Shown piece by piece: positions 1 through 64,000 of a DNA stretch of 64,000 nucleotides. Both the position numbers and the translations under genes were made by a program. How positions within the stretch are numbered: the stretch's first letter is position 1; every line of letters begins with the position of its first letter. A model generated the notes under the pieces. That model saw nothing but the letters and a program-made list of their open reading frames with translations, was not told the origin of the DNA and did no database searches. The stretch is taken from assembly GCF_053078305.1 (NCBI RefSeq), contig NZ_CP166879.1; one strand, 5' to 3'.

Positions 1-244
1 AATAAGAACGAAGATTAAATTATCCAGAGATTACTGTTGCGTCTGTGGTCGTAACAACATCCGACGTGGTGATGTGTGTCAAATGAGACATTCTGATGAT
101 CATAAGGTTTATCGCGTATACGGATCGTGGATGGCAGAAAACTTTCAGAATCAGGTTTCCATTTTAAACCAGAAATTGAGTGAGTTTGCCCCATCCATGC
201 CCCACGCGGTGAGATCGGATGTAATTAACAACAGGTTACAAAAC

Positions 245-559
245 CTACACCTGCATGCTCATCACTTCCTGATACGCCGCCACCAGCTTATTACGCACCT
301 GAATCCCCATTTGCATAGAAACTGAGGCTTTTTGCATATCGGTCATCACATCGTTTAACGCCACGCCGGGTTCACCGAGAGTGAATTTTTCTGCCTGCGT
401 GCGGGCGGCTGTTTGTGTATCGCTTATGCGATCGAGCGCGGCGTGCAGCTGCCCGGCAAAACTAATGGTCGGTTGCGGCAGTGATTCCTGCGCACGCGCA
501 CTCATCGCCGTAGCCTGTAACTGGCTGATAACCCCTTCAATCCCCTGTATCGCTGACAT
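245..559 (-). CDS. fliE: flagellar hook-basal body complex protein FliE
   Basis: ORF 245..589 minus; internal Met gives a 104-aa product [15 protein letters not shown]..., recognised as FliE; divergent from fliF. Confidence 0.93.
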
Positions 560-773
560 TTTCATCTCCTGGATAATTTCTGGTAGCAAAGCCTACCAGT
601 AAGTCAATAAGACAAAGGCGCTAAATAGCAACAAAAAAACGGGTTTATTGGCGGATAGAAAAAAACGAAAGCACAAATAATGGGAGCGTCAATTTTTCGA
701 GTTTGCTGACCCGGGAGTGAGTCTTGTTCCACTTTGCCAATAACGCCGTCCATAATCAGCCACGAGGTGCGCG
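560..773. promoter_or_regulatory. divergent fliE / fliF promoter region (flagellar class 2, FlhDC-dependent in K-12)
   Basis: Intergenic region between divergently oriented fliE and fliF starts; promoter elements not individually mapped. Confidence 0.5.
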
Positions 774-4098
<3,325 letters not shown>

Positions 4099-4099
<1 letters not shown>

Positions 4100-5472
4100 T
4101 GACCACGCGCCTGACTCGCTGGCTAACCACGCTGGATAACTTTGAAGCCAAAATGGCGCAGTTGCCTGCGGTACGTCGCTACGGGCGATTAACTCGCGCT
4201 ACCGGGCTGGTGCTGGAAGCCACCGGATTACAATTGCCGCTCGGCGCAACCTGTGTCATTGAGCGCCAGAACGGCAGCGAAACGCACGAAGTAGAAAGCG
4301 AAGTCGTTGGCTTTAACGGTCAACGGCTGTTTTTAATGCCGCTGGAGGAAGTCGAAGGTGTCCTGCCCGGCGCGCGTGTTTATGCCAAAAACATTTCGGC
4401 AGAAGGGCTGCAAAGCGGCAAGCAGTTGCCGCTCGGTCCGGCGTTATTAGGTCGCGTTCTGGACGGCAGCGGTAAACCGCTCGATGGCCTGCCCTCCCCC
4501 GATACGACGGAAACCGGTGCGCTGATTACCCCGCCATTTAACCCGTTGCAACGTACACCGATTGAACATGTGCTGGACACCGGCGTGCGCCCAATCAATG
4601 CCCTGCTTACCGTTGGGCGTGGGCAGCGTATGGGGCTGTTTGCCGGGTCCGGCGTTGGTAAAAGTGTGCTGCTGGGGATGATGGCACGTTACACCCGCGC
4701 CGATGTCATTGTCGTGGGTTTGATTGGTGAACGTGGGCGCGAAGTAAAAGATTTTATTGAGAATATCCTCGGTGCCGAAGGGCGTGCACGATCAGTGGTG
4801 ATTGCCGCTCCGGCGGATGTGTCTCCGCTCCTGCGAATGCAAGGTGCCGCCTATGCCACGCGCATTGCCGAAGATTTTCGCGATCGTGGTCAGCATGTGT
4901 TGCTGATTATGGACTCCCTCACCCGCTACGCGATGGCCCAGCGTGAAATTGCGCTGGCGATTGGCGAACCACCCGCCACCAAAGGTTATCCACCGTCGGT
5001 GTTTGCCAAATTACCGGCACTGGTCGAGCGTGCCGGAAATGGCATTAGCGGCGGCGGCTCGATTACCGCGTTTTATACCGTGCTTACTGAAGGCGATGAC
5101 CAGCAGGACCCCATTGCAGACTCCGCGCGGGCGATCCTCGACGGTCACATTGTGCTGTCTCGCCGACTGGCGGAAGCCGGGCACTATCCGGCTATCGATA
5201 TTGAAGCGTCGATCAGCCGCGCAATGACGGCGTTGATCAGCGAGCAACATTACGCGCGAGTGCGCACCTTCAAACAGCTGTTGTCGAGTTTTCAGCGTAA
5301 CCGCGATCTGGTTAGCGTCGGCGCGTATGCCAAAGGCAGCGATCCGATGCTCGACAAAGCCATCGCCCTGTGGCCGCAGCTGGAGGGCTATTTGCAACAA
5401 GGCATTTTTGAACGCGCGGACTGGGAAGCGTCTCTCCAGGGGCTGGAGCGTATTTTCCCGACAGTGTCATAA
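4099..5472 (+). CDS. fliI: flagellum-specific ATP synthase FliI
   Basis: 457-aa ORF with Walker A GSGVGKS; recognised FliI. Confidence 0.95.
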
Positions 5473-5490
5473 CCCAGGAGATAACGGCAG

Positions 5491-5934
5491 ATGACAGAAC
5501 ATGGCGCGCTGGCGACCCTGAAAGATCTGGCAGAAAAAGAGGTAGAGGATGCCGCGCGCCTGCTGGGTGAAATGCGTCGCGGATGTCAGCAGGCGGAAGA
5601 ACAGCTCAAAATGCTGATCGATTATCAGAATGAATATCGCAATAACCTCAACAGCGATATGAGTGCCGGGATGACCAGCAACCGCTGGATCAACTATCAG
5701 CAGTTTATCCAGACGCTGGAAAAAGCCATTACTCAGCATCGCCAGCAACTTAATCAGTGGACGCAGAAAGTTGACATTGCCCTGAACAGCTGGCGAGAAA
5801 AGAAACAACGTTTGCAGGCCTGGCAGACACTGCAGGAACGGCAATCCACGGCGGCACTGCTTGCAGAAAACCGCCTCGATCAGAAAAAGATGGATGAGTT
5901 CGCCCAGCGCGCCGCCATGAGGAAACCTGAATGA
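5491..5934 (+). CDS. fliJ: flagellar export chaperone FliJ
   Basis: 147-aa [28 protein letters not shown]...; operon position. Confidence 0.93.
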
Positions 5935-7058
5935 TTCGCATAGCGCCCTTGATTACCGCTGACGTTGATAACACCACATTGTCTGGCGGCAAAGCCAGCG
6001 ATGCTGCACAAGATTTTCTCGCGTTGTTGAGCGAAGCATTAACAGGCGAGGCAACAACCGACAAAGCGACTCCCCAGTTGCTGGTGGCAACAGATAAGCC
6101 CACGACAAAAGGCGATCCGCTGGTCAGCGATATTGTTTCCGACGCGCAACAAGCGGATTTACTGATCCCTGTGGATGAAACACCGCCTGTCATCAACGAC
6201 GAACAATCCACATCGACACCGTTAACCACCGCTCAGACGATAACGTTGGCTGCGGCGGCTGACAACAATACGGCAAAAGACGAAAAAGCGGATGATCTGA
6301 ATGAAGACGTCACCGCCAGCCTGAGTGCCCTTTTTGCGATGTTGCCGGGTTTTGACAATACGCCCAAAGTGACTGATGCACCGTCAACCGTGTTACCGAC
6401 AGAGAAACCAACGCTTTTCACAAAACTGACTTCTGCGCAACTCACAACAGCACAGCCTGATGACGCCCCCGGCACGCCAGCTCAGCCATTAACACCGCTG
6501 ATAGCAGAAGCCCAGAGTAAAGCGGAAGTCATCAGCACGCCTTCGTCGGTGACCGCTGCCGCCAGCCCGCTAATCACTCCACACCAGACACAGCCACTGC
6601 CCACCGCCGCCGCGCCTGTTTTGAGTGCACCGCTGGGTTCTCACGAATGGCAACAATCATTAAGCCAGCATATTTCGCTGTTTACCCGCCAGGGGCAACA
6701 AAGTGCAGAGTTGCGTCTGCACCCGCAGGATTTAGGTGAAGTGCAAATCTCCCTCAAAGTGGATGATAACCAGGCGCAAATCCAGATGGTTTCACCGCAT
6801 CAACACGTACGCGCCGCCCTGGAAGCAGCGCTGCCGGTACTGCGTACGCAGCTGGCCGAAAGTGGCATTCAGTTAGGGCAAAGCAACATCAGTGGCGAAA
6901 GCTTTAGTGGTCAGCAGCAGGCCGCATCCCAGCAACAGCAAAGTCAACGCACAGCAAACCATGAACCTCTGGCGGGGGAAGACGACGATACGCTTCCGGT
7001 TCCCGTCTCTTTACAAGGGCGTGTAACAGGCAACAGCGGCGTTGATATTTTCGCCTAA
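5931..7058 (+). CDS. fliK: flagellar hook-length control protein FliK
   Basis: 375-aa Pro/Thr/Ala-rich [19 protein letters not shown]...; operon position. Confidence 0.93.
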
Positions 7059-7162
7059 CGTCAGAGGTAGCACCGTAATCCGCGTCTTTTCCCCGCTTTG
7101 TTGCGCTCAAGACGCAGGATAATTAGCCGATAAGCAGTAGCGACACAGGAAGACCGCAACAC

Positions 7163-7627
7163 ATGACTGATTACGCGATAAGCAAGAAAAGCAAGCGATC
7201 GCTTTGGATCCCGATTCTGGTATTCATTACCCTCGCGGCCTGTGCCAGCGCAGGTTACAGCTACTGGCATTCGCATCAGGTTGCCGCTGACGACAAAGCG
7301 CAGCAACGCGTCGTGCCCTCACCGGTCTTCTATGCGCTGGATACCTTCACGGTCAATTTGGGCGATGCGGATCGCGTGCTTTATATCGGCATAACCCTGC
7401 GCCTGAAAGATGAAGCTACCCGCTCGCGGCTGAGTGAGTATTTGCCGGAAGTCCGTAGCCGTTTGCTGTTACTGTTTTCGCGTCAGGATGCTGCCGTACT
7501 GGCGACAGAAGAAGGCAAGAAAAACCTGATTGCCGAGATTAAAACCACACTTTCCACCCCGCTTGTTGCCGGGCAACCGAAACAGGATGTCACCGACGTG
7601 CTGTATACCGCTTTTATTCTGCGATAA
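7163..7627 (+). CDS. fliL: flagellar basal-body-associated protein FliL
   Basis: 154-aa [29 protein letters not shown]... with one TM segment; first gene of fliLMNOPQR. Confidence 0.93.
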
Positions 7628-7631
7628 CGAC

Positions 7632-8636
7632 ATGGGCGATAGTATTCTTTCTCAAGCTGAAATTGATGCGCTGTTGAATGGCGACAGCGAAGTCAAAGAC
7701 GAACCGACAGCCAGTGTTAGCGGCGAAAGTGACATTCGTCCGTACGATCCGAATACCCAACGACGGGTTGTGCGCGAACGTTTGCAGGCGCTGGAAATCA
7801 TTAATGAGCGCTTTGCCCGCCATTTTCGTATGGGGCTGTTCAACCTGCTGCGTCGTAGCCCGGATATAACCGTCGGGGCCATCCGCATTCAGCCGTACCA
7901 TGAATTTGCCCGCAACCTGCCGGTGCCGACCAACCTGAACCTTATCCATCTGAAACCGCTGCGCGGCACTGGGCTGGTGGTGTTCTCACCGAGTCTGGTG
8001 TTTATCGCCGTGGATAACCTGTTTGGCGGCGATGGACGCTTCCCGACCAAAGTGGAAGGTCGCGAGTTTACCCATACCGAACAGCGCGTCATCAACCGCA
8101 TGTTGAAACTGGCGCTTGAAGGCTATAGCGACGCATGGAAGGCGATTAATCCGCTGGAAGTTGAGTACGTGCGTTCGGAAATGCAGGTGAAATTTACCAA
8201 TATCACCACCTCGCCGAACGACATTGTGGTTAACACGCCGTTCCATGTGGAGATTGGCAACCTGACCGGCGAATTTAATATCTGCCTGCCATTCAGCATG
8301 ATCGAGCCGCTACGGGAATTGTTGGTTAACCCGCCGCTGGAAAACTCGCGTAATGAAGATCAGAACTGGCGCGATAACCTGGTGCGCCAGGTGCAGCATT
8401 CACAGCTGGAGCTGGTCGCCAACTTTGCCGATATTTCGCTACGCCTGTCGCAGATTTTAAAACTGAACCCCGGCGACGTCCTGCCGATAGAAAAACCCGA
8501 TCGCATCATCGCCCATGTTGACGGCGTCCCGGTGCTGACCAGTCAGTATGGCACCCTCAACGGTCAGTATGCGTTACGGATAGAACATTTGATTAACCCG
8601 ATTTTAAATTCTCTGAACGAGGAACAGCCCAAATGA
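7632..8636 (+). CDS. fliM: flagellar motor switch protein FliM
   Basis: ORF 7530..8636; start at MGDSILSQAEIDALL gives 334 aa. Confidence 0.92.
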   Translation: MGDSILSQAEIDALLNGDSEVKDEPTASVSGESDIRPYDPNTQRRVVRERLQALEIINERFARHFRMGLFNLLRRSPDITVGAIRIQPYHEFARNLPVPTNLNLIHLKPLRGTGLVVFSPSLVFIAVDNLFGGDGRFPTKVEGREFTHTEQRVINRMLKLALEGYSDAWKAINPLEVEYVRSEMQVKFTNITTSPNDIVVNTPFHVEIGNLTGEFNICLPFSMIEPLRELLVNPPLENSRNEDQNWRDNLVRQVQHSQLELVANFADISLRLSQILKLNPGDVLPIEKPDRIIAHVDGVPVLTSQYGTLNGQYALRIEHLINPILNSLNEEQPK

Positions 8637-9046
8637 GTGACATGAATAATCCGGCCGATGACAACAACGGCGCAATGGACGATCTGTGGGCTGAAGCGTT
8701 GAGCGAACAAAAATCAACCAGCAGCAAAAGCGCTGCCGACGCGGTGTTCCAGCAATTTGGCGGTGGTGATGTCAGCGGAACGTTGCAGGATATCGACCTG
8801 ATAATGGATATTCCGGTCAAGCTGACCGTCGAGCTGGGCCGTACGCGGATGACCATCAAAGAGCTGTTGCGTCTGACGCAAGGGTCCGTCGTGGCGCTGG
8901 ACGGTCTGGCGGGCGAACCACTGGATATTCTGATCAACGGTTATTTAATCGCCCAGGGCGAAGTGGTGGTCGTTGCCGATAAATATGGCGTGCGGATCAC
9001 CGATATCATTACTCCGTCTGAGCGAATGCGCCGCCTGAGCCGTTAG
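8633..9046 (+). CDS. fliN: flagellar motor switch protein FliN
   Basis: 137-aa ORF MSDMNNPADDNNGAMDDLWAEAL... Confidence 0.93.
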   Translation: MSDMNNPADDNNGAMDDLWAEALSEQKSTSSKSAADAVFQQFGGGDVSGTLQDIDLIMDIPVKLTVELGRTRMTIKELLRLTQGSVVALDGLAGEPLDILINGYLIAQGEVVVVADKYGVRITDIITPSERMRRLSR

Positions 9047-9414
9047 TGATGAATAACCACGCTACTGTGCAATCTTCCGCGCCGGTTTCTGCTGCGCCAC
9101 TGCTGCAGGTGAGCGGCGCACTCATCGCCATTATTGCCCTGATCCTCGCTGCTGCCTGGCTGGTAAAACGGTTGGGATTTGCCCCTAAGCGCACAGGCGT
9201 TAACGGTCTGAAAATTAGCGCCAGTGCTTCACTGGGCGCGCGTGAACGGGTTGTGGTGGTCGATGTGGAAGATGCACGGCTGGTGCTCGGCGTTACCGCA
9301 GGTCAAATCAATCTGCTGCATAAACTTCCCCCTTCTGCACCAACGGAAGAGATACCGCAGACCGATTTTCAGTCGGTCATGAAAAATTTGCTTAAGCGTA
9401 GCGGGAGATCCTGA
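9046..9414 (+). CDS. fliO: flagellar biosynthesis protein FliO
   Basis: 122-aa ORF with one TM helix; start may be 1 codon downstream. Confidence 0.88.
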
Positions 9415-10151
9415 TGCGTCGTTTATTGTCTGTCGCACCTGTCCTTCTCTGGCTGATTACGCCCCTCGCCTTCGCGCAACTGCCGGGTATCACCAGCCAG
9501 CCGCTGCCTGGCGGTGGACAAAGCTGGTCGCTCCCGGTGCAGACGCTGGTGTTCATCACCTCGTTGACGTTTATTCCGGCAATTTTACTGATGATGACCA
9601 GTTTCACCCGCATCATCATTGTTTTTGGTTTATTGCGTAACGCGCTGGGAACGCCCTCCGCGCCACCTAACCAGGTATTGCTGGGGCTGGCACTGTTTTT
9701 GACCTTTTTTATTATGTCGCCAGTGATCGACAAAATTTATGTCGATGCGTACCAGCCATTCAGCGAAGAGAAAATATCAATGCAGGAGGCGCTGGAAAAA
9801 GGGGCGCAGCCGCTGCGTGAGTTTATGCTGCGTCAGACCCGTGAGGCAGATTTAGGGTTGTTTGCCAGACTGGCGAATACCGGCCCGTTGCAGGGACCTG
9901 AAGCCGTGCCGATGCGCATTTTGCTCCCGGCCTACGTGACCAGCGAGTTGAAAACCGCATTTCAGATAGGCTTCACGATTTTCATCCCTTTTTTGATTAT
10001 CGACCTGGTGATTGCCAGCGTGTTGATGGCATTGGGGATGATGATGGTCCCCCCCGCCACCATTGCTCTGCCCTTTAAACTGATGCTGTTTGTACTGGTG
10101 GATGGTTGGCAATTGCTGGTCGGTTCGCTGGCGCAGAGCTTTTACAGCTAG
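9414..10151 (+). CDS. fliP: flagellar export apparatus protein FliP
   Basis: 245-aa polytopic membrane [82 protein letters not shown]. Confidence 0.95.
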
Positions 10152-10160
10152 AGAGGCAAA

Positions 10161-10430
10161 ATGACACCTGAATCGGTCATGATGATGGGGACTGAAGCGA
10201 TGAAAGTCGCGCTGGCACTGGCTGCCCCGCTGTTGCTGGTGGCGCTGGTCACGGGCCTTATCATCAGTATTTTGCAGGCCGCCACGCAGATTAACGAAAT
10301 GACGCTGTCGTTTATTCCAAAAATCATCGCCGTATTTATTGCCATTATTATTGCCGGACCGTGGATGCTCAATCTGTTGCTGGATTACGTCCGCACCTTG
10401 TTCACTAACCTGCCGTATATCATCGGGTAG
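10161..10430 (+). CDS. fliQ: flagellar export apparatus protein FliQ
   Basis: 89-aa membrane [28 protein letters not shown]... Confidence 0.95.
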
Positions 10431-10437
10431 CCGTACT

Positions 10438-11223
10438 ATGTTGCAGGTGACAAGCGAACAATGGCTATCCTGGTTAAGCCTGTACTTCTGGCCGTTACTG
10501 CGCGTGCTGGCGCTGATCTCCACCGCGCCGATTCTGAGCGAACGCAGCGTACCGAAACGGGTAAAACTGGGTCTGGCAATGATGATCACGTTCGCCATTG
10601 CCCCATCATTACCTGCCAACAATGTTCCTGTTTTTTCGTTCTTTGCTCTGTGGCTGGCCGTGCAGCAGATCCTGATCGGCATTGCGCTTGGTTTCACCAT
10701 GCAATTTGCCTTTGCCGCTGTGCGAACCGCTGGCGAAATTATCGGTCTGCAAATGGGGCTGTCATTTGCGACATTTGTCGATCCGGCCAGCCATCTTAAT
10801 ATGCCCGTTTTAGCGCGTATCATGGATATGCTGGCGTTACTGCTGTTCCTGACATTTAACGGTCATTTATGGTTGATTTCACTGCTGGTCGATACCTTTC
10901 ACACCCTGCCGATTGGTGGCGAACCGTTGAACAGCAATGCGTTTCTGGCACTCACCAAAGCAGGGAGTTTGATTTTCCTTAACGGGCTGATGCTGGCGTT
11001 ACCTCTCATTACTCTGCTGCTGACCCTGAATCTGGCATTAGGTTTACTGAATCGTATGGCCCCGCAATTATCCATTTTTGTTATTGGATTTCCATTAACT
11101 CTGACTGTCGGCATCTCTTTAATGGCGGCATTAATGCCGTTAATTGCGCCTTTTTGCGAACATTTATTCAGTGAGATTTTTAATTTGCTGGCTGATATTA
11201 TTAGTGAATTGCCATTAATATAA
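10438..11223 (+). CDS. fliR: flagellar export apparatus protein FliR
   Basis: ORF 10339..11223; start at [21 protein letters not shown] gives 261 aa. Confidence 0.92.
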
Positions 11224-11512
11224 TTCCGTAACGTTTATCATGTTATCCTAAGGATTATCCGAAAAATAATACCTGCGAACATCTTCCAGGATACTCCTGC
11301 GGCGAAATATTTGTTTTAAGCTCACTCACATATCGCAACATTTACTTTACTTTAAGACAATTCCAGGCAAATTATACAACACTTTACGGGATAGTAAGTC
11401 CGCCTGAAAAATCGCGAGAGTGGCGCATTAGGTGACCCATGTTGTTCCGTTTAGTCATGATGAAATATTCAGGTAAGGGGAATTATCGTTACGCATTGAG
11501 TGAGGGTATGCC

Positions 11513-12136
11513 ATGTCAACGATTATTATGGATTTATGTAGTTACACCCGACTAGGTTTAACCGGGTATCTGTTGAGTAGAGGGGTTAAAAAAAGAGAAA
11601 TCAACGACATTGAAACCGTTGATGACCTTGCCATAGCTTGTGATTCACAGCGCCCTTCAGTGGTGTTTATTAATGAGGACTGTTTCATCCATGATGCTTC
11701 TAACAGTCAGCGCATCAAGCACATCATTAATCAACATCCCAATACGTTATTTATCGTTTTTATGGCAATTGCCAATGTTCATTTTGATGAATATCTATTG
11801 GTCAGAAAAAATTTATTGATAAGTTCTAAATCGATTAAACCGGAATCTCTCGACGATATCCTTGGCGATATTCTGAAAAAAGAGACAACGATAACCTCGT
11901 TTTTAAATATGCCGACGTTATCATTGAGCCGAACCGAATCGAGTATGTTGCGAATGTGGATGGCAGGTCAGGGAACCATTCAAATCTCTGACCAAATGAA
12001 TATCAAAGCCAAGACCGTTTCATCGCATAAAGGTAATATTAAACGTAAGATCAAAACGCATAATAAACAGGTTATCTACCATGTCGTCCGACTGACGGAT
12101 AATGTGACTAATGGTATTTTTGTCAACATGCGCTAA
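11513..12136 (+). CDS. rcsA: capsule synthesis co-regulator RcsA (LuxR-type HTH)
   Basis: 207-aa [51 protein letters not shown]...; long AT-rich upstream region; canonical rcsA-dsrB-yodD-dsrA context. Confidence 0.95.
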
Positions 12137-12179
12137 CACATTCTGACTGGTGGTTTCCCACCAGTCAGGCTGAATAAGA

Positions 12180-12458
<279 letters not shown>

Positions 12459-12530
12459 CTATACTTAAGAGATGCCAGGCGGACTTAACGACTGGCGGCA
12501 ACAACAGAGTAACGGTTGCGAGGAAAGATG

Positions 12531-12758
12531 ATGAAAACCGCAAAAGAGTACAGCGATACCGCAAAACGTGAGGTCAGCGTCGATGTCGATGCCCTGCTGG
12601 CGGCGATCAATGAAATTAGCGAAAGCGAAGTTCATCGCAGCCAGAATGATTCTGAACACGTTAGCGTCGATGGACGTGAATATCATACATGGCGTGAATT
12701 GGCGGATGCCTTCGAACTGGATATTCATGACTTCAGCGTCTCTGAAGTGAATCGTTGA
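12531..12758 (+). CDS. yodD: stress-induced small protein YodD
   Basis: ORF 12516..12758; start at MKTAKEYSDTAKREVSV gives 75 aa. Confidence 0.85.
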   Translation: MKTAKEYSDTAKREVSVDVDALLAAINEISESEVHRSQNDSEHVSVDGREYHTWRELADAFELDIHDFSVSEVNR

Positions 12759-12771
12759 ATGCACAATAAAA

Positions 12772-12858
12772 AAATCCCGACCCTGAGGGGGTCGGGATGA
12801 AACTTGCTTAAGCAAGAAGCACTTAAAAAATTCGTTACACCAGGAAATCTGATGTGTT
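12772..12858 (-). ncRNA. dsrA: DsrA small regulatory RNA (Hfq-dependent; known to activate rpoS and repress hns translation)
   Basis: Minus strand reads AACACATCAGATTTCCTGGTGTAACGAATTTTTTAAGTGCTTCTTGCTTAAGCAAGTTTCATCCCGACCCCCTCAGGGTCGGGATTT, matching DsrA from memory, with terminal hairpin and U-tract. Confidence 0.88.
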
Positions 12859-13038
12859 CATCACCTTATCCGCAATTTTTTTCGCTGACAAGAAAATATT
12901 CGCTATATGAATGATTAACGCTACTTATGAATAGAAATGTGACGCACGTCACCCCTTGGTGGCTCTGGCGTCAGCGGGATCGCTCCCGAAAAAAATCATC
13001 TTTGATAATTTGTGCTGTTTTGAGAATCATCCTGGTAA

Positions 13039-15563
<2,525 letters not shown>

Positions 15564-15639
15564 CCTGACGACTCCCAACCTGCTTTTTTATGATTCTGGC
15601 ATAACCTGGCGATAGCGTACCGCAAAACAGCGATAATTT

Positions 15640-15790
15640 TATAATGGTGGCATGATAAGACGCGACAGACATCGATAGTTTTGTTTTATAACGTAGGCAT
15701 GATAAGACGCGATAGCGTCGCATCAGGCAATTCAGTGCAGACACTGGCACACCCGACCGGATGCGACGTGAGCGCCACATCCGGCCTGGT
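15640..15790. repeat. REP/BIME-type palindromic repeats
   Basis: Repeated GC-rich palindromes (ggcatgataagacgcgatagcgtcgcatcaggc, ccggatgcgacgtgagcgccacatccggcc) between dgcQ and yodC. Confidence 0.6.
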
Positions 15791-15805
15791 GTTAATGATT
15801 CCCTT

Positions 15806-15988
15806 TCAAACTTCTTCCACAGGACGACTCCCCTCCCCCGGAACAAGCTCGGTTTCATGAAAAGCTTCCCGCTTGACCCCGTAACCGTCATACCAACGAC
15901 ACTCAACCATACCGTTGGAGTATCCAGTGACAATCATCCGCGGGCCGCCCTCTTTAACCGTAACTTCCTCACTAACCATAAAGCTCAT
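15806..15988 (-). CDS. yodC: small protein YodC
   Basis: 60-aa ORF MSFMVSEEVTVKEGGPRMIVTGYSNGMVECRWYDGYGVKREAFHETELVPGEG... Confidence 0.85.
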   Translation of the reverse strand: MSFMVSEEVTVKEGGPRMIVTGYSNGMVECRWYDGYGVKREAFHETELVPGEGSRPVEEV

Positions 15989-16066
15989 ACTCGCCTCCTT
16001 TTTTCGAGTGAAACTTGTTCACCTTAGTTGAAGATGGCGAATTTTGCATAATAGCCTGTGCGAGTA

Positions 16067-16984
16067 TTAATGTGCCTGACCGCGCATTTTCGCTACGGCT
16101 TTCACTCCCAGCACCACGATGCCGCCGATGATAAATCCAAGAATCAGATTTAAAACAGTCGGTAATATCATCGCCACCACTGCACTTTGCTGCCCGGCGA
16201 AATGTTCAATGGCGTGATGCAGCGGCGCAATACCATGTACCACAATCCCGCCGCCGACGAGGAACATCGCCAGCGTGCCGACAATCGATAACGCTTTCAT
16301 CAGCCAGGGCGCGATAATCAATAATCCTTTACCTAATGCCTGCATCAGCGCGCTGGATTTTTCCGCCAGCCAATACCCCAGGTCATCAATCTTAACGATA
16401 ACCCCTACCAGACCGTAGACGCCCACGGTCACTACCAGCGCGATGCCTGAAAGCACCAGCACCTGATTAAGCAACGGCGCTTCGGCCACAATCCCCAGCG
16501 TGATGGCGACGATTTCGGCAGACAATATAAAATCGGTACGAATCGCCCCTTTTATTTTGTCCTTTTCAAACTTCAGCGGATCCTGCGCCGCCAGCTTCTC
16601 CAGACGCTGCTGACTCTGCGCCGGATCTTCTTTATGTTTACGCGCCTCCAGCATATGCAGCACTTTCTCTACCCCTTCAAAGCAGAGAAACGCGCCACCA
16701 ATCATCAACAGAGGCGTAATCGCCCACGGGATAAACGCACTGATGATCAGCGCCAGTGGCACCAGAATCACTTTATTGATCAGCGATCCTTTCGCCACGC
16801 CCCAGACCACGGGAAGTTCCCGGTTTGCCCGCACGCCTGAAACTTGTTGCGCATTGAGCGATAAGTCATCCCCTAATACACCGGCGGTTTTCTTCGCCGC
16901 CAGTTTGCCCATCACGGAGATATCGTCCAGCAGTGTGGCGATATCATCGAGCAACGTCAGTAAACTACTCCCGGCCAAAAGCAT
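16067..16984 (-). CDS. yedI: DUF808 inner membrane protein YedI
   Basis: 305-aa polytopic membrane [50 protein letters not shown]... Confidence 0.9.
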
Positions 16985-17157
16985 TCCCTCTCATTTTTAT
17001 TGTTGAAGGGTGTAAGTATGAAGCAAAAACGGCAGCTCTGATACTTGCTTCACAGGTCAACATTTTTTTTAACAATCAAGTGCAATTATATCTCTCGCCA
17101 GCAGAATGATTTTCACGTTTACTATGAACCACCTTTTTATTTCCACCGTGAGGGATT

Positions 17158-18078
17158 ATGCGTTTCCGCCAGTTATTACCGCTTTTTGGCGCGCTGTTTG
17201 CGTTGTATATCATTTGGGGCTCAACCTATTTTGTCATTCGGATTGGCGTGGAAAGCTGGCCTCCATTAATGATGGCGGGCGTTCGATTCCTGGCAGCCGG
17301 TATTTTATTGCTGGCATTTTTGCTACTGCGCGGACACAAGCTCCCCCCGCTACGTCCGCTGCTCAATGCCGCGCTGATTGGCCTGTTATTGCTGGCTGTC
17401 GGTAATGGCATGGTGACGGTTGCCGAACATCAAAATGTTCCTTCCGGCATCGCCGCCGTAGTGGTTGCAACCGTGCCCCTCTTTACCCTGTGCTTCAGCC
17501 GCCTGTTTGGCATTAAAACGCGCAAACTGGAATGGGTGGGTATTGCCATTGGGCTTGCCGGAATCATCATGCTCAATAGCGGTGGAAATTTAAGCGGCAA
17601 TCCGTGGGGCGCGATTCTGATTTTAATCGGCTCGATTAGCTGGGCGTTTGGCTCAGTTTATGGCTCGCGCATTACCTTACCTGTAGGGATGATGGCGGGT
17701 GCGATTGAGATGCTGGCGGCAGGCGTGGTGTTAATGATCGCGTCGATGATTGCGGGTGAAAAACTGACGGCGCTCCCTTCCCTTTCAGGCTTCCTTGCGG
17801 TCGGCTATCTGGCGCTGTTTGGTTCGATTATCGCCATTAACGCTTATATGTATTTAATCCGCAACGTCAGTCCGGCTCTCGCCACCAGCTACGCCTACGT
17901 TAACCCGGTGGTCGCGGTCTTGCTGGGTACGGGACTGGGTGGAGAAACACTGTCGAAGATTGAATGGCTGGCGCTCGGCGTAATTGTCTTCGCGGTGGTA
18001 CTGGTCACGTTGGGAAAATATCTCTTTCCGGCAAAACCCGTAGTTGCGCCAGTTATTCAGGACGCATCAAGCGAGTAA
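17158..18078 (+). CDS. yedA: EamA/DMT-family transporter YedA
   Basis: 306-aa ORF with about 10 TM helices. Confidence 0.9.
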   Translation: MRFRQLLPLFGALFALYIIWGSTYFVIRIGVESWPPLMMAGVRFLAAGILLLAFLLLRGHKLPPLRPLLNAALIGLLLLAVGNGMVTVAEHQNVPSGIAAVVVATVPLFTLCFSRLFGIKTRKLEWVGIAIGLAGIIMLNSGGNLSGNPWGAILILIGSISWAFGSVYGSRITLPVGMMAGAIEMLAAGVVLMIASMIAGEKLTALPSLSGFLAVGYLALFGSIIAINAYMYLIRNVSPALATSYAYVNPVVAVLLGTGLGGETLSKIEWLALGVIVFAVVLVTLGKYLFPAKPVVAPVIQDASSE

Positions 18079-18537
18079 ATGTATCCCCTGCGTGTCGATC
18101 TGCGCGCTGGCACCTTCGCCGCAGATCCACTCTTCCAGACGCTCGCTAAGCGCTTCATCCGTCAGCTTCTCGCGCCCACGTAACGCGCACTCCCAGACAA
18201 TCAATACGCGCCAGCCGAGTTCCTGCAAGCGACTGATATCGCGGCGATCGCGCTCAACATTTTTACCTATCTTCTCCAGCCAGAACTCGGTTCGAGTCGC
18301 AGGCACTTTAAACAGATAGCAGTGATGATGATGCCAGAAGCAGCCATGGGTAAATATCACGCAGCGATATTCATCAACGACAAAATCCGGGCGTCCGGGC
18401 AGACTGGAGTCCTGAACGCGAAACGCCAGGCCCTGCCCGGTTAACAGACTGGCGAGGCGCTTCTCAATCGCCGTATCACGCGTGGCAATCGCGCGCATAT
18501 TTTTGCTGCGAGTGGCCTTATCGTGAACGTCGGCCAT
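18067..18537 (-). CDS. vsr: very-short-patch repair endonuclease Vsr
   Basis: ORF 18067..18699; start at [32 protein letters not shown] gives 156 aa; overlaps the 3' end of dcm as in K-12. Confidence 0.92.
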
Positions 18538-19936
18538 GTTGTGCCTCTTGCTGACGCAACGCCACCGCCTGTTTGATTTTTGGCTCAAGCAGTTTTGCCA
18601 CCGCGGCAAAGACCGGCACGACCACCGAGTTACCGAACTGGCGATAGGCCTGAGTGTCCGAAACCGGAATACGGAATTTCGCTTCTCCCGGCGCTTCAAA
18701 ACCCATTAAGCGCGCGCATTCCCGAGGCGTTAACCGACGTGGACGATGTTGCTGATTCAGCGGATCGTCAAAGTCTTTCTCACCCGTGGCCATATCCCAG
18801 CCGCGATCGATTAAAATTTCCGCGCCATCTTTGTAATAACGCGCAGACAGCGTACGGGTGACGCTTTGCGGATTGTTCGGATAAACCATTCCATAACCGA
18901 AGCCGTTACCGCGCGCCTGATGTTTTTTCGCATATCGATAGAGGTACTTCCACAGTACCGGCGTCAGGATATATTTCGCCTCGACCATCGGGTCCAGCAG
19001 CTGCGCCAGCGTCACTCGCTGTGCAGGGAAACATTCGCTGATATCACGCAGAGTAAAATCGGCTTTAAGATTCAGATCGCGACGAAAACCCACCAGCACG
19101 ATGCGTTCACGGTGCTGCGGCAGAAAATGTTTACCATCGATGATTTTCGGATCGTCCGGCCCGTTATCTTCTGCATCAGCCACGTCATAGCCCAGTTCGT
19201 CCAGCGTCTGCATGATGATGCGGAACGTTTTACCCTGGTCGTGGCTTTTCAGGTTTTTGACGTTTTCGAGCACAAACATCGCCGGACGACGCGCGTCGAT
19301 AATGCGCACCACATCAAAGAACAGCGTGCCCTGAGTATCGCAGGCAAAACCGTGCGCCCGCCCGAGCGAGTTCTTTTTCGATACGCCAGCCAGCGAAAAT
19401 GGCTGACAAGGGAAACCGGCCAGTAAAACATCGTGTTCAGGAATGTGTTGACGAATATGTTCCGCCGCCGCCTCATCACTCACGCCTTCTTTATGGCTGA
19501 GGGTGATGTCGCGGATATCTTCATTAAAATGATGCGTCGCCGGATCGCAATAATGGTTGGCTTTATAAGTGCGTACCGCATGTTTGTTCCATTCGCTGGT
19601 AAACACGCACTGTCCGCCAATCGATTCAAAACCGCGACGGATGCCGCCAATTCCGGCAAATAGATCGATAAAGCGAAACGCATAATGCGGATGATGTGCC
19701 GGTGGTTTGGGTAACAACGTTTGCAGATGGGCGAACTCTTTCTCACTTAAACGGTGCCATGCCGAGTCATTCGCCAGCGCACGTTTTAAAATTGCCGCGC
19801 TCCAGTGATTCTCACCCACACCATTAAGCTGCGCCACCAGCGTTTTAACATCATAAATTTGCAGCAGTTTCTCCAGCATTGCCTGTGCGGCATTCCCGGT
19901 GCTGTATGAATCGGTTACTGATATATTTTCCTGCAT
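18518..19936 (-). CDS. dcm: DNA-cytosine C5 methyltransferase Dcm
   Basis: 472-aa ORF with C5-MTase motifs FAGIGG and GFPCQPFS. Confidence 0.95.
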
Positions 19937-20002
19937 AGATTTAACCGGCCATCTGGGATGGTCGACAGGTTAACATAATTACTGCCGTTTAGGGCCACGC
20001 GC

Positions 20003-20698
20003 TCAGCCCGCAGGTGAAAACGCATCTATCACCTTGTGATCGACACCTTCATTCTCCCCCGCCAGTTCGGCACTGAGCTTCGCCATAAACTCGACTAAAA
20101 ATTGCGCGTTGTGCTGCGCCAGCTGCTTGCCTCTTATGGTTTGCATGGTTTGCGGTAGCTTCAGCAACTTAGTCTGGAAATGATCCAGCGCGTAACGTTT
20201 ATCATCAAGCGGGCGATACTGTGCGAACGGATCTTCGCCATCAAACAGCGCCACGCCCAATGCCCCTGAAACGGCAAACACGCGCGCCAGGCCAATCGCC
20301 CCCAGGGCTTCCAGCCGATCCGCATCCTGGACGATTTTAGCTTCCGTTGTTAAGGGGGCGATTTGCGCGCTGAAACTGTGAGCGGCAATGGCATGACAAA
20401 CGGCCTCGATTTTCTCCGCCGGAAATTGCTCGAACTCTTCACGGAGCAGGCGACGCGTCTCTTCTGCCGCCAGAATTGAAGAACGCTGCCGTTGCGGATG
20501 ATTTTTCGCCAGGCTCACAATATCGTGAAAATAACAGGCGGTTAAAATCACCAACATATCGACATCGTCATCTGCCGCCAGCTTCTGTGCCGTAGCCCAG
20601 ACGCGGCGAAAATGACACAAGTCATGGGCCGCGTCCTGGTGCTGATGATGGTTTTTCAACCAGTTTTCGAACTGTGCCTGCCAGTGTTGTAAGTCCAT
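20003..20698 (-). CDS. yedJ: HD-domain phosphohydrolase YedJ
   Basis: ORF 20003..20734; start at [18 protein letters not shown] gives 231 aa. Confidence 0.9.
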
Positions 20699-20737
20699 AC
20701 GCGCTCCGTTGCCAAAGAGTCGCCACCTTAGCAATTT

Positions 20738-21103
20738 TTATTCATAGCGTCTGCTACGTGCGGGACGAGGTCGGGTGTACCAGGCAATGCTGCCTAACAA
20801 TGCCCCGACCAGAGCCATAAATAAAAATCCGACCAGTGCCCCTAACCACTTTCCCGCGGTAGAGCCTAAATCGCTTTCAAATCCCGACACGGGGGCATCG
20901 GGGATCCGGCTCATCACCCAGATGTAACGCGCCATTGCCCAGACGAAATAGCCACACCATGTATAGAAAGCCCACAATGCCAGTTTGCCGCCAGGGCTGC
21001 GAGAGAGTCTCTCTTCCATCTTTGTAGAACCGTATTCCATTTTGAGATAACCCGGAAAATTCAGACTTAGTACTATTATGTGATAAAAGTCACATTTTTC
21101 CAC
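20738..21103 (-). CDS. yedR: inner membrane protein YedR
   Basis: ORF 20738..21121; probable GTG start at 21103 (121 aa), alternative ATG at 21040; two TM segments. Confidence 0.75.
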   Translation of the reverse strand: MEKCDFYHIIVLSLNFPGYLKMEYGSTKMEERLSRSPGGKLALWAFYTWCGYFVWAMARYIWVMSRIPDAPVSGFESDLGSTAGKWLGALVGFLFMALVGALLGSIAWYTRPRPARSRRYE

Positions 21104-21261
21104 ATTGGATGAGCCAGTCAAGACTCACTCATTTTTTGAACAAATAGATAAATTTTGCGCAACGGCAGTGAATACAGGAAAAATCGTTTTGAGCGATTTT
21201 ATTTATCTTTGATATCGGCTTTATTAATTCATTCAATCAATATATTAGCACTGATTACAAT

Positions 21262-21358
21262 TATACCTTTTTATTATTCTGTGTCATGATGCTTCCGTTA
21301 TTAGCCTTTTATCGTCTTGTTTATATTTTTTGGGCCGGCATGATGCCGGCTTTTTTTT
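21262..21358 (+). ncRNA. candidate small RNA ending in a strong intrinsic terminator (possibly RseX, recalled to lie between yedR and yedS)
   Basis: GCCGGCATGATGCCGGC hairpin plus T8 at 21337-21361 in the AT-rich yedR-yedS intergenic region, no ORF upstream; 5' end not defined. Confidence 0.3.
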
Positions 21359-21669
21359 ATGCCTTCATTAATGTGCGCGTGATCACACCAGGTGTTTGGC
21401 GCAACAATCATTGATACCCCCTATCTTTCCGCTCAACTCATAACATATTGATATACATTTATAATTTTCATGAATATTTATATTTAGAATTCATAATTAT
21501 GAATTATATTAAATAGATTGGAAACATTTTGAAATCTTTTAAATACATTTGTTACATGTAATCCTTAAAATAAAATGAACTTCATAGAATAGTATCCAAA
21601 TGTGCTTTTTTTTGGATAACGGCACTTATTGATATATTCATGAAGATTATAATCACAAGGGAATACATA

Positions 21670-22857
21670 ATGAAAAGAAAAGTTCTGGCAATGCTGGTCC
21701 CGGCGTTATTAGTTGCTGGCGCAGCAAATGCGGCTGAAGTCTATAATAAAGATGGTAATAAACTGGATTTGTACGGAAAAGTAGCGGGCCTGCACTACTT
21801 CTCTGATGATGCTGGCAGCGATGGCGACATGTCATATGCCCGTATCGGTTTCAAAGGTGAAACTCAGATCGCTGACCAATTCACTGGTTATGGTCAGTGG
21901 GAATTTAACATTGGCGCAAACGGTCCTGAAAGCGACAAGGGTAATACCGCAACGCGTCTGGCATTTGCAGGTTTCGGCTTTGGTCAGAATGGTACTTTCG
22001 ACTATGGTCGTAACTACGGTGTCGTATATGACGTAGAAGCATGGACCGATATGCTGCCAGAATTTGGTGGCGATACCTATGCTGGCGCTGACAACTTCAT
22101 GAACGGTCGTGCTAATGGTGTTGCAACCTACCGTAACAATGGCTTCTTTGGTCAGGTCGATGGCCTGAACTTTGCTCTGCAATATCAGGGTAATAATGAA
22201 GATGATGGATTATTCGGTCAGGAAGGTTCTGGTAACGGTAATGGCCGTAAGTTAGCTAAAGAGAACGGCGACGGCTTCGGTATGTCCACTTCCTATGACT
22301 TCGACTTCGGTTTAAGTCTGGGTGCTGCATATTCTAACTCTGACCGTACCGACAATCAGGTTCACAAAGGTACTCATAACACTCGTTATGGAGATCGCTT
22401 CGATGCAACTGCTGGCGGTGAAACAGCAGAAGCATGGACCGTTGGTGCTAAATACGACGCTAATAACGTTTACTTAGCAGCTATGTATGCTGAAACCCGT
22501 AACATGACTGGTTACGGTGATGCTGATGCCATCGCTAACAAAACCCAAAACTTTGAAGTTGTTGCTCAGTATCAGTTCGACTTTGGTCTGCGCCCGTCCA
22601 TCGCTTACCTGCAATCTAAAGGTAAGGATTTAGGCGGTGTAAATAGTGATAACTTCGACAGCCAGGGTAATCATCACTACACCAACAAAGATCTGGTTAA
22701 ATATGTTGATATTGGTATGACCTACTACTTCAACAAAAACATGTCCACCTATGTTGATTACAAAATCAACCTGCTGGACAACGACGACGACTTCTACAAA
22801 GAAAACGGCATCGCTACCGATGATATCGTTGCTGTGGGCTTAGTCTACCAGTTCTAA
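21670..22857 (+). CDS. yedS: OmpC/OmpF-family outer membrane porin YedS, intact
   Basis: ORF 21640..22857; start at [21 protein letters not shown] signal peptide, [16 protein letters not shown] and C-terminal YQF, about 395 aa with no disruption. Confidence 0.88.
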
Positions 22858-22901
22858 TCAGCCAACGCGCCGCGGCGTGTTACTGTAAAACTGAACACTA
22901 G

Positions 22902-22937
22902 CCTGAGTTCGTCCCTCATCGAACTCAGGCTTTTTTA
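22902..22937 (+). terminator. intrinsic terminator downstream of yedS
   Basis: Hairpin cctgagttcgtccctcatcgaactcagg followed by TTTTTT. Confidence 0.7.
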
Positions 22938-23448
22938 TTGGCATTTCATCTCCATCTGCGGCACACGCAATTGCCGAAGCATATCGATACAGCACCTTAG
23001 CCTGCCCCTCCTGGCACAATAACATCAACCAGCTACTCTTCAAGCTAACACCCAAATGCATTTCTTTATGAATTAATCCGTAACAAACACGCTTCCCATA
23101 TAGAAATATTTGCAAAAATAGTGCATGAAATAAGCTTTTTCTCTACCAATCCGCGATATAAATATTCATCAGCACCACAATATTCCACAGCACTAAATCT
23201 CTCCCCGCCGCCCCGTACCTCTGATAATGGTCTAAAATCATTGAGGCCACTTGCGACGACGTTACTCAATAAGGAAAATTTGGCGTGAATAATATTCAAC
23301 ACCAGTGCAGCATCATCATTACATACTTACACCCGCCGACTACAGCTTTCGATATATTGACTCAATTTTCCAGCCTGGTTAAAAATAGCGACCAGCTCAG
23401 TCGCAAATATAGTGACTACCCTAACTAAGCAACAATAAGGAATACACT

Positions 23449-24300
23449 ATGACTGTTCAAACAAGTAAAAATCCGCAGGTCGATATTGCTGAAGATCATG
23501 CATTCTTCCCTTCAGAATATTCGCTTAGCCAATATACCAGTCCTGTCTCTGATCTTGATGGCGTGGACTATCCAAAACCTTATCGCGGTAAACATAAAAT
23601 TCTGGTGATCGCCGCGGACGAACGTTATTTGCCGACCGATAACGGAAAACTGTTCTCGACCGGTAACCATCCGATTGAAACGTTGCTGCCGTTGTATCAT
23701 CTCCATGCTGCAGGTTTCGAATTCGAAGTGGCGACCATTTCCGGTCTGATGACCAAGTTTGAATACTGGGCTATGCCGCACAAAGATGAAAAAGTAATGC
23801 CATTCTTTGAGCAGCATAAATCGTTGTTCCGCAATCCGAAGAAACTCGCGGATGTTGTCGCCAGCCTCAACGCTGATAGCGAATATGCAGCAATCTTTGT
23901 TCCTGGTGGTCATGGCGCACTTATTGGTTTACCTGAAAGCCAGGACGTAGCTGCCGCTTTACAGTGGGCAATCAAAAATGACCGTTTTGTTATCTCCCTT
24001 TGCCACGGCCCGGCGGCTTTTCTGGCGCTTCGCCACGGCGATAACCCACTGAATGGTTATTCCATTTGCGCATTCCCAGACGCCGCAGACAAACAAACGC
24101 CAGAGATTGGCTATATGCCGGGTCATCTCACCTGGTACTTCGGCGAAGAGCTGAAGAAAATGGGCATGAACATTATTAATGACGACATCACCGGGCGAGT
24201 ACATAAGGACCGTAAAGTTCTCACCGGCGACAGTCCTTTCGCAGCGAATGCGTTGGGTAAACTGGCGGCGCAGGAAATGCTGGCAGCTTACGCGGGTTAA
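23449..24300 (+). CDS. hchA: Hsp31 chaperone / glyoxalase III (DJ-1/PfpI family)
   Basis: 283-aa ORF MTVQTSKNPQVDIAEDHAFFPSEYSLSQYTSPVSDLDGVDYPKPYRGKHKILVIAAD... Confidence 0.95.
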   Translation: MTVQTSKNPQVDIAEDHAFFPSEYSLSQYTSPVSDLDGVDYPKPYRGKHKILVIAADERYLPTDNGKLFSTGNHPIETLLPLYHLHAAGFEFEVATISGLMTKFEYWAMPHKDEKVMPFFEQHKSLFRNPKKLADVVASLNADSEYAAIFVPGGHGALIGLPESQDVAAALQWAIKNDRFVISLCHGPAAFLALRHGDNPLNGYSICAFPDAADKQTPEIGYMPGHLTWYFGEELKKMGMNIINDDITGRVHKDRKVLTGDSPFAANALGKLAAQEMLAAYAG

Positions 24301-24407
24301 TCCCTGTTACGTTTGAATGTAAGCGCATAATCAATCGCAGCCGCGTTAGTATTCACGACGTGGCTGCGTTTTTTCACGGTTAATTTATGGCGTACTGAAG
24401 CCCTATG

Positions 24408-25766
24408 TTAATTTCTTTGCGGCAACGTAATCCGGAACACATTATGCTTATTGAGATAGTGATACGTAGCACTTCCCCCATGTAATTCGGCAATCGCTTT
24501 GACTAAAGAAAGGCCTAGTCCCTGACCTACGGAATGACGCGAATTATCTCCCCGCCAAAATCTACGGAAGAGTTTTTCAGGCTCATTAATTTTCGTTCCA
24601 GGGCTGGCGATATCAATATTAAGATAGCTGTTGGTATCAAGAAAACTGGTTATATGAATACGCGATTTTTCTGGCGAATATCGAATAGCGTTAACAATAA
24701 GATTCGATAACATTCGTTGCAGTAAAATTTTATCCGCAAAGATTTGCTGATTGCACTCGACCTTAAAGCAAATCTCTTTCTCGTCTGAAAGATATTCAAG
24801 ATAGTCCAACAAATTTTCGACTTCCTTATTGAGAGAAAGCGAGTCCAGTTTCACCAAAACATTGTTTTTATCTGCCCTGGCAAGAAACAGTATGTTCTCT
24901 GTTAACCGCGAAATATTTTCCAGTTCTTCAATGTTACCGGCAATTGTTTTTTGATATTCAGCGATACTTCTGGTTTGACTGAGCGTAACCTGATTCTGAC
25001 CCAGTAATGCATTAATTGGCGTTCTAAGTTCATGAGCGAGATCGTCAGCAAACTGACTTAGACGCTCAAAATCTTTGACTAAAGCATGATGCATTTTATT
25101 CAACGCCTGCCCAAGAGGTTTTAGTTCTCTCGGTAATGCGCTAACCTCAACAGGCTCCCGGCTATCGTTATAATTCAGCGCTTCCGTTACACCACTCAAC
25201 TTTTTGATCTCTCGTAACCCCGTTCGGATTAACAGCGGACTTAATACTGAGCACAGTATAATGGCGACAATGCAAATTATAATGCTATTGATTTTATACT
25301 GTTCAAGCATGTTATGTCTGGCTGAAGCCAATTTAGCCACAGTAACCGTTAATGATGGCGAAACTTCATCAATATTAATTCGTAAAGCATCTATCTCTGT
25401 ATCATTAATAATGCTTCTGTAAATGCCAGCTGCGCTGATTGTCTCACTAGCAGGTATGTTATTTAACATGCCATCACTGACATTTGTCCGGTTAACAATT
25501 TTATTGATGCTATCACCATGAATGATCAAGATATCCTGACTAACATCCATCATCCGGTTAAAGTACACAGGTAACGTATCTGGATTTACCCCATCAATTA
25601 ACAACTGCTTGATCTGTGCTGTCCGGTTAATGAGTGTTGTATCATCGCGCCATTTCAACTCACTTGCCAGGCCATTATAGAGAGTCCAGACAATTCCGGC
25701 GCCAGCAACAGACAGCAGCAATATAAAAAGCAAGGTTAAACGGACGGTTATAGATAATCTTTTCAT
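24408..25766 (-). CDS. hprS: two-component sensor histidine kinase HprS (YedV)
   Basis: 452-aa ORF with two TM segments, HAMP and H-box LAHELRTPIN. Confidence 0.92.
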   Translation of the reverse strand: MKRLSITVRLTLLFILLLSVAGAGIVWTLYNGLASELKWRDDTTLINRTAQIKQLLIDGVNPDTLPVYFNRMMDVSQDILIIHGDSINKIVNRTNVSDGMLNNIPASETISAAGIYRSIINDTEIDALRINIDEVSPSLTVTVAKLASARHNMLEQYKINSIIICIVAIILCSVLSPLLIRTGLREIKKLSGVTEALNYNDSREPVEVSALPRELKPLGQALNKMHHALVKDFERLSQFADDLAHELRTPINALLGQNQVTLSQTRSIAEYQKTIAGNIEELENISRLTENILFLARADKNNVLVKLDSLSLNKEVENLLDYLEYLSDEKEICFKVECNQQIFADKILLQRMLSNLIVNAIRYSPEKSRIHITSFLDTNSYLNIDIASPGTKINEPEKLFRRFWRGDNSRHSVGQGLGLSLVKAIAELHGGSATYHYLNKHNVFRITLPQRN

Positions 25767-26437
25767 TATTTTTTTACCGCTACGAATGAATAGCCCATCC
25801 CCCGGATTGTAGCGATTAGCTTCTCAGGAAAAGGATCATCAACTTTTGCGCGGAGCCTGCGAATGGCAACATCCACCGTATTGGTATCACTATCAAAGTT
25901 GATTCCCCAAATTTCACTCGCAATAACCGTTCTGGGTATAATTTCGCCAGCTCTGGAGGCCAGTAGCCAAAGTAACTGAAACTCCTTGCGCGTCAGTGTA
26001 ATACTGATATTGTCCCTGCTCACACTTTGACTAACAGAGTCCATTCTTAAGCCGCTGATTTCTAATGTTGAATTCAAAGCGTGATGTTGCCTTAATTGTG
26101 CCCGAACCCTTGCCAGCAACTCAGAAAATGAAAAAGGTTTTACCAGATAATCATTTGCTCCACTGTCCAGCCCTCTGACTCTGTCATCGACAGAATCCCT
26201 TGCAGTAAGGCAAATAACAGGGGTTTGCTTTGCCGTTCTTAACGTTTGTAAGATCTGCCAGCCATCCATACCCGGAAGCATAATATCCAGAATGATCAAT
26301 GCATAATCATCCTTCAGCGCAAGATAAAGCCCATCTCTGCCATCAGAAACGGCATCAATGACATAACCCGCTTCGGAAAGCCCCTGCGTTACCCACTCCT
26401 GGGTCCTTTGATTATCTTCAATAAGTAAAATCTTCAT
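25766..26437 (-). CDS. hprR: OmpR-family response regulator HprR (YedW)
   Basis: ORF 25766..26548; start at MKILLIEDNQRTQEWVTQGL gives 223 aa. Confidence 0.92.
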   Translation of the reverse strand: MKILLIEDNQRTQEWVTQGLSEAGYVIDAVSDGRDGLYLALKDDYALIILDIMLPGMDGWQILQTLRTAKQTPVICLTARDSVDDRVRGLDSGANDYLVKPFSFSELLARVRAQLRQHHALNSTLEISGLRMDSVSQSVSRDNISITLTRKEFQLLWLLASRAGEIIPRTVIASEIWGINFDSDTNTVDVAIRRLRAKVDDPFPEKLIATIRGMGYSFVAVKK

Positions 26438-26569
26438 GAAAATAATATGCCATAAATCATATGTTATAGAAACAGCCTGGTTCATTACAAAATTGTAATG
26501 CTGCTGTAAGGTTACCCTGGACGCTTTTTCGCTATCCTCAAAACTCATTCACATGACAAGGATATAAAC

Positions 26570-26983
26570 ATGTTAAAGCGTTATTTAGTACTCTCGGTAG
26601 CAACGGCAGCATTTTCATTACCTTCTTTGGTTAATGCCGCACAACAAAACATTCTTAGCGTGCACATTTTGAACCAGCAAACAGGAAAACCCGCTGCTGA
26701 CGTGACAGTCACTCTTGAAAAGAAGGCGGATAACGGCTGGTTACAACTTAATACCGCCAAAACAGATAAGGATGGACGAATTAAGGCACTGTGGCCCGAG
26801 CAAACTGCAACTACGGGCGATTACCGTGTCGTATTTAAAACCGGGGACTATTTCAAGAAACAAAATCTTGAAAGTTTCTTCCCTGAGATCCCCGTTGAAT
26901 TTCATATTAATAAAGTGAACGAGCATTATCATGTGCCTTTATTACTTAGCCAATATGGGTATTCAACCTATCGTGGCAGTTAA
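26570..26983 (+). CDS. hiuH: 5-hydroxyisourate hydrolase (transthyretin-like periplasmic protein)
   Basis: 137-aa ORF with signal peptide and C-terminal YRGS. Confidence 0.92.
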
Positions 26984-27085
26984 TGCATAAATATGTAAAA
27001 GCAGATCTCTGCTACTGTTAGGGAGGACACTCCCTGACAGATTAACAGTAAACGGCTCTTGCTGGCTAACGACAAAAAAGTGTGA

Positions 27086-28096
<1,011 letters not shown>

Positions 28097-28732
28097 ATGC
28101 GTCTGACAGCAAAACAGGTGACATGGCTGAAAGTTTGCCTGCATCTTGCCGGATTGTTGCCGTTTCTCTGGCTGGTCTGGGCGATCAATCACGGTGGACT
28201 GGGTGCCGATCCGGTGAAAGATATTCAGCATTTTACCGGTCGCACTGCACTGAAATTTTTGCTGGCGACCTTGTTAATCACACCTCTGGCACGCTACGCA
28301 AAACAGCCGTTATTGATACGCACTCGCCGCCTGTTAGGCTTATGGTGCTTTGCCTGGGCGACACTGCATTTAACCAGTTACGCATTGCTGGAGCTGGGCG
28401 TGAATAATCTGGCGTTATTAGGCAAGGAGTTAATTACCCGGCCTTATTTAACGTTAGGAATTATCAGCTGGGTTATTTTGCTTGCTTTAGCGTTTACTTC
28501 AACCCAGGCGATGCAGCGAAAACTCGGCAAGCACTGGCAACAGTTGCATAATTTCGTCTATCTTGTCGCGATCCTGACCCCAATACATTATCTGTGGTCA
28601 GTGAAGATTATTTCACCGCAGCCGCTCATCTACGCTGGGCTGGCTGTACTGCTTTTAGCCTTACGGTATAAGAAGTTGCGTTCCCTTTTTAACCGGTTAC
28701 GCAAGCAGGTTCACAACAAATTATCTGTATAA
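28097..28732 (+). CDS. msrQ: haem-binding membrane subunit MsrQ (YedZ)
   Basis: 211-aa polytopic membrane ORF immediately after msrP. Confidence 0.93.
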
Positions 28733-28755
28733 CTTCATATTGCCGACAAAGTACG

Positions 28756-28800
28756 CGTTATCCCTGCCGGATGTGGCGCGAGCGCCCTATCCGGCCTACG
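28756..28800. repeat. REP palindromic element
   Basis: gccggatgtggcgcgagcgccctatccggcctac downstream of msrQ. Confidence 0.6.
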
Positions 28801-28988
28801 CAGATCACATCAGGTTATGTTTCGTTTGTCATCAACCTCAAATTATCAACATAATTCATTTTATTTCAATAAGATAGATAAGTACACCTGAGAAAACTAT
28901 GCTCTCATCTCCTAAGAGTTGTTGCATTTTGTCATATGTTACAATATAACATTACACATCATATACAATGACTCTGGAGGAAACTGTT

Positions 28989-29639
28989 TTGGCGATTCGT
29001 CTTCACAAACTGGCTGTTGCTTTAGGTGTCTTTATTGTTAGCGCTCCTGCCTTTTCGCATGGTCATCACTCACACGGCAAACCCTTAACAGAGGTCGAAC
29101 AAAAAGCTGCTAATGGTGTTTTTGATGATGCCAATGTACAAAACCGAACGCTCAGTGACTGGGATGGAGTCTGGCAATCCGTTTATCCTTTACTGCAAAG
29201 TGGCAAACTTGACCCCGTCTTTCAGAAGAAAGCGGATGCAGATAAAACTAAAACATTTGCTGAAATTAAAGATTATTATCACAAAGGTTATGCAACAGAT
29301 ATCGAGATGATTGGCATTGAGGACGGCATTGTTGAATTCCATAGAAATAATGAAACAACATCCTGTAAATATGATTACGATGGATACAAAATACTCACCT
29401 ATAAATCAGGCAAGAAAGGCGTTCGTTACTTATTCGAATGTAAAGATCCTGAAAGCAAAGCCCCTAAATATATACAATTTAGCGATCATATAATTGCACC
29501 ACGAAAATCATCTCATTTTCACATTTTTATGGGTAATGATTCACAGCAATCTTTATTAAATGAAATGGAAAACTGGCCAACGTATTATCCATATCAGTTG
29601 AGTAGCGAAGAAGTGGTCGAGGAAATGATGTCTCATTGA
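28989..29639 (+). CDS. zinT: zinc/cadmium-binding periplasmic protein ZinT (YodA)
   Basis: ORF 28968..29639; probable TTG start at 28989 for 216 aa; signal peptide and His-rich HGHHSHG. Confidence 0.88.
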
Positions 29640-29981
29640 GTATTCTCATGATAACGCCTCGATGCCGCTTTAGTAAGTCATCATAACTGCCACTGGTCCA
29701 TCCACAAACGCCACTGAACGCAAGCTAGCTACAGACACGCTCATCACTATGACGTGTCTGTATATTAATAAGCTAACCCGCATTGAGTTAACCAATAACG
29801 GATTCCATACATAATACGGCCAACAGAGAAAGATACCTGTGCTCACGCCATTGCTTATATTGGCTGGTTACAATGTGCACTATCAATTTTTTAAATAACA
29901 AATTCTTAAAACCACATCTGTATAAGGAATTTTTAAGGTTCGTGGGATAGCTTGACTGTGAAAATCACAGGAGCTACAAAA

Positions 29982-30512
29982 ATGAACCGATTCTCAAAAA
30001 CTCAAATTTATTTACATTGGATAACGCTGCTTTTCGTTGCAATAACCTATGCCGCGATGGAACTCCGTGGCTGGTTTCCTAAAGGTAGTAGTACTTATCT
30101 GCTAATGCGAGAAACACATTACAATGCGGGTATATTCGTTTGGGTGTTAATGTTTTCACGCCTGATTATAAAACACCGTTATAGTGATCCTTCTATTGTG
30201 CCACCGCCACCTGCCTGGCAAATGAAAGCGGCTTCGCTAATGCACATCATGCTTTATATAACCTTCCTTGCACTTCCTCTGCTGGGGATTGCTTTGATGG
30301 CTTACAGTGGAAAATCGTGGAGTTTCCTTGGTTTCAATGTGTCTCCCTTTGTTACCCCAAACAGCGAAATTAAAGCACTGATAAAAAATATTCACGAAAC
30401 CTGGGCAAATATAGGCTACTTTTTAATCGCAGCTCACGCTGGCGCAGCACTCTTTCATCACTACATTCAGAAAGATAATACTCTGTTACGAATGATGCCT
30501 CGCCGCAAATAA
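29982..30512 (+). CDS. yodB: cytochrome b561 family protein YodB
   Basis: ORF 29952..30512; start at MNRFSKTQIYLHWITLLFVAITYAAM gives 176 aa. Confidence 0.88.
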   Translation: MNRFSKTQIYLHWITLLFVAITYAAMELRGWFPKGSSTYLLMRETHYNAGIFVWVLMFSRLIIKHRYSDPSIVPPPPAWQMKAASLMHIMLYITFLALPLLGIALMAYSGKSWSFLGFNVSPFVTPNSEIKALIKNIHETWANIGYFLIAAHAGAALFHHYIQKDNTLLRMMPRRK

Positions 30513-31081
30513 GTCGATCCCCTGACAAGGAAATGTGAACCATGGACATCAACGCGTCATAAATGTTTACGCAAGTGCACAATGCACCCTTTCCACTATC
30601 AACAAGGAGGAGCAGAAACTGTGTAAATCGTACAATGGTAAGACTTATCAAAAATACAGGTTAATTTTGGTATTTAAACCTTTTTTACTTGTTAGTATGA
30701 TACAAAGGCTTTCAAAAAAGCTGGGAAATTCAACAACTCTTGGAAATTATGGACTTTGTCCCGCGGCTTTAATCTGACGGCCGCGTTCCTTTTTTGACTC
30801 AATTATTGACCCCTTCTCTACGCAACTTCGGTTCCCACCACCAACTTTGCGGCAGTTTCATAGGATGAATGTCTAAAAGAATAATGGTGAGCGATAAGAA
30901 AACGACTGAATAACTGCACATTTTCGCTCGAAAGCTTCCTGTCAGATCCATAGCGAATCAAGTGCTGAATGTCACAGTATCGAACAGAAAACAGTGACGA
31001 TCTAACCCTTCAAGAATATTCTACGATTGTTCTGTTTAGGAAAAGCAAGGCGGGAAGTCGGGAGATAAGTCATTGATAAAG

Positions 31082-31143
31082 TGGCGGAGAGAGGGGGATT
31101 TGAACCCCCGGTAGAGTTGCCCCTACTCCGGTTTTCGAGACCG
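31082..31143 (-). other. 3' fragment of tRNA-Ser (serU-like), probable prophage attachment-site repeat
   Basis: Minus strand reads CGGTCTCGAAAACCGGAGTAGGGGCAACTCTACCGGGGGTTCAAATCCCCCTCTCTCCGCCA (anticodon arm to CCA); the flanking sequence cannot form the acceptor 5' strand or D-arm. Confidence 0.8.
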
Positions 31144-31352
31144 ATGATACCGAACCGTAAAATCAAAAGGTTATAAATTTTTCTTGGAATAAATGTCTTA
31201 AAAACATACACGCAAAATCAATAAATTACGCGAAATTTGAGAAGAATATTCCAAGCCTTCTTTGAGTTATTTTTAACCATCTTGCTGTTTTTCTTTCTGA
31301 TAAAATATTGCCTGATATCCCTTAACATTACTAATACTTGCGTAGTGAATGT

Positions 31353-31682
31353 ATGAACAATCCGAATCCATGCATGACGTGTGGTGCCTGTTGTGCATTT
31401 TTCCGCGTCTCTTTTTACTGGGCTGAAGCCGATGATGCTGGCGGTACTATTCCCGCCAGGCTCACTGAACAAATATCCCCTTTTCACCGATGCATGAGCG
31501 GTACCAATCAGAAAAACCCCCGATGTGTCGCTCTGGCGGGAACTCCGGGTAAAAACGCATATTGCTCTGTTTACAAAAACCGTCCGTCCACATGCCGGGA
31601 ATTCGCAATGTCCGGAGAAAATGGCATCGCGAATGATGCATGCAACCGCGCACGGGCAAAATACGGACTTCCGGAAATCTGA
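31353..31682 (+). CDS. YkgJ-family cysteine-cluster protein
   Basis: ORF 31338..31682; start at [23 protein letters not shown] gives 109 aa with CxxCxxCC; AT-rich upstream. Confidence 0.6.
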
Positions 31683-31844
31683 AAATTATCCATATCAACA
31701 GAGTGCTCCTGAAACAAGATCAGCATCACGTACAGAATTAACATTTCCGTGGCAGTATTCGTCCGGCATAGTGTATACCTTCACAATAATGACATAATCA
31801 ACGCAGTTCATGGGGGAGGTGATGGTCCCCCATCTTTTTGTCTG

Positions 31845-32516
31845 TTATTCCTGTGCCCAGCCAACCCTGTATGCCAGTATCTCATCCGCACTGGTCAGCT
31901 TTTCCAGCTCCTTCTTCATGGTGCGCTGCCGGACGTGGATTTCCATCCCTTTGGTGAACATCGCCTGCTCTGCCGCTTCACTCAGCGCTATAAGCTCTTC
32001 TGCTGTCACCCCCACATCATTGTTTTCCGCATCCGTCCAGAAAAACGCCTCCGGCAGTTTCCCCGCTTTCGCTGCCGCCACCGATGGCTCAAGACGCGTC
32101 TGCGTTGACTTCCCGTAGTCCCATTTACGCCCATTGTGCTCAAACGTGTAGTTCGCCGCTTCCATCGCATTACGCCAGGCGTTAATTTCATCGCCCTTCA
32201 TCCCTCGCGCTTTCTCCGCGGTCAGCAGGTCCGTGATTTTCTCCCCGTCAAAACCCCAGCGCCCCGAGATGTCAGCTTTGCGGTTTTCTTCCGTATCCGC
32301 CACCTCCACCACACTCTGGCCCACTGGCCACAGAACTGATGCCACCCTGCTGATGCCGGTAATGACTCCGGCACTGTTATAAACCACCTTCAGCGTCTCT
32401 GCTGAAAATAACGACTGACACTCATACCAGTCCTGACCATCCTCTGATTTCAGGTACATCGCACCCGGCACATCCGGATTTTCCGGCGTGTATTGTCTGA
32501 AATTCTTTATGTGCAT
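31845..32516 (-). CDS. tfa: tail fiber assembly protein (Tfa-like)
   Basis: 223-aa ORF MHIKNFRQYTPE...WYECQSLFSAETLKVVYNSAGVITGIS...VVEV...RKADISGRWGF, typical Tfa N-terminal pattern; immediately downstream of stf. Confidence 0.8.
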   Translation of the reverse strand: MHIKNFRQYTPENPDVPGAMYLKSEDGQDWYECQSLFSAETLKVVYNSAGVITGISRVASVLWPVGQSVVEVADTEENRKADISGRWGFDGEKITDLLTAEKARGMKGDEINAWRNAMEAANYTFEHNGRKWDYGKSTQTRLEPSVAAAKAGKLPEAFFWTDAENNDVGVTAEELIALSEAAEQAMFTKGMEIHVRQRTMKKELEKLTSADEILAYRVGWAQE

Positions 32517-32557
32517 CTGTAAGTCCTCCCGGTTACATGTCTGAAAGATGATGCGCT

Positions 32558-34285
32558 TTATAATGGAAAATACTCAAACCCCGAAGCTCCTGACGACACA
32601 TACTCACCCACGCTGACTGTACGCCACTGAGAACCATCAAATGTCACCTGAAGCGGCCTGTAAGATACCCTGTCAATAAGGGTTTTGTTTCCGTCGTTGT
32701 AACCGCCAATCCCCGTAATCATTGCACCAATATCCAAATCCACTGCCCATGTAGTGCTGTCTGTTTGCGGCGCATAAGTCTGTTTATTACCCAGCCTGAT
32801 ACCCACAACCCGGCTCTTCCCGTCTGATGCCCCGGGCGGCCCCATCGGCCCGGTTTCTCCACGCTCACCTCTGGGACCGGGGTCTCCTTTCTCCCCTTTC
32901 GGTCCCTGCGCTCCCCGCGGACCAGCGGGGCCTGTTGCTCCCGTTTCACCTTTCGGACCCTGTGCTCCGGGGTCGCCTTTCTCTCCTTTCGGACCGGGAA
33001 CACCACCTCCTGCTGCAGCCTCTTCTGCCTTTGTTTTCGCTTCATTTGCCACATCCATTGCCGCCTTCACGGCCTTCGGCGTGGCTGCCTTTGTTTCGTC
33101 ATTACTGCCAGTATCACTGCTTAACTGCACCACACCTTTCTGCGTCGTGCTGGCATCCCGCTGGCTGACCGTATCCGGTTTGTTTTTTGTGCTGTAATCC
33201 ACCCGCCAGTGGAAATACCGTGTGTCGCCGTAAACCGTACAGGTACAGACCGTGCCATTAATAAACCCCGTTGCACCGTATTCGCCAATGGTGACCCGGA
33301 CTATGGCAGCCTCATACGTTCCCATCACCTCAATGACACAGCCACCCAGATTGAGTTTTCCCGGTCCGACATCCGTGATGACTTTATTCATTGACGCAAG
33401 CAGTGATGCCTTCATCATCCAGTAAGGCTGGTCAAATGCCCCTTTTTCTTTCAGCCAGGCAACAAACTCGCGTGTTTTCCATTCACCGGCCCCCGTATGA
33501 ATGTCCCGCCCGTATACTCTGGCTGCTCCCACGGTGTTCAGAAACTTCACCTTATCCGGGATATCGTCACCGTTTTTCGCTTTCTCCAGGCATCCGTCCG
33601 CTTTGTCCATTGCCGCTTTCACCGCTTTCGGGGTGGCTGCCTTCGTTTCATCATCACTGTCCGTTGCGCTGCTTAACTGCACAATTCCCTTCTGTGCCGT
33701 CGTCGCATCCGGCCCTCCCGGCTCGCCTTTTTCGCCCTTCTCTCCCCGTTCACCTTTCACACCCTGAAGCCCCTGTGGTCCTGTCTCACCACGCTCACCC
33801 TTTGGCCCCCGCTCGCCGGTATCGCCTTTTGGCCCGGGAATACCCTGCGGCCCGGTGTCCCCCTTATCCCCCTTCGGTCCCCGTGCATTCTCTGCCCGTT
33901 TTTTTGCCTCCTCCGCACTGGCTGCGGAGGCTTCCGCACGTTTCAGGATTTCCGCTGCCACCGCTTCCAGCTCTGCAAGGGCTTTCGGGTAATACTGTGC
34001 GTCTTCCAGGTCCATCAGAAATTTATTCAGCGTTCCCGGTGCAGAATCCGCCTTCACCAGAATGTCACCCACATATGACGGCGCGTACCCTTCCGTGTTC
34101 AGCGTCACCCGGTACAACCCCGGCTCAACATCCATACTGTAACTGCCGGTTTCCCCCGGCAGACCATACGCCACCGTGGTGACAATCACCGTCTCCGTTG
34201 TGCGTCGCGCTTTCAGCTCTATCGTGCATCCCGGTACCGCTTTTCCCGTACCATCCTTCAGCACACCCGATATTCTGACTGTCAT
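32558..34285 (-). CDS. stf: side tail fiber protein with collagen-like Gly-X-Y tracts
   Basis: 575-aa ORF; N-terminus [28 protein letters not shown] resembles lambda Stf; two [17 protein letters not shown] tracts and two [10 protein letters not shown]...[15 protein letters not shown] motifs. Confidence 0.85.
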
Positions 34286-34427
34286 GGATTTCCCCCATAA
34301 AAAAACCGCAGTACCGGTTTCCCGGCCTGCGGTAAAATTTGTGGTTTGTTGGTGTTAAAACGGTGCCATCCGGCTGACCACCCTCAGCAACCGGTCGGCG
34401 GGGGATATTCTCCCCCGCCACGGTTTC

Positions 34428-34568
34428 TTACTGCTTACACTGTAAGAACGCCGCAATCTCCGCGCCCGCTATCCGGAACCGGAACTCGCACAGTGAACTG
34501 TGGGTGATCCAGATAATGAGCACTACCGTGATACAAATCACGGTGGTTTTTAACGGTTTTTGCGACAT
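34428..34568 (-). CDS. Hok/Gef-family type I toxin-like small membrane protein
   Basis: 46-aa ORF below the track cutoff: MSQKPLKTTVICITVVLIIWITHSSLCEFRFRIAGAEIAAFLQCKQ; preceded by AAGGAG; TM helix plus LCExRxR...E[IV]AAF pattern. Confidence 0.55.
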   Translation of the reverse strand: MSQKPLKTTVICITVVLIIWITHSSLCEFRFRIAGAEIAAFLQCKQ

Positions 34569-34766
34569 AAACGCTTGCTCCTTTTACGGAGAGGCGCTAA
34601 CCTTCCACTTGTTGAAGGTAGGAACGTCAGGCCTCGGGTTAAACATGAATGTTTGTCCGGGGCCTTTTCACATCCGGCCTTCAGGTGCTCCCTCCGGCCA
34701 TCAGCCAAAGGCACCCGCGCATAATGTACGGTTTTTGTCTCCTTCCGGCAATCCGGCTCCTCATGA

Positions 34767-37700
34767 TCACGAAATACTGATACCCGCCGTGGACTTCTTC
34801 ATCACGACAACCAGCAGATCGCTGATACTCGCTGTCGGGTACCATCCATTCACCAGCCAGGCAGACACAGAAAACTCCAGCGTCATATGCCCCCTTCCTG
34901 CAGGCATATCAATCACCCCTGAATACACCTGAGACTCAGCCAGCGCCGTCCTTTCAAAAAGCACCCTGCCGTTACATTTCACCATCAGCCGGCATGATGA
35001 ATAAATATCGTTATGCTCTCTCTCATGTTTAGCGCCGCTGAAAGCCACTGCCGGGATCACAATTTGCCGGTCAAAAGGCTGATCGTCATAAATCCTGACG
35101 GTAATGGTCCCCGATGGCCACCGCTCCGGTGCGCGGGAGTCCCGCGGGAAAGCCTTCCCCACGGTTTTAACAATATCGCCTTCAATCTGGTTGGCAGACA
35201 GTTTTCCAAGTATCCGGCAGTTCTGGTTAATGGTCACATTATTGAGCGTGCCCGAGTTCGCACTGATATGTCCGCTGATGTCCGCATTGCGGGCCGTCAG
35301 CCTGCCCTCCGGCGTCAGGGAGAACGTCGGGGGATTGCCGGACGAGGTGATGCTCACTGCAAACAACCGCTTCAGGAACACATCGTTCATGAACAGCTGA
35401 TTCCCCTGCGCCACAAACAGCGGCGTGGTGTTGCCGTTCTCCGGGTTAATCATCGCGATACGGTCCGCCTGCAGCAGTATATTGCTCAGGGGCTGGCCAT
35501 CAGCATCCTCAATCCCCGCACCAATACCGGCAACATACGGAATGCCGTTTTTCGTTTTCTGCACCTTCAGCATGTACAGCGCAGCCAGGTCGTTATTTGT
35601 GTCTGTCTGCACCCGCTGTATCTGCTGTATGGTGGCACTCTGGTCTTCCAGGGTTTTACTGACCGTCTGCGTGATTTCATTGCGGGTTTCGGTGATGGTG
35701 GTCTTCATCTCCGCCATCTCATCATCAAGCTGGCTGTTATCAATCAGCTCCCACATCCCCTGTGCCAGATGTGTCTTCCCGATTTCTCCTCTGAAAAAGT
35801 CCAGATACCCTTCCGCATCATTGCTGGCCCGGCCACTGGCTTCCACAAACGCAGATTTCCCCACCAGGTTGACGCTGCGCACATAAAACCAGAAATCCTT
35901 CCCCGGCTTAATGTGCGGGCCGGAGACACTCCACTGGCGGCCTGTCCCCAGATAACGGGCAGAGGTTTCCACCTGAGATGTGTCTGCGATTTTTGCCTCC
36001 GAAAACCAGAACTCAAATTGTACCGTCGGGTCATACACCGTAAGATGCGGGACCGCCGTTATCTGATAATACCCCGGCGTCAGCTCAATGCTGTCCGGTG
36101 CTGCCGGGGCGTTAATCCGGAACGTGGTGGTGGCAGGTTCGCCCTGCTGGCCGTAGCTGTTTATCGCCCTGACCGTCAGGGTGTATTCCCCGGGCGGCAG
36201 GCCACTGAAACGGTGCTCCGTATCGGCAGTGATGGCGCTGGTCACCAGGCGGCTGTTTTCACCACTGCCACTGGTCAGGCGCAGACTGAAGCGCACGCCC
36301 TTCACCACCCGCGGCGTGTCCCATTTTGCCAGCGCCATATACTGGCCGTCTGAGGCACTCACCTCCACCGTGAGGTGCTGCACTGCCGGCGGGATGACGC
36401 TGTTCAGTGAACCGGAGAGCGGCTCAAAGCGGGCCCCGTTATCCACGATGGCTTCTTTTTCCGGTACGTGCTGCACTGCCGTGATGGCAAAGGTGCCGTC
36501 CGTGTTTTCCCGGATGGAAACACAGCGGAACAGGCGACGACGCAGTGACGGCAGGGAGAGTCCCCACACACCGTATGTCTCCACGCCATCCGGCAGGGCG
36601 CTGACCTGTATCCGGTCAGGGGCGGGGTGTGCAGTGATGTCCACGCGCACCGGCTTACCGCTGCCGTTAATCAGGTTCACCGTCGATGTACCTGCTTCCG
36701 GCAGTGTCACCTCACGGTCCAGCGTCAGTGTGCGGCTGGCGGCATCGATGGACAGGATGCGTCCACCGGTCAGGGTCCCGGCATAGTCGTTATCACAGAT
36801 TTCAATGATGTCACCGGGCGTGTGCCGCAGCCCCTGTGACCCGAGCATGAAATCCACCGTCTGTGTTTCCAGCAGTTCTGTCTTTATCACCCACAGTCCG
36901 GCACGGTGGGCCTGACCGCGGCTGGTACAGCCGAACGCATCCATCTTCAGCAGATTGCGCCCGTAGCGCAGGATGGCGTCCGGGTCTTCCACCAGTTCCG
37001 TGGAAGTCTGCCAGCCGTTCTGCGGGTCAGTGTAATTCACCTCCACCGCCGTGTGCCGGTCCTTCAGGGCACTGAAGCTGTAGCGGAACCCCACGCCGTT
37101 ATCATCCACCACCACATCGCTGTTGGTGTACGGCCACACCACATCCGACGGACGGTCCTGAACGAACGTCAGCGTCTGGCCGTTCCATACCGGCATACAG
37201 CGCATCGCCGAGCAGAAATCCCCCAGGACATCCCACACCTTACGCTGCTGTGACAGGTACGCATTGAAAGTCATCCGCGGCTCTGTTCCCCCGAAACCAT
37301 CCGGGACCGTCTGGTCACAGTACTGCCCGATGGCATACAGTGCCCACTTGTCCACGTCCGGGGCCCCCAGGCGTTTTCCCATCCCGTAGCGCGGGTGGGT
37401 CAGCATGTCCCACAGGCACCAGGCCGGGTTATTGCTGTATGCCGGTTTCAGACTCCCGTCCCAGATACCGCTGTAGGTGCGTTTTTCCGGGTCATAGTTT
37501 GACGGCACCTGAATGATGCGACCACGGATATGGTAGTTCACCGTCAGCTGCTGGCCACCAAACTGCTCCGCATCCACCTGCAGCCCCACAATGGCCGTGT
37601 TCGGGTAGCACTGTTTCACATCGATGATTTCGGTGTATGACGACCACAGCGTTCTGTTCTGCAGCTGGTCCGTGGTGCTGTCCGCCGTCTCCCTGACCAT

Positions 37701-38240
37701 CCGGATGTTAAAGGGGCGCTCAGGGAGATTATTCAGAATCACCGACGTCAGGTACTGCGAGGTGGTCTTGCCGTTAATGGTGATATCCTTCTCCGTCACC
37801 CAGTGCCCGTTACGCTCAAGCTGAATCAGCAGGCGGACAGAAGAGGGATTACGGTCACCCTTTGAGGTGGTCTCCACCAGTGACTGTACCCCGAAGGTGA
37901 CCCGCAGACGGTCAATGTTCGCTGACGTGATGGTGCGCGTCACCGGCTTTGCCTTCGTCACCTCCACGCCCAGTGCGGTTTCCGCCCCGGAGGACTCAAA
38001 GCCTTCCGGCGGTGTCTGCTCCTGCTCCCCGGCACGCCAGACGGCGGTCACACCGTGTATCACAGGATTACCGTCCGTGTCCGTCAGCGGGGTTTTGTTC
38101 ACCAGAATACTCTGCAGTCCCTTCACCGGGCCTTCCACCGGTCCCTCACCAATGGCATCAATCACGCTCATCATCTGCGTGGATTTGAGATTGTCCTTCG
38201 CCTCACGCGGTGTGTGCCCCTTGCCGCCCCCTTTACCCAC
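34767..38240 (-). CDS. J: host specificity protein J (central tail fiber)
   Basis: ORF 34767..38291; GTG start at 38240 gives [22 protein letters not shown] aligned to lambda J N-terminus; similarity along most of the length, C-terminal 150 aa divergent. Confidence 0.92.
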
Positions 38241-38280
38241 TCTGTCCCCCTCTCCTGTCTGATGTCTGAATCTGTTTATG

Positions 38281-38314
38281 CCCAAAAACAACAGGCACCC
38301 CGGAGGGTGCCTGT
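38281..38314 (-). terminator. intrinsic terminator-like hairpin upstream of J
   Basis: Minus strand: 9-bp stem CAGGCACCC/GGGTGCCTG, loop, then TTGTTTTTGGG. Confidence 0.5.
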
Positions 38315-38329
38315 GTCATGACGGAATAA

Positions 38330-38488
38330 AATTTCTGAAATTCTTCACATTTCCGGCAATTGCCTGTAGCCACTATAATGACGCAGCGTTACAGTTTTTT
38401 TGCTCAATAAAAGCAATAATTATCAGACCTCCTTAAGGTGACTATTCGTCTCCCGTCAGTATCCGGCGATATTACGGGAGATTTTTTT
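38330..38488 (+). ncRNA. candidate small RNA, unit A
   Basis: TATAAT at 38374-38379, about 95 nt to terminator tcccgt...acggga plus T7. Confidence 0.35.
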
Positions 38489-38572
38489 GCTTCAGCCACA
38501 CCACAACATCCTGCTCATTTACGCCACTGGTACCCTGGCGGTCATCCGTTCTGTAAACCTGCGACAGAAAAA

Positions 38573-38722
38573 GTCTGAATTTCTTCACATTTTCTGTACG
38601 TTCCCGTGGCAGATATCATTCCGGGGCGTTACAGTTTTTTCGGGTCAATAAAAACAAAACTCCTTGAACGTTAATCTTCATCGGTTCTGTCCCGCAGTCT
38701 CCGGACTCTGCGGGATTTTTTT
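38573..38722 (+). ncRNA. candidate small RNA, unit B
   Basis: Same conserved box; weaker -10 (gatatcat); terminator cccgcagtctccggactctgcggg plus T7. Confidence 0.3.
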
Positions 38723-38800
38723 ATCCCTTAACCCCGGCATGATGTTTTCTGTCTTCTGCCACAGATACCCGGCAAGCTCCCTGCACCTCTGCAGCAAAAA

Positions 38801-38948
38801 ATTTCTGAATTTCTTCACATTTTCGCAAAATCCATGTGGCGCTTATAATTTCGCTGCGTTAATGTTTTTCTGCCCAAAAAAATAACTCCATAACGTTAAT
38901 CTTCATCGTTATTTCCCGCAGCTCCGCTAACTCTGCGGGATTTTTTTT
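38801..38948 (+). ncRNA. candidate small RNA, unit C
   Basis: TATAAT at 38844-38849; terminator cccgcagctccgctaactctgcggg plus T8. Confidence 0.35.
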
Positions 38949-38952
38949 ATTT

Positions 38953-39633
38953 TTATCCCCGCCCGATAACCACCACTTTCCCGTCTCCGCCCTCATCACG
39001 GGTGCTGATATCCTGGGATATCCGTCGTGAACCAACCAGCATTTCACCGTAAGGCACCGGCATCGGGTTACCCTGGGCAATCATGTTGTCCAGTGACGAA
39101 AAATACGTGTTCTGTTTACCGTTATCCGTACTTTTATACTCCGGCGTCTTTGCCTTCGGGGCCAGCATCTGAGCCACACCACCCAGTATCATGCTGGCAC
39201 CCAGTGAGAACAGCATCGTGGTGGCAGTCAGCCCTCCGGCACTCAGGGCTGCGCCCCATGCCGCCAGTGTTGCACCACCAGTGAAAAATGACCCGACAAT
39301 CGCTGCAACCCCCAGCACCACCTGAAAAACACCATTTCCCCCGGCTCCGGCCAGTCGCGGCACAATGTGGATGACCGCTCCCTCACCCAGTTGTTCGTGA
39401 AGACGGGCGTACACCGCCTCCGGTGCGGTATCCTCACCGGCAATACGTATCTGATACCAGCCTTCGTTCATCTGACCGCGGAATCCCGGCACCTGCAGCG
39501 ACAGGGCACGGATGGCCTCCGCTGCCGTGTTCACATACAGGCTGATGCGGCGACCAAATCGTTGTAAATCCCCGTGAAGGCAGATGCGGACCAGTGGCGG
39601 TGACGCCAGACAGAATGCGTTCGTCGTTGCCAT
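38953..39633 (-). CDS. I: tail assembly protein I
   Basis: 226-aa ORF MATTNAFCLASPPLVRICLHGDLQRFGRRISLYVNTAAEAIRALSLQ... resembling lambda gpI. Confidence 0.9.
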   Translation of the reverse strand: MATTNAFCLASPPLVRICLHGDLQRFGRRISLYVNTAAEAIRALSLQVPGFRGQMNEGWYQIRIAGEDTAPEAVYARLHEQLGEGAVIHIVPRLAGAGGNGVFQVVLGVAAIVGSFFTGGATLAAWGAALSAGGLTATTMLFSLGASMILGGVAQMLAPKAKTPEYKSTDNGKQNTYFSSLDNMIAQGNPMPVPYGEMLVGSRRISQDISTRDEGGDGKVVVIGRG

Positions 39634-40274
39634 TTCTCTGAATACCTCTCCCGTTTACTCAGTTGTTCAGGTATATGGTGAAGCAGTTCACCGTTGCCAC
39701 AGTAAATGGCGGCATGATTCGGCACCGATGAACCAAAGCAGCACAGCAGGATATCGCCCGCCTGTGCACAGGACGGAGACACCCGGTAAAAGCCGTTGTC
39801 TGCCAGGTTGTCCAGGTACAGGTTCTGACCGTTGCGCCACCAGTCATCCTCACGCACAAAATCCGGCAGCGTTATCCCCGCCAGATGGTATGCATCCCGG
39901 AACAGGGTGTAACAGTCCGTCACACCGTGTTCAAAGCGCCGTCCGGTCAGGTGCGGCACACAGCGGAACCGGTGAATTTCACCCCGGCAGACCAGCCACC
40001 AGGGCAGGGCACTCTTTATCTGCAGCCGCCGGTCCGCCTCGCTCAGCCAGGGCAGACCACCGGGATGACTGTGGACCAGCGCCACAATCTCCCCCTGCAT
40101 CTGTGCCTGCAGCCAGTCTTCCGGTGTAATACGAAAATACGCCTCCGGCTCTGCGGAGATATTCACGCAGGGCTGGTACCGTTCGCCCTCCGGGGTGCTT
40201 ATCACGAAGCCGCACGACTCCGCTGGCGCACACCGCCGGGCATGCACCAGAATCGCTGATTCAGTCTGTGTCAT
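39531..40274 (-). CDS. K: tail assembly protein K (NlpC/P60 and JAB/MPN-like)
   Basis: ORF 39531..40535; start at MTQTESAILVHARRCAPAESCGFV; HSHPGG and LHHIP motifs. Confidence 0.88.
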   Translation of the reverse strand: MTQTESAILVHARRCAPAESCGFVISTPEGERYQPCVNISAEPEAYFRITPEDWLQAQMQGEIVALVHSHPGGLPWLSEADRRLQIKSALPWWLVCRGEIHRFRCVPHLTGRRFEHGVTDCYTLFRDAYHLAGITLPDFVREDDWWRNGQNLYLDNLADNGFYRVSPSCAQAGDILLCCFGSSVPNHAAIYCGNGELLHHIPEQLSKRERYSEKWQRRTHSVWRHRHWSASAFTGIYNDLVAASACM

Positions 40275-40284
40275 AAACCGGGAT

Positions 40285-40983
40285 TTACTGCGAAAGTTTA
40301 TTGATGGAAAGGAAACCGCCAAAATTGACCGCCATGCCGCGCATCTCACACCCGCGCATGCATTTACTGCATCTGTCCTTCCGGATATCCGTGGTAGGGT
40401 TGTCGAACTCATCCGCCACTGCCGGACCGTTATACCCGCACTCATCGCCCCGGTAATCCCACATACAGGTGTTCGCCAGCATGATGCGACCGGGAAACAG
40501 CGCCCCGTCCGTCTCCGTCGGTGTCGCCAGCACAAACGAGGCCGTCATGGCCGTCAGCGCTGATAACTGCTCCACCACCCACCGGTCCGTCAGCTCCTGC
40601 TCCGGGTCTGCCTCCGGATTCCCCGCCACAAAGTTCACCGCATCAAGAAAACGCGCATACACCCGGCGGCGGACCACCGTGGCACCCACCAGGCTCTGCA
40701 AATCCTCCGCCATCCCGGTGACAAGGCCGAAAAGATTGGACACCGTCAGCGACGGGCGGGCACTGCTGCCCTTTCCGTTCATCTCAAAGCCGCTGCCCTC
40801 AATCGGGTACGCCTGATATTCACGCCCCTGCCAGGTCACCGGCTCCCCTTTTTCATTCAGCTCATTGCAGAAAAAATACCGCTCACCGCCCTGCACCGTC
40901 AGGTCGATTTCCCAGAGCACCACCCGCGGTGACTGCTCTGACTTAACCGACTCGTTCAGGCTTTCTTCGTGAATATCCTGCAT
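40285..40983 (-). CDS. L: minor tail protein L
   Basis: ORF 40285..41025; start at MQDIHEESLNE; VVLWEIDL...GERYFFCNE...GEPVTWQGREYQ resembles lambda gpL. Confidence 0.9.
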   Translation of the reverse strand: MQDIHEESLNESVKSEQSPRVVLWEIDLTVQGGERYFFCNELNEKGEPVTWQGREYQAYPIEGSGFEMNGKGSSARPSLTVSNLFGLVTGMAEDLQSLVGATVVRRRVYARFLDAVNFVAGNPEADPEQELTDRWVVEQLSALTAMTASFVLATPTETDGALFPGRIMLANTCMWDYRGDECGYNGPAVADEFDNPTTDIRKDRCSKCMRGCEMRGMAVNFGGFLSINKLSQ

Positions 40984-40994
40984 ATATCCGCCCA

Positions 40995-41019
40995 TAAAAA
41001 AGGGGCGCAGACGCGCCCC
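40995..41019 (-). terminator. intrinsic terminator ending the porin insert
   Basis: Minus strand hairpin GGGGCGCGTCTGCGCCCC plus T7, 12 nt before L start codon. Confidence 0.65.
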
Positions 41020-41192
41020 GAACAATAAAAGTCCAATTTAAAATAAAACCAATAAAGGTAATAACAGAAAGTTAAATCAGCACATGCCAGATGGCAATTG
41101 CTGATCGCAGTGACCAATGAAAACTGTGTTTTCATTGATACAGGCCGCCTGTAAGGGCAGACGGCCCGTATTTATTAACTTATCAGCAATAA

Positions 41193-60353: not shown

Positions 60354-60599
60354 TTACATCATCATGTCGCTGTCAGGTGTGGGGTCACCGCCATCTGAAG
60401 CACTCCCCTCACCCGCGATACCTTCCGGCTCCGGAACTGCCGGTGCGCCCAGCAGTTCATCCAGAATGGCATCCACTTCTGCATCAAGACGCGCCTCAAG
60501 GTTCTGGCGGAGTTTCTGTTTCAGTGCGCTCAGGACTTCTTCAGAGCGCAGGACTTCCTTCACTGCCTCTGCAGTGACCAGGGATGTAATTTCTGACAT
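60354..60599 (-). CDS. hypothetical small acidic protein
   Basis: ORF 60354..60773; start at [30 protein letters not shown] (81 aa); no family recognised. Confidence 0.4.
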
Positions 60600-60969
60600 G
60601 GGATTTTCTCGTCGAAAGGTGTGATTAAGAAAGTTGCAGCTAAATGAGCGGCTCTTCGGGTTTGCTTCCGGCTGACTGACTGGCGCTGATTTTCTCTGCG
60701 GCCCTTTTATCAATCTGCCTGCGCCAGAAATCGCGCACTGCCCTGTACCCACCCGAAAGAAGATACAGCACACAGACCGCCGTACAGAAGTACAGCATTA
60801 ACTGGTTCAGAAATGTCATGGTTTCTCACCGTGATAGTTGACATGATTTACTTATTTTTGTAGAAAAACACCGCAGACTTCGGTGTCATCATGGTCGTTT
60901 TACCAGCCGCCAGCATTCATGTAGTGGACACAGTTCATCCCTTTCCTTCATTGCTGGCGGCCTTTTTTA

Positions 60970-62937
60970 TCATGCCGCGGCGTCCGCGTTGTTCACTTCC
61001 ACCTTCACACTGTCAATCAGCAGCGTATATGTCGCCGCCTTTGATATGCCTGTCAGTTGCAGTTTGTCCGCCGCCCCTGATGCCGGAGATTTCACCAGTG
61101 TGAACGGTGTACCCCGTTTCTCATCCAGTACCGGCGTCACCTGAATGCTGTTGTTTCCGGCAAACTCAAAAGCCAGTGTGTGCCATCCGTTATCAAAGAC
61201 CCCGAACGTATCCAGCTTCGCATTCTGCTTCTTGTGGTACATCGCGTTCAGGTTCGTCGCATCCGTCTGCAGGAAGAAGGACATCAGCATGTCGTTGCCT
61301 TCCTCTGCCAGCGTCACTCCCTCCGGCAGGGACGACAACTGCCAGTAAATACCCAGGGCAAACTGATTCGGCACCAGTGCGCCCGGCACCTTAAACCGCA
61401 CGCTCACACGTCCGCCTTTCTTCAGCAACTCTGCCCCCTTCCCGGCGGCATCATGCTCCAGAAACCAGATGTGGCTTTCCGGTTTGTTCAGTTGCAGGGC
61501 CTTACCACCGGTGGCACCCTCATCACTGACCACGGCCTCAGCGATGTTTTTATCAACACTGTCTCCGCTCGCCGGTTTGTGATAATAGCGCCAGCCCTGT
61601 GATGCCAGGTCTTCACCGGACGCCAGCAGACTCATCAGGGTTCGGTTACTGACCGGGGCTTCCGGCTCTCTCTCCGGGCCTTCACCGGAAGGTCCGGTGG
61701 GCTTCACCGTATCAGGCTGTTTTCCGGTAATGAATTCAGCGGTTCTCCCGGCATGCACCAGAATCGCCGTTGCCAGACGGTCGGAAATAATCCCACGGCG
61801 AGCCCATGAACTGAAATGGCTGGCCCTGTCCACAGATGTCCAGGTCTTCTGGTCATTACGCCACTTTGAACCGTAATAACCGACGGCTTCCAGGTCCGGG
61901 TCTTCTGCCGGGTCATTGGTCTGCACATTCGCACCATTCTCATCCGTCATTAACGGTACAAAGAAAATGTTCTGCGACTCCTTACCCTTATACCCTCCGT
62001 ATACTGATGCATACCCTTCCGCATGACGCTGCTTCCAGAAATACGTTGTGTCCCCGCAAATCCACGGTACCGCTGATGCGCTGCCTCCTGTGCTCTGTGA
62101 TGCCTGACCGGCAAGCTCCGTTCTGAACTGATTCACCATCGCACTAAACAGCCCCGGATGCTGCGCATGCGTCCCCACTGCCGCATCACCTTCTCCCTGC
62201 ATCCACACCACCGCAAGCAGACGGTTTTTCGGGTTCTTCGCCAGTGCGGCTTTAGTCCGGCTCACCAAATCCTGATACAGCGGCTTACCCACACCCCAGC
62301 GCAGTGAATTTTCCGATGCACCGGCTGATTCGTTGTATGTGCCGTCTGCACCCGTTGTGAATGCCGAAGCACCACGGCAGCACGGAACCAGCAGAATGCC
62401 CGCATTCGCCGGTATAAACGGCAGCAGTTTTTTGGCGATATGCAGCCCCTGCCCCACGGTTCCGTACTGCCCCTTTGACAGGTCCGCTTTCGGATGGTTA
62501 AGACGGCTCATGTCCTGCACATCATGCAGACAATGGTCCGCCGGAATAATGTCGTTATACTTACAGGCGGCACCGCCCGGTGTCACCGTACTGCGACGCG
62601 CCAGCTGCTTAATACGCGGGTCCGGACGGTCATATGTCTCCGGCAGCGGAAGGCCTTCACCATACGACATGCCGTTTGACTGCCCTGCCAGAACCACAAC
62701 AAAGTAATACTCCGGGTCGCTGGTGGCGCTGATTACTGTGCCTTCTCCATCCGACGGCTTCACCACCACAGGTGTGGTGACATCACCTTCCGCCGCAATG
62801 GCCTGCATCAGGGTATAAGGCGTGATGGCCACCGGGCTGCCAAATGGCTGCCACCCCTCCTTCAGTTTTTGAGTCAGTCGCTCCGCAAGGTCTGACGGCG
62901 ACGCCGCCCTGACCACGTCATAGTGTTTAAATGCCAT
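60970..62937 (-). CDS. prophage sialate O-acetylesterase (NanS-p-like)
   Basis: 655-aa ORF: N-terminal domain MAFKHYDVVRAASPSDLAERLTQKLKEGWQPFG (recalled as DUF1737-like), catalytic motif VVLAGQSNGMSYGEG, C-terminal beta-rich domain; upstream of the lysis cassette. Confidence 0.85.
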   Translation of the reverse strand: MAFKHYDVVRAASPSDLAERLTQKLKEGWQPFGSPVAITPYTLMQAIAAEGDVTTPVVVKPSDGEGTVISATSDPEYYFVVVLAGQSNGMSYGEGLPLPETYDRPDPRIKQLARRSTVTPGGAACKYNDIIPADHCLHDVQDMSRLNHPKADLSKGQYGTVGQGLHIAKKLLPFIPANAGILLVPCCRGASAFTTGADGTYNESAGASENSLRWGVGKPLYQDLVSRTKAALAKNPKNRLLAVVWMQGEGDAAVGTHAQHPGLFSAMVNQFRTELAGQASQSTGGSASAVPWICGDTTYFWKQRHAEGYASVYGGYKGKESQNIFFVPLMTDENGANVQTNDPAEDPDLEAVGYYGSKWRNDQKTWTSVDRASHFSSWARRGIISDRLATAILVHAGRTAEFITGKQPDTVKPTGPSGEGPEREPEAPVSNRTLMSLLASGEDLASQGWRYYHKPASGDSVDKNIAEAVVSDEGATGGKALQLNKPESHIWFLEHDAAGKGAELLKKGGRVSVRFKVPGALVPNQFALGIYWQLSSLPEGVTLAEEGNDMLMSFFLQTDATNLNAMYHKKQNAKLDTFGVFDNGWHTLAFEFAGNNSIQVTPVLDEKRGTPFTLVKSPASGAADKLQLTGISKAATYTLLIDSVKVEVNNADAAA

Positions 62938-63132
62938 GAATCCTCCCGGTCGGGATAATGTTGTGAGTCAGATAAGGGGCGGGCTGAAGTCCGGAAGTTA
63001 CAGGACAATGACAGAAGGAAGACTACAGCCCGCAATACGAAAAAGGCCGCGCAGTTGCGCAGAGTGATTACTGTCGGGTATTATTCGCCAGCTGAAAAAT
63101 TGATTACTTCACGTTTTGTTGTTTATTCCTTG

Positions 63133-63833
63133 CTGCCCGCATCTCACCATGCGGGCTTTTTTTATCCATAAGAAAGCCCCTCCGGAGAGGGGCTGGAGTA
63201 GCGCTATGTACCGTTCATTGCATGATGCCGGGTGCCTCCCGGTGAGTTCAGCCCGGTGCCACCGAACCCGCGTCATTCTCGCTAACGATCATCAGAGACC
63301 ATACCGTACACCAGCCGCCCCTCCGCACAGGGGGATTCATCATGCAGAAATTTTTTAACAAATTCTCAGTCGGGAAGACAACCTTCAACTGACTGAATTG
63401 TGAGCAACATAGCATTTAACGGGGAACCTGTTTTCTGCAGTAAAAAGGCCCACCGGAGCGGACGGGCCTGGAAGGATAGCGGTCATGTGATGCCGGTTTC
63501 CCGGTAACTCAGCACCGGTATCTGAGTCAACGTTTTCTCTACTGGGTCATTTCCGATACGCCCTGCCTGCTGACAGGCTTTCATCACATCTGAAAATATA
63601 GCACCCTGACTGATACTGTAGTACCCAAGGTTCCAGAAACTGTGATGTATCCGGCACAGAAAAGCCCCTCCGGAGAGGGGCTGACGCTGCGTATCTGTAT
63701 CATCATGCGCATGGTGCCGGGTGCCTCCCGGTGAGTTCAGTATCAGCACCTGAACCCGCACAGAAAGGATAAGGGATGTAACCAAACACCTGTCGCTGAT
63801 ATGCCCCTCCGCTCAGGGGGATTCACCATGCCA
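63133..63833. repeat. imperfect direct repeat (two copies, period about 488 bp) of a hairpin-rich element upstream of the esterase gene
   Basis: Shared blocks gcccctccggagaggggc (63176 / 63664), ccgggtgcctcccggtgagttcag (63228 / 63716), cagggggattca(t/c)catgc (63319 / 63806); additional hairpin plus T7 at 63133-63158. Confidence 0.8.
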
Positions 63834-64000
63834 GTTTCTTTTAACAAACTCCCCGCAAATCAGACAACTGTCAACCGTCTGAATTGTGAGACATTTAAAA
63901 TTTTCGGGGCAACAGGAAGACAATCATCACGACACCGGCAACCAGCGACCGGCACCAGATTTAACGTATGTGCACACAACCTGAACCGGCATCAAAAAAC

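Follow-up and report, generated by a model that had tools for sequence, protein, structure and literature searches.

The small RNA gene rseX and an intact yedS porin gene at the drpB-hchA locus of an Escherichia coli other than MG1655

The stretch of Escherichia coli DNA analysed here (the window: 64,000 nucleotides of contig NZ_CP166879.1, RefSeq assembly GCF_053078305.1) carries the known small RNA gene rseX upstream of yedS, a porin gene that is broken in K-12 and undamaged here. Neither is new: the non-coding element is RseX, already described in K-12, and the intact form of yedS is likewise already known. Taken as a whole, the explanation that the window holds the ordinary E. coli drpB-rseX-yedS-hchA locus is very probably correct.

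Results

Layout of the locus

The gene order in the window is dcm, yedJ, drpB (yedR), a 629-bp intergenic region, yedS, hchA and hprS. The features discussed below are the following.

20738-21040, minus strand: drpB (yedR) coding sequence (open reading frame list; NC_000913.3 annotation of drpB, 303 nt)
21256-21261, plus strand: putative rseX -10 hexamer TACAAT, 6 nt 5' of the annotated 5' end (read from the sequence)
21268-21358, plus strand: rseX, gene of a 91-nt Hfq-binding small regulatory RNA (Rfam RF01401; identity to K-12 rseX, b4603)
21296-21318, plus strand: RseX nt 29-51 (CGUUAUUAGCCUUUUAUCGUCUU), predicted target-pairing segment (local duplex search, conservation)
21332-21358, plus strand: rseX intrinsic terminator, 9-bp stem with 6 G-C pairs, 3-nt loop and T8 (terminator scan, fold)
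21359-21669, plus strand: spacer from the rseX terminator to the yedS start, GC 23-34% (composition)
21670-22857, plus strand: yedS, intact general-diffusion porin gene (open reading frame, Pfam, NCBIfam, solved-structure search)
22900-22936, plus strand: yedS intrinsic terminator, 12-bp stem (22900-22931) with 8-nt loop and a T-run to 22936 (terminator scan)

The drpB frame is the 100-aa form, which starts at the ATG formerly called codon 22 and forms the left boundary of the intergenic region; both this start site and the drpB promoter have been mapped (PMC7648144). The intergenic region itself (21041-21669), used elsewhere as a host-informative marker (PMC11267920), is strongly AT-rich, as the preliminary description of this DNA had it: GC content over 21000-21700 is 23-36%, while the flanking genes have about 47-55%. 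The same description had concluded that the host is not MG1655, and this agrees with an identity of 92.7% over 21000-23000 and a different loop allele of the porin. Across the 25 kb around the locus the best complete E. coli genomes reach about 97.4-97.8% identity, and for the yedS segment by itself identity to the pig isolate Res13-Sevr-PER07-33 is 99.8%. The tandem drpB-rseX-porin arrangement is kept in E. albertii, E. whittamii, two further Escherichia species and Citrobacter amalonaticus.

The non-coding element is RseX

Rfam model RF01401 matches 21268-21357 on the plus strand with 97.7 bits (gathering score 50, E=1.4e-13) over model positions 1-94 of 94, and the match was found again in a gathering scan of the whole window. 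The annotated K-12 rseX (b4603; NC_000913.3 2033649-2033739) maps to 21268-21358 with 91 of 91 bases identical and does not map elsewhere. In NC_000913.3 it lies between drpB and the yedS pseudogene, the same position and the same strand relative to yedS as in the window. The earlier suggestion that a hairpin-ended, non-coding element here would be a small RNA is thus confirmed, and so is the placing of RseX between yedR and yedS, for which just such an alignment had been proposed as a check. With bases, flanking genes, strand and terminator all the same, the RNA does not differ from that of K-12; only the genomic background does, in that the downstream yedS is intact in the window. A weak Rfam match to RyhB over the terminator (23.1 bits against a cutoff of 55) reflects terminator similarity only, and that identity was rejected. 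The PGAP-annotated records sampled leave rseX unannotated.

The porin gene is intact

The mechanically called reading frame of yedS runs from 21640 to 22857, but the true start codon is the ATG at 21670. A Shine-Dalgarno sequence (AAGGGA, 21657-21662) precedes it by 7 nt, the nearest public genome is annotated with the same start, and the gene then has 395 codons. The 395-aa precursor begins with a typical Sec signal peptide (residues 1-21, 21670-21732, ending ANA/AE), and its L3 motif PEFGG and C-terminal YQF (...GLVYQF, with terminal Phe) align to the matching positions of OmpK37. The terminator downstream is identical in MG1655 and coincides with the right end (22937) of the region originally singled out.

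The protein matches Pfam Porin_1 (PF00267) with 471.8 bits against a threshold of 23.7 (E=2e-141, profile positions 1-337 of 337) and the NCBIfam 'porin OmpC' subfamily with 540.9 bits against a cutoff of 484; it falls below the NCBIfam equivalog cutoffs for OmpF (445.4 against 583) and PhoE (442.0 against 599). Among solved structures the nearest is OmpK37 (E=2.6e-145), followed by OmpK36 and OmpC, with OmpF much lower. These matches point to a functional-looking general porin of the OmpC/OmpK37 type, which would form a trimer of 16-strand beta-barrels. OmpK37 (PDB 6v78), a quiescent porin of Klebsiella pneumoniae, aligns to YedS from end to end with PEFGG and the C-terminal Phe conserved, but belongs to another genus and another locus, and YedS has longer L4, L5 and L7 loops (mature length 374 aa against 356).

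The exact YedS protein is already public as 'porin OmpC [Escherichia coli]', on 241 contigs. PGAP applies the label 'ompC' because the sequence reaches the cutoff of the OmpC subfamily, which is a subfamily name. That the gene might be ompC proper I considered and rejected on grounds of position: it occupies the yedS locus, whereas true ompC has a place of its own beside micF and rcsD. Genomes have a median of three matching places and carry true ompC at the ompC/micF locus. The window porin is a paralogue of OmpC.

The corresponding K-12 gene (b4496, formerly b1964-b1966, also called 'ompS1'; PMC2731931) has the same locus and flanks and differs very little from the window gene in its signal peptide and N-terminal third. 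It is indeed a pseudogene in MG1655, as the preliminary description said: so it stands in NC_000913.3, and PGAP flags the copy of an MG1655 isolate as 'frameshifted; internal stop'. The first lesion turns CAG into TAG at codon 162 (opposite C22153 of the window) and the second is a 1-nt deletion opposite 22332. Both are absent from the window, where the gene translates without a stop into the Porin_1 protein described above, so that the claim of an uninterrupted OmpC-family porin stands and no frameshift had been overlooked. The window gene is nevertheless not a repaired K-12 allele, a possibility I rejected because its set of surface loops is different: identity is 88.8% at the nucleotide level over the coding sequence but 79% over the central 450 nt, with the differences mainly in the surface loops. 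Within the long (OmpC-like) group the K-12 allele falls on another branch, and it has one loop-7 motif in common with the allele of strain E1, which encodes 397 aa (90.5% nucleotide identity).

Allele diversity and decay at the yedS site

Of 14 complete genomes, sampled so as to be spread out, 11 have an intact porin gene here. The three inactive copies are those of K-12, with the stop and frameshift above, of O157:H7 F7508, with a 1-nt deletion at position 608 of the coding sequence, and of strain 700481, truncated by IS3; six further matches from O157:H7 or related strains fall 1 nt short of the query length, as would be expected of the same deletion. Such independent decay in several lineages indicates that the gene is dispensable at least in some niches.

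The intact proteins at the site range from 352 to 404 aa and are 51% to 100% identical to YedS of the window. Their first 23 residues and both flanks of the alleles are nearly identical, and the short alleles are nearest to OmpK35, PhoE and OmpF, that is, to another porin subfamily than the OmpC/OmpK37-like allele of the window. Rough counts in 5,426 complete genomes, made at an identity of at least 95% over the central roughly 500 nt unless stated otherwise, are as follows.

Window / O157 allele type: 631 genomes (729 at an identity of at least 90%)
K-12-like long alleles, 60-80% identical to the window in the loop region: about 859 genomes
387-aa allele type: 380 genomes
357-aa allele type: 741 genomes
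371-aa allele type: 903 genomes
352-aa allele type: 1,163 genomes, which may include some matches to paralogues

The yedS of the window is of the allele type of O55:H7 and O157:H7, with 98% amino-acid identity to the O55:H7 protein. Copies of this type in E. albertii, E. whittamii and Escherichia sp. E1V33 show 94.7-97.7% identity, and the window gene is nearer to them than to most E. coli alleles. In the literature naming both 'yedS' and 'porin', as far as its accessible text goes, I found no description of this polymorphism.

These observations bear on whether the gene still does anything. The strongest rival to a maintained porin is that yedS is intact here by chance, a permanently silent relic with no current function and heading for decay of the K-12 or O157:H7 kind. 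The independent inactivations in K-12, the O157:H7 lineage and strain 700481 would fit such a relic, as would a promoter region as extremely AT-rich as is typical of H-NS-silenced genes. I nevertheless consider it improbable. Against ten relatives, some as distant as E. albertii and C. amalonaticus, yedS shows dN/dS of 0.05-0.20, which indicates maintenance under purifying selection, and the intact copies in the sampled genomes outnumber the broken ones. A clinical carbapenem-resistant E. coli, another non-K-12 strain, also has an intact, translatable yedS (Warner et al. 2013, AAC 57:1935), and a functional YedS is credited there with affecting carbapenem susceptibility and described as mediating carbapenem entry or resistance, in the wording of the papers that cite that work (PMC11267920, PMC4048246). 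Finally, the proteomic study of an STEC strain mentions detection of a porin '50% homologous to K-12 YedS' (PMC9731836). A maintained porin gene is thus the preferred reading. Like rseX in K-12, it is probably silenced by H-NS. The spacer between the two genes is presumably the yedS promoter and 5' UTR and a target of H-NS, a role that I take from PMC8313858. It holds sigma-70-like sites at 21483-21510 and 21549-21576, in a number not above the count expected by chance from shuffles.

A putative promoter and a strong terminator for rseX

The putative -10 hexamer of rseX is accompanied by a weak -35 (TTCAAT/TCAATC at 21232-21238). Both hexamers are poor matches and went unflagged by a consensus promoter scan of the region, which would fit a weak promoter and weak expression. 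A sigma-70 promoter is supported by 5' mapping (Douchin 2006, as cited in PMC8313858), and RseX is described as a primary transcript from it (PMC8313858).

At the other end of the gene, the terminator stem spans 21332-21352, with the core GCCGGCA/TGCCGGC at 21334-21340 and 21344-21350 around the loop TGA, and is followed by the T8 run at 21351-21358; its centroid energy is -14.6 kcal/mol. The hairpin with T8 that the preliminary description placed at 21337-21361 is therefore a real object, but those coordinates were off, and it starts about 3-5 nt further to the left. A rho-independent terminator with a 3' U-run is the usual 3' module of Hfq-dependent sRNAs. The C. amalonaticus copy has one compensatory G-C to A-U change in the stem, and the region as a whole has six terminator-like sites, where shuffles have 2.2 +/- 1.5. 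MFE folding did not recover the first Rfam hairpin (z-score of the whole-RNA fold, -1.33); that hairpin shows no covariation, its pairs being invariant in the homologues compared, which neither supports nor contradicts it.

A second rival would make rseX the terminated 5' leader of a long yedS transcript, in effect an attenuator, with RseX as the product of premature termination and read-through driving yedS. The two genes do share a strand and are separated by 311 bp that hold no other gene, and the order of the tandem is kept in the other Escherichia species and in C. amalonaticus; the promoter-like sites in the spacer are no more frequent than in shuffles, and in hns mutants 'RseX and surrounding areas' go up together (PMC8313858). 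The rseX terminator is strong, however, and neither the terminator scan nor the fold revealed an alternative, anti-terminator pairing. RseX made from a plasmid that lacks yedS also works in trans on ompA and ompC (PMC7648144, PMC8313858), and K-12 has kept rseX perfectly although its yedS is dead. For these reasons, the strong terminator, the trans action and the conservation in K-12, a leader is highly unlikely, and I prefer to regard rseX as a gene of its own, with yedS separately terminated.

The third rival, a small hydrophobic protein with the hairpin inside its coding sequence, can be dismissed almost outright. An ATG-started, mechanically called reading frame of 42 codons (21286-21414, plus strand) does overlap rseX in the window and in K-12, so the earlier statement that the element contains no open reading frame was literally wrong. 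Translation would have to read through the strong terminator, however; the frame has no Pfam match, and in other E. coli, other Escherichia and C. amalonaticus it has 18-42 codons or is frameshifted, through indels and differences in the length of the T-run, or lacks a start (the last in C. amalonaticus). With the frame so poorly conserved it was rejected as a gene, and in substance the element is non-coding, as had been said.

Predicted action of RseX

RseX is a 91-nt RNA that lowers OmpA and OmpC (PMC7648144); the repression of ompA and ompC depends on Hfq, and fimB and ihfB are repressed as well (PMC8313858). Pairing was predicted with the K-12 leaders of ompC and ompA, because both genes lie outside the window. 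Global RNAduplex comparison of RseX or MicF with leaders of 165-185 nt gave long, loopy duplexes in which known targets did no better than shuffles; since it was uninformative even on known targets, it was replaced by a windowed local duplex search. In this search RseX nt 30-43 pair with the Shine-Dalgarno region of ompC (-14 to -1, -16.4 kcal/mol) and nt 37-50 with that of ompA (-22 to -8, -17.5 kcal/mol). Both pairings are contiguous over 14 bp, at about -15 to 0 in ompC and about -23 to -7 in ompA, and are modestly better than those of shuffled sRNAs (z about -1.4 to -1.6, with 8-10% of shuffles doing at least as well).

The predicted pairing segment is also the quiet part of the molecule: nt 29-49 are invariant in ten distinct homologues, although 13 of the invariant bases were demanded by the pattern that found the six loci outside the E. 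coli collection. These homologues comprise E. coli haplotypes, whose variants were located by synteny, E. albertii, E. whittamii, two further Escherichia species and C. amalonaticus. Variation falls in nt 5-11 and in loop nt 24-28, and E. coli haplotypes differ by up to 8-9% over the whole of the intergenic region. This pattern of conservation supports a function for the predicted segment.

The best account is that rseX is an independent sRNA gene with its own weak sigma-70 promoter and strong intrinsic terminator. Going by the literature on the identical K-12 sequence, the 91-nt RNA should bind Hfq, and its single-stranded nt 29-51 would pair with the ribosome-binding regions of ompC and ompA and so reduce the synthesis of both abundant outer-membrane proteins. 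Northern blots show that H-NS, backed by StpA, keeps the K-12 gene silent, which is why RseX went undetected for two decades (PMC8313858) and is seen only once this silencing is removed.

The porin gene next door gave a different result. No pairing of RseX with the yedS leader rose above shuffles, either in -60 to +30 or in the 270 nt upstream, and I infer that yedS itself is not an RseX target. The 2013 study by Warner et al. reportedly found that MicF regulates YedS. In the present search MicF formed no duplex with the yedS leader of the kind it forms with ompF (z=+0.45; for ompF, the positive control, -20.8 kcal/mol and z=-4.2).

Discussion

What might tie a small RNA that represses porins to the porin gene beside it? 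Two other pairs offer a parallel: in MicC-ompN and in MicF-ompC, too, a porin-repressing sRNA is encoded beside a different porin gene. H-NS represses MicC as well as OmpN, a quiescent porin (PMC5745476). The arrangement is not the same, however, as MicC-ompN and MicF-ompC are divergently transcribed whereas rseX and yedS lie in tandem.

One reading, conceivable but doubtful as a whole, is that rseX and yedS form a 'porin-swap' module with an exchangeable porin cassette, kept in Escherichia and in at least one Citrobacter. Lifting the H-NS silencing of the AT-rich locus would allow RseX to shut down OmpC and OmpA, and YedS, whose leader appears free of complementarity to RseX, would take over from them. 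A single context of signal peptide and promoter might drive exchangeable porin alleles from two subfamilies. As part of the same tentative reading, alleles common to several species suggest long-term balancing or diversifying selection, with phages, colicins, immunity and antibiotics as the possible agents.

What has been found is an sRNA that is already annotated and a porin whose exact protein is in the public databases. The practical value is one of annotation hygiene, given an 'ompC' label on yedS and an rseX missing from the sampled records. Labelled in this way, YedS can be confused with OmpC in automated analyses of porin loss, for example in work on carbapenem resistance, and such analyses can overlook a spare intact porin in a strain. 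Only two aspects might reward further work: whether rseX and yedS are functionally linked, and the unusual diversity of porin alleles at this site. That diversity, together with repeated inactivation, bears on outer-membrane permeability and on the diversity of phage and colicin receptors in natural E. coli.

Porin alleles at the yedS site

When yedS of the window (21670-22857, + strand) is compared with loci L004-L015 and L018-L023 from other genomes, the site appears to behave as if its porin gene were an exchangeable cassette. Within E. coli, the porin encoded between rseX and hchA ranges from 352 to 404 aa and from 51 to 100% identity to the YedS of the window, and codons 1-23 and the flanking sequence on either side are near-invariant among the alleles. 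Two subfamilies occupy the site: the short alleles are OmpK35/PhoE/OmpF-like, and the window and K-12 alleles OmpK37/OmpC-like. Other Escherichia species also contain the window-type allele, at 95-98% identity.

The drpB-yedS intergenic region (window 21041-21669), compared with L005, L013 and L014, occurs as two haplotypes, one ~98-99% and the other ~91-92% identical to the window. Haplotypes and yedS alleles occur in mixed combinations: one identical 352-aa YedS protein is paired with either haplotype, and window-type yedS is also found beside the divergent (~91-92%) one.

Inactivation and annotation of yedS

At least three independent events have inactivated yedS, in K-12, the O157:H7 lineage and strain 700481.

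Lesions in yedS
K-12: TAG and frameshift
O157:H7 lineage: 1-nt deletion, at CDS position 608 in F7508, with six further hits (O157:H7 or related strains) that fit the same lesion; O55:H7 is without the deletion
Strain 700481 (L014): IS3 truncation

In O157:H7 F7508, drpB too carries a frameshift flag in the annotation. Sampled RefSeq records annotated by PGAP label yedS either 'ompC: porin OmpC' or 'porin', and no rseX feature was found in those sampled (L001, L002 and others); among the records sampled, rseX is annotated in the curated NC_000913.3 only.

Other small RNAs and promoter-like sites

Warner et al. (2013) reportedly described regulation of YedS by MicF. A duplex search with K-12 MicF (L016 585-677) against the yedS leader (window 21609-21699), using MicF-ompF as the comparison pair, identified no duplex comparable to MicF-ompF (z=+0.45 versus -4.2), which is at odds with that reported regulation.

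The window also contains other sRNAs.

Other sRNAs in the window
12772-12858, - strand: DsrA sRNA gene (Rfam RF00014, 102.5 bits)
63164-63374, - strand: STnc100 family sRNA, tandem copy (Rfam RF02076, 168 bits)
63654-63860, - strand: STnc100 family sRNA, tandem copy (Rfam RF02076, 134.9 bits)

The top sigma-70-like match in the intergenic region lies on the minus strand at 21287-21260 (ATGACA, 16 nt, TATAAT), where it points towards drpB and overlaps both the putative rseX -10 region and nt 15-20 of RseX. It is kept in every aligned E. coli, and shuffling the intergenic region gives a match as good as this one (11/12) in ~7% of cases. The drpB promoter has been mapped to a different place, between the old GTG-1 and ATG-22 (PMC7648144).

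Regional relatedness

Among 5,426 complete E. coli genomes, none matches the 25 kb of window 9001-34000 above ~97.4-97.8% identity. A YadA-like adhesin and a prophage tail-fibre gene are among the features under the matches to this region. Over the 2-kb yedS segment by itself, a Canadian pig isolate reaches 99.8% identity. Taken together, the two figures show that the strain lies outside the collection and that the region is a mosaic.

Follow-up and report, generated by a model that had tools for sequence, protein, structure and literature searches.

The window, meaning the whole 64,000-nt stretch of DNA analyzed here, contains a boundary between chromosomal and phage DNA near its middle. The final chromosomal gene ahead of this boundary is yodB (29982..30512, plus strand), which encodes cytochrome b561 and was identified by colinearity with K-12 yodB and by a Pfam match to Ni_hydr_CYTB (E = 3.7e-22). 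It is followed by the yodB-serU intergenic spacer (30513..31081), which lies downstream of the tRNA 3' end and has the same length as in K-12 (569 bp), with 4 mismatches in an ungapped alignment. When the window was aligned without gaps to K-12 MG1655 from upstream of yodB to position 31143, 7 mismatches were found in ~1,260 bases, and beyond 31143 the match dropped abruptly to random level. In K-12 and many other strains, the serU site at this place is unoccupied and carries an annotated tRNA-Ser. This agrees with the original prediction, which had placed an intact serU after yodB in K-12. One side of the boundary is thus chromosomal DNA (K-12 yodB and the 569-bp spacer) colinear with a site that is empty in other strains, and it represents the chromosomal flank of an attR. 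Among the complete E. coli genomes compared over window positions 1-24000, none was closer than 99.4%, indicating that the host lineage is unrepresented among complete RefSeq genomes; when a close complete relative of the host was sought across the junction region, the best match was 97.1%. The chromosomal part of the window also encodes the small RNAs DsrA (12772-12858, minus strand) and RseX (21268-21357, plus strand), as in the K-12 region.

The last chromosomal bases are a 62-nt 3' fragment of serU, the gene of tRNA-Ser (CGA), at 31082..31143 on the minus strand. Read on that strand, the fragment is CGGTCTCGAAAACCGGAGTAGGGGCAACTCTACCGGGGGTTCAAATCCCCCTCTCTCCGCCA. Sequence comparison with nt 29-90 of K-12 serU gave 62 identical bases of 62, and a BLAST search of the window with the complete 90-nt serU found this match with E = 4e-28. 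In the tRNA, the fragment begins with base two of the anticodon stem and includes everything through the terminal CCA; the claim that it covers the anticodon arm through the CCA end is exact. The boundary therefore bears an incomplete tRNA copy that consists of the 3' portion and does not differ from the host gene. It was also claimed that the neighboring sequence could not supply the 5' half of the tRNA, and this held. The first 28 nt of serU had no significant match in the window, and the 90 nt occupying the serU position folded without an acceptor stem or a D arm (-26.2 kcal/mol, z = -0.48), in contrast to the cloverleaf of real serU (-40.6 kcal/mol). ARAGORN called no tRNA gene in the 64-kb window, and no tRNA was found by Rfam at the gathering score in the whole window or at E ≤ 1 in 30800-31500. 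A complete tRNA-Ser at this position, the result that had been named in advance as contradicting the prediction, was thus not found by ARAGORN, Rfam, or folding. The complete cloverleaf of a functional tRNA-Ser gene, with acceptor stem and D arm, is absent from this position, and the stub should be labeled an attachment-site repeat or pseudo-tRNA and not a damaged essential gene. In KU052038, the same sequence is indeed recorded as a pseudo-tRNA.

Several weak Rfam matches arose near the stub. The family RF04351 (Plastid-psbl-rps4 3' UTR) matched 31085-31136 on the plus strand, antisense to the stub, with E = 3.5e-07 and under the gathering score. We regard this match as spurious; it probably arises from an overlap between the family and the complement of a plastid tRNA-Ser gene. 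The permissive search also produced weak matches to tmRNA and sX4 near the stub, which were likewise considered spurious.

A similarity arising by chance, or a chimeric contig produced by misassembly, could in principle place a tRNA fragment against phage DNA. The identity of all 62 bases at the exact syntenic position refutes this reading, as does the recurrence of the junction elsewhere: STEC1585, an independent complete genome, has it with 99.8% identity across 453 bp, and a query of the window-type right junction including its phage arm was matched at ≥80% coverage in at least 821 of 5,426 complete E. coli genomes. The chance of such an artifact is practically nil. In further complete genomes, the stub is present with a different phage arm.

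Directly beside the stub, where the similarity to K-12 has stopped at 31143, lies an A+T-rich phage-derived attachment-site arm (31144..31352). The arm is common to phage records and to the right junctions of two prophages, that in JNEC-KY171 (NZ_AP045167.1; hereafter KY171) and that recorded as SerU-LTIIb. It contains two copies of the octamer ATTCCAAG, one at 31183..31190 on the minus strand and its inverted partner at 31248..31255 on the plus strand. The two octamers are 58 bp apart and are the sole copies in the 64-kb window. On the integrase side of the KY171 prophage, the arm carries three tandem copies of TTGGAAT(A/T). From their arrangement, the ATTCCAAG motifs may be arm-type integrase binding sites, and we list both as candidates.

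From 31144 to 64000, the window consists of the visible part of a lambdoid prophage, which runs past the right end. This segment is colinear with the KY171 prophage at 94-99% identity and contains tail, head, terminase, and lysis genes, a SASA esterase gene, and two STnc100 copies. The large prophage genes are all on the minus strand. The first gene past the junction (31353..31682, plus strand) encodes a YkgJ-family cysteine-cluster protein, as judged from a Pfam CxxCxxCC match (E = 1.8e-12) and the YkgJ annotation of its counterparts in KY171 and many other genomes. Next to it, a gene for a DUF4376 protein (31845..32516, minus strand; Pfam DUF4376, E = 7e-17, and KY171 annotation) lies where a gene for tail-fibre assembly would be located. 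The side tail fibre (32558..34285, minus strand; Pfam phage_tail_N, Phage_fiber_2, and Collagen) and the tail tip attachment protein J (34767..38291, minus strand; Pfam GpJ domains) follow. Further Pfam matches in the prophage identified a tape measure protein, a portal protein, a capsid/protease fusion, and the large terminase subunit, and the lysis genes and SASA esterase are present in the late region. Tail, head, terminase, and lysis genes thus continue to the window end, and the DNA on the other side of the boundary is that of a phage. The statement that prophage DNA directly follows the fragment was borne out by these genes, which begin at 31353 and keep the KY171 order.

Some features of the prophage were observed in addition. 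A full-length gene for an OmpC-family porin of 384 aa (41193-42347, minus strand; Pfam Porin_1, E = 6e-144) is located inside the tail operon, flanked on the same strand by ORFs at the positions of the KY171 genes annotated "phage tail protein" (42546-42887) and "minor tail protein L" (40285-41025). The porin gene is also present in the KY171 prophage, where it is annotated ompC. The two copies of the STnc100 small RNA family lie in tandem at 63164-63374 and 63654-63860 on the minus strand, with scores of 168 and 135 bits, respectively, upstream of the SASA esterase gene. At 50060-50664 there is an internal repeat with an offset of 162 nt, and 50060-50502 is ~95% identical to KY171 in two registers. 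The repeat falls within an ORF of 407 aa (49606-50829) beside the portal gene, and the KY171 annotation has a single frameshifted portal gene at the corresponding place.

The complete arrangement can be read in KY171, the closest relative found. Its serU prophage, ~55 kb long, lies in the order yodB, spacer, identical 62-nt stub, YkgJ gene, tail, head, and lysis genes, Q, early region, DUF4224 gene, tyrosine integrase, intact tRNA-Ser, mtfA, and asnT. The arm adjoining the stub differs from that of the window by one mismatch in 40 nt. The prophage tccP/espJ of O157:H7 EDL933 is likewise inserted between mtfA-serU and yodB, with the 3' stub at the yodB spacer and with a tyrosine integrase and a DUF4224 gene adjoining an intact serU. 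There, the distance from the junction to the integrase end is 44 kb. The 62-nt block is repeated at both prophage ends in KY171 and EDL933, in line with the proposal that the fragment in the window is an attachment-site repeat. Integrase, intact serU, and mtfA were found together in KY171, in EDL933, and in five further contigs, and the KY171 integrase allele adjoins mtfA in all five contigs that are long enough to show its neighbor.

Searches of the window for the other prophage end gave negative results. We found no second copy of the 62-mer in the window, and no significant match there to mtfA (DNA and protein), to asnT, or to an integrase of the KY171 type, a serU-prophage type. The point in KY171 equivalent to the right end of the window is ~22 kb from the integrase. 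By analogy with KY171, an attL belonging to this prophage, together with its integrase, an intact serU, and mtfA, would be expected ~22 kb past the window, a prediction that we consider well founded. The original prediction described mtfA as missing. This is correct for the window but does not stand as a statement about the genome: as in the comparators, mtfA is probably displaced and not deleted.

One alternative takes the missing mtfA literally. The serU prophage would be a degraded remnant from which a later deletion removed the integrase end, the 5' part of serU, and mtfA. The visible sequence does end at 64483, and PMC7067040 describes serU lambdoid prophages as often rearranged or partly replaced. 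However, the visible 33 kb keep the order of a full-length relative as far as the window reaches, and the mtfA-serU region had a match in 5,421 of the 5,426 complete genomes, so its loss would be exceptional. We consider a remnant highly improbable.

The DNA to the right of the window was approached through public contigs. When the SASA esterase was looked up by exact protein identity, a single public contig was returned, JPQG01000010.1 of GCA_000736735.1, which is identical to the final 13 kb of the window but for a 1-bp indel near 63167. This contig stops 483 nt beyond the window, inside the prophage. Eleven contigs were read from a look-up of the KY171 integrase, and none of these came from GCA_000736735.1. 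A second contig of the same assembly, JPQG01000003.1, was found via the KY171 DNA methyltransferase and considered as the left-end contig; it was rejected, because it carries a different, second lambdoid prophage with a lambda-type terminase. JPQG01000003.1 shares 4.4 kb at 97.6% identity with the right end of the window (60054-64000 and beyond, from the lysis genes to the esterase), through the contig break. The assembly of JPQG01000010.1 probably breaks off because of this shared region.

The same shared region admits another arrangement, in which recombination between near-identical modules of the two lambdoid prophages, by inversion or swap, left the junction in the window unpaired. The end with integrase, serU, and mtfA would then sit on the late region of the other prophage, giving a chimeric or split prophage. 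The 4.4 kb shared with the JPQG01000003.1 prophage lie exactly at the contig break, which favors this reading, but a repeat of this kind breaks short-read assemblies even when nothing has been rearranged. Direct evidence for a rearrangement was not found, and the arrangement is simple in the comparators KY171 and EDL933. We judge the exchange improbable; even if true, it would still be a known type of event in E. coli strains with several lambdoid prophages.

Taken together, the region is best explained as the right junction (attR) of a lambdoid prophage that was put into serU by a phage tyrosine integrase through site-specific recombination, and we assign this interpretation a probability of about 0.93. 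Integration into the 3' end of serU had been proposed from the same DNA. With the chromosome on one side and the phage on the other, every part of that proposal that can be tested here holds. In the model, the 3' 62 nt of the tRNA would also be present in the phage attachment site itself. The strands would be exchanged near the 5' end of this 62-nt block, within tRNA nt 29-47, the anticodon stem-loop region. Integration would join the 5' part of host serU to the 3' part borne by the phage, yielding a complete, working tRNA at attL beside the integrase and mtfA, and the original host 3' 62 nt would be left on the yodB flank as a non-functional stub.

Sequence variants in serU bear on the position of the exchange. 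At the left junctions of seven of seven lysogens (KY171, EDL933, and five draft contigs), the complete serU differs from that of K-12 only by A48G and T59C. In the right-junction stubs of the window, KY171, and EDL933 (n = 3), the host bases A48 and T59 are kept. Within the long variable arm, nt 48 is paired with nt 59, and the two changes are therefore compensatory. The presence of G48 and C59 at attL, as opposed to the host A and T in the stubs, indicates that the attL sequence 3' of nt 47 is phage-derived and that the stub is the displaced host copy. On this comparison, the crossover probably lies between nt 29 and nt 47 of the tRNA. As observed in these seven lysogens, lysogeny slightly alters the sequence of host tRNA-Ser(CGA) through the G48:C59 pair supplied by the phage. 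This pair is a simple sequence marker of serU lysogeny for draft assemblies in which the prophage is split over contigs.

The junction sequence was also encountered in phages with a different integrase. The lambda-like phages ev099 (NC_049953.1) and mEp332 (PV340541.1) carry in their b region a fossil of the serU junction equivalent to window positions 30804-31262. In the numbering of the compared segments, it lies at 2745-3203 in ev099 and at 2051-2509 in mEp332, and, at 93-94% identity, it takes in 278 nt of the chromosomal spacer between yodB and serU, all 62 nt of the stub, and ~120 nt of the phage-derived arm. Its orientation relative to the tail-fibre genes is the same as in the window. 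PhiR70_1 likewise matches the stub and the arm. What ev099 encodes is essentially lambda Int (E = 1.5e-236 to the lambda integrase in PDB), an enzyme only 22% identical to the serU integrase. The possibility that ev099 and mEp332 are themselves serU-integrating phages was rejected on the grounds that the integrase is lambda Int and that 278 nt of chromosomal flank are carried as well. The fossil looks like host DNA that was acquired when an ancestral serU prophage excised imprecisely and was then passed on to phages that integrate elsewhere.

A serU-type attR junction is a known and very common kind of junction, and nothing about the junction itself is new. Published work names serU among the sites at which Stx and other lambdoid phages insert (PMC8065619, citing Steyert et al. 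2012; PMC7067040). The left junction of mtfA, serU, and the integrase end was present in 1,143 of the 5,426 complete E. coli genomes, about a fifth, when matches of this query were counted at ≥80% coverage. The locus has little significance past its correct annotation, in which the stub sets the right boundary of a ~55-kb lambdoid prophage.

Among described examples, the EDL933 tccP/espJ, LT-IIb, and KY171 prophages come closest. Although it is the nearest of these, the KY171 prophage is not the same phage: segments such as window 34755-35229 and 38505-38795 are diverged or replaced, and its integrase allele has no record in GCA_000736735.1. The EDL933 tccP/espJ prophage, which we take to be CP-933U, the equivalent of Sp14 of strain Sakai, is 95% identical to KY171 at the integrase-side junction and differs from the window on the other side. 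Its stub matches serU over 61 nt, compared with 62 nt in the window, its phage arm is unrelated, its cargo is espJ and tccP in place of the YkgJ gene, and its head and terminase genes are lambda-type, whereas those of the window prophage are HK97-type. The record KU052038 ("Escherichia phage SerU-LTIIb"), a prophage with the LT-IIb enterotoxin, shares yodB, the spacer, the identical 62-nt tRNA-Ser pseudogene, and a similar arm, and is 98.2% identical to window 30186-31259; past the arm, this partial 10-kb record continues with other tail-fibre genes and the LT-IIb toxin genes. More broadly, phages and islands with tyrosine integrases target the 3' parts of tRNA genes, as do P22 (thrW) and P4 (leuX). 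Such elements carry the 3' part of the tRNA, rebuild the gene on integration, are flanked by a direct repeat, and have the integrase beside the intact tRNA, and the serU prophage differs from them only in the particular tRNA and the integrase allele.

Follow-up and report, generated by a model that had tools for sequence, protein, structure and literature searches.

Gene content and attachment site

The interval 31144–31844 of the window (the whole 64,000-nt stretch of DNA that was analysed) extends exactly from a tRNA fragment to the stop codon of a phage tail-fibre assembly gene. The ORF listing gives one credible gene within it, encoding 109 aa on the plus strand (Table 1), and the remaining ORFs are without any support. 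An in-frame TTG at 31338 would lengthen the product to 114 aa if it were used, and ATG is the start in every homologue. In a profile search, the protein matched Pfam PF03692 (CxxCxxCC, UPF0153, "putative zinc- or iron-chelating domain") across positions 1–85 of 85 (E = 1.8e-12, 48.2 bits), above the curated gathering cut-off of 23 bits. PF03692 was the only Pfam match at E ≤ 10, with no DUF3109; no NCBIfam model matched at E ≤ 0.01, and PHROGs and PADLOC gave no match. The identical protein is named "YkgJ family cysteine cluster protein" in RefSeq. All eight cysteines of the family (C7, C10, C13, C14, C58, C71, C81 and C97), whose columns are invariant or at least 90% conserved among 98 homologues, are present in the prophage protein, and an AF2 model has a compact, confident fold (pLDDT 94); our search found no solved structure or structural relative. 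The first-pass annotation of a 109-aa YkgJ-family CxxCxxCC gene on the plus strand is therefore borne out by the profile search and the ORF coordinates, as is its orientation opposite to the phage genes, since the neighbouring phage genes all lie on the minus strand.

The flank left of the attachment site is host DNA with 99.9% identity to E. coli chromosomes, and to the right lies a lambdoid prophage of roughly 55 kb integrated in serU, with the gene at its tip. The tail-fibre assembly gene tfa/DUF4376 converges on the ykgJ paralogue and occupies the place to its right in every related prophage (serU, serT, potC and yecE). Further right, the genes for J, tape measure, portal, capsid-protease, TerL, lysozyme and a SASA esterase are all encoded on the minus strand. 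An OmpC-like porin gene sits in the tail module, with tape-measure and minor-tail genes on one side and the L/K/I genes on the other, and is a second cargo gene that resembles a host gene, at an unusual location; the related KY171 prophage has the same gene, annotated ompC. NanS-p-like esterase genes are typical downstream of stx in Stx phages, and no stx-like ORF was found in the 1 kb upstream of the esterase gene (62938–64000, to the window end).

The host-side half of the attachment site is a displaced 3′ part of serU, identical to the intact serU of a prophage-free strain (L011) up to 31143 and divergent beyond it. Because only 62 nt of serU are present, ARAGORN called no complete tRNA within the window, and the att element was therefore defined by comparison with the empty site; Rfam searches of 30400–32600 returned sub-threshold matches to the tRNA fragment only. 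In KY171 (JNEC-KY171), the related prophage is 54.8 kb long and ends at its far side with an intact tRNA-Ser and a tyrosine integrase gene, and its 78-bp att repeat (91% identity) corresponds to 31066–31143 of the window. Given this layout, and as a search within the window found no second att copy, the window prophage should run past base 64000, with the partner att located there. The att repeat previously noted beside the gene is thus real as the serU fragment, but it is one half of a pair whose partner lies outside the window. In one draft genome (L075, GCA_032611835.1, 1–5729), a different integrative element carrying AlpA, H-NS-like and RepL-like genes precedes the junction instead of yodB. 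The left context switches exactly at 31082, where the tRNA fragment starts, pointing to tandem occupancy of serU.

The 209 bp before the ATG (31144–31352) have a GC content of 29.2%, where the CDS has 51.2% and the window's prophage portion 54.6%, confirming the AT-rich upstream region that had been noticed. Judged by its relatives, this AT-rich DNA is the serU attP arm, not a ykgJ promoter. The arm (31144–31344) is kept in the serU-type prophages L001, L004 and L005 and in the viral contigs L049, L063 and L065, where it comes after the integrase gene, and it has no similarity to the K-12 ecpE–ykgJ intergenic region. Its first part (31144–31262) is also common to the free phage ev099, which lacks ykgJ and carries other cargo instead. 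The AT-rich DNA as a hint of a promoter is consequently not borne out, as the arm occurs in the ykgJ-less ev099 and contains no convincing sigma-70 promoter. The ev099 genome (L009, 2757–3119) aligns with window positions 30900–31262 at 94% over the whole 363-bp match; besides the tRNA 3′ part, its attP region includes about 180 bp homologous to host DNA downstream of serU, so that the phage att region itself looks host-derived. An IS and an AraC-family regulator gene lie between int and attP in ev099.

In promoter scans, sigma-70-like sites upstream of the gene were no more frequent than in shuffled sequence and none was well placed, and manual inspection found no −35/−10 pair with proper spacing near the ATG. 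Weak sites within the att arm could drive transcription, or it could reach the gene by read-through from the host side; a scan found no terminator-like site between yodB and the ykgJ paralogue. The terminator-like hairpin 3′ of the gene folds at −16.2 kcal/mol (z = −1.4), which is not exceptional by energy alone. The hairpin and its T-run are kept in L001–L003, and strain STEC1585 has a different hairpin and T-run at the same place.

Table 1. Features of the window in and around the ykgJ paralogue
Feature	Position	Strand	Evidence or remark
zinT	28968–29639		Left host flank
yodB, cytochrome b561 gene	29952–30512		Left host flank
Displaced 3′ 62 nt of tRNA-Ser(CGA) serU; left prophage junction	31082–31143	−	Identity to intact serU
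AT-rich serU attP phage arm, in place of the native ykgJ promoter region	31144–31344	.	Conserved in serU-type prophages
Last 8 nt of ykgJ-type leader (GTGAAT..); weak native Shine-Dalgarno-like GTGA kept	31345–31352	+	Homology starts at L006 3001
ykgJ paralogue, prophage-borne	31353–31682	+	PF03692; 88% identity to K-12 YkgJ; eight Cys; AF2 pLDDT 94
Putative gene-conversion patch	31445–31517 (CDS nt 93–165, minimum); 31434–31526 (nt 82–174, maximum)	+	Identical to K-12 ykgJ
Terminator-like hairpin (8-bp G/C-rich stem) then CTTTTTGT, 3′ of ykgJ paralogue, just before tfa stop codon	31810–31842	+	Scan
tfa/DUF4376 tail-fibre assembly gene	31845–32516	−	Pfam DUF4376, E = 7e-17; weak Caudo_TAP; PHROG tail-fibre families
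Tail fibre with collagen repeats	32558–34285	−	
46-aa ORF (MSQKPLKTTVICITVVLIIWITHSSLCEFRF...), between J and tail-fibre gene	34428–34568	−	Counterpart of Hok/Gef-family toxin in related prophages
OmpC-like general porin, full length	41193–42347	−	Pfam Porin_1, E = 5.9e-144
SASA/NanS-p-like carbohydrate esterase	60970–62937	−	DUF1737 + SASA + DUF6645

Occurrence in prophages and at the empty serU site

Comparison with occupied and empty loci shows the gene to belong to the prophage and not to a host locus. The prophage-free strain ECNB21-M121, whose flank is 99.9% identical, has the order zinT-yodB-serU-mtfA-asnT with no gene in between, and since the gene is missing from such prophage-free strains, it is prophage cargo. 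Presence of the gene here in prophage-free strains had been named as the observation that would speak for a host origin; the check found it absent from the empty serU locus. At least 80% of the interval 31144–31844 is held by 3 of 5,426 complete E. coli genomes, and roughly 5,000 other matches are the chromosomal ykgJ at the ecp locus, with 84–87% identity over the coding region only. The phage-specific 3′ half with the downstream spacer was found in 177 genomes (at ≥80% coverage in 108 of 5,426), mostly STEC and always on the chromosome. The identical protein is encoded on 42 public E. coli contigs; all eight places examined share the junction with 99.2–99.6% DNA identity, and the same prophage junction occurs in 20 or more draft genomes.

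Derivation from chromosomal ykgJ and capture by phages

The prophage protein is 88% identical to K-12 YkgJ (b0288, beside ecpE), with the same start, the same length of 109 aa and the same eight cysteines. In sensitive BLASTN searches, similarity to the K-12 locus is confined to 31345–31669, i.e., from −8 to codon 106, and neither the ecpE–ykgJ intergenic sequence nor the K-12 sequence downstream of ykgJ was found anywhere in the window. The alignments show, at the DNA level, that the gene derives from the chromosomal ecpE–ykgJ segment. The copy differs from its chromosomal counterpart in its location, a serU prophage instead of the ecp locus, in the replacement of the native promoter and intergenic region, and in its C-terminus, where the last 3–4 codons are replaced (LPEI instead of LTPL). 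The expectation of conversion-type cargo thus holds as far as the gene is cargo at the att tip, but the cargo is not foreign, being a copy of the host core gene ykgJ. As a copy of the host's own gene, it gives the lysogen a duplicate, not a new function.

Related phages retain a longer part of the source. In L021, L040 and L045, positions 2815–3321 of the K-12 record (L006) are contiguous and comprise 193 bp of intergenic DNA and the CDS, and the contiguous block of other phages, from K-12 −193 to codon 106, has the same end points. In serU-type phages, the part of the block upstream of −8 is replaced by the serU attP arm. The left end at 2815 and the right end at about 3324 recur across phages with different integrases, a pattern that points to a single ancestral capture, with deletions and module exchange afterwards. 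Judging from the shared boundaries only, ykgJ may have entered lambdoid phages by an imprecise excision, resembling specialised transduction, beside an attB-like region at ecpE–ykgJ. It would then have spread with the tail-fibre module among phages of different integrases (serU, serT, potC, yecE and yehV).

Pieces of the region are held by 204 deposited phage genomes, mostly of Stx phages, and the best-matching phage records cover 2815–3121, which is the intergenic part and the first 114 nt of the CDS. In the Stx1 phage VT1-Sakai (AP000400; Sp15), the piece carries the annotation H0002, "similar to E. coli K12 YkgJ", and lies downstream of a LexA-box dinI. According to Nakamura et al. 2021 (PMC8112680), DNA derived from ykgJ/ecpE is the origin of the 96-bp "attB-in-PP_2" used by phages that integrate into prophages. 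Prophage break points would place this attB at about L006 2844–2939, in the intergenic part. The window copy shares with H0002 and the attB-in-PP_2 block both the ecpE–ykgJ origin and the position between att and the tail-fibre genes. In contrast to those phages, in which 193 bp of intergenic DNA and no more than the first 114 bp of the CDS follow the LexA-box dinI, it has the whole CDS and no intergenic DNA. With no K-12 similarity upstream of −8, attB-in-PP_2 should be absent from the window, given the 96-bp location suggested by the break points. Recurring fragments of K-12 3001–3098 had raised the first ~96 nt of the CDS as a candidate for attB-in-PP_2. This is less likely, as the break points cluster at query position 330 (~L006 2943) and PMC8112680 describes the site as intergenic. 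The gene itself is already annotated in public genomes, and truncated relatives are known from VT1-Sakai and from Nakamura et al.; the reconstruction of the capture block and the chimeric allele described below are new, modest details.

A chimeric allele

Site-by-site alignment and segment identities show the window allele to be a chimera of phage-type and K-12-type segments. CDS nt 1–81 have the variants of serU-type phages. Nucleotides 93–165 have the K-12 ykgJ state at all 17 sites that separate K-12 from phage copies, and nt 175–330 are again phage-type, with 92–99% identity to phage copies and only 60–77% to K-12. The K-12-type patch of 73–93 nt was seen in none of 15 other copies examined. 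The simplest explanation would be short-patch gene conversion with a chromosomal ykgJ allele of E. coli as donor, probably the resident chromosomal ykgJ, a locus outside the window. Site-specific recombination as the source of the chimera was ruled out, because the patch is internal to the CDS with phage-type sequence on both sides.

The first ~90 nt of the CDS (31353–31442) have 93–100% DNA identity between K-12 and phage types, compared with 60–85% in the rest of the gene, and more divergent copies on viral contigs have 85–89% identity over the first 55 nt. Break points of truncation and recombination cluster at the end of this conserved 5′ part, at nt 66 and about nt 93. The low codon degeneracy of Cys, Phe, Met and Trp explains the 5′ conservation in part, and perhaps not wholly.

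The cargo slot between att and the tail-fibre assembly gene

In all prophages compared, ykgJ or its remains lie between att and the DUF4376 tail-fibre assembly gene. These include the serU prophages of the window, KY171, STEC1585 and M1, the serT prophages (beside hyaA) of 04-00955 and RM10466, the potB/potC prophage of HCP4S3_I4, the yecE prophage of an O104:H4-like strain, and the yehV prophage VT1-Sakai. Serving as a test for cargo (a moron), the gene is absent from the empty serU site and adjoins tfa/DUF4376 in the serU, serT, potC and yecE prophages. Other genes occupy the same slot in relatives. Viral contigs of the serU type have the order integrase, attP arm, first 93 nt of ykgJ, NleF-like and OspG/NleH-like effector genes, and tail fibre; potC-type Stx1a phages have the first 66 nt of ykgJ followed by NleG genes; P-EibE has the immunoglobulin-binding gene eibE between tfa and a 3′ ykgJ remnant; and dinI is another gene found there. 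NleF-like, OspG/NleH-like and NleG genes were seen in the slot of L049, L058 and L065. The suggestion that the att tip is a cargo position agrees with this comparison, and because effector and eib genes stand at the same place, the slot corresponds to an exchangeable effector locus (EEL) of lambdoid phages. The ykgJ copy is an older resident of the slot that has often been overwritten by effector or eib genes. The window slot has no type III effector gene, and the ykgJ paralogue is alone in it.

The gene resembles known morons and EEL genes (lom, bor, eib and nleF/G/H) in its variable slot between tail-fibre genes and att, its orientation opposite to the late genes and its own terminator-like hairpin. 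Unlike them, it duplicates a core gene of housekeeping type and encodes no secreted or surface virulence factor, no promoter of its own was found, and its GC content of 51% is not atypical. The earlier observation of a cargo gene at this prophage tip is real, and a prophage copy of ykgJ is ordinary, host-derived cargo that need not surprise.

Selection and decay of the phage copies

Intact phage copies have an excess of synonymous changes. Most pairs have a pN/pS of 0.06–0.26 with binomial P from 1e-3 to 1e-9, including pairs of serU-type copies, none of which has the native promoter; in a few pairs of close relatives the values are 0.4–0.5 and not significant. Compared with K-12, the phage copies have a pN/pS of 0.12–0.14, with nearly saturated synonymous sites in the 3′ half. 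Decay is also widespread. The copy of strain M1 has Cys-to-Tyr changes and a frameshift, that of the O104:H4-like strain (L013) is frameshifted, and the 53 IMG/VR contigs with ykgJ-like sequence comprise about 19 with an intact copy, 14 with a common frameshift and about 19 with fragments. As roughly two thirds of the viral contigs are frameshifted or truncated, any benefit should be weak or conditional. The substitution patterns thus point to purifying selection on intact phage copies that is real, but weak or conditional, and part of the low pN/pS may have come in with chromosomal alleles through recombination, without being a sign of selection in the phage. In strain A10 (L068, 5008–5195), the chromosomal ykgJ is a frameshifted or deleted pseudogene; the core copy is therefore dispensable in at least one E. 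coli strain.

Function and competing explanations

The identity and origin of the phage ykgJ copy are well supported, and its activity is approached here through the family. In FliB, a CX4CX3CC motif ligates a [4Fe-4S] cluster that is sensitive to oxygen and indispensable to SAM-dependent lysine methylation (PMC8598068). The phage protein DpdM, a DUF3109 preQ1 methyltransferase, is a stated homologue of E. coli YkgJ (PMC10516641). A ykgJ deletion mutant shows filamentation in maturing biofilms (PMC8743551), the only ykgJ phenotype that our literature search found, and a YkgJ-family protein is variably abundant in clinical isolates (PMC8203672). The window protein shares with FliB (the Salmonella flagellin lysine N-methyltransferase) and DpdM a Cys-rich N-terminal motif of the same type, a kinship known here from Pfam and papers only. 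It differs from FliB in its spacing, C-x2-C-x2-CC, and from both enzymes in consisting of the Cys-cluster module only, a single domain of 109 aa. FliB is much larger than YkgJ, at about 400 aa.

We consider it reasonably probable that the gene is an intact, prophage-borne duplicate of ykgJ residing in the cargo slot between att and tfa of a serU lambdoid prophage. The phage protein would then do what host YkgJ does, as a small cytoplasmic cysteine-cluster protein. By analogy with FliB, the CxxCxxCC motif and the four further cysteines would ligate an Fe-S cluster (or Zn), so that a small Fe-S (or Zn) protein with the activity of host YkgJ is what the family would lead one to expect. The lysogen would have a second, differently regulated dose of YkgJ, dispensable for the phage.

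The evidence of decay also fits a promoter-less relic of an old host-gene capture, a silent passenger without function for phage or lysogen that is still intact and heading to decay. The native upstream region has been exchanged for the attP arm with no convincing promoter found, and broken copies are common (M1, L013, and the 14 frameshifted and 19 fragmentary viral contigs). Stubs of 66–93 nt lie beside effector genes, and in some strains even the chromosomal ykgJ has become a pseudogene. Such a relic would be hard to reconcile with an intact ORF that retains all eight conserved cysteines, a conserved dedicated terminator-like hairpin, and an allele stable over 40 or more public contigs. The significant synonymous excess among intact copies, including the serU-type copies without native promoter, also disagrees with it, and on balance we regard this explanation as doubtful. 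A role of the DNA itself, either as a secondary attachment site (attB-in-prophage) or as a homology anchor for recombination, appears extremely improbable. It would draw on the 96-bp ecpE–ykgJ-derived attB described in PMC8112680 and on the recombination of the window copy with a chromosomal-type allele. However, that attB is most likely intergenic (L006 2844–2939), homology in the window begins only at L006 3001, and a DNA-level role would not yield a synonymous excess.

Another alternative to a plain duplicate of ykgJ is an adaptive enzyme. The protein would be a SAM-dependent Fe-S amine methyltransferase resembling FliB and DpdM, or the redox partner of one, and would act in lysogenic conversion or anti-defence on putative targets such as a host surface protein, tRNA or DNA. 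The only characterised relatives with the CxxCxxCC fold are N-methyltransferases, FliB (PMC8598068) and DpdM (PMC10516641), the slot otherwise holds virulence cargo, and the gene appears to be under purifying selection. Yet a 109-aa protein matching an 85-position profile amounts to little beyond the Fe-S module, and the region of similarity with DpdM is undefined in PMC10516641. The 88% identity to host YkgJ leaves no phage-specific innovation, there is no PHROGs or PADLOC match and no adjacent partner gene, and the gene is often lost from related phages; we judge the enzyme improbable. Highly improbable, too, is the notion that phage YkgJ is a selected conversion factor in the form of a minimal Fe-S FliB/DpdM-like modifier or redox partner. 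If it were one, the extra, differently regulated copy would alter cell division or biofilm behaviour or modify a host or phage macromolecule, and continuing gene conversion with the chromosomal copy would let prophages reshape a core gene, and the core gene reshape prophages.

Should the copy of ykgJ be functional, a lysogen would have two differently controlled YkgJ genes, and because YkgJ, a putative Fe-S or Zn protein, is conserved and its loss causes filamentation in biofilms (PMC8743551), the phage copy offers a natural way into its study. What the locus offers on firmer ground is evolutionary, as it represents a core host gene captured into the slot where lambdoid phages of the STEC type exchange effectors. 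It documents the spread of ykgJ over five or more integration specificities and the repeated erosion of the gene where effector and eib genes have inserted, together with a probable recent gene conversion, over a short patch, of a prophage gene with its paralogue on the chromosome. The present understanding of prophage biology is unchanged by these results.

The source region of the captured block also appears in an experimental-evolution context. In a table of PMC7952611, citing Khare and Tavazoie 2020, mutations in ykgJ/ecpE and yecD recur together in 4 of 8 E. coli lines evolved for tolerance of ampicillin plus ciprofloxacin. Both loci (yecD adjoins yecE) are near source sequences of prophage attB sites, and their co-recurrence may reflect coincidence or shared ancestry of the lines.

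Follow-up and report, generated by a model that had tools for sequence, protein, structure and literature searches.

Domain architecture of a collagen-like side tail fibre with a duplicated Pf2 repeat from a lambdoid Escherichia coli prophage

The side tail fibre (stf) gene analysed here is real and intact and belongs to a lambdoid E. coli prophage; its product (Stf) is probably a homotrimeric fibre of a siphovirus-type prophage, built from modules that circulate in other phage types. The open reading frame occupies positions 32558–34285 on the minus strand of the window (the whole 64,000-nt stretch of DNA that was analysed, from contig NZ_CP166879.1), is complete from ATG to TAA and encodes 575 amino acids. 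Within Stf only one element, the Pf2 repeat, is duplicated. Its two copies enclose a globular domain and are themselves enclosed by two collagen-like tracts, giving the mirror-like order Col1–Pf2–[137-aa globular domain]–Pf2–linker–Col2. The sequence analysis shows which domains make up Stf, how genes and repeats are arranged, which modules are shared and at which breakpoints, and that the gene is under purifying selection. Collagen-like prophage fibres are a kind already known from the EPcl proteins, and Stf has a slightly different module order.

The stf gene and its surroundings

stf lies between the genes for J and the tail fibre assembly protein (Tfa). The central tail fibre/tip attachment protein J (34767–38291, minus strand) was recognized by six gpJ-specific Pfam domains and the general tail-protein family PF13550, with E values from 1e-24 to 1e-41. 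The 223-aa Tfa (31845–32516, minus strand) matched DUF4376 (E 7e-17) and phrog_11571 (E 1.7e-150), and weakly Caudo_TAP. All three genes are on the minus strand, with stf 3′ of J and Tfa after stf, which is the order of a lambda-type Stf and is annotated likewise in the records of two relatives. Downstream of Tfa the prophage borders on host DNA, with yodB and a gene of the YkgJ family. The locus differs from the lambda order J–lom–stf–tfa in that a hok-like gene near stf takes the place of lom. A scan of 29000–39000 at Rfam gathering thresholds gave no match, and thus no Sok-like RNA beside the hok-like gene; no tRNA was detected by ARAGORN anywhere in the window, and a promoter and terminator scan returned nothing interpretable within stf. 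A plus-strand open reading frame at 33391–34182 and the other overlapping frames are explained by the periodicity and GC richness of the collagen codons and were discarded.

The variable part of the Mu fibre is carried on the invertible G segment with the Gin invertase. Here we found neither an invertase nor a long inverted repeat, the only inverted repeat in stf being one of 15 nt, so that the locus differs from Mu/P1/P2-type modules, in which an invertible segment with a Gin/Cin invertase carries alternative tips.

stf is an ordinary, already-annotated prophage gene. Among 5,426 complete E. coli genomes, about 38–40 have it annotated at 97–99% identity. A 97%-identical copy is present in Phi1720a-02, a functional Stx2d phage able to lysogenise C. 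rodentium. Comparison with the copies in 1720a-02 and strain 2013C-3033 (pN/pS 0.14–0.15) indicates purifying selection. Among isolates, stf is enriched in human and food STEC.

Modules of the fibre

The features described in this section are given by their window coordinates, all on the minus strand. The N-terminal collar/anchor domain (PfN; aa 1–95, 34001–34285) was identified by a Pfam match to PF08400 that covers aa 1–134 (E 6.8e-40). Residues 1–91 match the collar domain of lambda Stf in PDB 9E7M (chain Ta) and 9MGH (E 2e-27), and aa 1–129 are 51% identical to lambda orf-401 by BLASTP. Stf thus begins with the collar domain of a lambda-type side tail fibre and, as described above, is encoded downstream of J and upstream of Tfa; its identification as a side tail fibre in an earlier note on this DNA is confirmed. 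In the published Ur-lambda structure, 12 StfN domains, from four trimeric fibres, build a collar where gpV meets gpM. A short Ala/Glu-rich segment (aa 96–135, 33881–34000), still inside the PF08400 match, leads into the collagen region; it corresponds to the PCoil of the EPcl proteins and is predicted to be helical or coiled coil.

Two collagen-like tracts follow, the first with 19 Gly-X-Y triplets (aa 136–192, 33710–33880) and the second with 20 (aa 428–487, 32825–33004). Both are uninterrupted, and Pfam Collagen (PF01391) recognizes them as two stretches with E 1.6e-17; the earlier note had seen two such tracts from the letters alone.

A motif that includes KG[IV]VQLSS occurs at aa 199–227 and again at aa 383–411 and represents PF03406 (Phage_fiber_2, the phage tail fibre repeat, hereafter Pf2), matched in two stretches with E 2.9e-35. 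Copy 1 (aa ~193–228, 33606–33713) and copy 2 (aa ~377–412, 33054–33161) form a direct repeat of 108 nt (36 aa) that is 80% identical and 552 nt apart from start to start. Self-comparison, which had been suggested as the check for a repeat beyond Gly-X-Y, recovered it with a self-blastn E of 2e-23; the Pf2 repeat greatly exceeds what chance or Gly-X-Y low complexity would produce. Differences between the copies are mostly synonymous (pS 0.64, pN 0.115, pN/pS 0.18), so both copies are old and both are constrained. Copy 2 is followed by an Ala-rich linker (aa 413–427, 33005–33049), and the same linker stands after the single Pf2 of P13374 ORF65 and of P-EibA ORF-401.

Between the Pf2 copies lies a globular domain, the knob (aa 236–372, 33170–33580), that resembles the Mu S′ fibre. 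Residues 222–369 are 40% identical to Mu Sv′, the G(−) variable fibre part, and the sequence matches PDB 8JU3 with E 1e-29. Pf2 and knob are contiguous in that structure, chain residues 111–324 aligning to aa 193–372; Stf therefore carries a Mu Sv′-type globular domain directly after Pf2, as Mu-type modules do. An AlphaFold2 monomer model of aa 193–377 had a mean pLDDT of 81 and a core above 90, the Pf2 part being low (47–66), and the sole significant PDB fold match of the modelled knob was again 8JU3 (E 9.4e-15, rmsd 2.3 Å over 135 columns). The knob family comprises 253 representative clusters among 1.8 billion proteins. It is present at 40–46% identity in the P1 Sv′, P2 H, P7, D108 and PSP3 fibres, and in P1, P2, P7 and D108 it is contiguous with Pf2 too.

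The C-terminal tip domain (aa 488–575, 32558–32824), of Mu/P2 type with a 19-aa extension, belongs to the Mu/P2 tip family. This assignment comes from profile-level comparison and a fold match. Searched against the PDB as a single sequence, the tip matched Mu insignificantly (i-Evalue 140), and a word-indexed homologue search returned fragments only. A profile built from the E. coli tips alone reached no better than E 0.0098, in a match to 9CUY, which is a different fibre. When profiles were made of six E. coli collagen-fibre tips and of 14 myophage tips and the two were aligned, hhalign gave a probability of 97.9% (E 6.3e-13), and the top PDB match (Foldseek) of the AlphaFold2 monomer model was 5YVQ, the Mu fibre–chaperone complex (E 0.03, probability 1.00). 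The tip contains the conserved RLG, TG, RP(I/L)Q (RPLQ here) and W motifs of Mu/P1/P2-type tips. Downstream, the N-terminal 104 aa of Tfa are 41% identical to Mu U′ (E 5e-23), and the C-terminal half of Tfa is DUF4376.

Comparison with known fibres places Stf among collagen-like prophage fibres. Ghosh et al. 2012 (PMC3368898) described the EPclA–D proteins of EHEC, composed of PfN, PCoil, Col, Pf2 and PfC modules, and showed that EPclA forms trimers and has a collagen triple helix. Mondal et al. 2016 found Sp5 ORF67, an EPclB homologue, to be essential and located it at the tail end by immuno-EM. Like EPcl proteins, Stf has an uninterrupted (Gly-X-Y)n stretch flanked by PfN and Pf2. With EPclB (933W Z1483/Sp5 ECs1228) and EPclC (P-EibA ORF-401) it shares PfN, a short PCoil, Col, Pf2 and Col as well as the position in the tail module, and the N-terminal 148 codons of P-EibA ORF-401 are 89% identical to stf at the nucleotide level. 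The tip of Stf, however, is not the C-terminal trimerisation domain PfC (PF06820) of EPcl types A and B, to which Stf has no match at E ≤ 0.01; by this criterion Stf would fall with the non-PfC types C and D. The PCoil of Stf is also shorter (~40 aa versus 88–116), and between the tracts Stf has a second Pf2 and the 137-aa Mu-S′-like domain, which are not among EPclA–D as described in the text of that paper. In the literature we found no paper describing the arrangement of two Pf2 copies, knob and non-PfC tip.

From lambda Stf (orf-401/orf-314), with which it shares the collar domain, the present fibre differs in most of its length. Lambda has one Pf2 (64–68% identity), a long Ala/Ser-rich coiled coil where Stf has collagen, and a T4 gp37-like, OmpC-binding distal part without similarity to Stf. 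Only aa 1–129 and the two Pf2 copies match orf-401, and BLASTP found no match between Stf and orf-314, and thus no T4 gp37-like, OmpC-binding distal region in Stf; the C-terminal region is indeed unlike that of lambda Stf, as the earlier note had stated. Lambda Tfa likewise has no BLAST similarity to the Tfa encoded here. The Mu proteins S′ (gp52, PDB 8JU3) with U′, and S/U (5YVQ), have in common with Stf and its Tfa the Pf2–knob unit, the tip family and the N-terminal region of Tfa. Yet the Mu protein is a myovirus fibre with a different N terminus and no collagen, and Mu S′ has ~90 aa of another domain where Stf has Pf2, linker and collagen.

Module sharing and the origin of the second Pf2

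The distal 2 kb, which includes the Tfa gene, is shared almost unchanged with a short-tailed phage. From Pf2 copy 1 through Tfa and ~180 nt further (window 33709–31667), the sequence is 96.9% identical to that of the podovirus phiSTEC1589-Stx1c; the left breakpoint, at window 33709, is the first base of Pf2 copy 1, and Tfa is identical at 219 of its 223 residues to the product of the gene that follows the same tip in that phage. Its fibre, gp54, has the distal Pf2–knob–Pf2–Col–tip and Tfa in common with Stf, whereas the N-terminal part of this and two further Sepvirinae fibres, P13771 ORF65 and P13374 ORF65, is podovirus-specific and their first collagen region is much longer. In P13771 and P13374 the C-terminal region is different as well. 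P13771 ORF65 shares Pf2–knob–Pf2 at 95% identity and then continues into a different collagen tract and C terminus. P13374 ORF65, from the O104:H4 outbreak Stx2a phage of the same species as P13771, is without exactly the knob and one Pf2 (184 aa); its single Pf2 has the copy 1 state at all discriminating sites and is followed by the sequence that follows copy 2. Pf2–knob–Pf2 occurs without collagen in P0133, a P2-like myophage fibre with a P2-like N terminus. Conversely, P-EibA ORF-401 (EPclC) has the same anchor as Stf and a single contiguous Pf2–linker–collagen–tip unit. The breakpoints of partial matches in E. coli genomes (gene nt 444, 524, 577, 1314 and 1332) fall inside collagen or at Pf2 edges.

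From these comparisons we conclude how Stf probably came to contain two Pf2 copies. Each copy heads a module that stands alone in other fibres, Pf2–knob being contiguous in Mu S′, P1 and P2, and Pf2–linker–collagen–tip in P-EibA ORF-401. The copies are thus probably the heads of two juxtaposed modules, Pf2 with the knob, and Pf2 with linker, collagen and tip. Pf2 and the collagen tracts probably act as the joints where phages recombine and swap their distal modules for host recognition.

Alternatively, the second Pf2 could have arisen by an old intragenic duplication through unequal crossing-over, with the knob either present before or captured, and the cassette could have spread later. An ancient event of this type is conceivable because the copies are about equidistant from each other and from the P-EibA Pf2: they are 77–80% identical to each other in nucleotides (81–83% in amino acids), as close as to any other Pf2 examined (75–76% nt for either copy against P-EibA ORF-401), and closer than to the lambda Pf2 (66–67%). 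Moreover, Pf2–knob–Pf2 moves as one block and is found in three kinds of fibre. However, pS between the copies is near saturation, so nothing points to a recent event. In the Mu, P1 and P2 fibres the Pf2 that corresponds to copy 1 directly adjoins the knob and is the only one present. In a regex scan of 150 knob-family representatives, 142 lacked a Pf2-like motif within ~60 residues past the knob. Pf2 followed the knob in 4 of the 150 and collagen in 3. Copy 2 with its linker, for its part, is contiguous with collagen in P-EibA ORF-401. We therefore regard duplication within the gene as an unlikely origin of the second Pf2.

The earlier note had gone further, describing each collagen tract as preceded by the repeated motif, reading this as an internal duplication and taking it as a substrate for fibre-length variation. 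In its fullest form, this reading would have motif and collagen duplicated together in tandem, leaving stf with a hot spot of length change. Two motifs and two collagen tracts do occur in one protein, and collagen length does vary among relatives. The duplication of the motif is borne out, but its placement is not: motif 1 comes after tract 1, and tract 2 alone has a motif (motif 2) in front of it, so that the order is Col–Pf2–X–Pf2–Col and not (Pf2–Col)x2. Nor are the collagen tracts demonstrably related. Their best in-register identity was 0.667 over 45 nt, against 0.607 ± 0.030 for triplet-shuffled controls (p = 0.06), and whole-length identity was 43–54% depending on register; we rejected the tracts as duplicates of each other, their similarity not exceeding that of the shuffled controls. 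Tandem Repeats Finder reported no tandem repeat in 32400–34400, even at a minimum score of 30.

Comparison of length and repeat number among relatives, also proposed in the earlier note, showed that fibre-length variation is true for the family and is not seen in this allele. In relatives that share aa 1–427 and carry a PfC-like tip, tract 2 ranges from 24 to 72 triplets, with modes at 36, 48 and 60 and a 36-aa period (a 12-triplet unit) of 83% self-identity. By contrast, tract 2 has 20 triplets in every protein seen with the tip of Stf. Tract 1 hardly varies, 102 of 104 relatives having 19 triplets, and one variant protein with the tip of Stf has a 40-aa deletion in tract 1. At the gene level the allele is near-constant: stf measures 1728 nt in 29 of the best 30 of 38 complete E. 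coli genomes, the one other copy being 1727 nt. A synthetic query representing deletion from Pf2 to Pf2 revealed no such allele in the 5,426 E. coli genomes; at each of its best 30 places the query aligned in two pieces to a gene of full length. With neither the module order nor the tracts fitting, and with no Pf2–Pf2 deletion product, a tandem duplication of motif plus collagen is very improbable.

Finally, Stf might not be, or not only be, a virion component and could instead act as a surface or secreted collagen mimic of the bacterium that contributes to STEC virulence; its weak likeness to the bacterial collagen-like adhesins Lcl and Scl (79–84 bits, below cut-offs of 325–500) and the enrichment of the gene in human and food STEC isolates could be taken that way, yet the adhesin matches are limited to the Gly-X-Y tracts and far under the family cut-offs, the Stf sequence shows no evident signal peptide or anchor, stf is part of the late tail operon, flanked by J and Tfa, the N terminus is the lambda collar domain and a homologue has been localised to the phage tail end, so we give this idea almost no credence.

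Proposed build of the fibre and its meaning

On the reading that we prefer, a trimeric side tail fibre made of exchangeable modules, the parts of Stf would be arranged as follows. The collar domain (aa 1–~91) would anchor the fibre to the tail, at a site which in lambda is the tube/tip junction; the attachment site proposed here follows from analogy with lambda. By analogy with EPclA, three Stf chains would be expected to associate and their Gly-X-Y tracts to wind into collagen triple helices. The helical segment and triple helix 1 (57 residues, ~16 nm) would then form a proximal rod, from which Pf2 would lead into three globular Mu-S′-like domains making up a knob. The second Pf2 and the short Ala-rich linker would pass into triple helix 2 (60 residues, ~17 nm), and this second rod would bear the small Mu/P2-type tip. 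The tip would make contact with the host, and its folding may be aided by the downstream Tfa, a chaperone role suggested by the likeness of tip and Tfa to the Mu fibre–chaperone pair.

A further, quite unlikely possibility is that the fibre is bivalent, the knob acting as a second, lateral receptor-binding site held ~17 nm from the tip by tract 2, so that gain or loss of the cassette would switch host range and leave the tip untouched. Several side observations touch on this idea. The cassette is present in P13771 and absent from P13374, both members of the Sepvirinae. As hints, the knob in Mu belongs to the variable section of the fibre that sets host range; when aa 1–427 of 42 relatives are compared, positions with at least three amino-acid states occur only in the knob (residues 272, 296, 298 and 299); and Phi1720a-02, which has this fibre, lysogenises Citrobacter. 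Citrobacter is also a host genus of Mu G(−).

Stf is a worked example of how tail fibres are made from interchangeable parts, with little import beyond phage biology. For engineering, the Pf2 boundaries represent natural splice points at which fibres could be retargeted. For STEC epidemiology, the fibre illustrates that host-range modules are exchangeable between Stx phages and resident lambdoid prophages. The exchange spans all three tail morphotypes, a siphovirus anchor being combined with a knob, tip and chaperone of myovirus type in a distal module that is near-identical in short-tailed Stx phages.

Variation in the Stf knob

In Stf, the 575-aa side tail fibre (window 32558–34285, minus strand), the only sites within aa 1–427 carrying at least three different residues among 42 distinct relatives were aa 272, 296, 298 and 299 (window ~33389–33472), and all four fall in the Mu S′-like knob (aa 236–372). 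At aa 295–299, the relatives display the variants LLASM, LPAVL, LPAAM, LHAEF and LHAGF. This stretch could be a loop at the protein surface that is subject to diversifying selection.

In P0135, a 568-aa protein encoded on an E. coli contig, the C terminus of the central tail fibre J continues, with the reading frame kept, into the central part of the Stf knob, and the fusion point is an AWL tripeptide common to both proteins; this arrangement looks like the product of a J–stf deletion in which hok and the 5′ half of stf were lost. One stf copy, that of E. coli 2018-166 (match H104), spans 1727 nt rather than 1728 nt, is annotated as two products and is probably a frameshifted allele.

The interval between J and stf

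In lambda, lom lies between J and stf, whereas the window prophage has a 46-aa Hok/Gef-family toxin ORF in that slot (window 34428–34568, minus strand; PF01848, E = 2.4e-11). The same gene is present in the annotation of strain 2013C-3033. A GC-rich hairpin and a T-run (window ~34300–34335) are located immediately upstream of the stf start codon. An Rfam gathering scan of window 29000–39000 found no Sok-like RNA.

Cargo genes and a prophage-borne porin

The region downstream of the tail fibre assembly gene Tfa (window 31845–32516, minus strand) was compared with that of the related prophage L001 (window 31338–31845 versus L001 14847–21015). In related prophages, Tfa is followed by an Eib/YadA-like gene, and strain 2013C-3033 also has an S6-family (SPATE-type) peptidase 3′ of Tfa. 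In the window, the genes directly after Tfa already belong to the host, namely a member of the YkgJ family and yodB; therefore, the prophage lacks the Eib/YadA-like and S6-family peptidase cargo of its relatives.

Embedded within the tail-gene cluster is a gene for a 384-aa OmpC-like porin (window 41193–42347, minus strand; PF00267, E = 6e-144), and L001 has an annotated "porin OmpC" at the equivalent place. OmpC can serve as the receptor of lambda-type side fibres, and the prophage-borne porin might therefore change the receptor landscape of the lysogen.

What the first reader, a model, noticed from the sequence alone, without database searches (positions are those of the whole stretch)
34286..34766. 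Hok-family type I toxin ORF where lambda has lom
Between J and stf there is no lom-like outer membrane protein gene. The minus strand instead encodes a 46-aa peptide (34428-34568), below the ORF-track cutoff, with a Shine-Dalgarno (AAGGAG), one TM helix and the C-terminal pattern SLCEFRFR...AEIAAF that I recognise as Hok/Gef-like (compare LCEIRYRDGHREVAAF in Hok). Hok loci normally come with an overlapping mok frame and a short antisense Sok RNA, which would lie in the 200 bp upstream (34569-34766). This would be a type I toxin-antitoxin module in a tail-fiber hotspot.
Basis: partly seen in the sequence, partly recalled or inferred. Interest (0 to 1): 0.6.

Follow-up and report, generated by a model that had tools for sequence, protein, structure and literature searches.

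The report
Known Hok/Sok toxin cassette in prophage
The gap between the tail genes J and stf of this E. coli prophage holds a complete hok/sok-type toxin–antisense-RNA cassette that public genomes already annotate and a recent survey already catalogues, so it is real but ordinary; its sister copy in Shiga-toxin phages turns out to be the source of a published "phage microRNA" called 24B_1.

Summary
Window 34568..34428 (-) encodes a 46-aa peptide that matches Hok/Gef (Pfam E 2.5e-11; PHROG 251 E 1.8e-21). The leader upstream matches Rfam's hok-leader model (E 2e-9, below the gathering score). The whole 481-bp J–stf gap is a canonical hok/sok cassette:
- a promoter and a ~420-nt mRNA closed by a covarying 5'–3' helix;
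- a ~58-nt antisense Sok-like gene with conserved promoter boxes and a terminator hairpin;
- an intrinsic terminator just before stf.

One expected part is missing. There is no conserved mok frame: a TAA separates the upstream same-frame ORF from hok.

The cassette is not new. The same 651 bp sits in at least 12 complete STEC genomes, annotated "Hok/Gef family protein". The exact peptide is in a 2026 Hok catalogue, and its Q46R variant was among the constructs reported toxic. The J–hok–stf layout recurs in more than 30 viral contigs.

By-products of the work:
- The Sok tail/target segment is hypervariable between otherwise near-identical copies.
- The sister cassette next to lom in phage Φ24B gives rise to the "microRNA-size" RNA 24B_1. 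The 24B_1 papers I read never mention hok/sok.

The parts
34767..38291 (-). Upstream flank: tail tip gene J (1174 aa)
   Evidence: ORF list. The identical sequence is annotated gpJ in RefSeq genomes.
34723..34751 (-). Putative hok promoter: -35 TTGCCG (34751-34746), 17-nt spacer, -10 TACATT (34728-34723)
   Evidence: Coordinates. The boxes are conserved in position in relatives (TTGCCC/TAAATT in 933W). It scores 8/12 to consensus, so the strict scan did not report it.
34298..34716 (-). Predicted full-length hok mRNA (~419 nt), starting at GGGUGCC
   Evidence: The Rfam hok-leader model starts at 34716. The MFE is -188.6 kcal/mol, z = -8.65 against shuffles. The consensus structure over 37 relatives is 98.9% paired against 29-46% when partners are slid, and 15 of 67 pairs covary.
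34704..34716 (-). 5' closing element (tac-like): GGUGCC plus an extension
   Evidence: It pairs with 34362-34374 in the MFE and in the consensus. Six pairs are invariant and four covary. It aligns with GGCGCUU of the R1-type locus.
34611..34668 (+). Predicted Sok-like antisense RNA (~58 nt): 18-nt single-stranded 5' tail, 15-bp hairpin, UUUU
   Evidence: Fold. The hairpin is 34630-34664. The homologous RNA in Φ24B was detected by sequencing and RT-PCR.
34575..34603 (+). Sok promoter: -35 TTGCTC (34575-34580), 17-nt spacer, -10 TAACCT (34598-34603)
   Evidence: Coordinates. This non-coding stretch is almost invariant among relatives (entropy 0-0.02). It is the positional homologue of the published p24B_1 boxes TTGACT / CGCTAACCT.
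34604..34630 (.). Hypervariable segment: Sok 5' tail on the plus strand, Sok-target hairpin on the hok mRNA
   Evidence: Column entropy is 0.3-0.7 here against <= 0.1 in the coding region. There are 17 variants in 75 cassettes. Every variant keeps a hairpin. Cognate duplexes are -40 to -47 kcal/mol and non-cognate ones -10 to -34.
34584..34646 (-). Upstream ORF of 20 codons (MFNPRPDVPTFNKWKVSASP*) in the hok frame. Its AUG lies inside the Sok target and its TAA abuts the hok SD.
   Evidence: It is not conserved in relatives that have the identical Hok peptide.
34578..34583 (-). hok Shine-Dalgarno AAGGAG
   Evidence: It is partly paired with CUCC 34591-34588 in the predicted folds.
34428..34568 (-). 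hok coding sequence, 46 aa
   Evidence: RefSeq protein WP_000078852.1, 'Hok/Gef family protein'.
34397..34419 (-). GC-rich hairpin just after the hok stop (GGCGGGGGAGAAUAUCCCCCGCC)
   Evidence: It is present in the MFE fold. Several of its pairs covary. The terminator scan reported its plus-strand complement.
34362..34374 (-). 3' closing element (fbi-like): GGCACC plus an extension
   Evidence: It pairs with the 5' end. Homology with the 933W cassette ends here. It aligns with AAGCGCC of the R1-type locus.
34298..34333 (-). Intrinsic terminator: hairpin 34333-34305 followed by U7, 13 nt before the stf ATG
   Evidence: Fold of -21.6 kcal/mol, z = -4.96. The simple scan missed it because the loop is structured.
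32558..34285 (-). Downstream flank: tail fibre gene (stf-like, 575 aa, collagen-like repeats)
   Evidence: The N-terminal 101 aa are 85-100% identical in all J–hok–stf relatives.

Best explanation
This is a complete hok/sok-type type I toxin–antitoxin cassette. It belongs to a phage-borne 46-aa Hok subfamily and sits as a moron between J and stf of a lambdoid E. coli prophage.

Proposed mechanism, by analogy with plasmid R1 and read from the sequence:
1. A weak promoter makes a ~420-nt hok mRNA. Its 5' end (GGUGCC...) pairs with a 3' element (...GGCACC), so the full-length RNA is closed and inert.
2. In that closed form the Sok-target segment is also sequestered, by a 3' stretch.
3. Loss of the 3' end frees the target hairpin.
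4. A conserved antisense promoter that overlaps the hok ribosome-binding site makes a ~58-nt Sok-like RNA. Its single-stranded 5' tail pairs with that hairpin and keeps Hok from being made.
5. When Sok synthesis stops, the more stable hok mRNA is translated. Triggers could be loss of the prophage, transcription shut-off, or late transcription running through the cassette.
6. The one-helix peptide then damages the inner membrane.

Shown here: the family assignment, the RNA architecture and the conserved genomic layout. Inferred: expression, processing, the way Sok blocks translation without a mok frame, and the biological role.
For: - **Peptide.** Pfam HOK_GEF E 2.5e-11; PHROG 251 'MokW-like host killing' E 1.8e-21; 39% identity to R1 Hok; hydrophobic N-terminal helix.
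- **Leader.** Rfam RF01794 matches over its full length, E 2.1e-9.
- **mRNA fold.** z = -8.65, with 5'–3' closure. The closure and most helices are kept in 37 relatives: 98.9% paired against 29-46% when slid, and 15 pairs covary.
- **Comparison with R1.** The 5' and 3' closing elements align with those of an R1-type locus, with compensatory changes (GGCGCUU/AAGCGCC against GGUGCC/GGCACC).
- **Sok.** The promoter boxes are invariant in a non-coding stretch that lies next to a hypervariable one. The RNA folds as a tail plus a terminator hairpin.
- **Target sequestration.** The full-length fold hides the Sok target, and the 3'-truncated fold releases it as a hairpin.
- **Experimental support from relatives.** The Q46R variant of this peptide and the 933W/Φ24B peptide were cloned for toxicity tests in which only three other constructs were non-toxic. 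An antisense RNA from the homologous promoter was detected in Φ24B.
- **Annotation and distribution.** RefSeq annotates the identical locus as Hok/Gef between gpJ and the tail fibre. The cassette family is present in 1529 of 5426 complete E. coli genomes.
Against: - No canonical mok. In the R1-type locus an in-frame ATG gives a 71-aa Mok–Hok. Here a TAA closes that frame 5 codons before the hok ATG, and no upstream ORF is conserved among relatives. The predicted Sok duplex ends ~27 nt before the hok SD, so how Sok blocks translation is unresolved.
- Both promoters are sub-consensus, and the strict scan reported none.
- The Rfam score (48.5 bits) is below the gathering score (59), and both NCBIfam hits are below their cut-offs.
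- Nothing here shows expression in this strain.
- In the predicted folds the hok AUG and SD stay partly paired even after 3' truncation.
Confidence: 0.9

Rival explanations
1. The cassette's main job is in the lytic cycle. It lies in the late operon in the sense orientation, so Q-antiterminated late transcripts carry the hok ORF and run against the Sok promoter. Hok would then be made late and help lysis or phage release, rather than act in post-segregational killing.
For: The cassette has the same orientation as J and stf, and its terminator sits 13 nt before stf. A different hok locus of prophage Sp5 (hokW-sokW) is switched on by mitomycin C and doubles phage release. In Φ24B the antisense-derived 20-mer was found only 80 min after induction.
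Against: No expression data exist for this locus. hokW is a different, 51-aa Hok (MKQQKAM...). The conserved closed mRNA architecture with its own promoter and terminator argues for an autonomous module.
Confidence: 0.3
2. It serves as prophage-encoded abortive-infection defence or as a prophage-retention (addiction) module. When an infecting phage shuts off host transcription, or the prophage is lost, Sok decays and Hok kills the cell.
For: R1 hok/sok reduces T4 plating, as cited. hok genes are four-fold enriched in prophages. The position next to the tail-fibre genes is a typical moron slot, and 933W carries it next to lom.
Against: PADLOC has no matching model. [quoted passage not shown] No test was done on this locus.
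Confidence: 0.3
3. The functional product is the antisense RNA acting in trans as a microRNA-like regulator, as claimed for 24B_1 with the targets d_ant and sdhB. The small ORF would then be incidental.
For: Published phenotypes of the Φ24B deletion and of the plasmid carrying the region: lysogeny bias and lower ATP. Hfq binds the precursor with Kd 25 nM.
Against: The 20-nt 24B_1 sequence is not conserved. The window has TAAACATGAATGTTTGTCCGGG at the homologous place, and other Stx-phage copies also differ, while the hairpin pairing is kept. The ORF is conserved as a protein, with 23 invariant residues in 7 subfamily members, and matches Hok profiles. The peptide of that very phage was among the constructs reported toxic. 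In vitro binding of 24B_1 to sdhB mRNA was below 10%.
Confidence: 0.07
4. The cassette is a decaying, silent remnant.
For: There is no mok. Both promoters are sub-consensus. Some relatives are visibly broken: L039 has a frameshift and L031 has a leader deletion and a GTG start.
Against: The ORF is intact and identical in many genomes. Entropy is near zero in the coding region and in the Sok promoter, while the structure covaries. A one-residue variant is reported toxic.
Confidence: 0.06

Closest known systems
hok/sok of plasmid R1 (type I toxin–antitoxin; Pfam PF01848, Rfam RF01794)
   Same: The toxin is a small one-helix peptide with the SLCE core. The mRNA has a long structured leader and 5'–3' closing elements at homologous positions. 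A short antisense RNA with a single-stranded 5' tail and a terminator hairpin is made from a promoter whose -35 box overlaps the hok ribosome-binding site. A terminal hairpin follows the 3' closing element.
   Different: Protein identity is only 39% (46 aa against 52 aa). The window has no in-frame Mok, whereas the R1-type locus gives a 71-aa Mok–Hok. The location is chromosomal and prophage-borne, and no tblastn match was found in 72,556 plasmids.
lom-adjacent hok cassette of Stx phages 933W, Sp5/VT2-Sakai and Φ24B (the locus of the '24B_1' small RNA)
   Same: This is the nearest relative outside the window's own subfamily: 79% DNA identity over the 380-nt cassette from promoter to 3' closing element, and 65% protein identity with the same 46-aa length. 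The Sok -10 box (TAACCT) is identical and the -35 boxes are homologous (TTGCTC here, TTGACT there). The architecture is the same.
   Different: There it follows lom in short-tailed Stx phages, whereas here it follows J directly and no lom is present. The Sok tail and the inner stem of the hairpin differ in sequence. The 933W copy has no terminator hairpin after the 3' closing element.
hokW-sokW of Sakai prophage 5 (Takada et al. 2021, PMC8621323)
   Same: It is a prophage-borne hok/sok pair shown experimentally to be a type I TA system. It falls under the same PHROG label.
   Different: It is a different locus and peptide: 51 aa, starting MKQQKAM according to the cloning primer.
Cluster '79' and peptide id 1562 of the Hok catalogue (Escalera-Maurer et al. 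2026, bioRxiv 10.1101/2025.08.07.668861)
   Same: The peptide sequence is identical to catalogue entry 1562. The Q46R variant 79_1563 was cloned for the toxicity assay.
   Different: The catalogue deals with coding sequences only. It leaves Sok, mok and the mRNA structure aside and does not describe the J–stf position.
lambda lom (Ail/Lom outer-membrane protein moron)
   Same: It occupies the same genomic slot between J and the side tail fibre gene.
   Different: There is no sequence or functional relation, and no Lom homologue is in the window.

Membership tests
[quoted passage not shown] | Peptide of about 50 aa that matches Hok/Gef profiles and has an N-terminal transmembrane helix | tested here: met
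   Pfam PF01848 E 2.5e-11; PHROG 251 E 1.8e-21; NCBIfam hits significant but below cut-offs; hydropathy.
[quoted passage not shown] | Structured mRNA leader related to known hok leaders | tested here: met
   Rfam RF01794 matches model positions 1-157 at 34716-34557 (-), E 2.1e-9. The score of 48.5 bits is below the gathering score of 59. The model consensus ends in an SD-like stretch and AUG, so it describes the hok sense strand.
[quoted passage not shown] | Long-range pairing of the mRNA 5' end with a 3' element (tac–fbi) that closes the full-length RNA | tested here: met
   The MFE pairs 34715-34710 with 34362-34367. Over 37 relatives the 10-pair helix is 99.2% paired against 21-52% when slid, and 4 pairs covary. 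Caveat: the consensus was derived from the same alignment.
[quoted passage not shown] | Short cis-antisense RNA gene in the leader, with its own promoter, a single-stranded 5' tail and a terminator hairpin, that does not overlap the hok SD | tested here: met
   At sequence level: the boxes are conserved and the fold fits. In the sister cassette the RNA was detected experimentally. Expression in this strain was not tested.
[quoted passage not shown] | Overlapping mok frame whose translation is coupled to hok and is the direct target of Sok | tested here: not met
   No in-frame extension exists, because a TAA lies 5 codons before the hok ATG (compare the R1-type locus). No upstream ORF is conserved in 52 relatives. 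The window has a 20-codon upstream ORF that ends on the SD and could substitute, but relatives with the same Hok lack it.
[quoted passage not shown] | Target hairpin that presents a U-turn (YUNR) loop to the Sok tail | tested here: inconclusive
   Every variant folds into a hairpin. YUNR tetramers such as UUCA, CUAA and UUAA lie at the 5' stem–loop junction, but the loop geometry cannot be judged from sequence.
[quoted passage not shown] | The peptide is toxic, and the antisense RNA neutralises it | not testable with these tools
   From the literature only: the Q46R variant (79_1563) was among 45 constructs of which all but three others were toxic. No Sok rescue data exist for this subfamily.
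[quoted passage not shown] | Slow 3' processing that turns an inert full-length mRNA into a translatable, Sok-binding form | not testable with these tools
   Thermodynamic hint only: the Sok target is sequestered in the full-length fold and forms a local hairpin after 3' truncation.
Ail/Lom outer-membrane protein (lambda lom) | A ~200-aa beta-barrel OMP gene between J and stf | tested here: not met
   The gap is 481 bp and contains no such ORF. tblastn with 933W Lom finds nothing in the window.
24B_1 'microRNA-size' phage RNA | Presence of the 20-nt sequence TAACGTTAAGTTGACTCGGG | tested here: not met
   The homologous position in the window (the apical part of the Sok hairpin, mainly its 3' arm) reads TAAACATGAATGTTTGTCCGGG. 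The locus is homologous but the 20-mer is not conserved.

The most novel reading that the evidence does not exclude

- 24B_1 maps to the apical part (mainly the 3' arm) of the Sok-type terminator hairpin, antisense to an unannotated 46-aa hok in Φ24B.
- Its promoter p24B_1 is the Sok promoter.
- The 189-nt 'Δ24B_1' deletion removes the hok promoter, the whole hok leader and Sok, but leaves the hok ORF.
- The primers given for pUC18_24B1 span the entire hok/sok cassette.

If so, the phenotypes ascribed to a phage microRNA would be hok/sok phenotypes. These include lysogeny bias, faster induction and lower cellular ATP. The window's copy, with a different hairpin sequence but the same pairing, shows that the structure is conserved and the 20-mer is not.

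A second, weaker reading: the hypervariable Sok tail/target segment reflects diversification of antitoxin specificity among co-resident prophage copies.
Probability: 0.75. Interest if true: 0.6.

Novelty: already known. Interest (0 to 1): 0.3.

Why it matters
For the window itself it matters little. The result adds RNA-level anatomy (mRNA ends, Sok gene, closing helix, absent mok) to a gene that pipelines already name.

The comparative work raises two testable points:
- This phage subfamily lacks the mok frame that is central to the R1 model. How Sok silences hok here is therefore open.
- The sister locus underlies the 24B_1 "phage microRNA" literature. A hok start-codon mutant of Φ24B would decide whether those phenotypes come from a trans-acting 20-mer or from a membrane toxin and its antitoxin.

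Tried and rejected
- **Promoter and terminator scan.** It reported no promoter, because both candidates score 8/12 or less. It also missed the 34333-34305 terminator, whose loop is structured. The promoters were therefore assigned by homology and conservation.
- **Curated thresholds.** The NCBIfam HokA/Hok models and Rfam RF01794 all score below their curated thresholds. I treated them as significant but sub-threshold.
- **The search for related loci with the single peptide.** A 7-sequence alignment solved this.
- **Plasmid search.** tblastn of the peptide against plasmids found nothing at E <= 1e-5.
- **PADLOC.** No hit.
- **Search for mok.** I first recalled mok as an out-of-frame overlap. 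Translating an R1-type locus showed it is an in-frame extension. I then looked for that, and for any conserved upstream ORF, and found neither.
- **hokW-sokW of Sp5.** I first took it to be the sister locus. Its primers show a different peptide.
- **Specificity idea.** I compared Sok-tail variants between cassettes of the same genome (IMG/VR contigs with the same genome prefix). In two genomes (2529293141 and 2531839666) the window-like copies compared all differ. In 2617271340 and 2534681673 two copies carry the same variant. This is not decisive.
- **Literature.** A search for a described hok next to lom or J–stf found nothing relevant.

Full report
**The observation**

The region 34286-34766 is exactly the gap between the stop of the tail tip gene J (34767, minus strand) and the start of the tail fibre gene (34285, minus strand). 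On the minus strand it holds the ORF 34568..34428, which encodes MSQKPLKTTVICITVVLIIWITHSSLCEFRFRIAGAEIAAFLQCKQ. AAGGAG precedes the ATG by 9 nt. Residues ~5-24 form one strongly hydrophobic stretch.

Profile searches settle the family:
- Pfam HOK_GEF, E 2.5e-11.
- PHROG 251 "MokW-like host killing", E 1.8e-21.
- NCBIfam HokA and Hok models at E ~1e-9, both below their curated cut-offs.
- BLASTP against R1 Hok: 39% identity over 33 residues, E 7e-11.

No Lom-like sequence exists anywhere in the 64-kb window.

**Anatomy of the cassette**

- **Leader.** Rfam's RF01794 model matches 34716-34557 (-) over its full length, with E 2.1e-9 and 48.5 bits against a gathering score of 59. The model is named "sok", but its consensus ends in an SD-like stretch and AUG, so it describes the hok leader in the sense orientation.
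- **hok promoter.** Upstream of G34716 lie TTGCCG (34751-34746), a 17-nt spacer and TACATT (34728-34723). The strict scan did not report this promoter. The boxes are conserved in position in relatives.
- **Terminator.** Downstream of the hok stop, a hairpin at 34333-34305 is followed by seven U. It ends 13 nt before the stf ATG.
- **mRNA fold.** The predicted 419-nt mRNA folds to -188.6 kcal/mol, z = -8.65 against shuffles. Its 5' end (34715-34704) is paired to 34362-34374.
- **Comparison with R1.** These two elements align with the 5' GGCGCUU and 3' AAGCGCC of an R1-type hok/sok locus. The changes are compensatory.
- **Sok gene.** On the plus strand, TTGCTC (34575-34580), a 17-nt spacer and TAACCT (34598-34603) precede a ~58-nt RNA (34611-34668). 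It folds as an 18-nt free 5' tail, a 15-bp hairpin and UUUU. This is the architecture of Sok.
- **Target sequestration.** In the full-length fold the segment complementary to the Sok tail is paired to 34378-34388. After removal of the 3' end it forms a local hairpin. This echoes the R1 scheme but is only a thermodynamic prediction.

**Relatives and distribution**

The 651 bp around the cassette are 100% identical in at least 12 complete STEC genomes. There the ORF is annotated "Hok/Gef family protein" (WP_000078852.1), between gpJ and a "prophage tail fiber N-terminal domain-containing protein". The 380-nt cassette alone matches 1529 of 5426 complete E. coli genomes. About 120 of them match at 90% identity or more, and there are up to 7 copies per genome.

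A scan of viral contigs gave 79 loci. They fall into two layouts:
- Every member of the window-like subfamily (96% Hok identity or more) that keeps enough flank has the order J, hok, stf. The J C-termini are diverse (53-100% identity) and the stf N-terminus is conserved.
- Most loci of the 933W-like subfamily (65% protein identity, 79% DNA identity) lie directly after lom.

Over 37 non-redundant mRNAs the RNAalifold consensus is 98.9% paired, against 29-46% when partners are slid. Fifteen of its 67 pairs covary on both sides. The 5'–3' closing helix is 99.2% paired and has 4 covarying pairs. One caveat applies: the consensus was derived from the same alignment.

**What is missing: mok**

In an R1-type locus an in-frame ATG 19 codons upstream gives a 71-aa Mok that runs into Hok. 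In the window that frame holds a 20-codon ORF (34646-34584). It is closed by a TAA that abuts the hok SD, 5 codons before the hok ATG.

Across 52 relatives there is no in-frame extension and no conserved upstream ORF. Indels in the variable segment shift the frame from copy to copy, and relatives with the identical Hok peptide have no ORF that reaches the SD. The predicted Sok duplex ends ~27 nt upstream of the SD. How Sok blocks Hok synthesis in this subfamily is therefore unresolved. Three possibilities are cleavage of the duplex, a structural effect, or copy-specific upstream ORFs.

**Prior knowledge**

A 2026 preprint catalogues 32,532 hok loci and reports a four-fold enrichment in prophages. 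The window's peptide is entry 1562 of its alignment. The Q46R variant (79_1563) and the 933W/Φ24B peptide (72_1589) were cloned for a toxicity assay in which only three other constructs were non-toxic.

The authors deliberately left Sok, mok and the mRNA structure aside. hokW-sokW of prophage Sp5, which was shown to be a type I TA system that aids phage release, is a different 51-aa Hok. The finding is therefore real and correctly interpreted, but already known.

**Two things noticed on the way**

*1. A hypervariable Sok tail and target.* Among window-like cassettes that are otherwise almost identical, variation is concentrated in 34604-34630. This is exactly the Sok 5' tail and its target hairpin.
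- Column entropy is 0.3-0.7 there, against 0.1 or less in the coding region and ~0 in the adjacent Sok promoter.
- There are 17 variants among 75 cassettes, and the window's variant is rare, seen 3 times.
- Every variant keeps a hairpin.
- Predicted cognate tail–target duplexes are -40 to -47 kcal/mol, against -10 to -34 for non-cognate pairs.
- Copies within one genome are sometimes different and sometimes the same. Diversification of specificity is plausible but unproven.

*2. The source of 24B_1.* The published "microRNA-size" RNA 24B_1 of Stx phage Φ24B lies inside the sister cassette.
- Its sequence TAACGTTAAGTTGACTCGGG maps to HM208303 45711-45692. That is antisense to the leader of an unannotated 46-aa hok (45784-45924), in the apical part of the Sok-type hairpin.
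- The authors' promoter p24B_1 (TTGACT / CGCTAACCT) is the positional homologue of the Sok promoter described above.
- Their 189-nt deletion (45585-45772) removes the hok promoter, the entire leader and the Sok body with its -10 box. It keeps the hok ORF.
- The primers listed for pUC18_24B1 map to 45473-45492 and 46018-46037. They span the whole cassette, hok included. The 2023 paper, however, describes the insert as the 189-nt region.
- Neither the 2015 nor the 2023 paper, nor a 2025 review, contains the words hok or sok. The library holds no paper that links the two.
- The 20-mer is not conserved in the window or in other Stx-phage copies, while the hairpin pairing is kept.

The simplest reading is that the 24B_1 precursor is the Sok homologue of this hok family. 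The reported phenotypes, including lower ATP, should then be re-examined as hok/sok effects. That conclusion rests on sequence mapping. Whether the phenotypes follow hok needs the experiments listed under next steps.

**Verdict**

The cassette is a genuine and essentially canonical hok/sok module in a recurrent J–hok–stf arrangement, and it is already annotated and catalogued. It departs from the R1 paradigm in lacking mok. Interest in the finding as given is low. The link to 24B_1 and the hypervariable specificity segment are the parts worth following.

Noticed in passing
L084 1250-1410 (Φ24B, HM208303 45664-45824); homologous to window 34575-34680: The published 'microRNA-size' RNA 24B_1 and its ~80-nt precursor map to the Sok-type antisense RNA of an unannotated 46-aa hok next to lom. 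The published Δ24B_1 deletion removes the hok promoter, the hok leader and Sok. The listed plasmid primers span the whole cassette. The 24B_1 papers I read never mention hok/sok.
   Followed up: yes
window 34604-34630, with a partner site at 34668-34677: The Sok 5' tail and its target hairpin are hypervariable among cassettes that are otherwise ~98% identical (17 variants in 75 copies). The hairpin is kept in every variant. Non-cognate tail–target duplexes are predicted to be much weaker than cognate ones. Mosaic combinations of the two sites suggest recombination between copies.
   Followed up: partly
window 34584-34646 (-): A 20-codon upstream ORF in the hok frame starts inside the Sok target and stops on the hok SD. 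It looks like a split mok. The closest relatives lack it, because 1-nt indels shift the frame.
   Followed up: yes
window 34298-34333 (-): A strong intrinsic terminator lies 13 nt upstream of the stf start codon, inside the late tail operon. Expression of stf from late transcripts would need antitermination or read-through.
   Followed up: no
window 32558-34285 (-): The 575-aa tail fibre protein carries two runs of collagen-like Gly-X-Y repeats. These flank duplicated '[29 protein letters not shown]' motifs.
   Followed up: no
L002 (933W) and Sp5: Stx phages of the 933W/Sp5 type carry two unrelated-looking hok loci. One is the studied hokW (51 aa, MKQQKAM...). The other is the lom-adjacent 46-aa hok, which many phage records leave unannotated or call 'hypothetical'.
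   Followed up: partly
window 12772-12858 (-), 21268-21357 (+), 63164-63374 (-), 63654-63860 (-): Rfam hits above the gathering score: DsrA, RseX, and two tandem STnc100 copies near the far end of the window. No tRNA gene is present in the window.
   Followed up: no
L039 (hok 1117-1221), L031, L079: Some relatives are damaged. L039 has a frameshifted hok. L031 has a deletion in the leader and a GTG start. L079 has a duplication in the 3' region.
   Followed up: no

What the first reader, a model, noticed from the sequence alone, without database searches (positions are those of the whole stretch)
38281..38952. Three tandem ORF-less promoter-terminator units between tail genes I and J: candidate small-RNA array
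Lambda has no insert between I and J. Here about 660 bp holds three related units on the plus strand, antisense to the tail operon. Each has a conserved box (aatttctgaaWttcttcacatttt), a TATAAT-like element (perfect in units A and C), a roughly 95-nt body with shared blocks (gcgttacagttttttt, tcaataaaa, cgttaatcttcatcg in B and C) and a strong intrinsic terminator (38451-38488, 38691-38722, 38915-38948). No ORF fits. The architecture is that of short terminated transcripts, and the terminator hairpin plus U-tract is the usual Hfq-binding module. My hypothesis is an array of prophage small RNAs, possibly sponge or anti-sRNA type; the spacer after unit A carries a CA-rich tract (cacaccacaacatcc). 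The promoter spacing does not fit a canonical sigma-70 -35/-10 pair, so the conserved box may instead be a regulator binding site.
Basis: partly seen in the sequence, partly recalled or inferred. Interest (0 to 1): 0.85.

Follow-up and report, generated by a model that had tools for sequence, protein, structure and literature searches.

The report
Tandem PasB-family prophage small RNA genes
The gap between tail genes I and J holds three head-to-tail copies of a prophage small-RNA gene family (PasB in EPEC, EcOnc22-24 in EHEC) already shown elsewhere to be Hfq-dependent; the family is known, and the stacked, sequence-diversified array is the new part.

Summary
Window 38250-38952, the I-J gap, carries three related plus-strand units, each with a conserved box, -10-like elements, an ~80-100-nt body and a strong terminator.

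The units are not a new class. They are homologues of PasB, an 83-nt Hfq-dependent, Northern-validated sRNA of EPEC E2348/69 that lies in the same I-J gap. They also match EcOnc22/23/24, Hfq-crosslinked ~85-nt sRNAs in the I-J gaps of three O157 Sakai prophages. Unit C is nearly identical to EcOnc22 and unit B is a clear member. Unit A shares the promoter and 5' half but has a different seed and terminator.

Of 78 related prophage gaps, 52 hold one unit, 7 hold two, 1 holds three, 2 hold four, and 16 hold a sodC gene plus a promoter-less body.

The conserved box matches a CRP site (TCTGA-N6-TCACA). It sits at -60.5 relative to an invariant TAnnnT hexamer, and that hexamer predicts PasB's mapped 5' end.

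PasB's strongest RIL-seq partners pair with nt 22-40, which is the segment that differs among units A, B and C.

The sponge/anti-sRNA idea is not supported.

Verdict: a new variant (seed-diversified tandem array) of a known sRNA family. Expression in this strain is untested.

The parts
34767..38249 (-). Tail tip/host-specificity gene J; real start is GTG at 38249
   Evidence: ORF list. N-terminal translation [22 protein letters not shown]. Annotation transferred from the 98.7%-identical S19-141 prophage.
38291..38314 (-). GC-rich hairpin followed by UGUUUUUGG on the late-operon strand, about 40 nt upstream of J. Conserved in the E2348/69 and Sakai gaps. Role unknown.
   Evidence: Terminator scan; alignment A1; Sakai sequence.
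38328..38354 (+). Unit A conserved box; CRP-like core TCTGA-N6-TCACA at 38334-38349
   Evidence: 13/16 match to the CRP consensus.
38374..38395 (+). Unit A promoter core: TATAAT 38374-38379 (would start the RNA at G38386) and the invariant TAnnnT hexamer TACAGT 38390-38395 (would start it at G38402)
   Evidence: Sequence; hexamer statistics over 79 unique units.
38402..38488 (+). Unit A RNA, 87 nt from the downstream -10 or 103 nt from 38386. (ARN)5 tract 38406-38420. Seed region ACCUCCUUAAGGUGACUAUUCGU 38427-38449. Terminator stem 38450-38456/38474-38480. U-run 38482-38488. This is the divergent 'A-type' paralogue.
   Evidence: Fold. Covariance model (CM) R1 gives only 20 bits, E 0.063. The promoter and 5' half are 94% identical to the Sakai unit. 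The exact variant is found in 20 of 5426 E. coli genomes.
38489..38567 (.). Spacer A-B; contains CACAACA at about 38501-38507, outside the predicted RNA. No detectable coding homology.
38568..38594 (+). Unit B conserved box; CRP-like core at 38574-38589
   Evidence: 14/16.
38614..38635 (+). Unit B promoter core: TATCAT 38614-38619 and TACAGT 38630-38635
   Evidence: Sequence.
38642..38722 (+). Unit B RNA, 81 nt (97 nt if started at 38626). (ARN)4 tract. Seed region CUCCUUGAACGUUAAUCUUCAUCG 38660-38683. Terminator CCCGCAG 38691-38697 / CUGCGGG 38708-38714. U7 38716-38722.
   Evidence: CM R1 70 bits, E 2.7e-12; fold.
38723..38797 (.). Spacer B-C; homologous to spacers in the four-unit arrays
38798..38824 (+). 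Unit C conserved box; CRP-like core at 38804-38819
   Evidence: 13/16.
38844..38865 (+). Unit C promoter core: TATAAT 38844-38849 (with TTCGCA 16 nt upstream) and TAATGT 38860-38865
   Evidence: Promoter scan.
38872..38948 (+). Unit C RNA, 77 nt (93 nt if started at 38856). Seed region CUCCAUAACGUUAAUCUUCAUCG 38886-38908. Terminator 38915-38921/38933-38939. U8 38941-38948. Its 3' 67 nt differ from Sakai EcOnc22 by two substitutions and one extra U.
   Evidence: CM R1 85.3 bits, E 1.8e-15; comparison.
38953..39534 (-). Tail assembly gene I; its stop codon lies 4 nt from the end of unit C
   Evidence: ORF list; RefSeq annotation of the homologous prophage.

Best explanation
The I-J gap carries three independently promoted and terminated genes for trans-acting, Hfq-dependent base-pairing sRNAs of the PasB/EcOnc22 family. 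They are transcribed from the prophage in the direction opposite to the late tail operon.

Each unit has the same parts:
- an upstream operator that looks like a class I CRP site;
- a weak sigma-70 promoter;
- a 5' A-rich (ARN)n tract, the Hfq distal-face type of motif;
- a single-stranded seed that runs from the conserved CUCCUU block to the conserved AUCUUCA block;
- an intrinsic terminator with a U-tail, the Hfq proximal-face module.

The seed pairs with mRNA 5'UTRs and start regions. Units B and C carry nearly the same seed. Unit A carries a different seed and a different terminator, so the array broadens or doses the regulatory output.

Shown here: the homology, the anatomy, conservation across prophages, and complementarity between the PasB seed and its published partners. 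Taken from the literature for homologues: expression, size and Hfq dependence. Inferred: expression of all three units in this strain, CRP control, and the targets of A, B and C.
For: Same slot and strand as PasB. PasB is at NC_011601 1466343-1466261 on the minus strand, between I (ends 1466255) and J (starts 1466496). The single E2348/69 unit aligns with units A, B and C.

Link to EcOnc22/23/24. Their Hfq-CRAC peaks fall on the unit bodies in the Sp15, Sp14 and Sp11 I-J gaps once a ~140-nt coordinate shift, measured on AgvB, is applied.

Published data for PasB. Northern band of 83 nt; strongly reduced in delta-hfq (log2 -6.8 and -2.4); 37 RIL-seq interactions, 30 of them with CDS or 5'UTR regions.

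Family model. A covariance model built from other family members scores unit C at 85 bits and unit B at 70 bits. It also finds a member abutting gene I in every locus searched.

Terminator. The stem is 100% paired in 36 distinct sequences while the loop varies freely.

A-rich tract. Runs of at least three ARN triplets occur in 69 of 79 unique RNAs, against 3 of 79 after shuffling.

Box. In units located by their terminator alone, 43 of 48 carry exact TCTGA-N6-TCACA with seven different N6 spacers, at a fixed distance from the downstream hexamer that puts its centre at -60.5. That hexamer is TAnnnT in 79 of 79 units and predicts PasB's mapped 5' end to within 1 nt.

Seed. Four of ten top RIL-seq partners (napF 5'UTR, fabR/yijD, caiF, ydbJ 5'UTR) have 9-11-nt perfect complementarity to PasB nt 22-40; 0-7 of 200 shuffles reach that length.
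Against: There are no expression data for this strain or for any multi-unit array.

Unit A's RNA body is only marginally recognised by the family model (20 bits, E 0.063). Unit B's upstream hexamer is the weaker TATCAT.

Two candidate -10 elements exist, so the RNA length (77-87 nt or 93-103 nt) and the CRP geometry (-60.5 or -44.5) are unresolved.

The CRP assignment rests on a consensus match and on PasB being higher in overnight LB than in DMEM. Stationary phase or low oxygen would explain that difference equally well.

Stem covariation is nearly absent: one compensatory pair. Structure therefore rests on conservation and folding energy.

Six of the ten RIL-seq partners tested showed no significant perfect complementarity.
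Confidence: 0.75

Rival explanations
1. Only the I-proximal unit C is a working sRNA gene. Units A and B are decaying by-products of unequal recombination between prophages.
For: Arrays are rare. One unit is the rule, in 52 of 78 gaps. The full three-unit sequence is covered at >=80% in 83 of 5426 genomes, and the exact unit A variant occurs in 20. The I-proximal position is always occupied. Unit A scores poorly with the family model. Unit B has TATCAT rather than TATAAT. Recombinant and deletion forms exist, such as the L127 A + B/C chimera.
Against: A near-identical promoter and closely related body of unit B's type is the sole unit in many prophages (variant V001 in 15 loci). Unit A keeps an exact box, TATAAT, TACAGT, an (ARN)5 tract and the strongest terminator of the three. 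A-type units with intact features recur in 2-, 3- and 4-unit arrays that are only ~70-80% identical to one another. That pattern suggests purifying selection rather than decay.
Confidence: 0.15
2. The units act mainly in cis, as antisense RNAs to the late tail-operon transcript at the I-J junction. They could do this by RNase III cleavage or by transcriptional interference, tuning J or I expression or silencing leaky late transcription in lysogens.
For: All family members lie antisense inside the late operon, at a fixed slot abutting the I stop codon. They are therefore fully complementary to the late mRNA. A terminator-like hairpin on the late strand sits just before J.
Against: The RNAs overlap neither the I nor the J coding sequence, nor the J ribosome-binding site; the nearest predicted start, unit A's, is about 150 nt from J. 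PasB's recorded Hfq partners are trans-encoded core and island mRNAs. The seed is complementary to those partners. Lambda works without any such insert. This rival is not exclusive of the main explanation.
Confidence: 0.1
3. The RNAs are sponges (anti-sRNAs) for core sRNAs such as GcvB, like the prophage RNAs AgvB and AsxR.
For: Prophage anti-sRNAs exist in EHEC. A CACAACA motif, the GcvB R1 target consensus, lies at about 38501-38507. The family carries ARN tracts, as AgvB does.
Against: The CACAACA motif lies after terminator A, outside the RNA, and is missing from the spacers of other arrays. A 7-mer in ~700 bp on two strands is expected by chance about 8% of the time. There is no Rfam AgvB or AsxR match in the gap. 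AgvB and AsxR are 51-60 nt and lie downstream of pR', not in the I-J gap. In the table parts read, none of PasB's partners is an annotated sRNA; only one is an sRNA-adjacent intergenic region.
Confidence: 0.05

Closest known systems
PasB, EPEC E2348/69 prophage PP6 (Pearl Mizrahi et al. 2021, PMC8550237; Zhu, Shabalina & Storz 2026 preprint, 10.64898/2026.05.13.724894)
   Same: Same I-J slot and same antisense orientation. Same box, promoter layout, A-rich tract, CUCCUU and AUCUUCA blocks and CCCGCAG/CUGCGGG terminator. BLAST identity over the unit is 81% for unit C and 74% for unit B. PasB is Hfq-dependent and Northern-validated.
   Different: PasB is a single gene in a 240-nt gap; here there are three units in 703 nt. 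The centre of the seed differs (PasB UCACAUUG; unit C AUAACGUUA; unit A AAGGUGAC), so the strongest PasB partners are not complementary to units A-C. The 2026 survey used 28-nt words and >75% coverage. It reported no two pasB copies closer than 28 kb, so it did not detect tandem or divergent copies.
EcOnc22/23/24, EHEC O157:H7 Sakai prophages Sp15, Sp14 and Sp11 (Tree et al. 2014, PMC4104026, Table S2)
   Same: I-J gap, plus strand against minus-strand tail genes. About 85 nt on Northern, Hfq-crosslinked, destabilised without Hfq. The body is nearly identical to unit C, and the promoter is 94% identical to unit A's.
   Different: One unit per prophage. The Sakai unit looks like a recombinant of an A-type promoter and a C-type body. 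Function and targets are listed as unknown. In the searched library I found no paper equating EcOnc22-24 with PasB.
AgvB and AsxR, prophage anti-sRNAs (Tree et al. 2014)
   Same: Prophage-encoded, Hfq-binding, ARN motif plus terminator, carried by lambdoid prophages of pathogenic E. coli.
   Different: They sit in a different location (moron site downstream of pR'), are shorter (51-60 nt), have no sequence or Rfam match here, and target sRNAs rather than mRNAs.
Tandem sRNA paralogues elsewhere, such as OmrA/OmrB in E. coli, PrrF1/PrrF2 in Pseudomonas and LhrC1-4 in Listeria (from general knowledge, not tested here)
   Same: Adjacent, same-orientation, individually promoted and terminated sRNA genes with shared regulatory sequences and partly different pairing regions.
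   Different: Those are chromosomal core-genome loci with no sequence relation to these units. This array sits inside a phage late operon, and its copy number varies from 1 to 4 between related prophages.

Membership tests
PasB / EcOnc22-24 prophage sRNA family | Encoded in the gap between tail genes I and J, antisense to the tail operon, with its 3' end abutting the I stop codon | tested here: met
   Window gap 38250-38952; unit C ends 4 nt from I. Same layout in E2348/69, in Sakai Sp15/Sp14/Sp11, and in all searched loci anchored on the I protein.
PasB / EcOnc22-24 prophage sRNA family | Sequence and structure similarity of the RNA body to known members | tested here: met
   For units B and C: CM R1, built without window sequences, gives 70 and 85.3 bits (E 2.7e-12 and 1.8e-15). 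Unit C differs from EcOnc22 by 2 substitutions and 1 extra U over its 3' 67 nt.
PasB / EcOnc22-24 prophage sRNA family | The same RNA-body test applied to unit A | tested here: inconclusive
   CM R1 gives 20 bits, E 0.063, and BLAST aligns only the promoter and 5' part (38241-38400 is 94% identical to Sakai). Unit A shares the box, both hexamers, GCGUUA, the ARN tract and CUCCUUA, but has a different seed and terminator.
PasB / EcOnc22-24 prophage sRNA family | Shared upstream box and promoter architecture | tested here: met
   Alignment A1. The box is found three times against 0.01 expected. TAnnnT is present in 79 of 79 unique units.
PasB / EcOnc22-24 prophage sRNA family | Discrete ~83-85-nt transcript whose stability depends on Hfq | not testable with these tools
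   Shown only for the homologues, by Northern and delta-hfq experiments. No transcript data exist for this window.
Hfq 'class II'-like sRNA (ARN tract plus terminator U-tail) | (ARN)n tract of at least 3 triplets upstream of the seed, and a rho-independent terminator with at least 6 U | tested here: met
   Runs of 5, 4 and 3 ARN triplets in A, B and C; 69 of 79 family RNAs have at least 3, against 3 of 79 shuffles. Terminators with U7-U8. Which Hfq face is actually used was not testable.
Class I CRP-dependent promoter | CRP consensus site centred near -61.5 | tested here: inconclusive
   The site matches at 13-14 of 16 informative positions, against 0.23 such sites per 64 kb in shuffles. The half-sites are invariant and N6 is variable. 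The centre is at -60.5 if the downstream TAnnnT is the -10, but at -44.5 if TATAAT is. The transcription start is not mapped, and CRP dependence is untested.
AgvB/AsxR anti-sRNAs (Rfam RF02702, RF02703) | Match to the covariance model; 51-60 nt; located downstream of pR' | tested here: not met
   No Rfam hit in the gap at gathering threshold or at E<=10, whereas the same tool finds AgvB in Sakai. Location and size also differ.
Any Rfam 15 family | Score at or above the gathering threshold | tested here: not met
   The best hit in the gap is STnc560 (the MgrR locus ydeI/ydeE in Salmonella) on the opposite strand, at 18.9 bits against a threshold of 55 (E 0.19). This is a chance match.

The most novel reading that the evidence does not exclude
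The I-J gap of E. coli lambdoid prophages is a cassette site. Recombination at the conserved promoter and terminator modules stacks one to four Hfq sRNA genes under one shared cAMP-CRP-responsive operator, and shuffles promoters and bodies between units. Some pairing specificities, namely the A-type GGUGACUAUUCG seed and the D-type GUUAGUCAACAUCG seed, exist only inside arrays. On this reading an array is a phage-borne, nutrient-gated multi-seed regulator of host and virulence mRNAs, and the PasB family is far more diverse than published surveys report.
Probability: 0.35. Interest if true: 0.6.

Novelty: new variant of a known kind. Interest (0 to 1): 0.4.

Why it matters
PasB and EcOnc22-24 are among the most abundant Hfq-bound prophage sRNAs in EPEC and EHEC, yet their function is still listed as unknown. 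PasB's recorded partners include virulence transcripts (map, espC, bfpB, cesD2).

This work contributes four things:
- it ties the two names to one family and gives it a defined anatomy;
- it places a candidate seed at PasB nt 22-40;
- it points to a candidate regulator, CRP;
- it shows that the family varies in copy number and seed between prophages.

Together these give concrete, cheap experiments. They also suggest that lysogens with different prophages differ in post-transcriptional wiring. Finally, published distribution surveys that rely on stringent BLAST appear to under-count the family.

Tried and rejected
- **Rfam.** Searches at the gathering threshold and at E<=10 found no family in the gap. 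The weak minus-strand STnc560 hit was checked: STnc560 is the ydeI/ydeE (MgrR) locus of Salmonella, so this is chance.
- **Spacers as gene I remnants.** The minus-strand translations look vaguely like the I C-terminus. However, tblastn against 120 loci found no intact I gene ending that way, only homologous spacers in other arrays. PHROGs gave nothing. Idea dropped as unproven.
- **Small-protein coding.** Rejected: no ORF is confined to a unit and none has homology.
- **Consensus structure.** RNAalifold on a MAFFT alignment of 27 diverse units returned no structure, because the terminator arms were misaligned. A model-fitted alignment showed 100% pairing but only one compensatory change, so covariation neither supports nor refutes the hairpin.
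- **GcvB-sponge idea (CACAACA).** The motif lies outside the RNA and is not conserved.
- **Divergent minus-strand promoter feeding the J-proximal hairpin.** None was evident by eye or in the promoter scan.
- **EcOnc22 coordinates.** Taken at face value they fall upstream of the unit. This was resolved by measuring a ~137-146-nt shift between the 2014 coordinates and NC_002695.2 on AgvB. The shift was measured at 1.94 Mb and is assumed to hold at 2.17-2.90 Mb.
- **RNAduplex.** On whole target windows it gave long, loopy duplexes that were hard to interpret. It was replaced by a longest-perfect-match test with shuffles.
Full report
**1. What is in the sequence**

The window carries a lambdoid prophage whose late tail genes run on the minus strand. 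J is 34767-38249; its real start is GTG 38249, giving [23 protein letters not shown] is 38953-39534. K, L, an ompC-like porin moron, M and the tape-measure gene follow. This map comes from the ORF list and from RefSeq annotation of a 98.7%-identical prophage in strain S19-141.

The I-J gap is therefore 38250-38952, or 703 nt. Lambda has only 60 nt there.

- An 81-nt repeat family begins at 38319, 38559 and 38789.
- The box TTCTGAANNTCTTCACATTT occurs three times in the window, all here, against 0.01 expected.
- Three strong 3' hairpins with U7-U8 tails are present.
- Only short ORFs cross the units, and they have no homology.

**2. What it is**

Rfam has no family for this gap, but the literature does.

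PasB, one of five 'pathogenicity-associated' sRNAs found by RIL-seq in EPEC E2348/69, maps to NC_011601 1466343-1466261 on the minus strand. RefSeq places the tail assembly gene I up to 1466255 and gpJ from 1466496, both on the plus strand. PasB is thus the single occupant of a 240-nt I-J gap, antisense to the tail operon. Its unit aligns with each of units A, B and C through the box, the -10 region, the GCGTTA block, the A-rich tract, the CUCCUU and AUCUUCA blocks and the terminator.

Tree et al. 2014 list EcOnc22, EcOnc23 and EcOnc24 in Sakai prophages Sp15, Sp14 and Sp11. EcOnc22 gave a ~85-nt Northern band and was destabilised in delta-hfq; EcOnc23 and EcOnc24 are its listed homologues. 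The three Hfq peaks lie on the plus strand next to the three I-J gaps of NC_002695.2.

The 2014 coordinates are shifted by about 140 nt relative to NC_002695.2. I measured this on AgvB: Rfam places it at 1941920-1941981, against 1941783-1941835 in the paper. With that shift the peaks cover the body and terminator of the unit. The shift is assumed constant between 1.94 and 2.9 Mb. The three peaks do sit at the same offset from their J starts, which supports the assumption.

Unit C's 3' 67 nt differ from the Sakai RNA by two substitutions and one extra U.

A covariance model built from 18 family members from other sources scores unit C at 85.3 bits and unit B at 70 bits, but unit A at only 20 bits (E 0.063). 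Unit A's homology is clear in its promoter and 5' part: 38241-38400 is 94% identical to the Sakai gap. Its seed and terminator are different.

In the library I could search, no paper equates PasB with EcOnc22-24. The PasB entry in the 2021 table has no EHEC note, and only one review mentions EcOnc22.

**3. How common are arrays**

Scanning IMG/VR with the box gave 120 loci. A second, box-independent set of 80 loci was anchored on the I protein.

The 78 complete I-J gaps in that second set break down as follows.

| Gap content | Gaps | Gap length (nt) |
|---|---|---|
| One unit | 52 | about 230-340 |
| Two units | 7 | 412-480 |
| Three units | 1 | 706 |
| Four units | 2 | about 910 |
| sodC gene with its own terminator, then a promoter-less PasB body | 16 | 845 |

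The sodC gene encodes a Cu/Zn superoxide dismutase and lies on the sRNA strand.

Every locus searched has a family member abutting gene I.

Among complete E. coli genomes, 807 of 5426 match part of the 741-nt query, 83 cover at least 80% of it, and only 20 carry this exact unit A; those listed were human isolates, many with STEC strain names. RefSeq annotates nothing in the gap.

The 2026 preprint on Pas sRNA distribution searched with the 83-nt E2348/69 sequence, 28-nt words and >75% coverage. It reports that pasB copies are never closer than 28 kb. Tandem and divergent copies were therefore not seen.

Units recombine.
- The Sakai unit is an A-type promoter joined to a C-type body.
- L127 is unit A followed by a B/C chimera.

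Classified by seed, A-type (GGUGACUAUUCG) and D-type (GUUAGUCAACAUCG) units occur only inside arrays in this sample. The 76 distinct single units all carry AAUCUUCAU, AAUCUUCGU or AAUCUUUGU seeds.

**4. Anatomy and likely mechanism**

*(a) Operator.* The box core is TCTGA-N6-TCACA with A/T-rich flanks. It matches 13-14 of the 16 informative positions of the CRP consensus AAATGTGATCTAGATCACATTT. Sites that good occur 0.23 times per 64 kb in shuffles. In units located by their terminator only, 43 of 48 unique units have both half-sites exact while the N6 spacer takes seven forms. The five exceptions are the sodC-linked bodies. Conserved half-sites with a free spacer are what a dimeric CRP-family protein would impose.

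*(b) Promoter.* There are two -10 candidates. The upstream hexamer is TATAAT in 34 of 79 unique units, AATAAT in 22 and TATCAT in 13. The downstream hexamer, inside the conserved GCGTTAnnGT, is TAnnnT in 79 of 79.
- The downstream hexamer predicts a start at the G after the T-run. That is 1 nt from the RNA-seq 5' end reported for PasB, and it gives the observed 83 nt. TATAAT would give about 98 nt.
- Relative to the downstream hexamer the box centre is at -60.5 in 39 of 43 units, within 1 bp of the class I CRP position. Relative to TATAAT it is at -44.5, which is not a standard position.
- One A-type variant (L068) lacks TATAAT but keeps TAGATT.
- PasB is higher in overnight static LB than in exponential DMEM, and Spot 42, which CRP represses, behaves oppositely. 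This fits CRP activation, but stationary phase or low oxygen would fit as well.

*(c) RNA.* At the 5' end is an A-rich tract with three or more consecutive ARN triplets in 69 of 79 RNAs, against 3 of 79 shuffles. [quoted passage not shown] Next comes a single-stranded segment bounded by the conserved CUCCUU and AUCUUCA blocks. Last is the terminator, whose seven pairs are formed in all 36 distinct sequences while the loop varies in length and sequence, with one compensatory G-C to A-U change.

*(d) Seed.* I took the ten strongest PasB partners from the published RIL-seq table, fetched their read regions and searched for perfect complementarity to PasB.

| Partner | Perfect match (nt) | PasB sequence paired |
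|---|---|---|
| napF 5'UTR | 11 | CUUCACAUUGA |
| fabR 3' end / yijD start | 11 | UCCUUCACAUU |
| caiF start | 9 | UCCUUCACA |
| ydbJ 5'UTR | 9 | UGAUCUUCA |

All four fall in PasB nt 22-40, and 0-7 of 200 shuffles reach the same length. The other six partners were not significant. This places the seed where the 2026 preprint proposed it from conservation.

That segment is the one that differs among the window's units.
- Unit A: ACCUCCUUAAGGUGACUAUUCGU
- Unit B: CUCCUUGAACGUUAAUCUUCAUCG
- Unit C: CUCCAUAACGUUAAUCUUCAUCG

Units B and C share a 17-nt stretch. Unit A is distinct and contains ACCUCCUUA, which from general knowledge is identical to the 3' end of 16S rRNA, so it could pair with Shine-Dalgarno sequences. 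The strongest PasB partners are not complementary to A, B or C, so the target sets probably differ.

**5. Rivals**

A purely cis-antisense role on the late transcript cannot be excluded, but it is not needed. The RNAs overlap no coding sequence or ribosome-binding site, and PasB's partners are trans mRNAs.

That A and B are decaying duplicates is possible. Against it, B-type units serve as the only unit in many prophages, and A-type units keep every functional feature across diverged arrays.

The sponge idea fails on the position and non-conservation of the CA tract and on PasB's partner profile. Coding potential is absent.

**6. Verdict**

The units belong to a known, experimentally validated family (PasB / EcOnc22-24), so this is not a new class.

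What appears new:
- the tandem, seed-diversified array and its A-type member;
- the equivalence of the two published names;
- the CRP-like operator at class I distance from an invariant -10;
- the localisation of the PasB seed from published interaction data.

Expression of the three units in this strain, CRP control and the targets remain inferences.

Noticed in passing
window 63085-63163 (+): An ~80-nt element with an A-rich tract and a CCCGCA/UGCGGG terminator plus U7. It converges on and abuts STnc100 (63164-63374, minus strand). The PasB-family covariance model hits it weakly (24.4 bits, E 0.008), and no Rfam family matches. It may be one of the convergent sRNA pairs downstream of pR' described by Tree et al. 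2014.
   Followed up: partly
window 63164-63374 and 63654-63860 (-), plus a weak third match at 63440-63613: Two full STnc100 copies (168 and 135 bits), with a degenerate third copy between them (28.5 bits). This is a second tandem sRNA arrangement in the same prophage. CRP-like half-sites AATTGTGAG lie about 22 nt upstream of each full copy, at 63396 and 63882.
   Followed up: no
L155 (and 15 other loci), I-J gap of 845 nt: In 16 of 78 related prophages the I-J gap holds a Cu/Zn superoxide dismutase (sodC) moron on the sRNA strand. It is followed by its own terminator and by a PasB-type body that has lost the box and TATAAT but keeps TAATGT. That body could be a remnant, or it could be an sRNA driven by read-through.
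   Followed up: partly
L203 and L169 (gap of ~335 nt): Some single-unit gaps carry an extra ~100-nt J-proximal segment. It ends in a plus-strand hairpin plus UUUUCUUU (AAACCCCGGTATCAGCAGATACCGGGGTTTTCTTTC), which may be another short terminated transcript upstream of the PasB unit.
   Followed up: no
window ~41192-42346 (-): An ompC-like porin gene sits between tail genes L and M on the tail-operon strand. It is annotated 'porin OmpC' in the near-identical S19-141 prophage. This is a second moron inside the tail operon.
   Followed up: no
window ~34428-34568 (-): A Hok/Gef-family toxin gene lies just downstream of J, by annotation transfer from S19-141.
   Followed up: no
window 12772-12858 (-) and 21268-21357 (+): The core sRNAs DsrA and RseX are present, so the left part of the window is chromosomal backbone. 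A perfect CRP-type palindrome, TGTGATAAAAGTCACA, lies at 21079-21094, upstream of rseX.
   Followed up: no
NC_002695.2 versus the coordinates in Tree et al. 2014, Table S2: The 2014 Sakai coordinates are about 137-146 nt lower than those of the current RefSeq record, measured at 1.94 Mb on AgvB. Anyone mapping EcOnc sRNAs onto NC_002695.2 needs this correction.
   Followed up: yes

Follow-up and report, generated by a model that had tools for sequence, protein, structure and literature searches.

A predicted array of STnc100-type small RNA genes, faced by a fourth convergent small RNA gene, upstream of a prophage esterase gene

Our findings indicate that the hairpin-rich element lying upstream of a NanS-p-type esterase gene, between positions 62938 and 64000 of the window (the whole stretch of 64,000 nucleotides that was analysed), represents an array of three small RNA (sRNA) genes of the STnc100/EcOnc27/PasD family together with a fourth sRNA gene that opposes them. 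The initial annotation had offered small structured RNAs as one of several readings of this element, and that suggestion has held up through two above-threshold STnc100 matches, a diverged paralogue and compensatory changes in the helices. The array is real, yet it is largely ordinary, as it consists of a known RNA family at its usual address, and the main gain is one of annotation, whereby an odd-looking repeat is explained by a curated RNA family. The arrangement of the units as a trio and the middle unit, unit B, are modestly new, and no description of either was found in the literature searched.

The element was originally described as a core of roughly 170 bp present in two copies with a period of about 488 bp, each with perfect hairpins, plus an extra hairpin followed by seven T residues. 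All of these features are present. The GCCCCTCCGGAGAGGGGC hairpin occurs at 63176-63193 and 63664-63681, the CCGGGTGCCTCCCGG hairpin at 63228-63242 and 63717-63731, and a third hairpin, CCCCTCCGC(A/T)CAGGGGG, at 63318-63334 and 63804-63820, with the direct-repeat families placing the copies 486-489 bp apart. The actual repeated unit, however, is larger than the proposed core, comprising approximately 260 bp made up of an upstream block of about 60-85 bp and an RNA of about 175 nt, and the two copies are in fact accompanied by a third, diverged copy situated between them. The interval holds three head-to-tail units, referred to here as A, B and C, that follow one another at a distance of about 240 bp on the minus strand and share a single orientation, that of the late operon, with the esterase and lysis genes:

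63654-63860, minus strand: unit A, a canonical STnc100-family sRNA gene (RF02076 match of 134.9 bits, E = 3e-31, model positions 1-206)
63440-63613, minus strand: unit B, a diverged STnc100-like sRNA gene (RF02076 score of 28.5 bits, fold and spread)
63164-63427, minus strand: unit C with its upstream block, a canonical STnc100-family sRNA gene (RF02076 match of 168 bits)

Assignment to the family is based on the Rfam model of STnc100, RF02076, for which the curated gathering threshold is 47 bits. Units A and C are canonical STnc100/EcOnc27 members, the match to unit C extending over 63374-63164 (E = 1e-39, model positions 1-206). Unit B scores below the threshold (E = 5e-4 in a search of 1.2 kb), as do its copies at other loci, which reach 30 bits, and it is a diverged relative or paralogue of STnc100 rather than a member by the Rfam criterion. 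That the repeats lie beyond chance follows from the two Rfam E-values of 1e-39 and 3e-31 and from the abundance of terminator-like sites, a consensus scan of 62800-64000 having returned 8 such sites versus 1.2 +/- 1.2 in shuffled sequences. The RF02076 model accounts for the whole repeat, which counts against the proposal that the repeats are degenerate tRNA remnants. Genes for tRNA-Ile, tRNA-Arg and tRNA-Arg do lie in the same operon about 1 kb further upstream, outside the window, but ARAGORN detects no tRNA gene in 58000-64000, nor does Rfam match one between 62800 and 64000 at E <= 1, and we give decayed tRNA genes virtually no credence as the source of the repeats.

The predicted RNAs and the intrinsic terminators with which they end are as follows:

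63831-63658, minus strand: predicted RNA of unit A, 174 nt from the proximal start (motifs and fold)
63682-63663, minus strand: intrinsic terminator of unit A (consensus scan)
63590-63442, minus strand: predicted RNA of unit B, 149 nt (motifs and fold)
63469-63446, minus strand: intrinsic terminator of unit B (consensus scan)
63345-63170, minus strand: predicted RNA of unit C, 176 nt (motifs and fold)
63194-63175, minus strand: intrinsic terminator of unit C (consensus scan)

The RNAs follow a common plan in which a closing helix surrounds three to four hairpins and is succeeded by a single-stranded linker of about 15-30 nt and the intrinsic terminator. An alignment of 13 units, drawn from the window and from other loci, yields a consensus with an 8-bp closing helix, the hairpins and the terminator, and double-sided changes that keep the pairing are found in 6 of the 34 predicted pairs. 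The fold of unit A matches this consensus structure, and the MFE fold of unit B, computed for that unit alone, arrives at the same plan with a different sequence (closing helix, three hairpins, single-stranded linker and terminator). Unit B exists as two natural lineages that are 91% identical; hairpin 1 and the terminator are preserved between them via compensatory changes, and the linker, GACCGCUAUCCUUCC, and the -10 region are identical. The linker sequence differs from unit to unit, reading GCAUGAUGAUACAGAUACGCAGCGUC in unit A and AAUGAACGGUACAUAGCGCUACUCC in unit C, and in the unit alignment this putative seed is less conserved than the scaffold, which is nearly invariant even in the loops GGGAGGCACCC and GAAUCCCCC. 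Most Hfq-dependent sRNAs display the reverse pattern, with the seed conserved above the scaffold. A scaffold that is more conserved than the putative seed makes a sequence-specific function conceivable, and the structured scaffold may thus have a role of its own.

The presence of an intrinsic terminator in every unit on the late-operon strand lends partial support to the earlier idea of duplicated late-transcript terminators. These terminators, however, are the sRNA genes' own, and the late promoter and its terminator are found elsewhere, directly after Q and approximately 3 kb upstream of the units. A duplicate of the late promoter or Q-utilization site was also considered and rejected, as no shared sequence was apparent by eye in the after-Q regions of locus L001 and phage 933W, and antitermination sites, another of the initial suggestions, found no support.

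In most units an AUG located three bases into the RNA opens a reading frame beginning M(V/M)NPPxRRG, which raises the question of whether the units encode a short peptide (M-V/M-N-P-P-x-R-R-G...) from this codon. In EDL933 one copy has a ribosome-coverage ratio of 3.2, though coverage is low for most of the copies in that strain (PMC5331693). No Shine-Dalgarno sequence precedes the AUG, and the frame ranges in length from 7 to 53 codons, with similarity confined to the first 9-10 codons, which are those that form the closing helix and hairpin 1. Moreover, some units have ATA in place of ATG and carry a compensating change on the opposite strand of the helix. The lack of a conserved length, in combination with this compensation in the helix partner, indicates that selection acts on pairing and not on coding, and we consider a peptide product to be very improbable.

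Each unit also appears to possess its own promoter, predicted to be of the sigma-70, extended -10 type. The corresponding region of unit A is the following:

63832-63913, minus strand: block preceding the RNA of unit A (conservation among 46 distinct upstream regions; direct repeat D1, shared with unit C)

Among these 46 regions the block proceeds in the order TTAAAT...CTCACAATTCAG...GTTGAC-n-G-TTG(T/C)CTG, followed by about 12 variable bases, TTTGTTAAAA, 6-7 bases and GCAUGG, with conservation of TTG(T/C)CT, an 18-nt spacer and TGtTAAAA placed 7 nt before GCAUGG. In unit A the elements are TTAAAT (63898-63893), CTCACAATTCAG, TTGACA, a -35-like TTGTCT (63867-62) and an extended -10 TGtTAAAAG (63846-38); unit C has a -35-like TTGTCT at 63381-76 and an extended -10 TGtTAAAAA at 63360-52, and unit B an extended -10 TGcTATATT at 63603-63595. 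The geometry of the -35 and extended -10 elements would place the start of transcription at the G of GCAUGG (63831 in unit A and 63345 in unit C), a position with which the reported 5' end of PasD2, discussed below, coincides (PMC8550237, Table S6). The northern bands of EcOnc27, the member of the family in 933W and Sp5, are nevertheless about 235/247 nt in size versus the approximately 172 nt expected from the proximal promoter. This raises the possibility that transcription also starts close to the TTAAAT box, which lies about 55-60 nt before the proximal start, or that the RNA is processed from the upstream mRNA.

The block of about 35 nt before the -35 element of the canonical units, which contains TTAAAT, CTCACAATTCAG and GTTGAC (63868-63913 and 63382-63427, minus strand), is absent from PasD-type units. 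This CTCACAATTCAG...GTTGAC block may be a second promoter responsible for the 235/247-nt EcOnc27 isoforms, part of a longer isoform, or a protein-binding site. Also within it is CUCACA, which has been reported as the motif targeted by the PasD seed, though this may be a coincidence. The family has ties to virulence-relevant loci, with EcOnc27 adjoining stx2 and two variants in its promoter region, at +90 and +103 downstream of stx2B, being reported as features predictive of haemolytic uraemic syndrome (PMC12711010). By our own coordinate conversion these two variants fall within 4545-4558 of the 933W locus (L086), in or adjoining the extended -10 element TGTTAAAAAAATTTC of the STnc100/EcOnc27 unit.

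The surroundings of the array are those of a lambdoid late operon, in which it is bounded by two genes:

60970-62937, minus strand: NanS-p-type esterase gene, 655 aa, downstream of the array (ORF; Pfam DUF1737, SASA and DUF6645)
63961-64000, minus strand: last 13 codons of a SAM-dependent DNA methyltransferase gene, stop codon at 63963-63961 (100% identity to L001 7001-7040)

NCBIfam returned almost nothing for the esterase and lysis proteins, and the esterase was identified via Pfam; its homologue is annotated as a SASA family carbohydrate esterase. The interval had been described as lacking any ORF, which is correct for 62938-63960 and incorrect for 63961-64000, as the latter is the 3' end of the methyltransferase gene, a CDS annotated at L001 6045-7040. 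A locus that is 100% identical and extends past the window edge is carried by FHI_NMBU_11, where the gene order is Q, a hypothetical gene, a DNA methyltransferase gene, tRNA-Ile, tRNA-Arg, tRNA-Arg, the SAM-dependent DNA methyltransferase gene, the array, the esterase gene, DUF1378 and DUF826 genes and a holin gene. The SAM-dependent DNA methyltransferase gene occupies the moron position that is held by stxAB in Stx phages. Downstream of the esterase gene, minus-strand ORFs at 58567-60331 resemble a lysis cassette, comprising a possible holin (60062-60331) and a possible Rz-like ORF (58567-59040) with an embedded ORF (58608-58814), assigned by eye and from the annotation of similar loci, as well as an endolysin-like ORF (59524-60057) with a weak NCBIfam endolysin match; a 59-aa ORF is found at 60640-60819. 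Elsewhere in the window Rfam identifies the core-genome sRNA genes dsrA (12772-12858, minus strand, 102.5 bits) and rseX (21268-21357, plus strand, 97.7 bits), which reveals that the window spans E. coli chromosome adjoining the prophage.

The placement of the array is one that the family shares widely. In the 80 viral loci compared, the units share the strand of the late operon and sit in the late region, after the moron and before the esterase and lysis genes. In phage 933W an STnc100/EcOnc27 unit with the same helices, terminator and orientation is found between a moron gene, stx2B, and the nanS-p esterase gene, and the gene order equals that of the window locus, with stx2AB in the methyltransferase slot and the same leader following the unit. 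The two loci differ in that 933W has a single unit, which is faced by AsxR, whereas the window has three units in tandem, and in that the linker of EcOnc27, its presumed seed, is unlike those of units A, B and C. STnc100 is known also as EcOnc27 in Sp5 of O157 Sakai and as sRNA103 in EDL933, and it is for this homologue that CRAC and northern data exist and that binding to Hfq has been established (PMC12711010). The EcOnc27 northern probe aligns to the linker of the 933W unit, and the Hfq crosslink site corresponds to hairpin 4, the linker and the terminator. EDL933 expresses STnc100 copies without induction, and northern analysis has confirmed one of these, STnc100_4 (PMC5331693); a validated target of any canonical STnc100 was not found in the literature searched.

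PasD1 and PasD2 of EPEC E2348/69, which are homologues of EcOnc13, resemble the units in overall architecture, in promoter geometry and in their GCAUGGUGAAUCC 5' end. PasD2 is located directly upstream of an esterase gene and is itself a sub-threshold match to the STnc100 model, at 41.4 bits, and a common ancestor of PasD and STnc100 has been proposed (bioRxiv 10.64898/2026.05.13.724894). PasD is bound by Hfq in RIL-seq and uses the linker adjoining its terminator as the seed. The PasD seed, UGUGAG, is nonetheless absent from the units, the linkers of which are unlike those of PasD, and the PasD copies are reported never to be in tandem, being separated by a minimum distance of 74 kb versus about 240 bp between the units. 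A BLAST comparison of PasD2 with the window gave no match at E <= 0.01, and the presence of PasD or PasA themselves in the window was rejected on the basis of negative BLAST results. A further precedent is offered by lambda 6S RNA and StxS, in which a promoter, a short structured RNA and a strong terminator are passed by Q-modified polymerase. The units have this same promoter-RNA-terminator plan on the late-operon strand, but 6S and StxS belong to the late promoter directly after Q, where the sequences of L001 and 933W are unlike the unit promoters or RNAs.

The extra hairpin and its T run, which had been taken as part of the repeated element, are present but belong to a separate RNA on the opposite strand, and the leader that this RNA overlaps contains a further terminator-like site:

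62978-63164, plus strand: convergent sRNA gene of the EcOnc08/21/42 type (94% identity to the EPEC PP6 sRNA locus, probe match and terminator)
63047-63062, minus strand: terminator-like hairpin CTGCGCAACTGCGCGG followed by CCTTTTT, in the esterase leader (consensus scan)

The sequence from 62938 to 63175 is 94% identical over 238 nt to the E2348/69 PP6 locus of E2348C_1409.E2348C_1408.IGR, a 182-nt Hfq RIL-seq sRNA of EPEC that is homologous to EcOnc08/21/42, and the EcOnc08/21/42 northern probe aligns to 63053-63087 with two mismatches. The hairpin and T run form the terminator of the convergent RNA (63135-63163) and are directly preceded by a likely seed, CCUUGC. This is complementary to GGCA(A/G)GG, the target motif of the EPEC sRNA, whose partners include cfa, dppA and tir. 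The likeness to EcOnc08/21/42, found in Sakai Sp4, thus comprises sequence identity, terminator, CCUUGC and a position and orientation just upstream of a large late gene; the homologues depart from the window by a few substitutions in the terminator loop and beside the seed, and E2348/69 PP6 has only a fragment of an STnc100 unit beside its copy. Convergent sRNA genes at the moron site have been described for many Sakai prophages (Tree et al. 2014; PMC4104026, section 13). The AsxR/AgvB class (RF02703, RF02702), which likewise combines a conserved scaffold with a variable seed, fills this convergent slot across from the STnc100 unit in both 933W and locus L026. These RNAs were rejected as candidates for the convergent RNA, since Rfam matched neither family between 62800 and 64000 at E <= 1, nor anywhere in the window at the gathering threshold; the same models do find AsxR in L026. 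The convergent RNA here is of another family.

The convergent RNA runs towards unit C, such that the two terminators stand back to back, and it is antisense to the esterase leader. Its 5' end is uncertain, with homologues reported at 182 nt and, for EcOnc08/21/42 in Sakai, at about 271 nt, and an isoform of the longer kind would be expected to reach the esterase ribosome-binding site. A promoter-like site on the plus strand at 62931-62959 (ATGCCA, a 17-nt spacer and GATAAT) overlaps the esterase start codon and is directed away from that gene; the plus-strand sRNA could be transcribed from this candidate promoter, which might also interfere transcriptionally with the esterase gene. On the other strand, the hairpin at 63047-63062 constitutes the fourth terminator-like site along the late transcript, and it is conserved both in the 933W leader and in E2348/69 PP6.

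In light of these observations we think it likely that the interval is a cluster of four sRNA genes at the moron boundary of the late operon of a lambdoid prophage, operating in the manner described here. The proposal sets out from family membership, structure, promoter and terminator motifs, synteny and distribution, and draws on characterized relatives for expression of these copies, dependence on Hfq, the position of the seed and Q read-through. In the lysogen the units would be transcribed independently and end at their own terminators, as the expression of STnc100 in uninduced EDL933 suggests. The products would be Hfq-binding, trans-acting sRNAs by analogy with EcOnc27 and PasD, and the variable linkers beside the terminators would act as seeds in the manner of PasD, presenting several seeds on one conserved scaffold. 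With such a variety of seed types on a single scaffold, one prophage could supply several regulators that act on host genes. Stray transcription would additionally be kept from the esterase and lysis genes by the four successive terminator-like sites, and after induction RNA polymerase modified by Q and coming from the late promoter would read through them. Read-through of terminators by Q-modified polymerase after induction is an established part of lambdoid biology.

It is also conceivable that the main action of the units is in cis, whether by forming an array of terminators or insulators or by serving as a structured element of the late transcript that affects Q-modified polymerase, RNA processing or stability, and that the sRNAs are by-products. 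The late-operon strand carries four terminator-like sites in about 640 bp, which would be in keeping with such a function, as would a position between moron and esterase/lysis genes that is fixed across phages and a scaffold that stays nearly constant, loops included, as the linker varies. This last pattern, though, also typifies the neighbouring AgvB/AsxR class, each unit has a conserved promoter-like motif of its own, and members of the family are discrete RNAs in uninduced cells that are bound by Hfq and pair with mRNAs. We therefore regard a predominantly cis-acting array as unlikely, and favor the cluster of trans-acting sRNA genes.

The description of the element as duplicated is misleading with regard to its origin. 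Units A and C are just 77% identical, and each has closer relatives, at 90-96% identity, among single units in other prophages, which rules out a recent duplication in situ and suggests that the array was assembled from diverged paralogues. In the trio variant of L026, the first unit carries the linker type of the last one and vice versa. A census of the compared loci, mostly 80 viral contigs encoding the esterase, gives one canonical unit in 49 loci, two in 12 (including seven A-B-C trios) and four or five in 3, with the number of units upstream of the esterase gene ranging from 0 to 5. About 350 complete E. coli genomes have at least 80% of the whole interval, and of 5426 such genomes 672 (~12%) contain unit B, 342 of them at an identity of at least 99%. 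Unit B is unannotated in the sampled records and was flanked on both sides by canonical units in all five intact contexts sampled. The trio is found in four settings, namely after the methyltransferase gene, directly after tRNA genes, before iraM and in phage PhiR5_2.

The divergence of units A and C from one another relative to their similarity to units elsewhere, the exchange of linker types in L026 and the variable number of units might all be expected if the array were a neutral by-product of lambdoid prophage recombination at moron-boundary sequences, with at most one unit being of consequence. Against this, all three units retain an intact promoter motif, all helices and the terminator, the structure of unit B has been preserved through compensatory changes, the trio recurs in four gene contexts, and unit B has the broad and often nearly identical distribution reported above; we hold a neutral origin to be decidedly improbable. 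A more specific proposal, to which we attach a small but real chance, is that the STnc100-B-STnc100 trio is a selected cassette, in which unit B has a regulon of its own or the scaffold has a sequence-specific job. In the first case unit B, with a linker that does not vary between its two lineages, could be an sRNA not described before; in the second, the scaffold might serve as a binding site for a protein or for RNA polymerase and influence the late transcript in cis, and multiplication of the units would tune the gating of the esterase and lysis genes.

Variants of the arrangement were noted at several other loci. In 675SK2 (L085) and B20127 (L089) the STnc100-B-STnc100 trio adjoins iraM, an anti-adapter protein gene on the opposite strand, and the esterase gene of these prophages is truncated. 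Arrays larger than that of the window are also seen in IMG/VR contigs: in L027 Rfam locates three STnc100 units in a row just ahead of the esterase gene, with another about 2 kb upstream, and BLAST suggests similar or larger arrays in L028 and L030.
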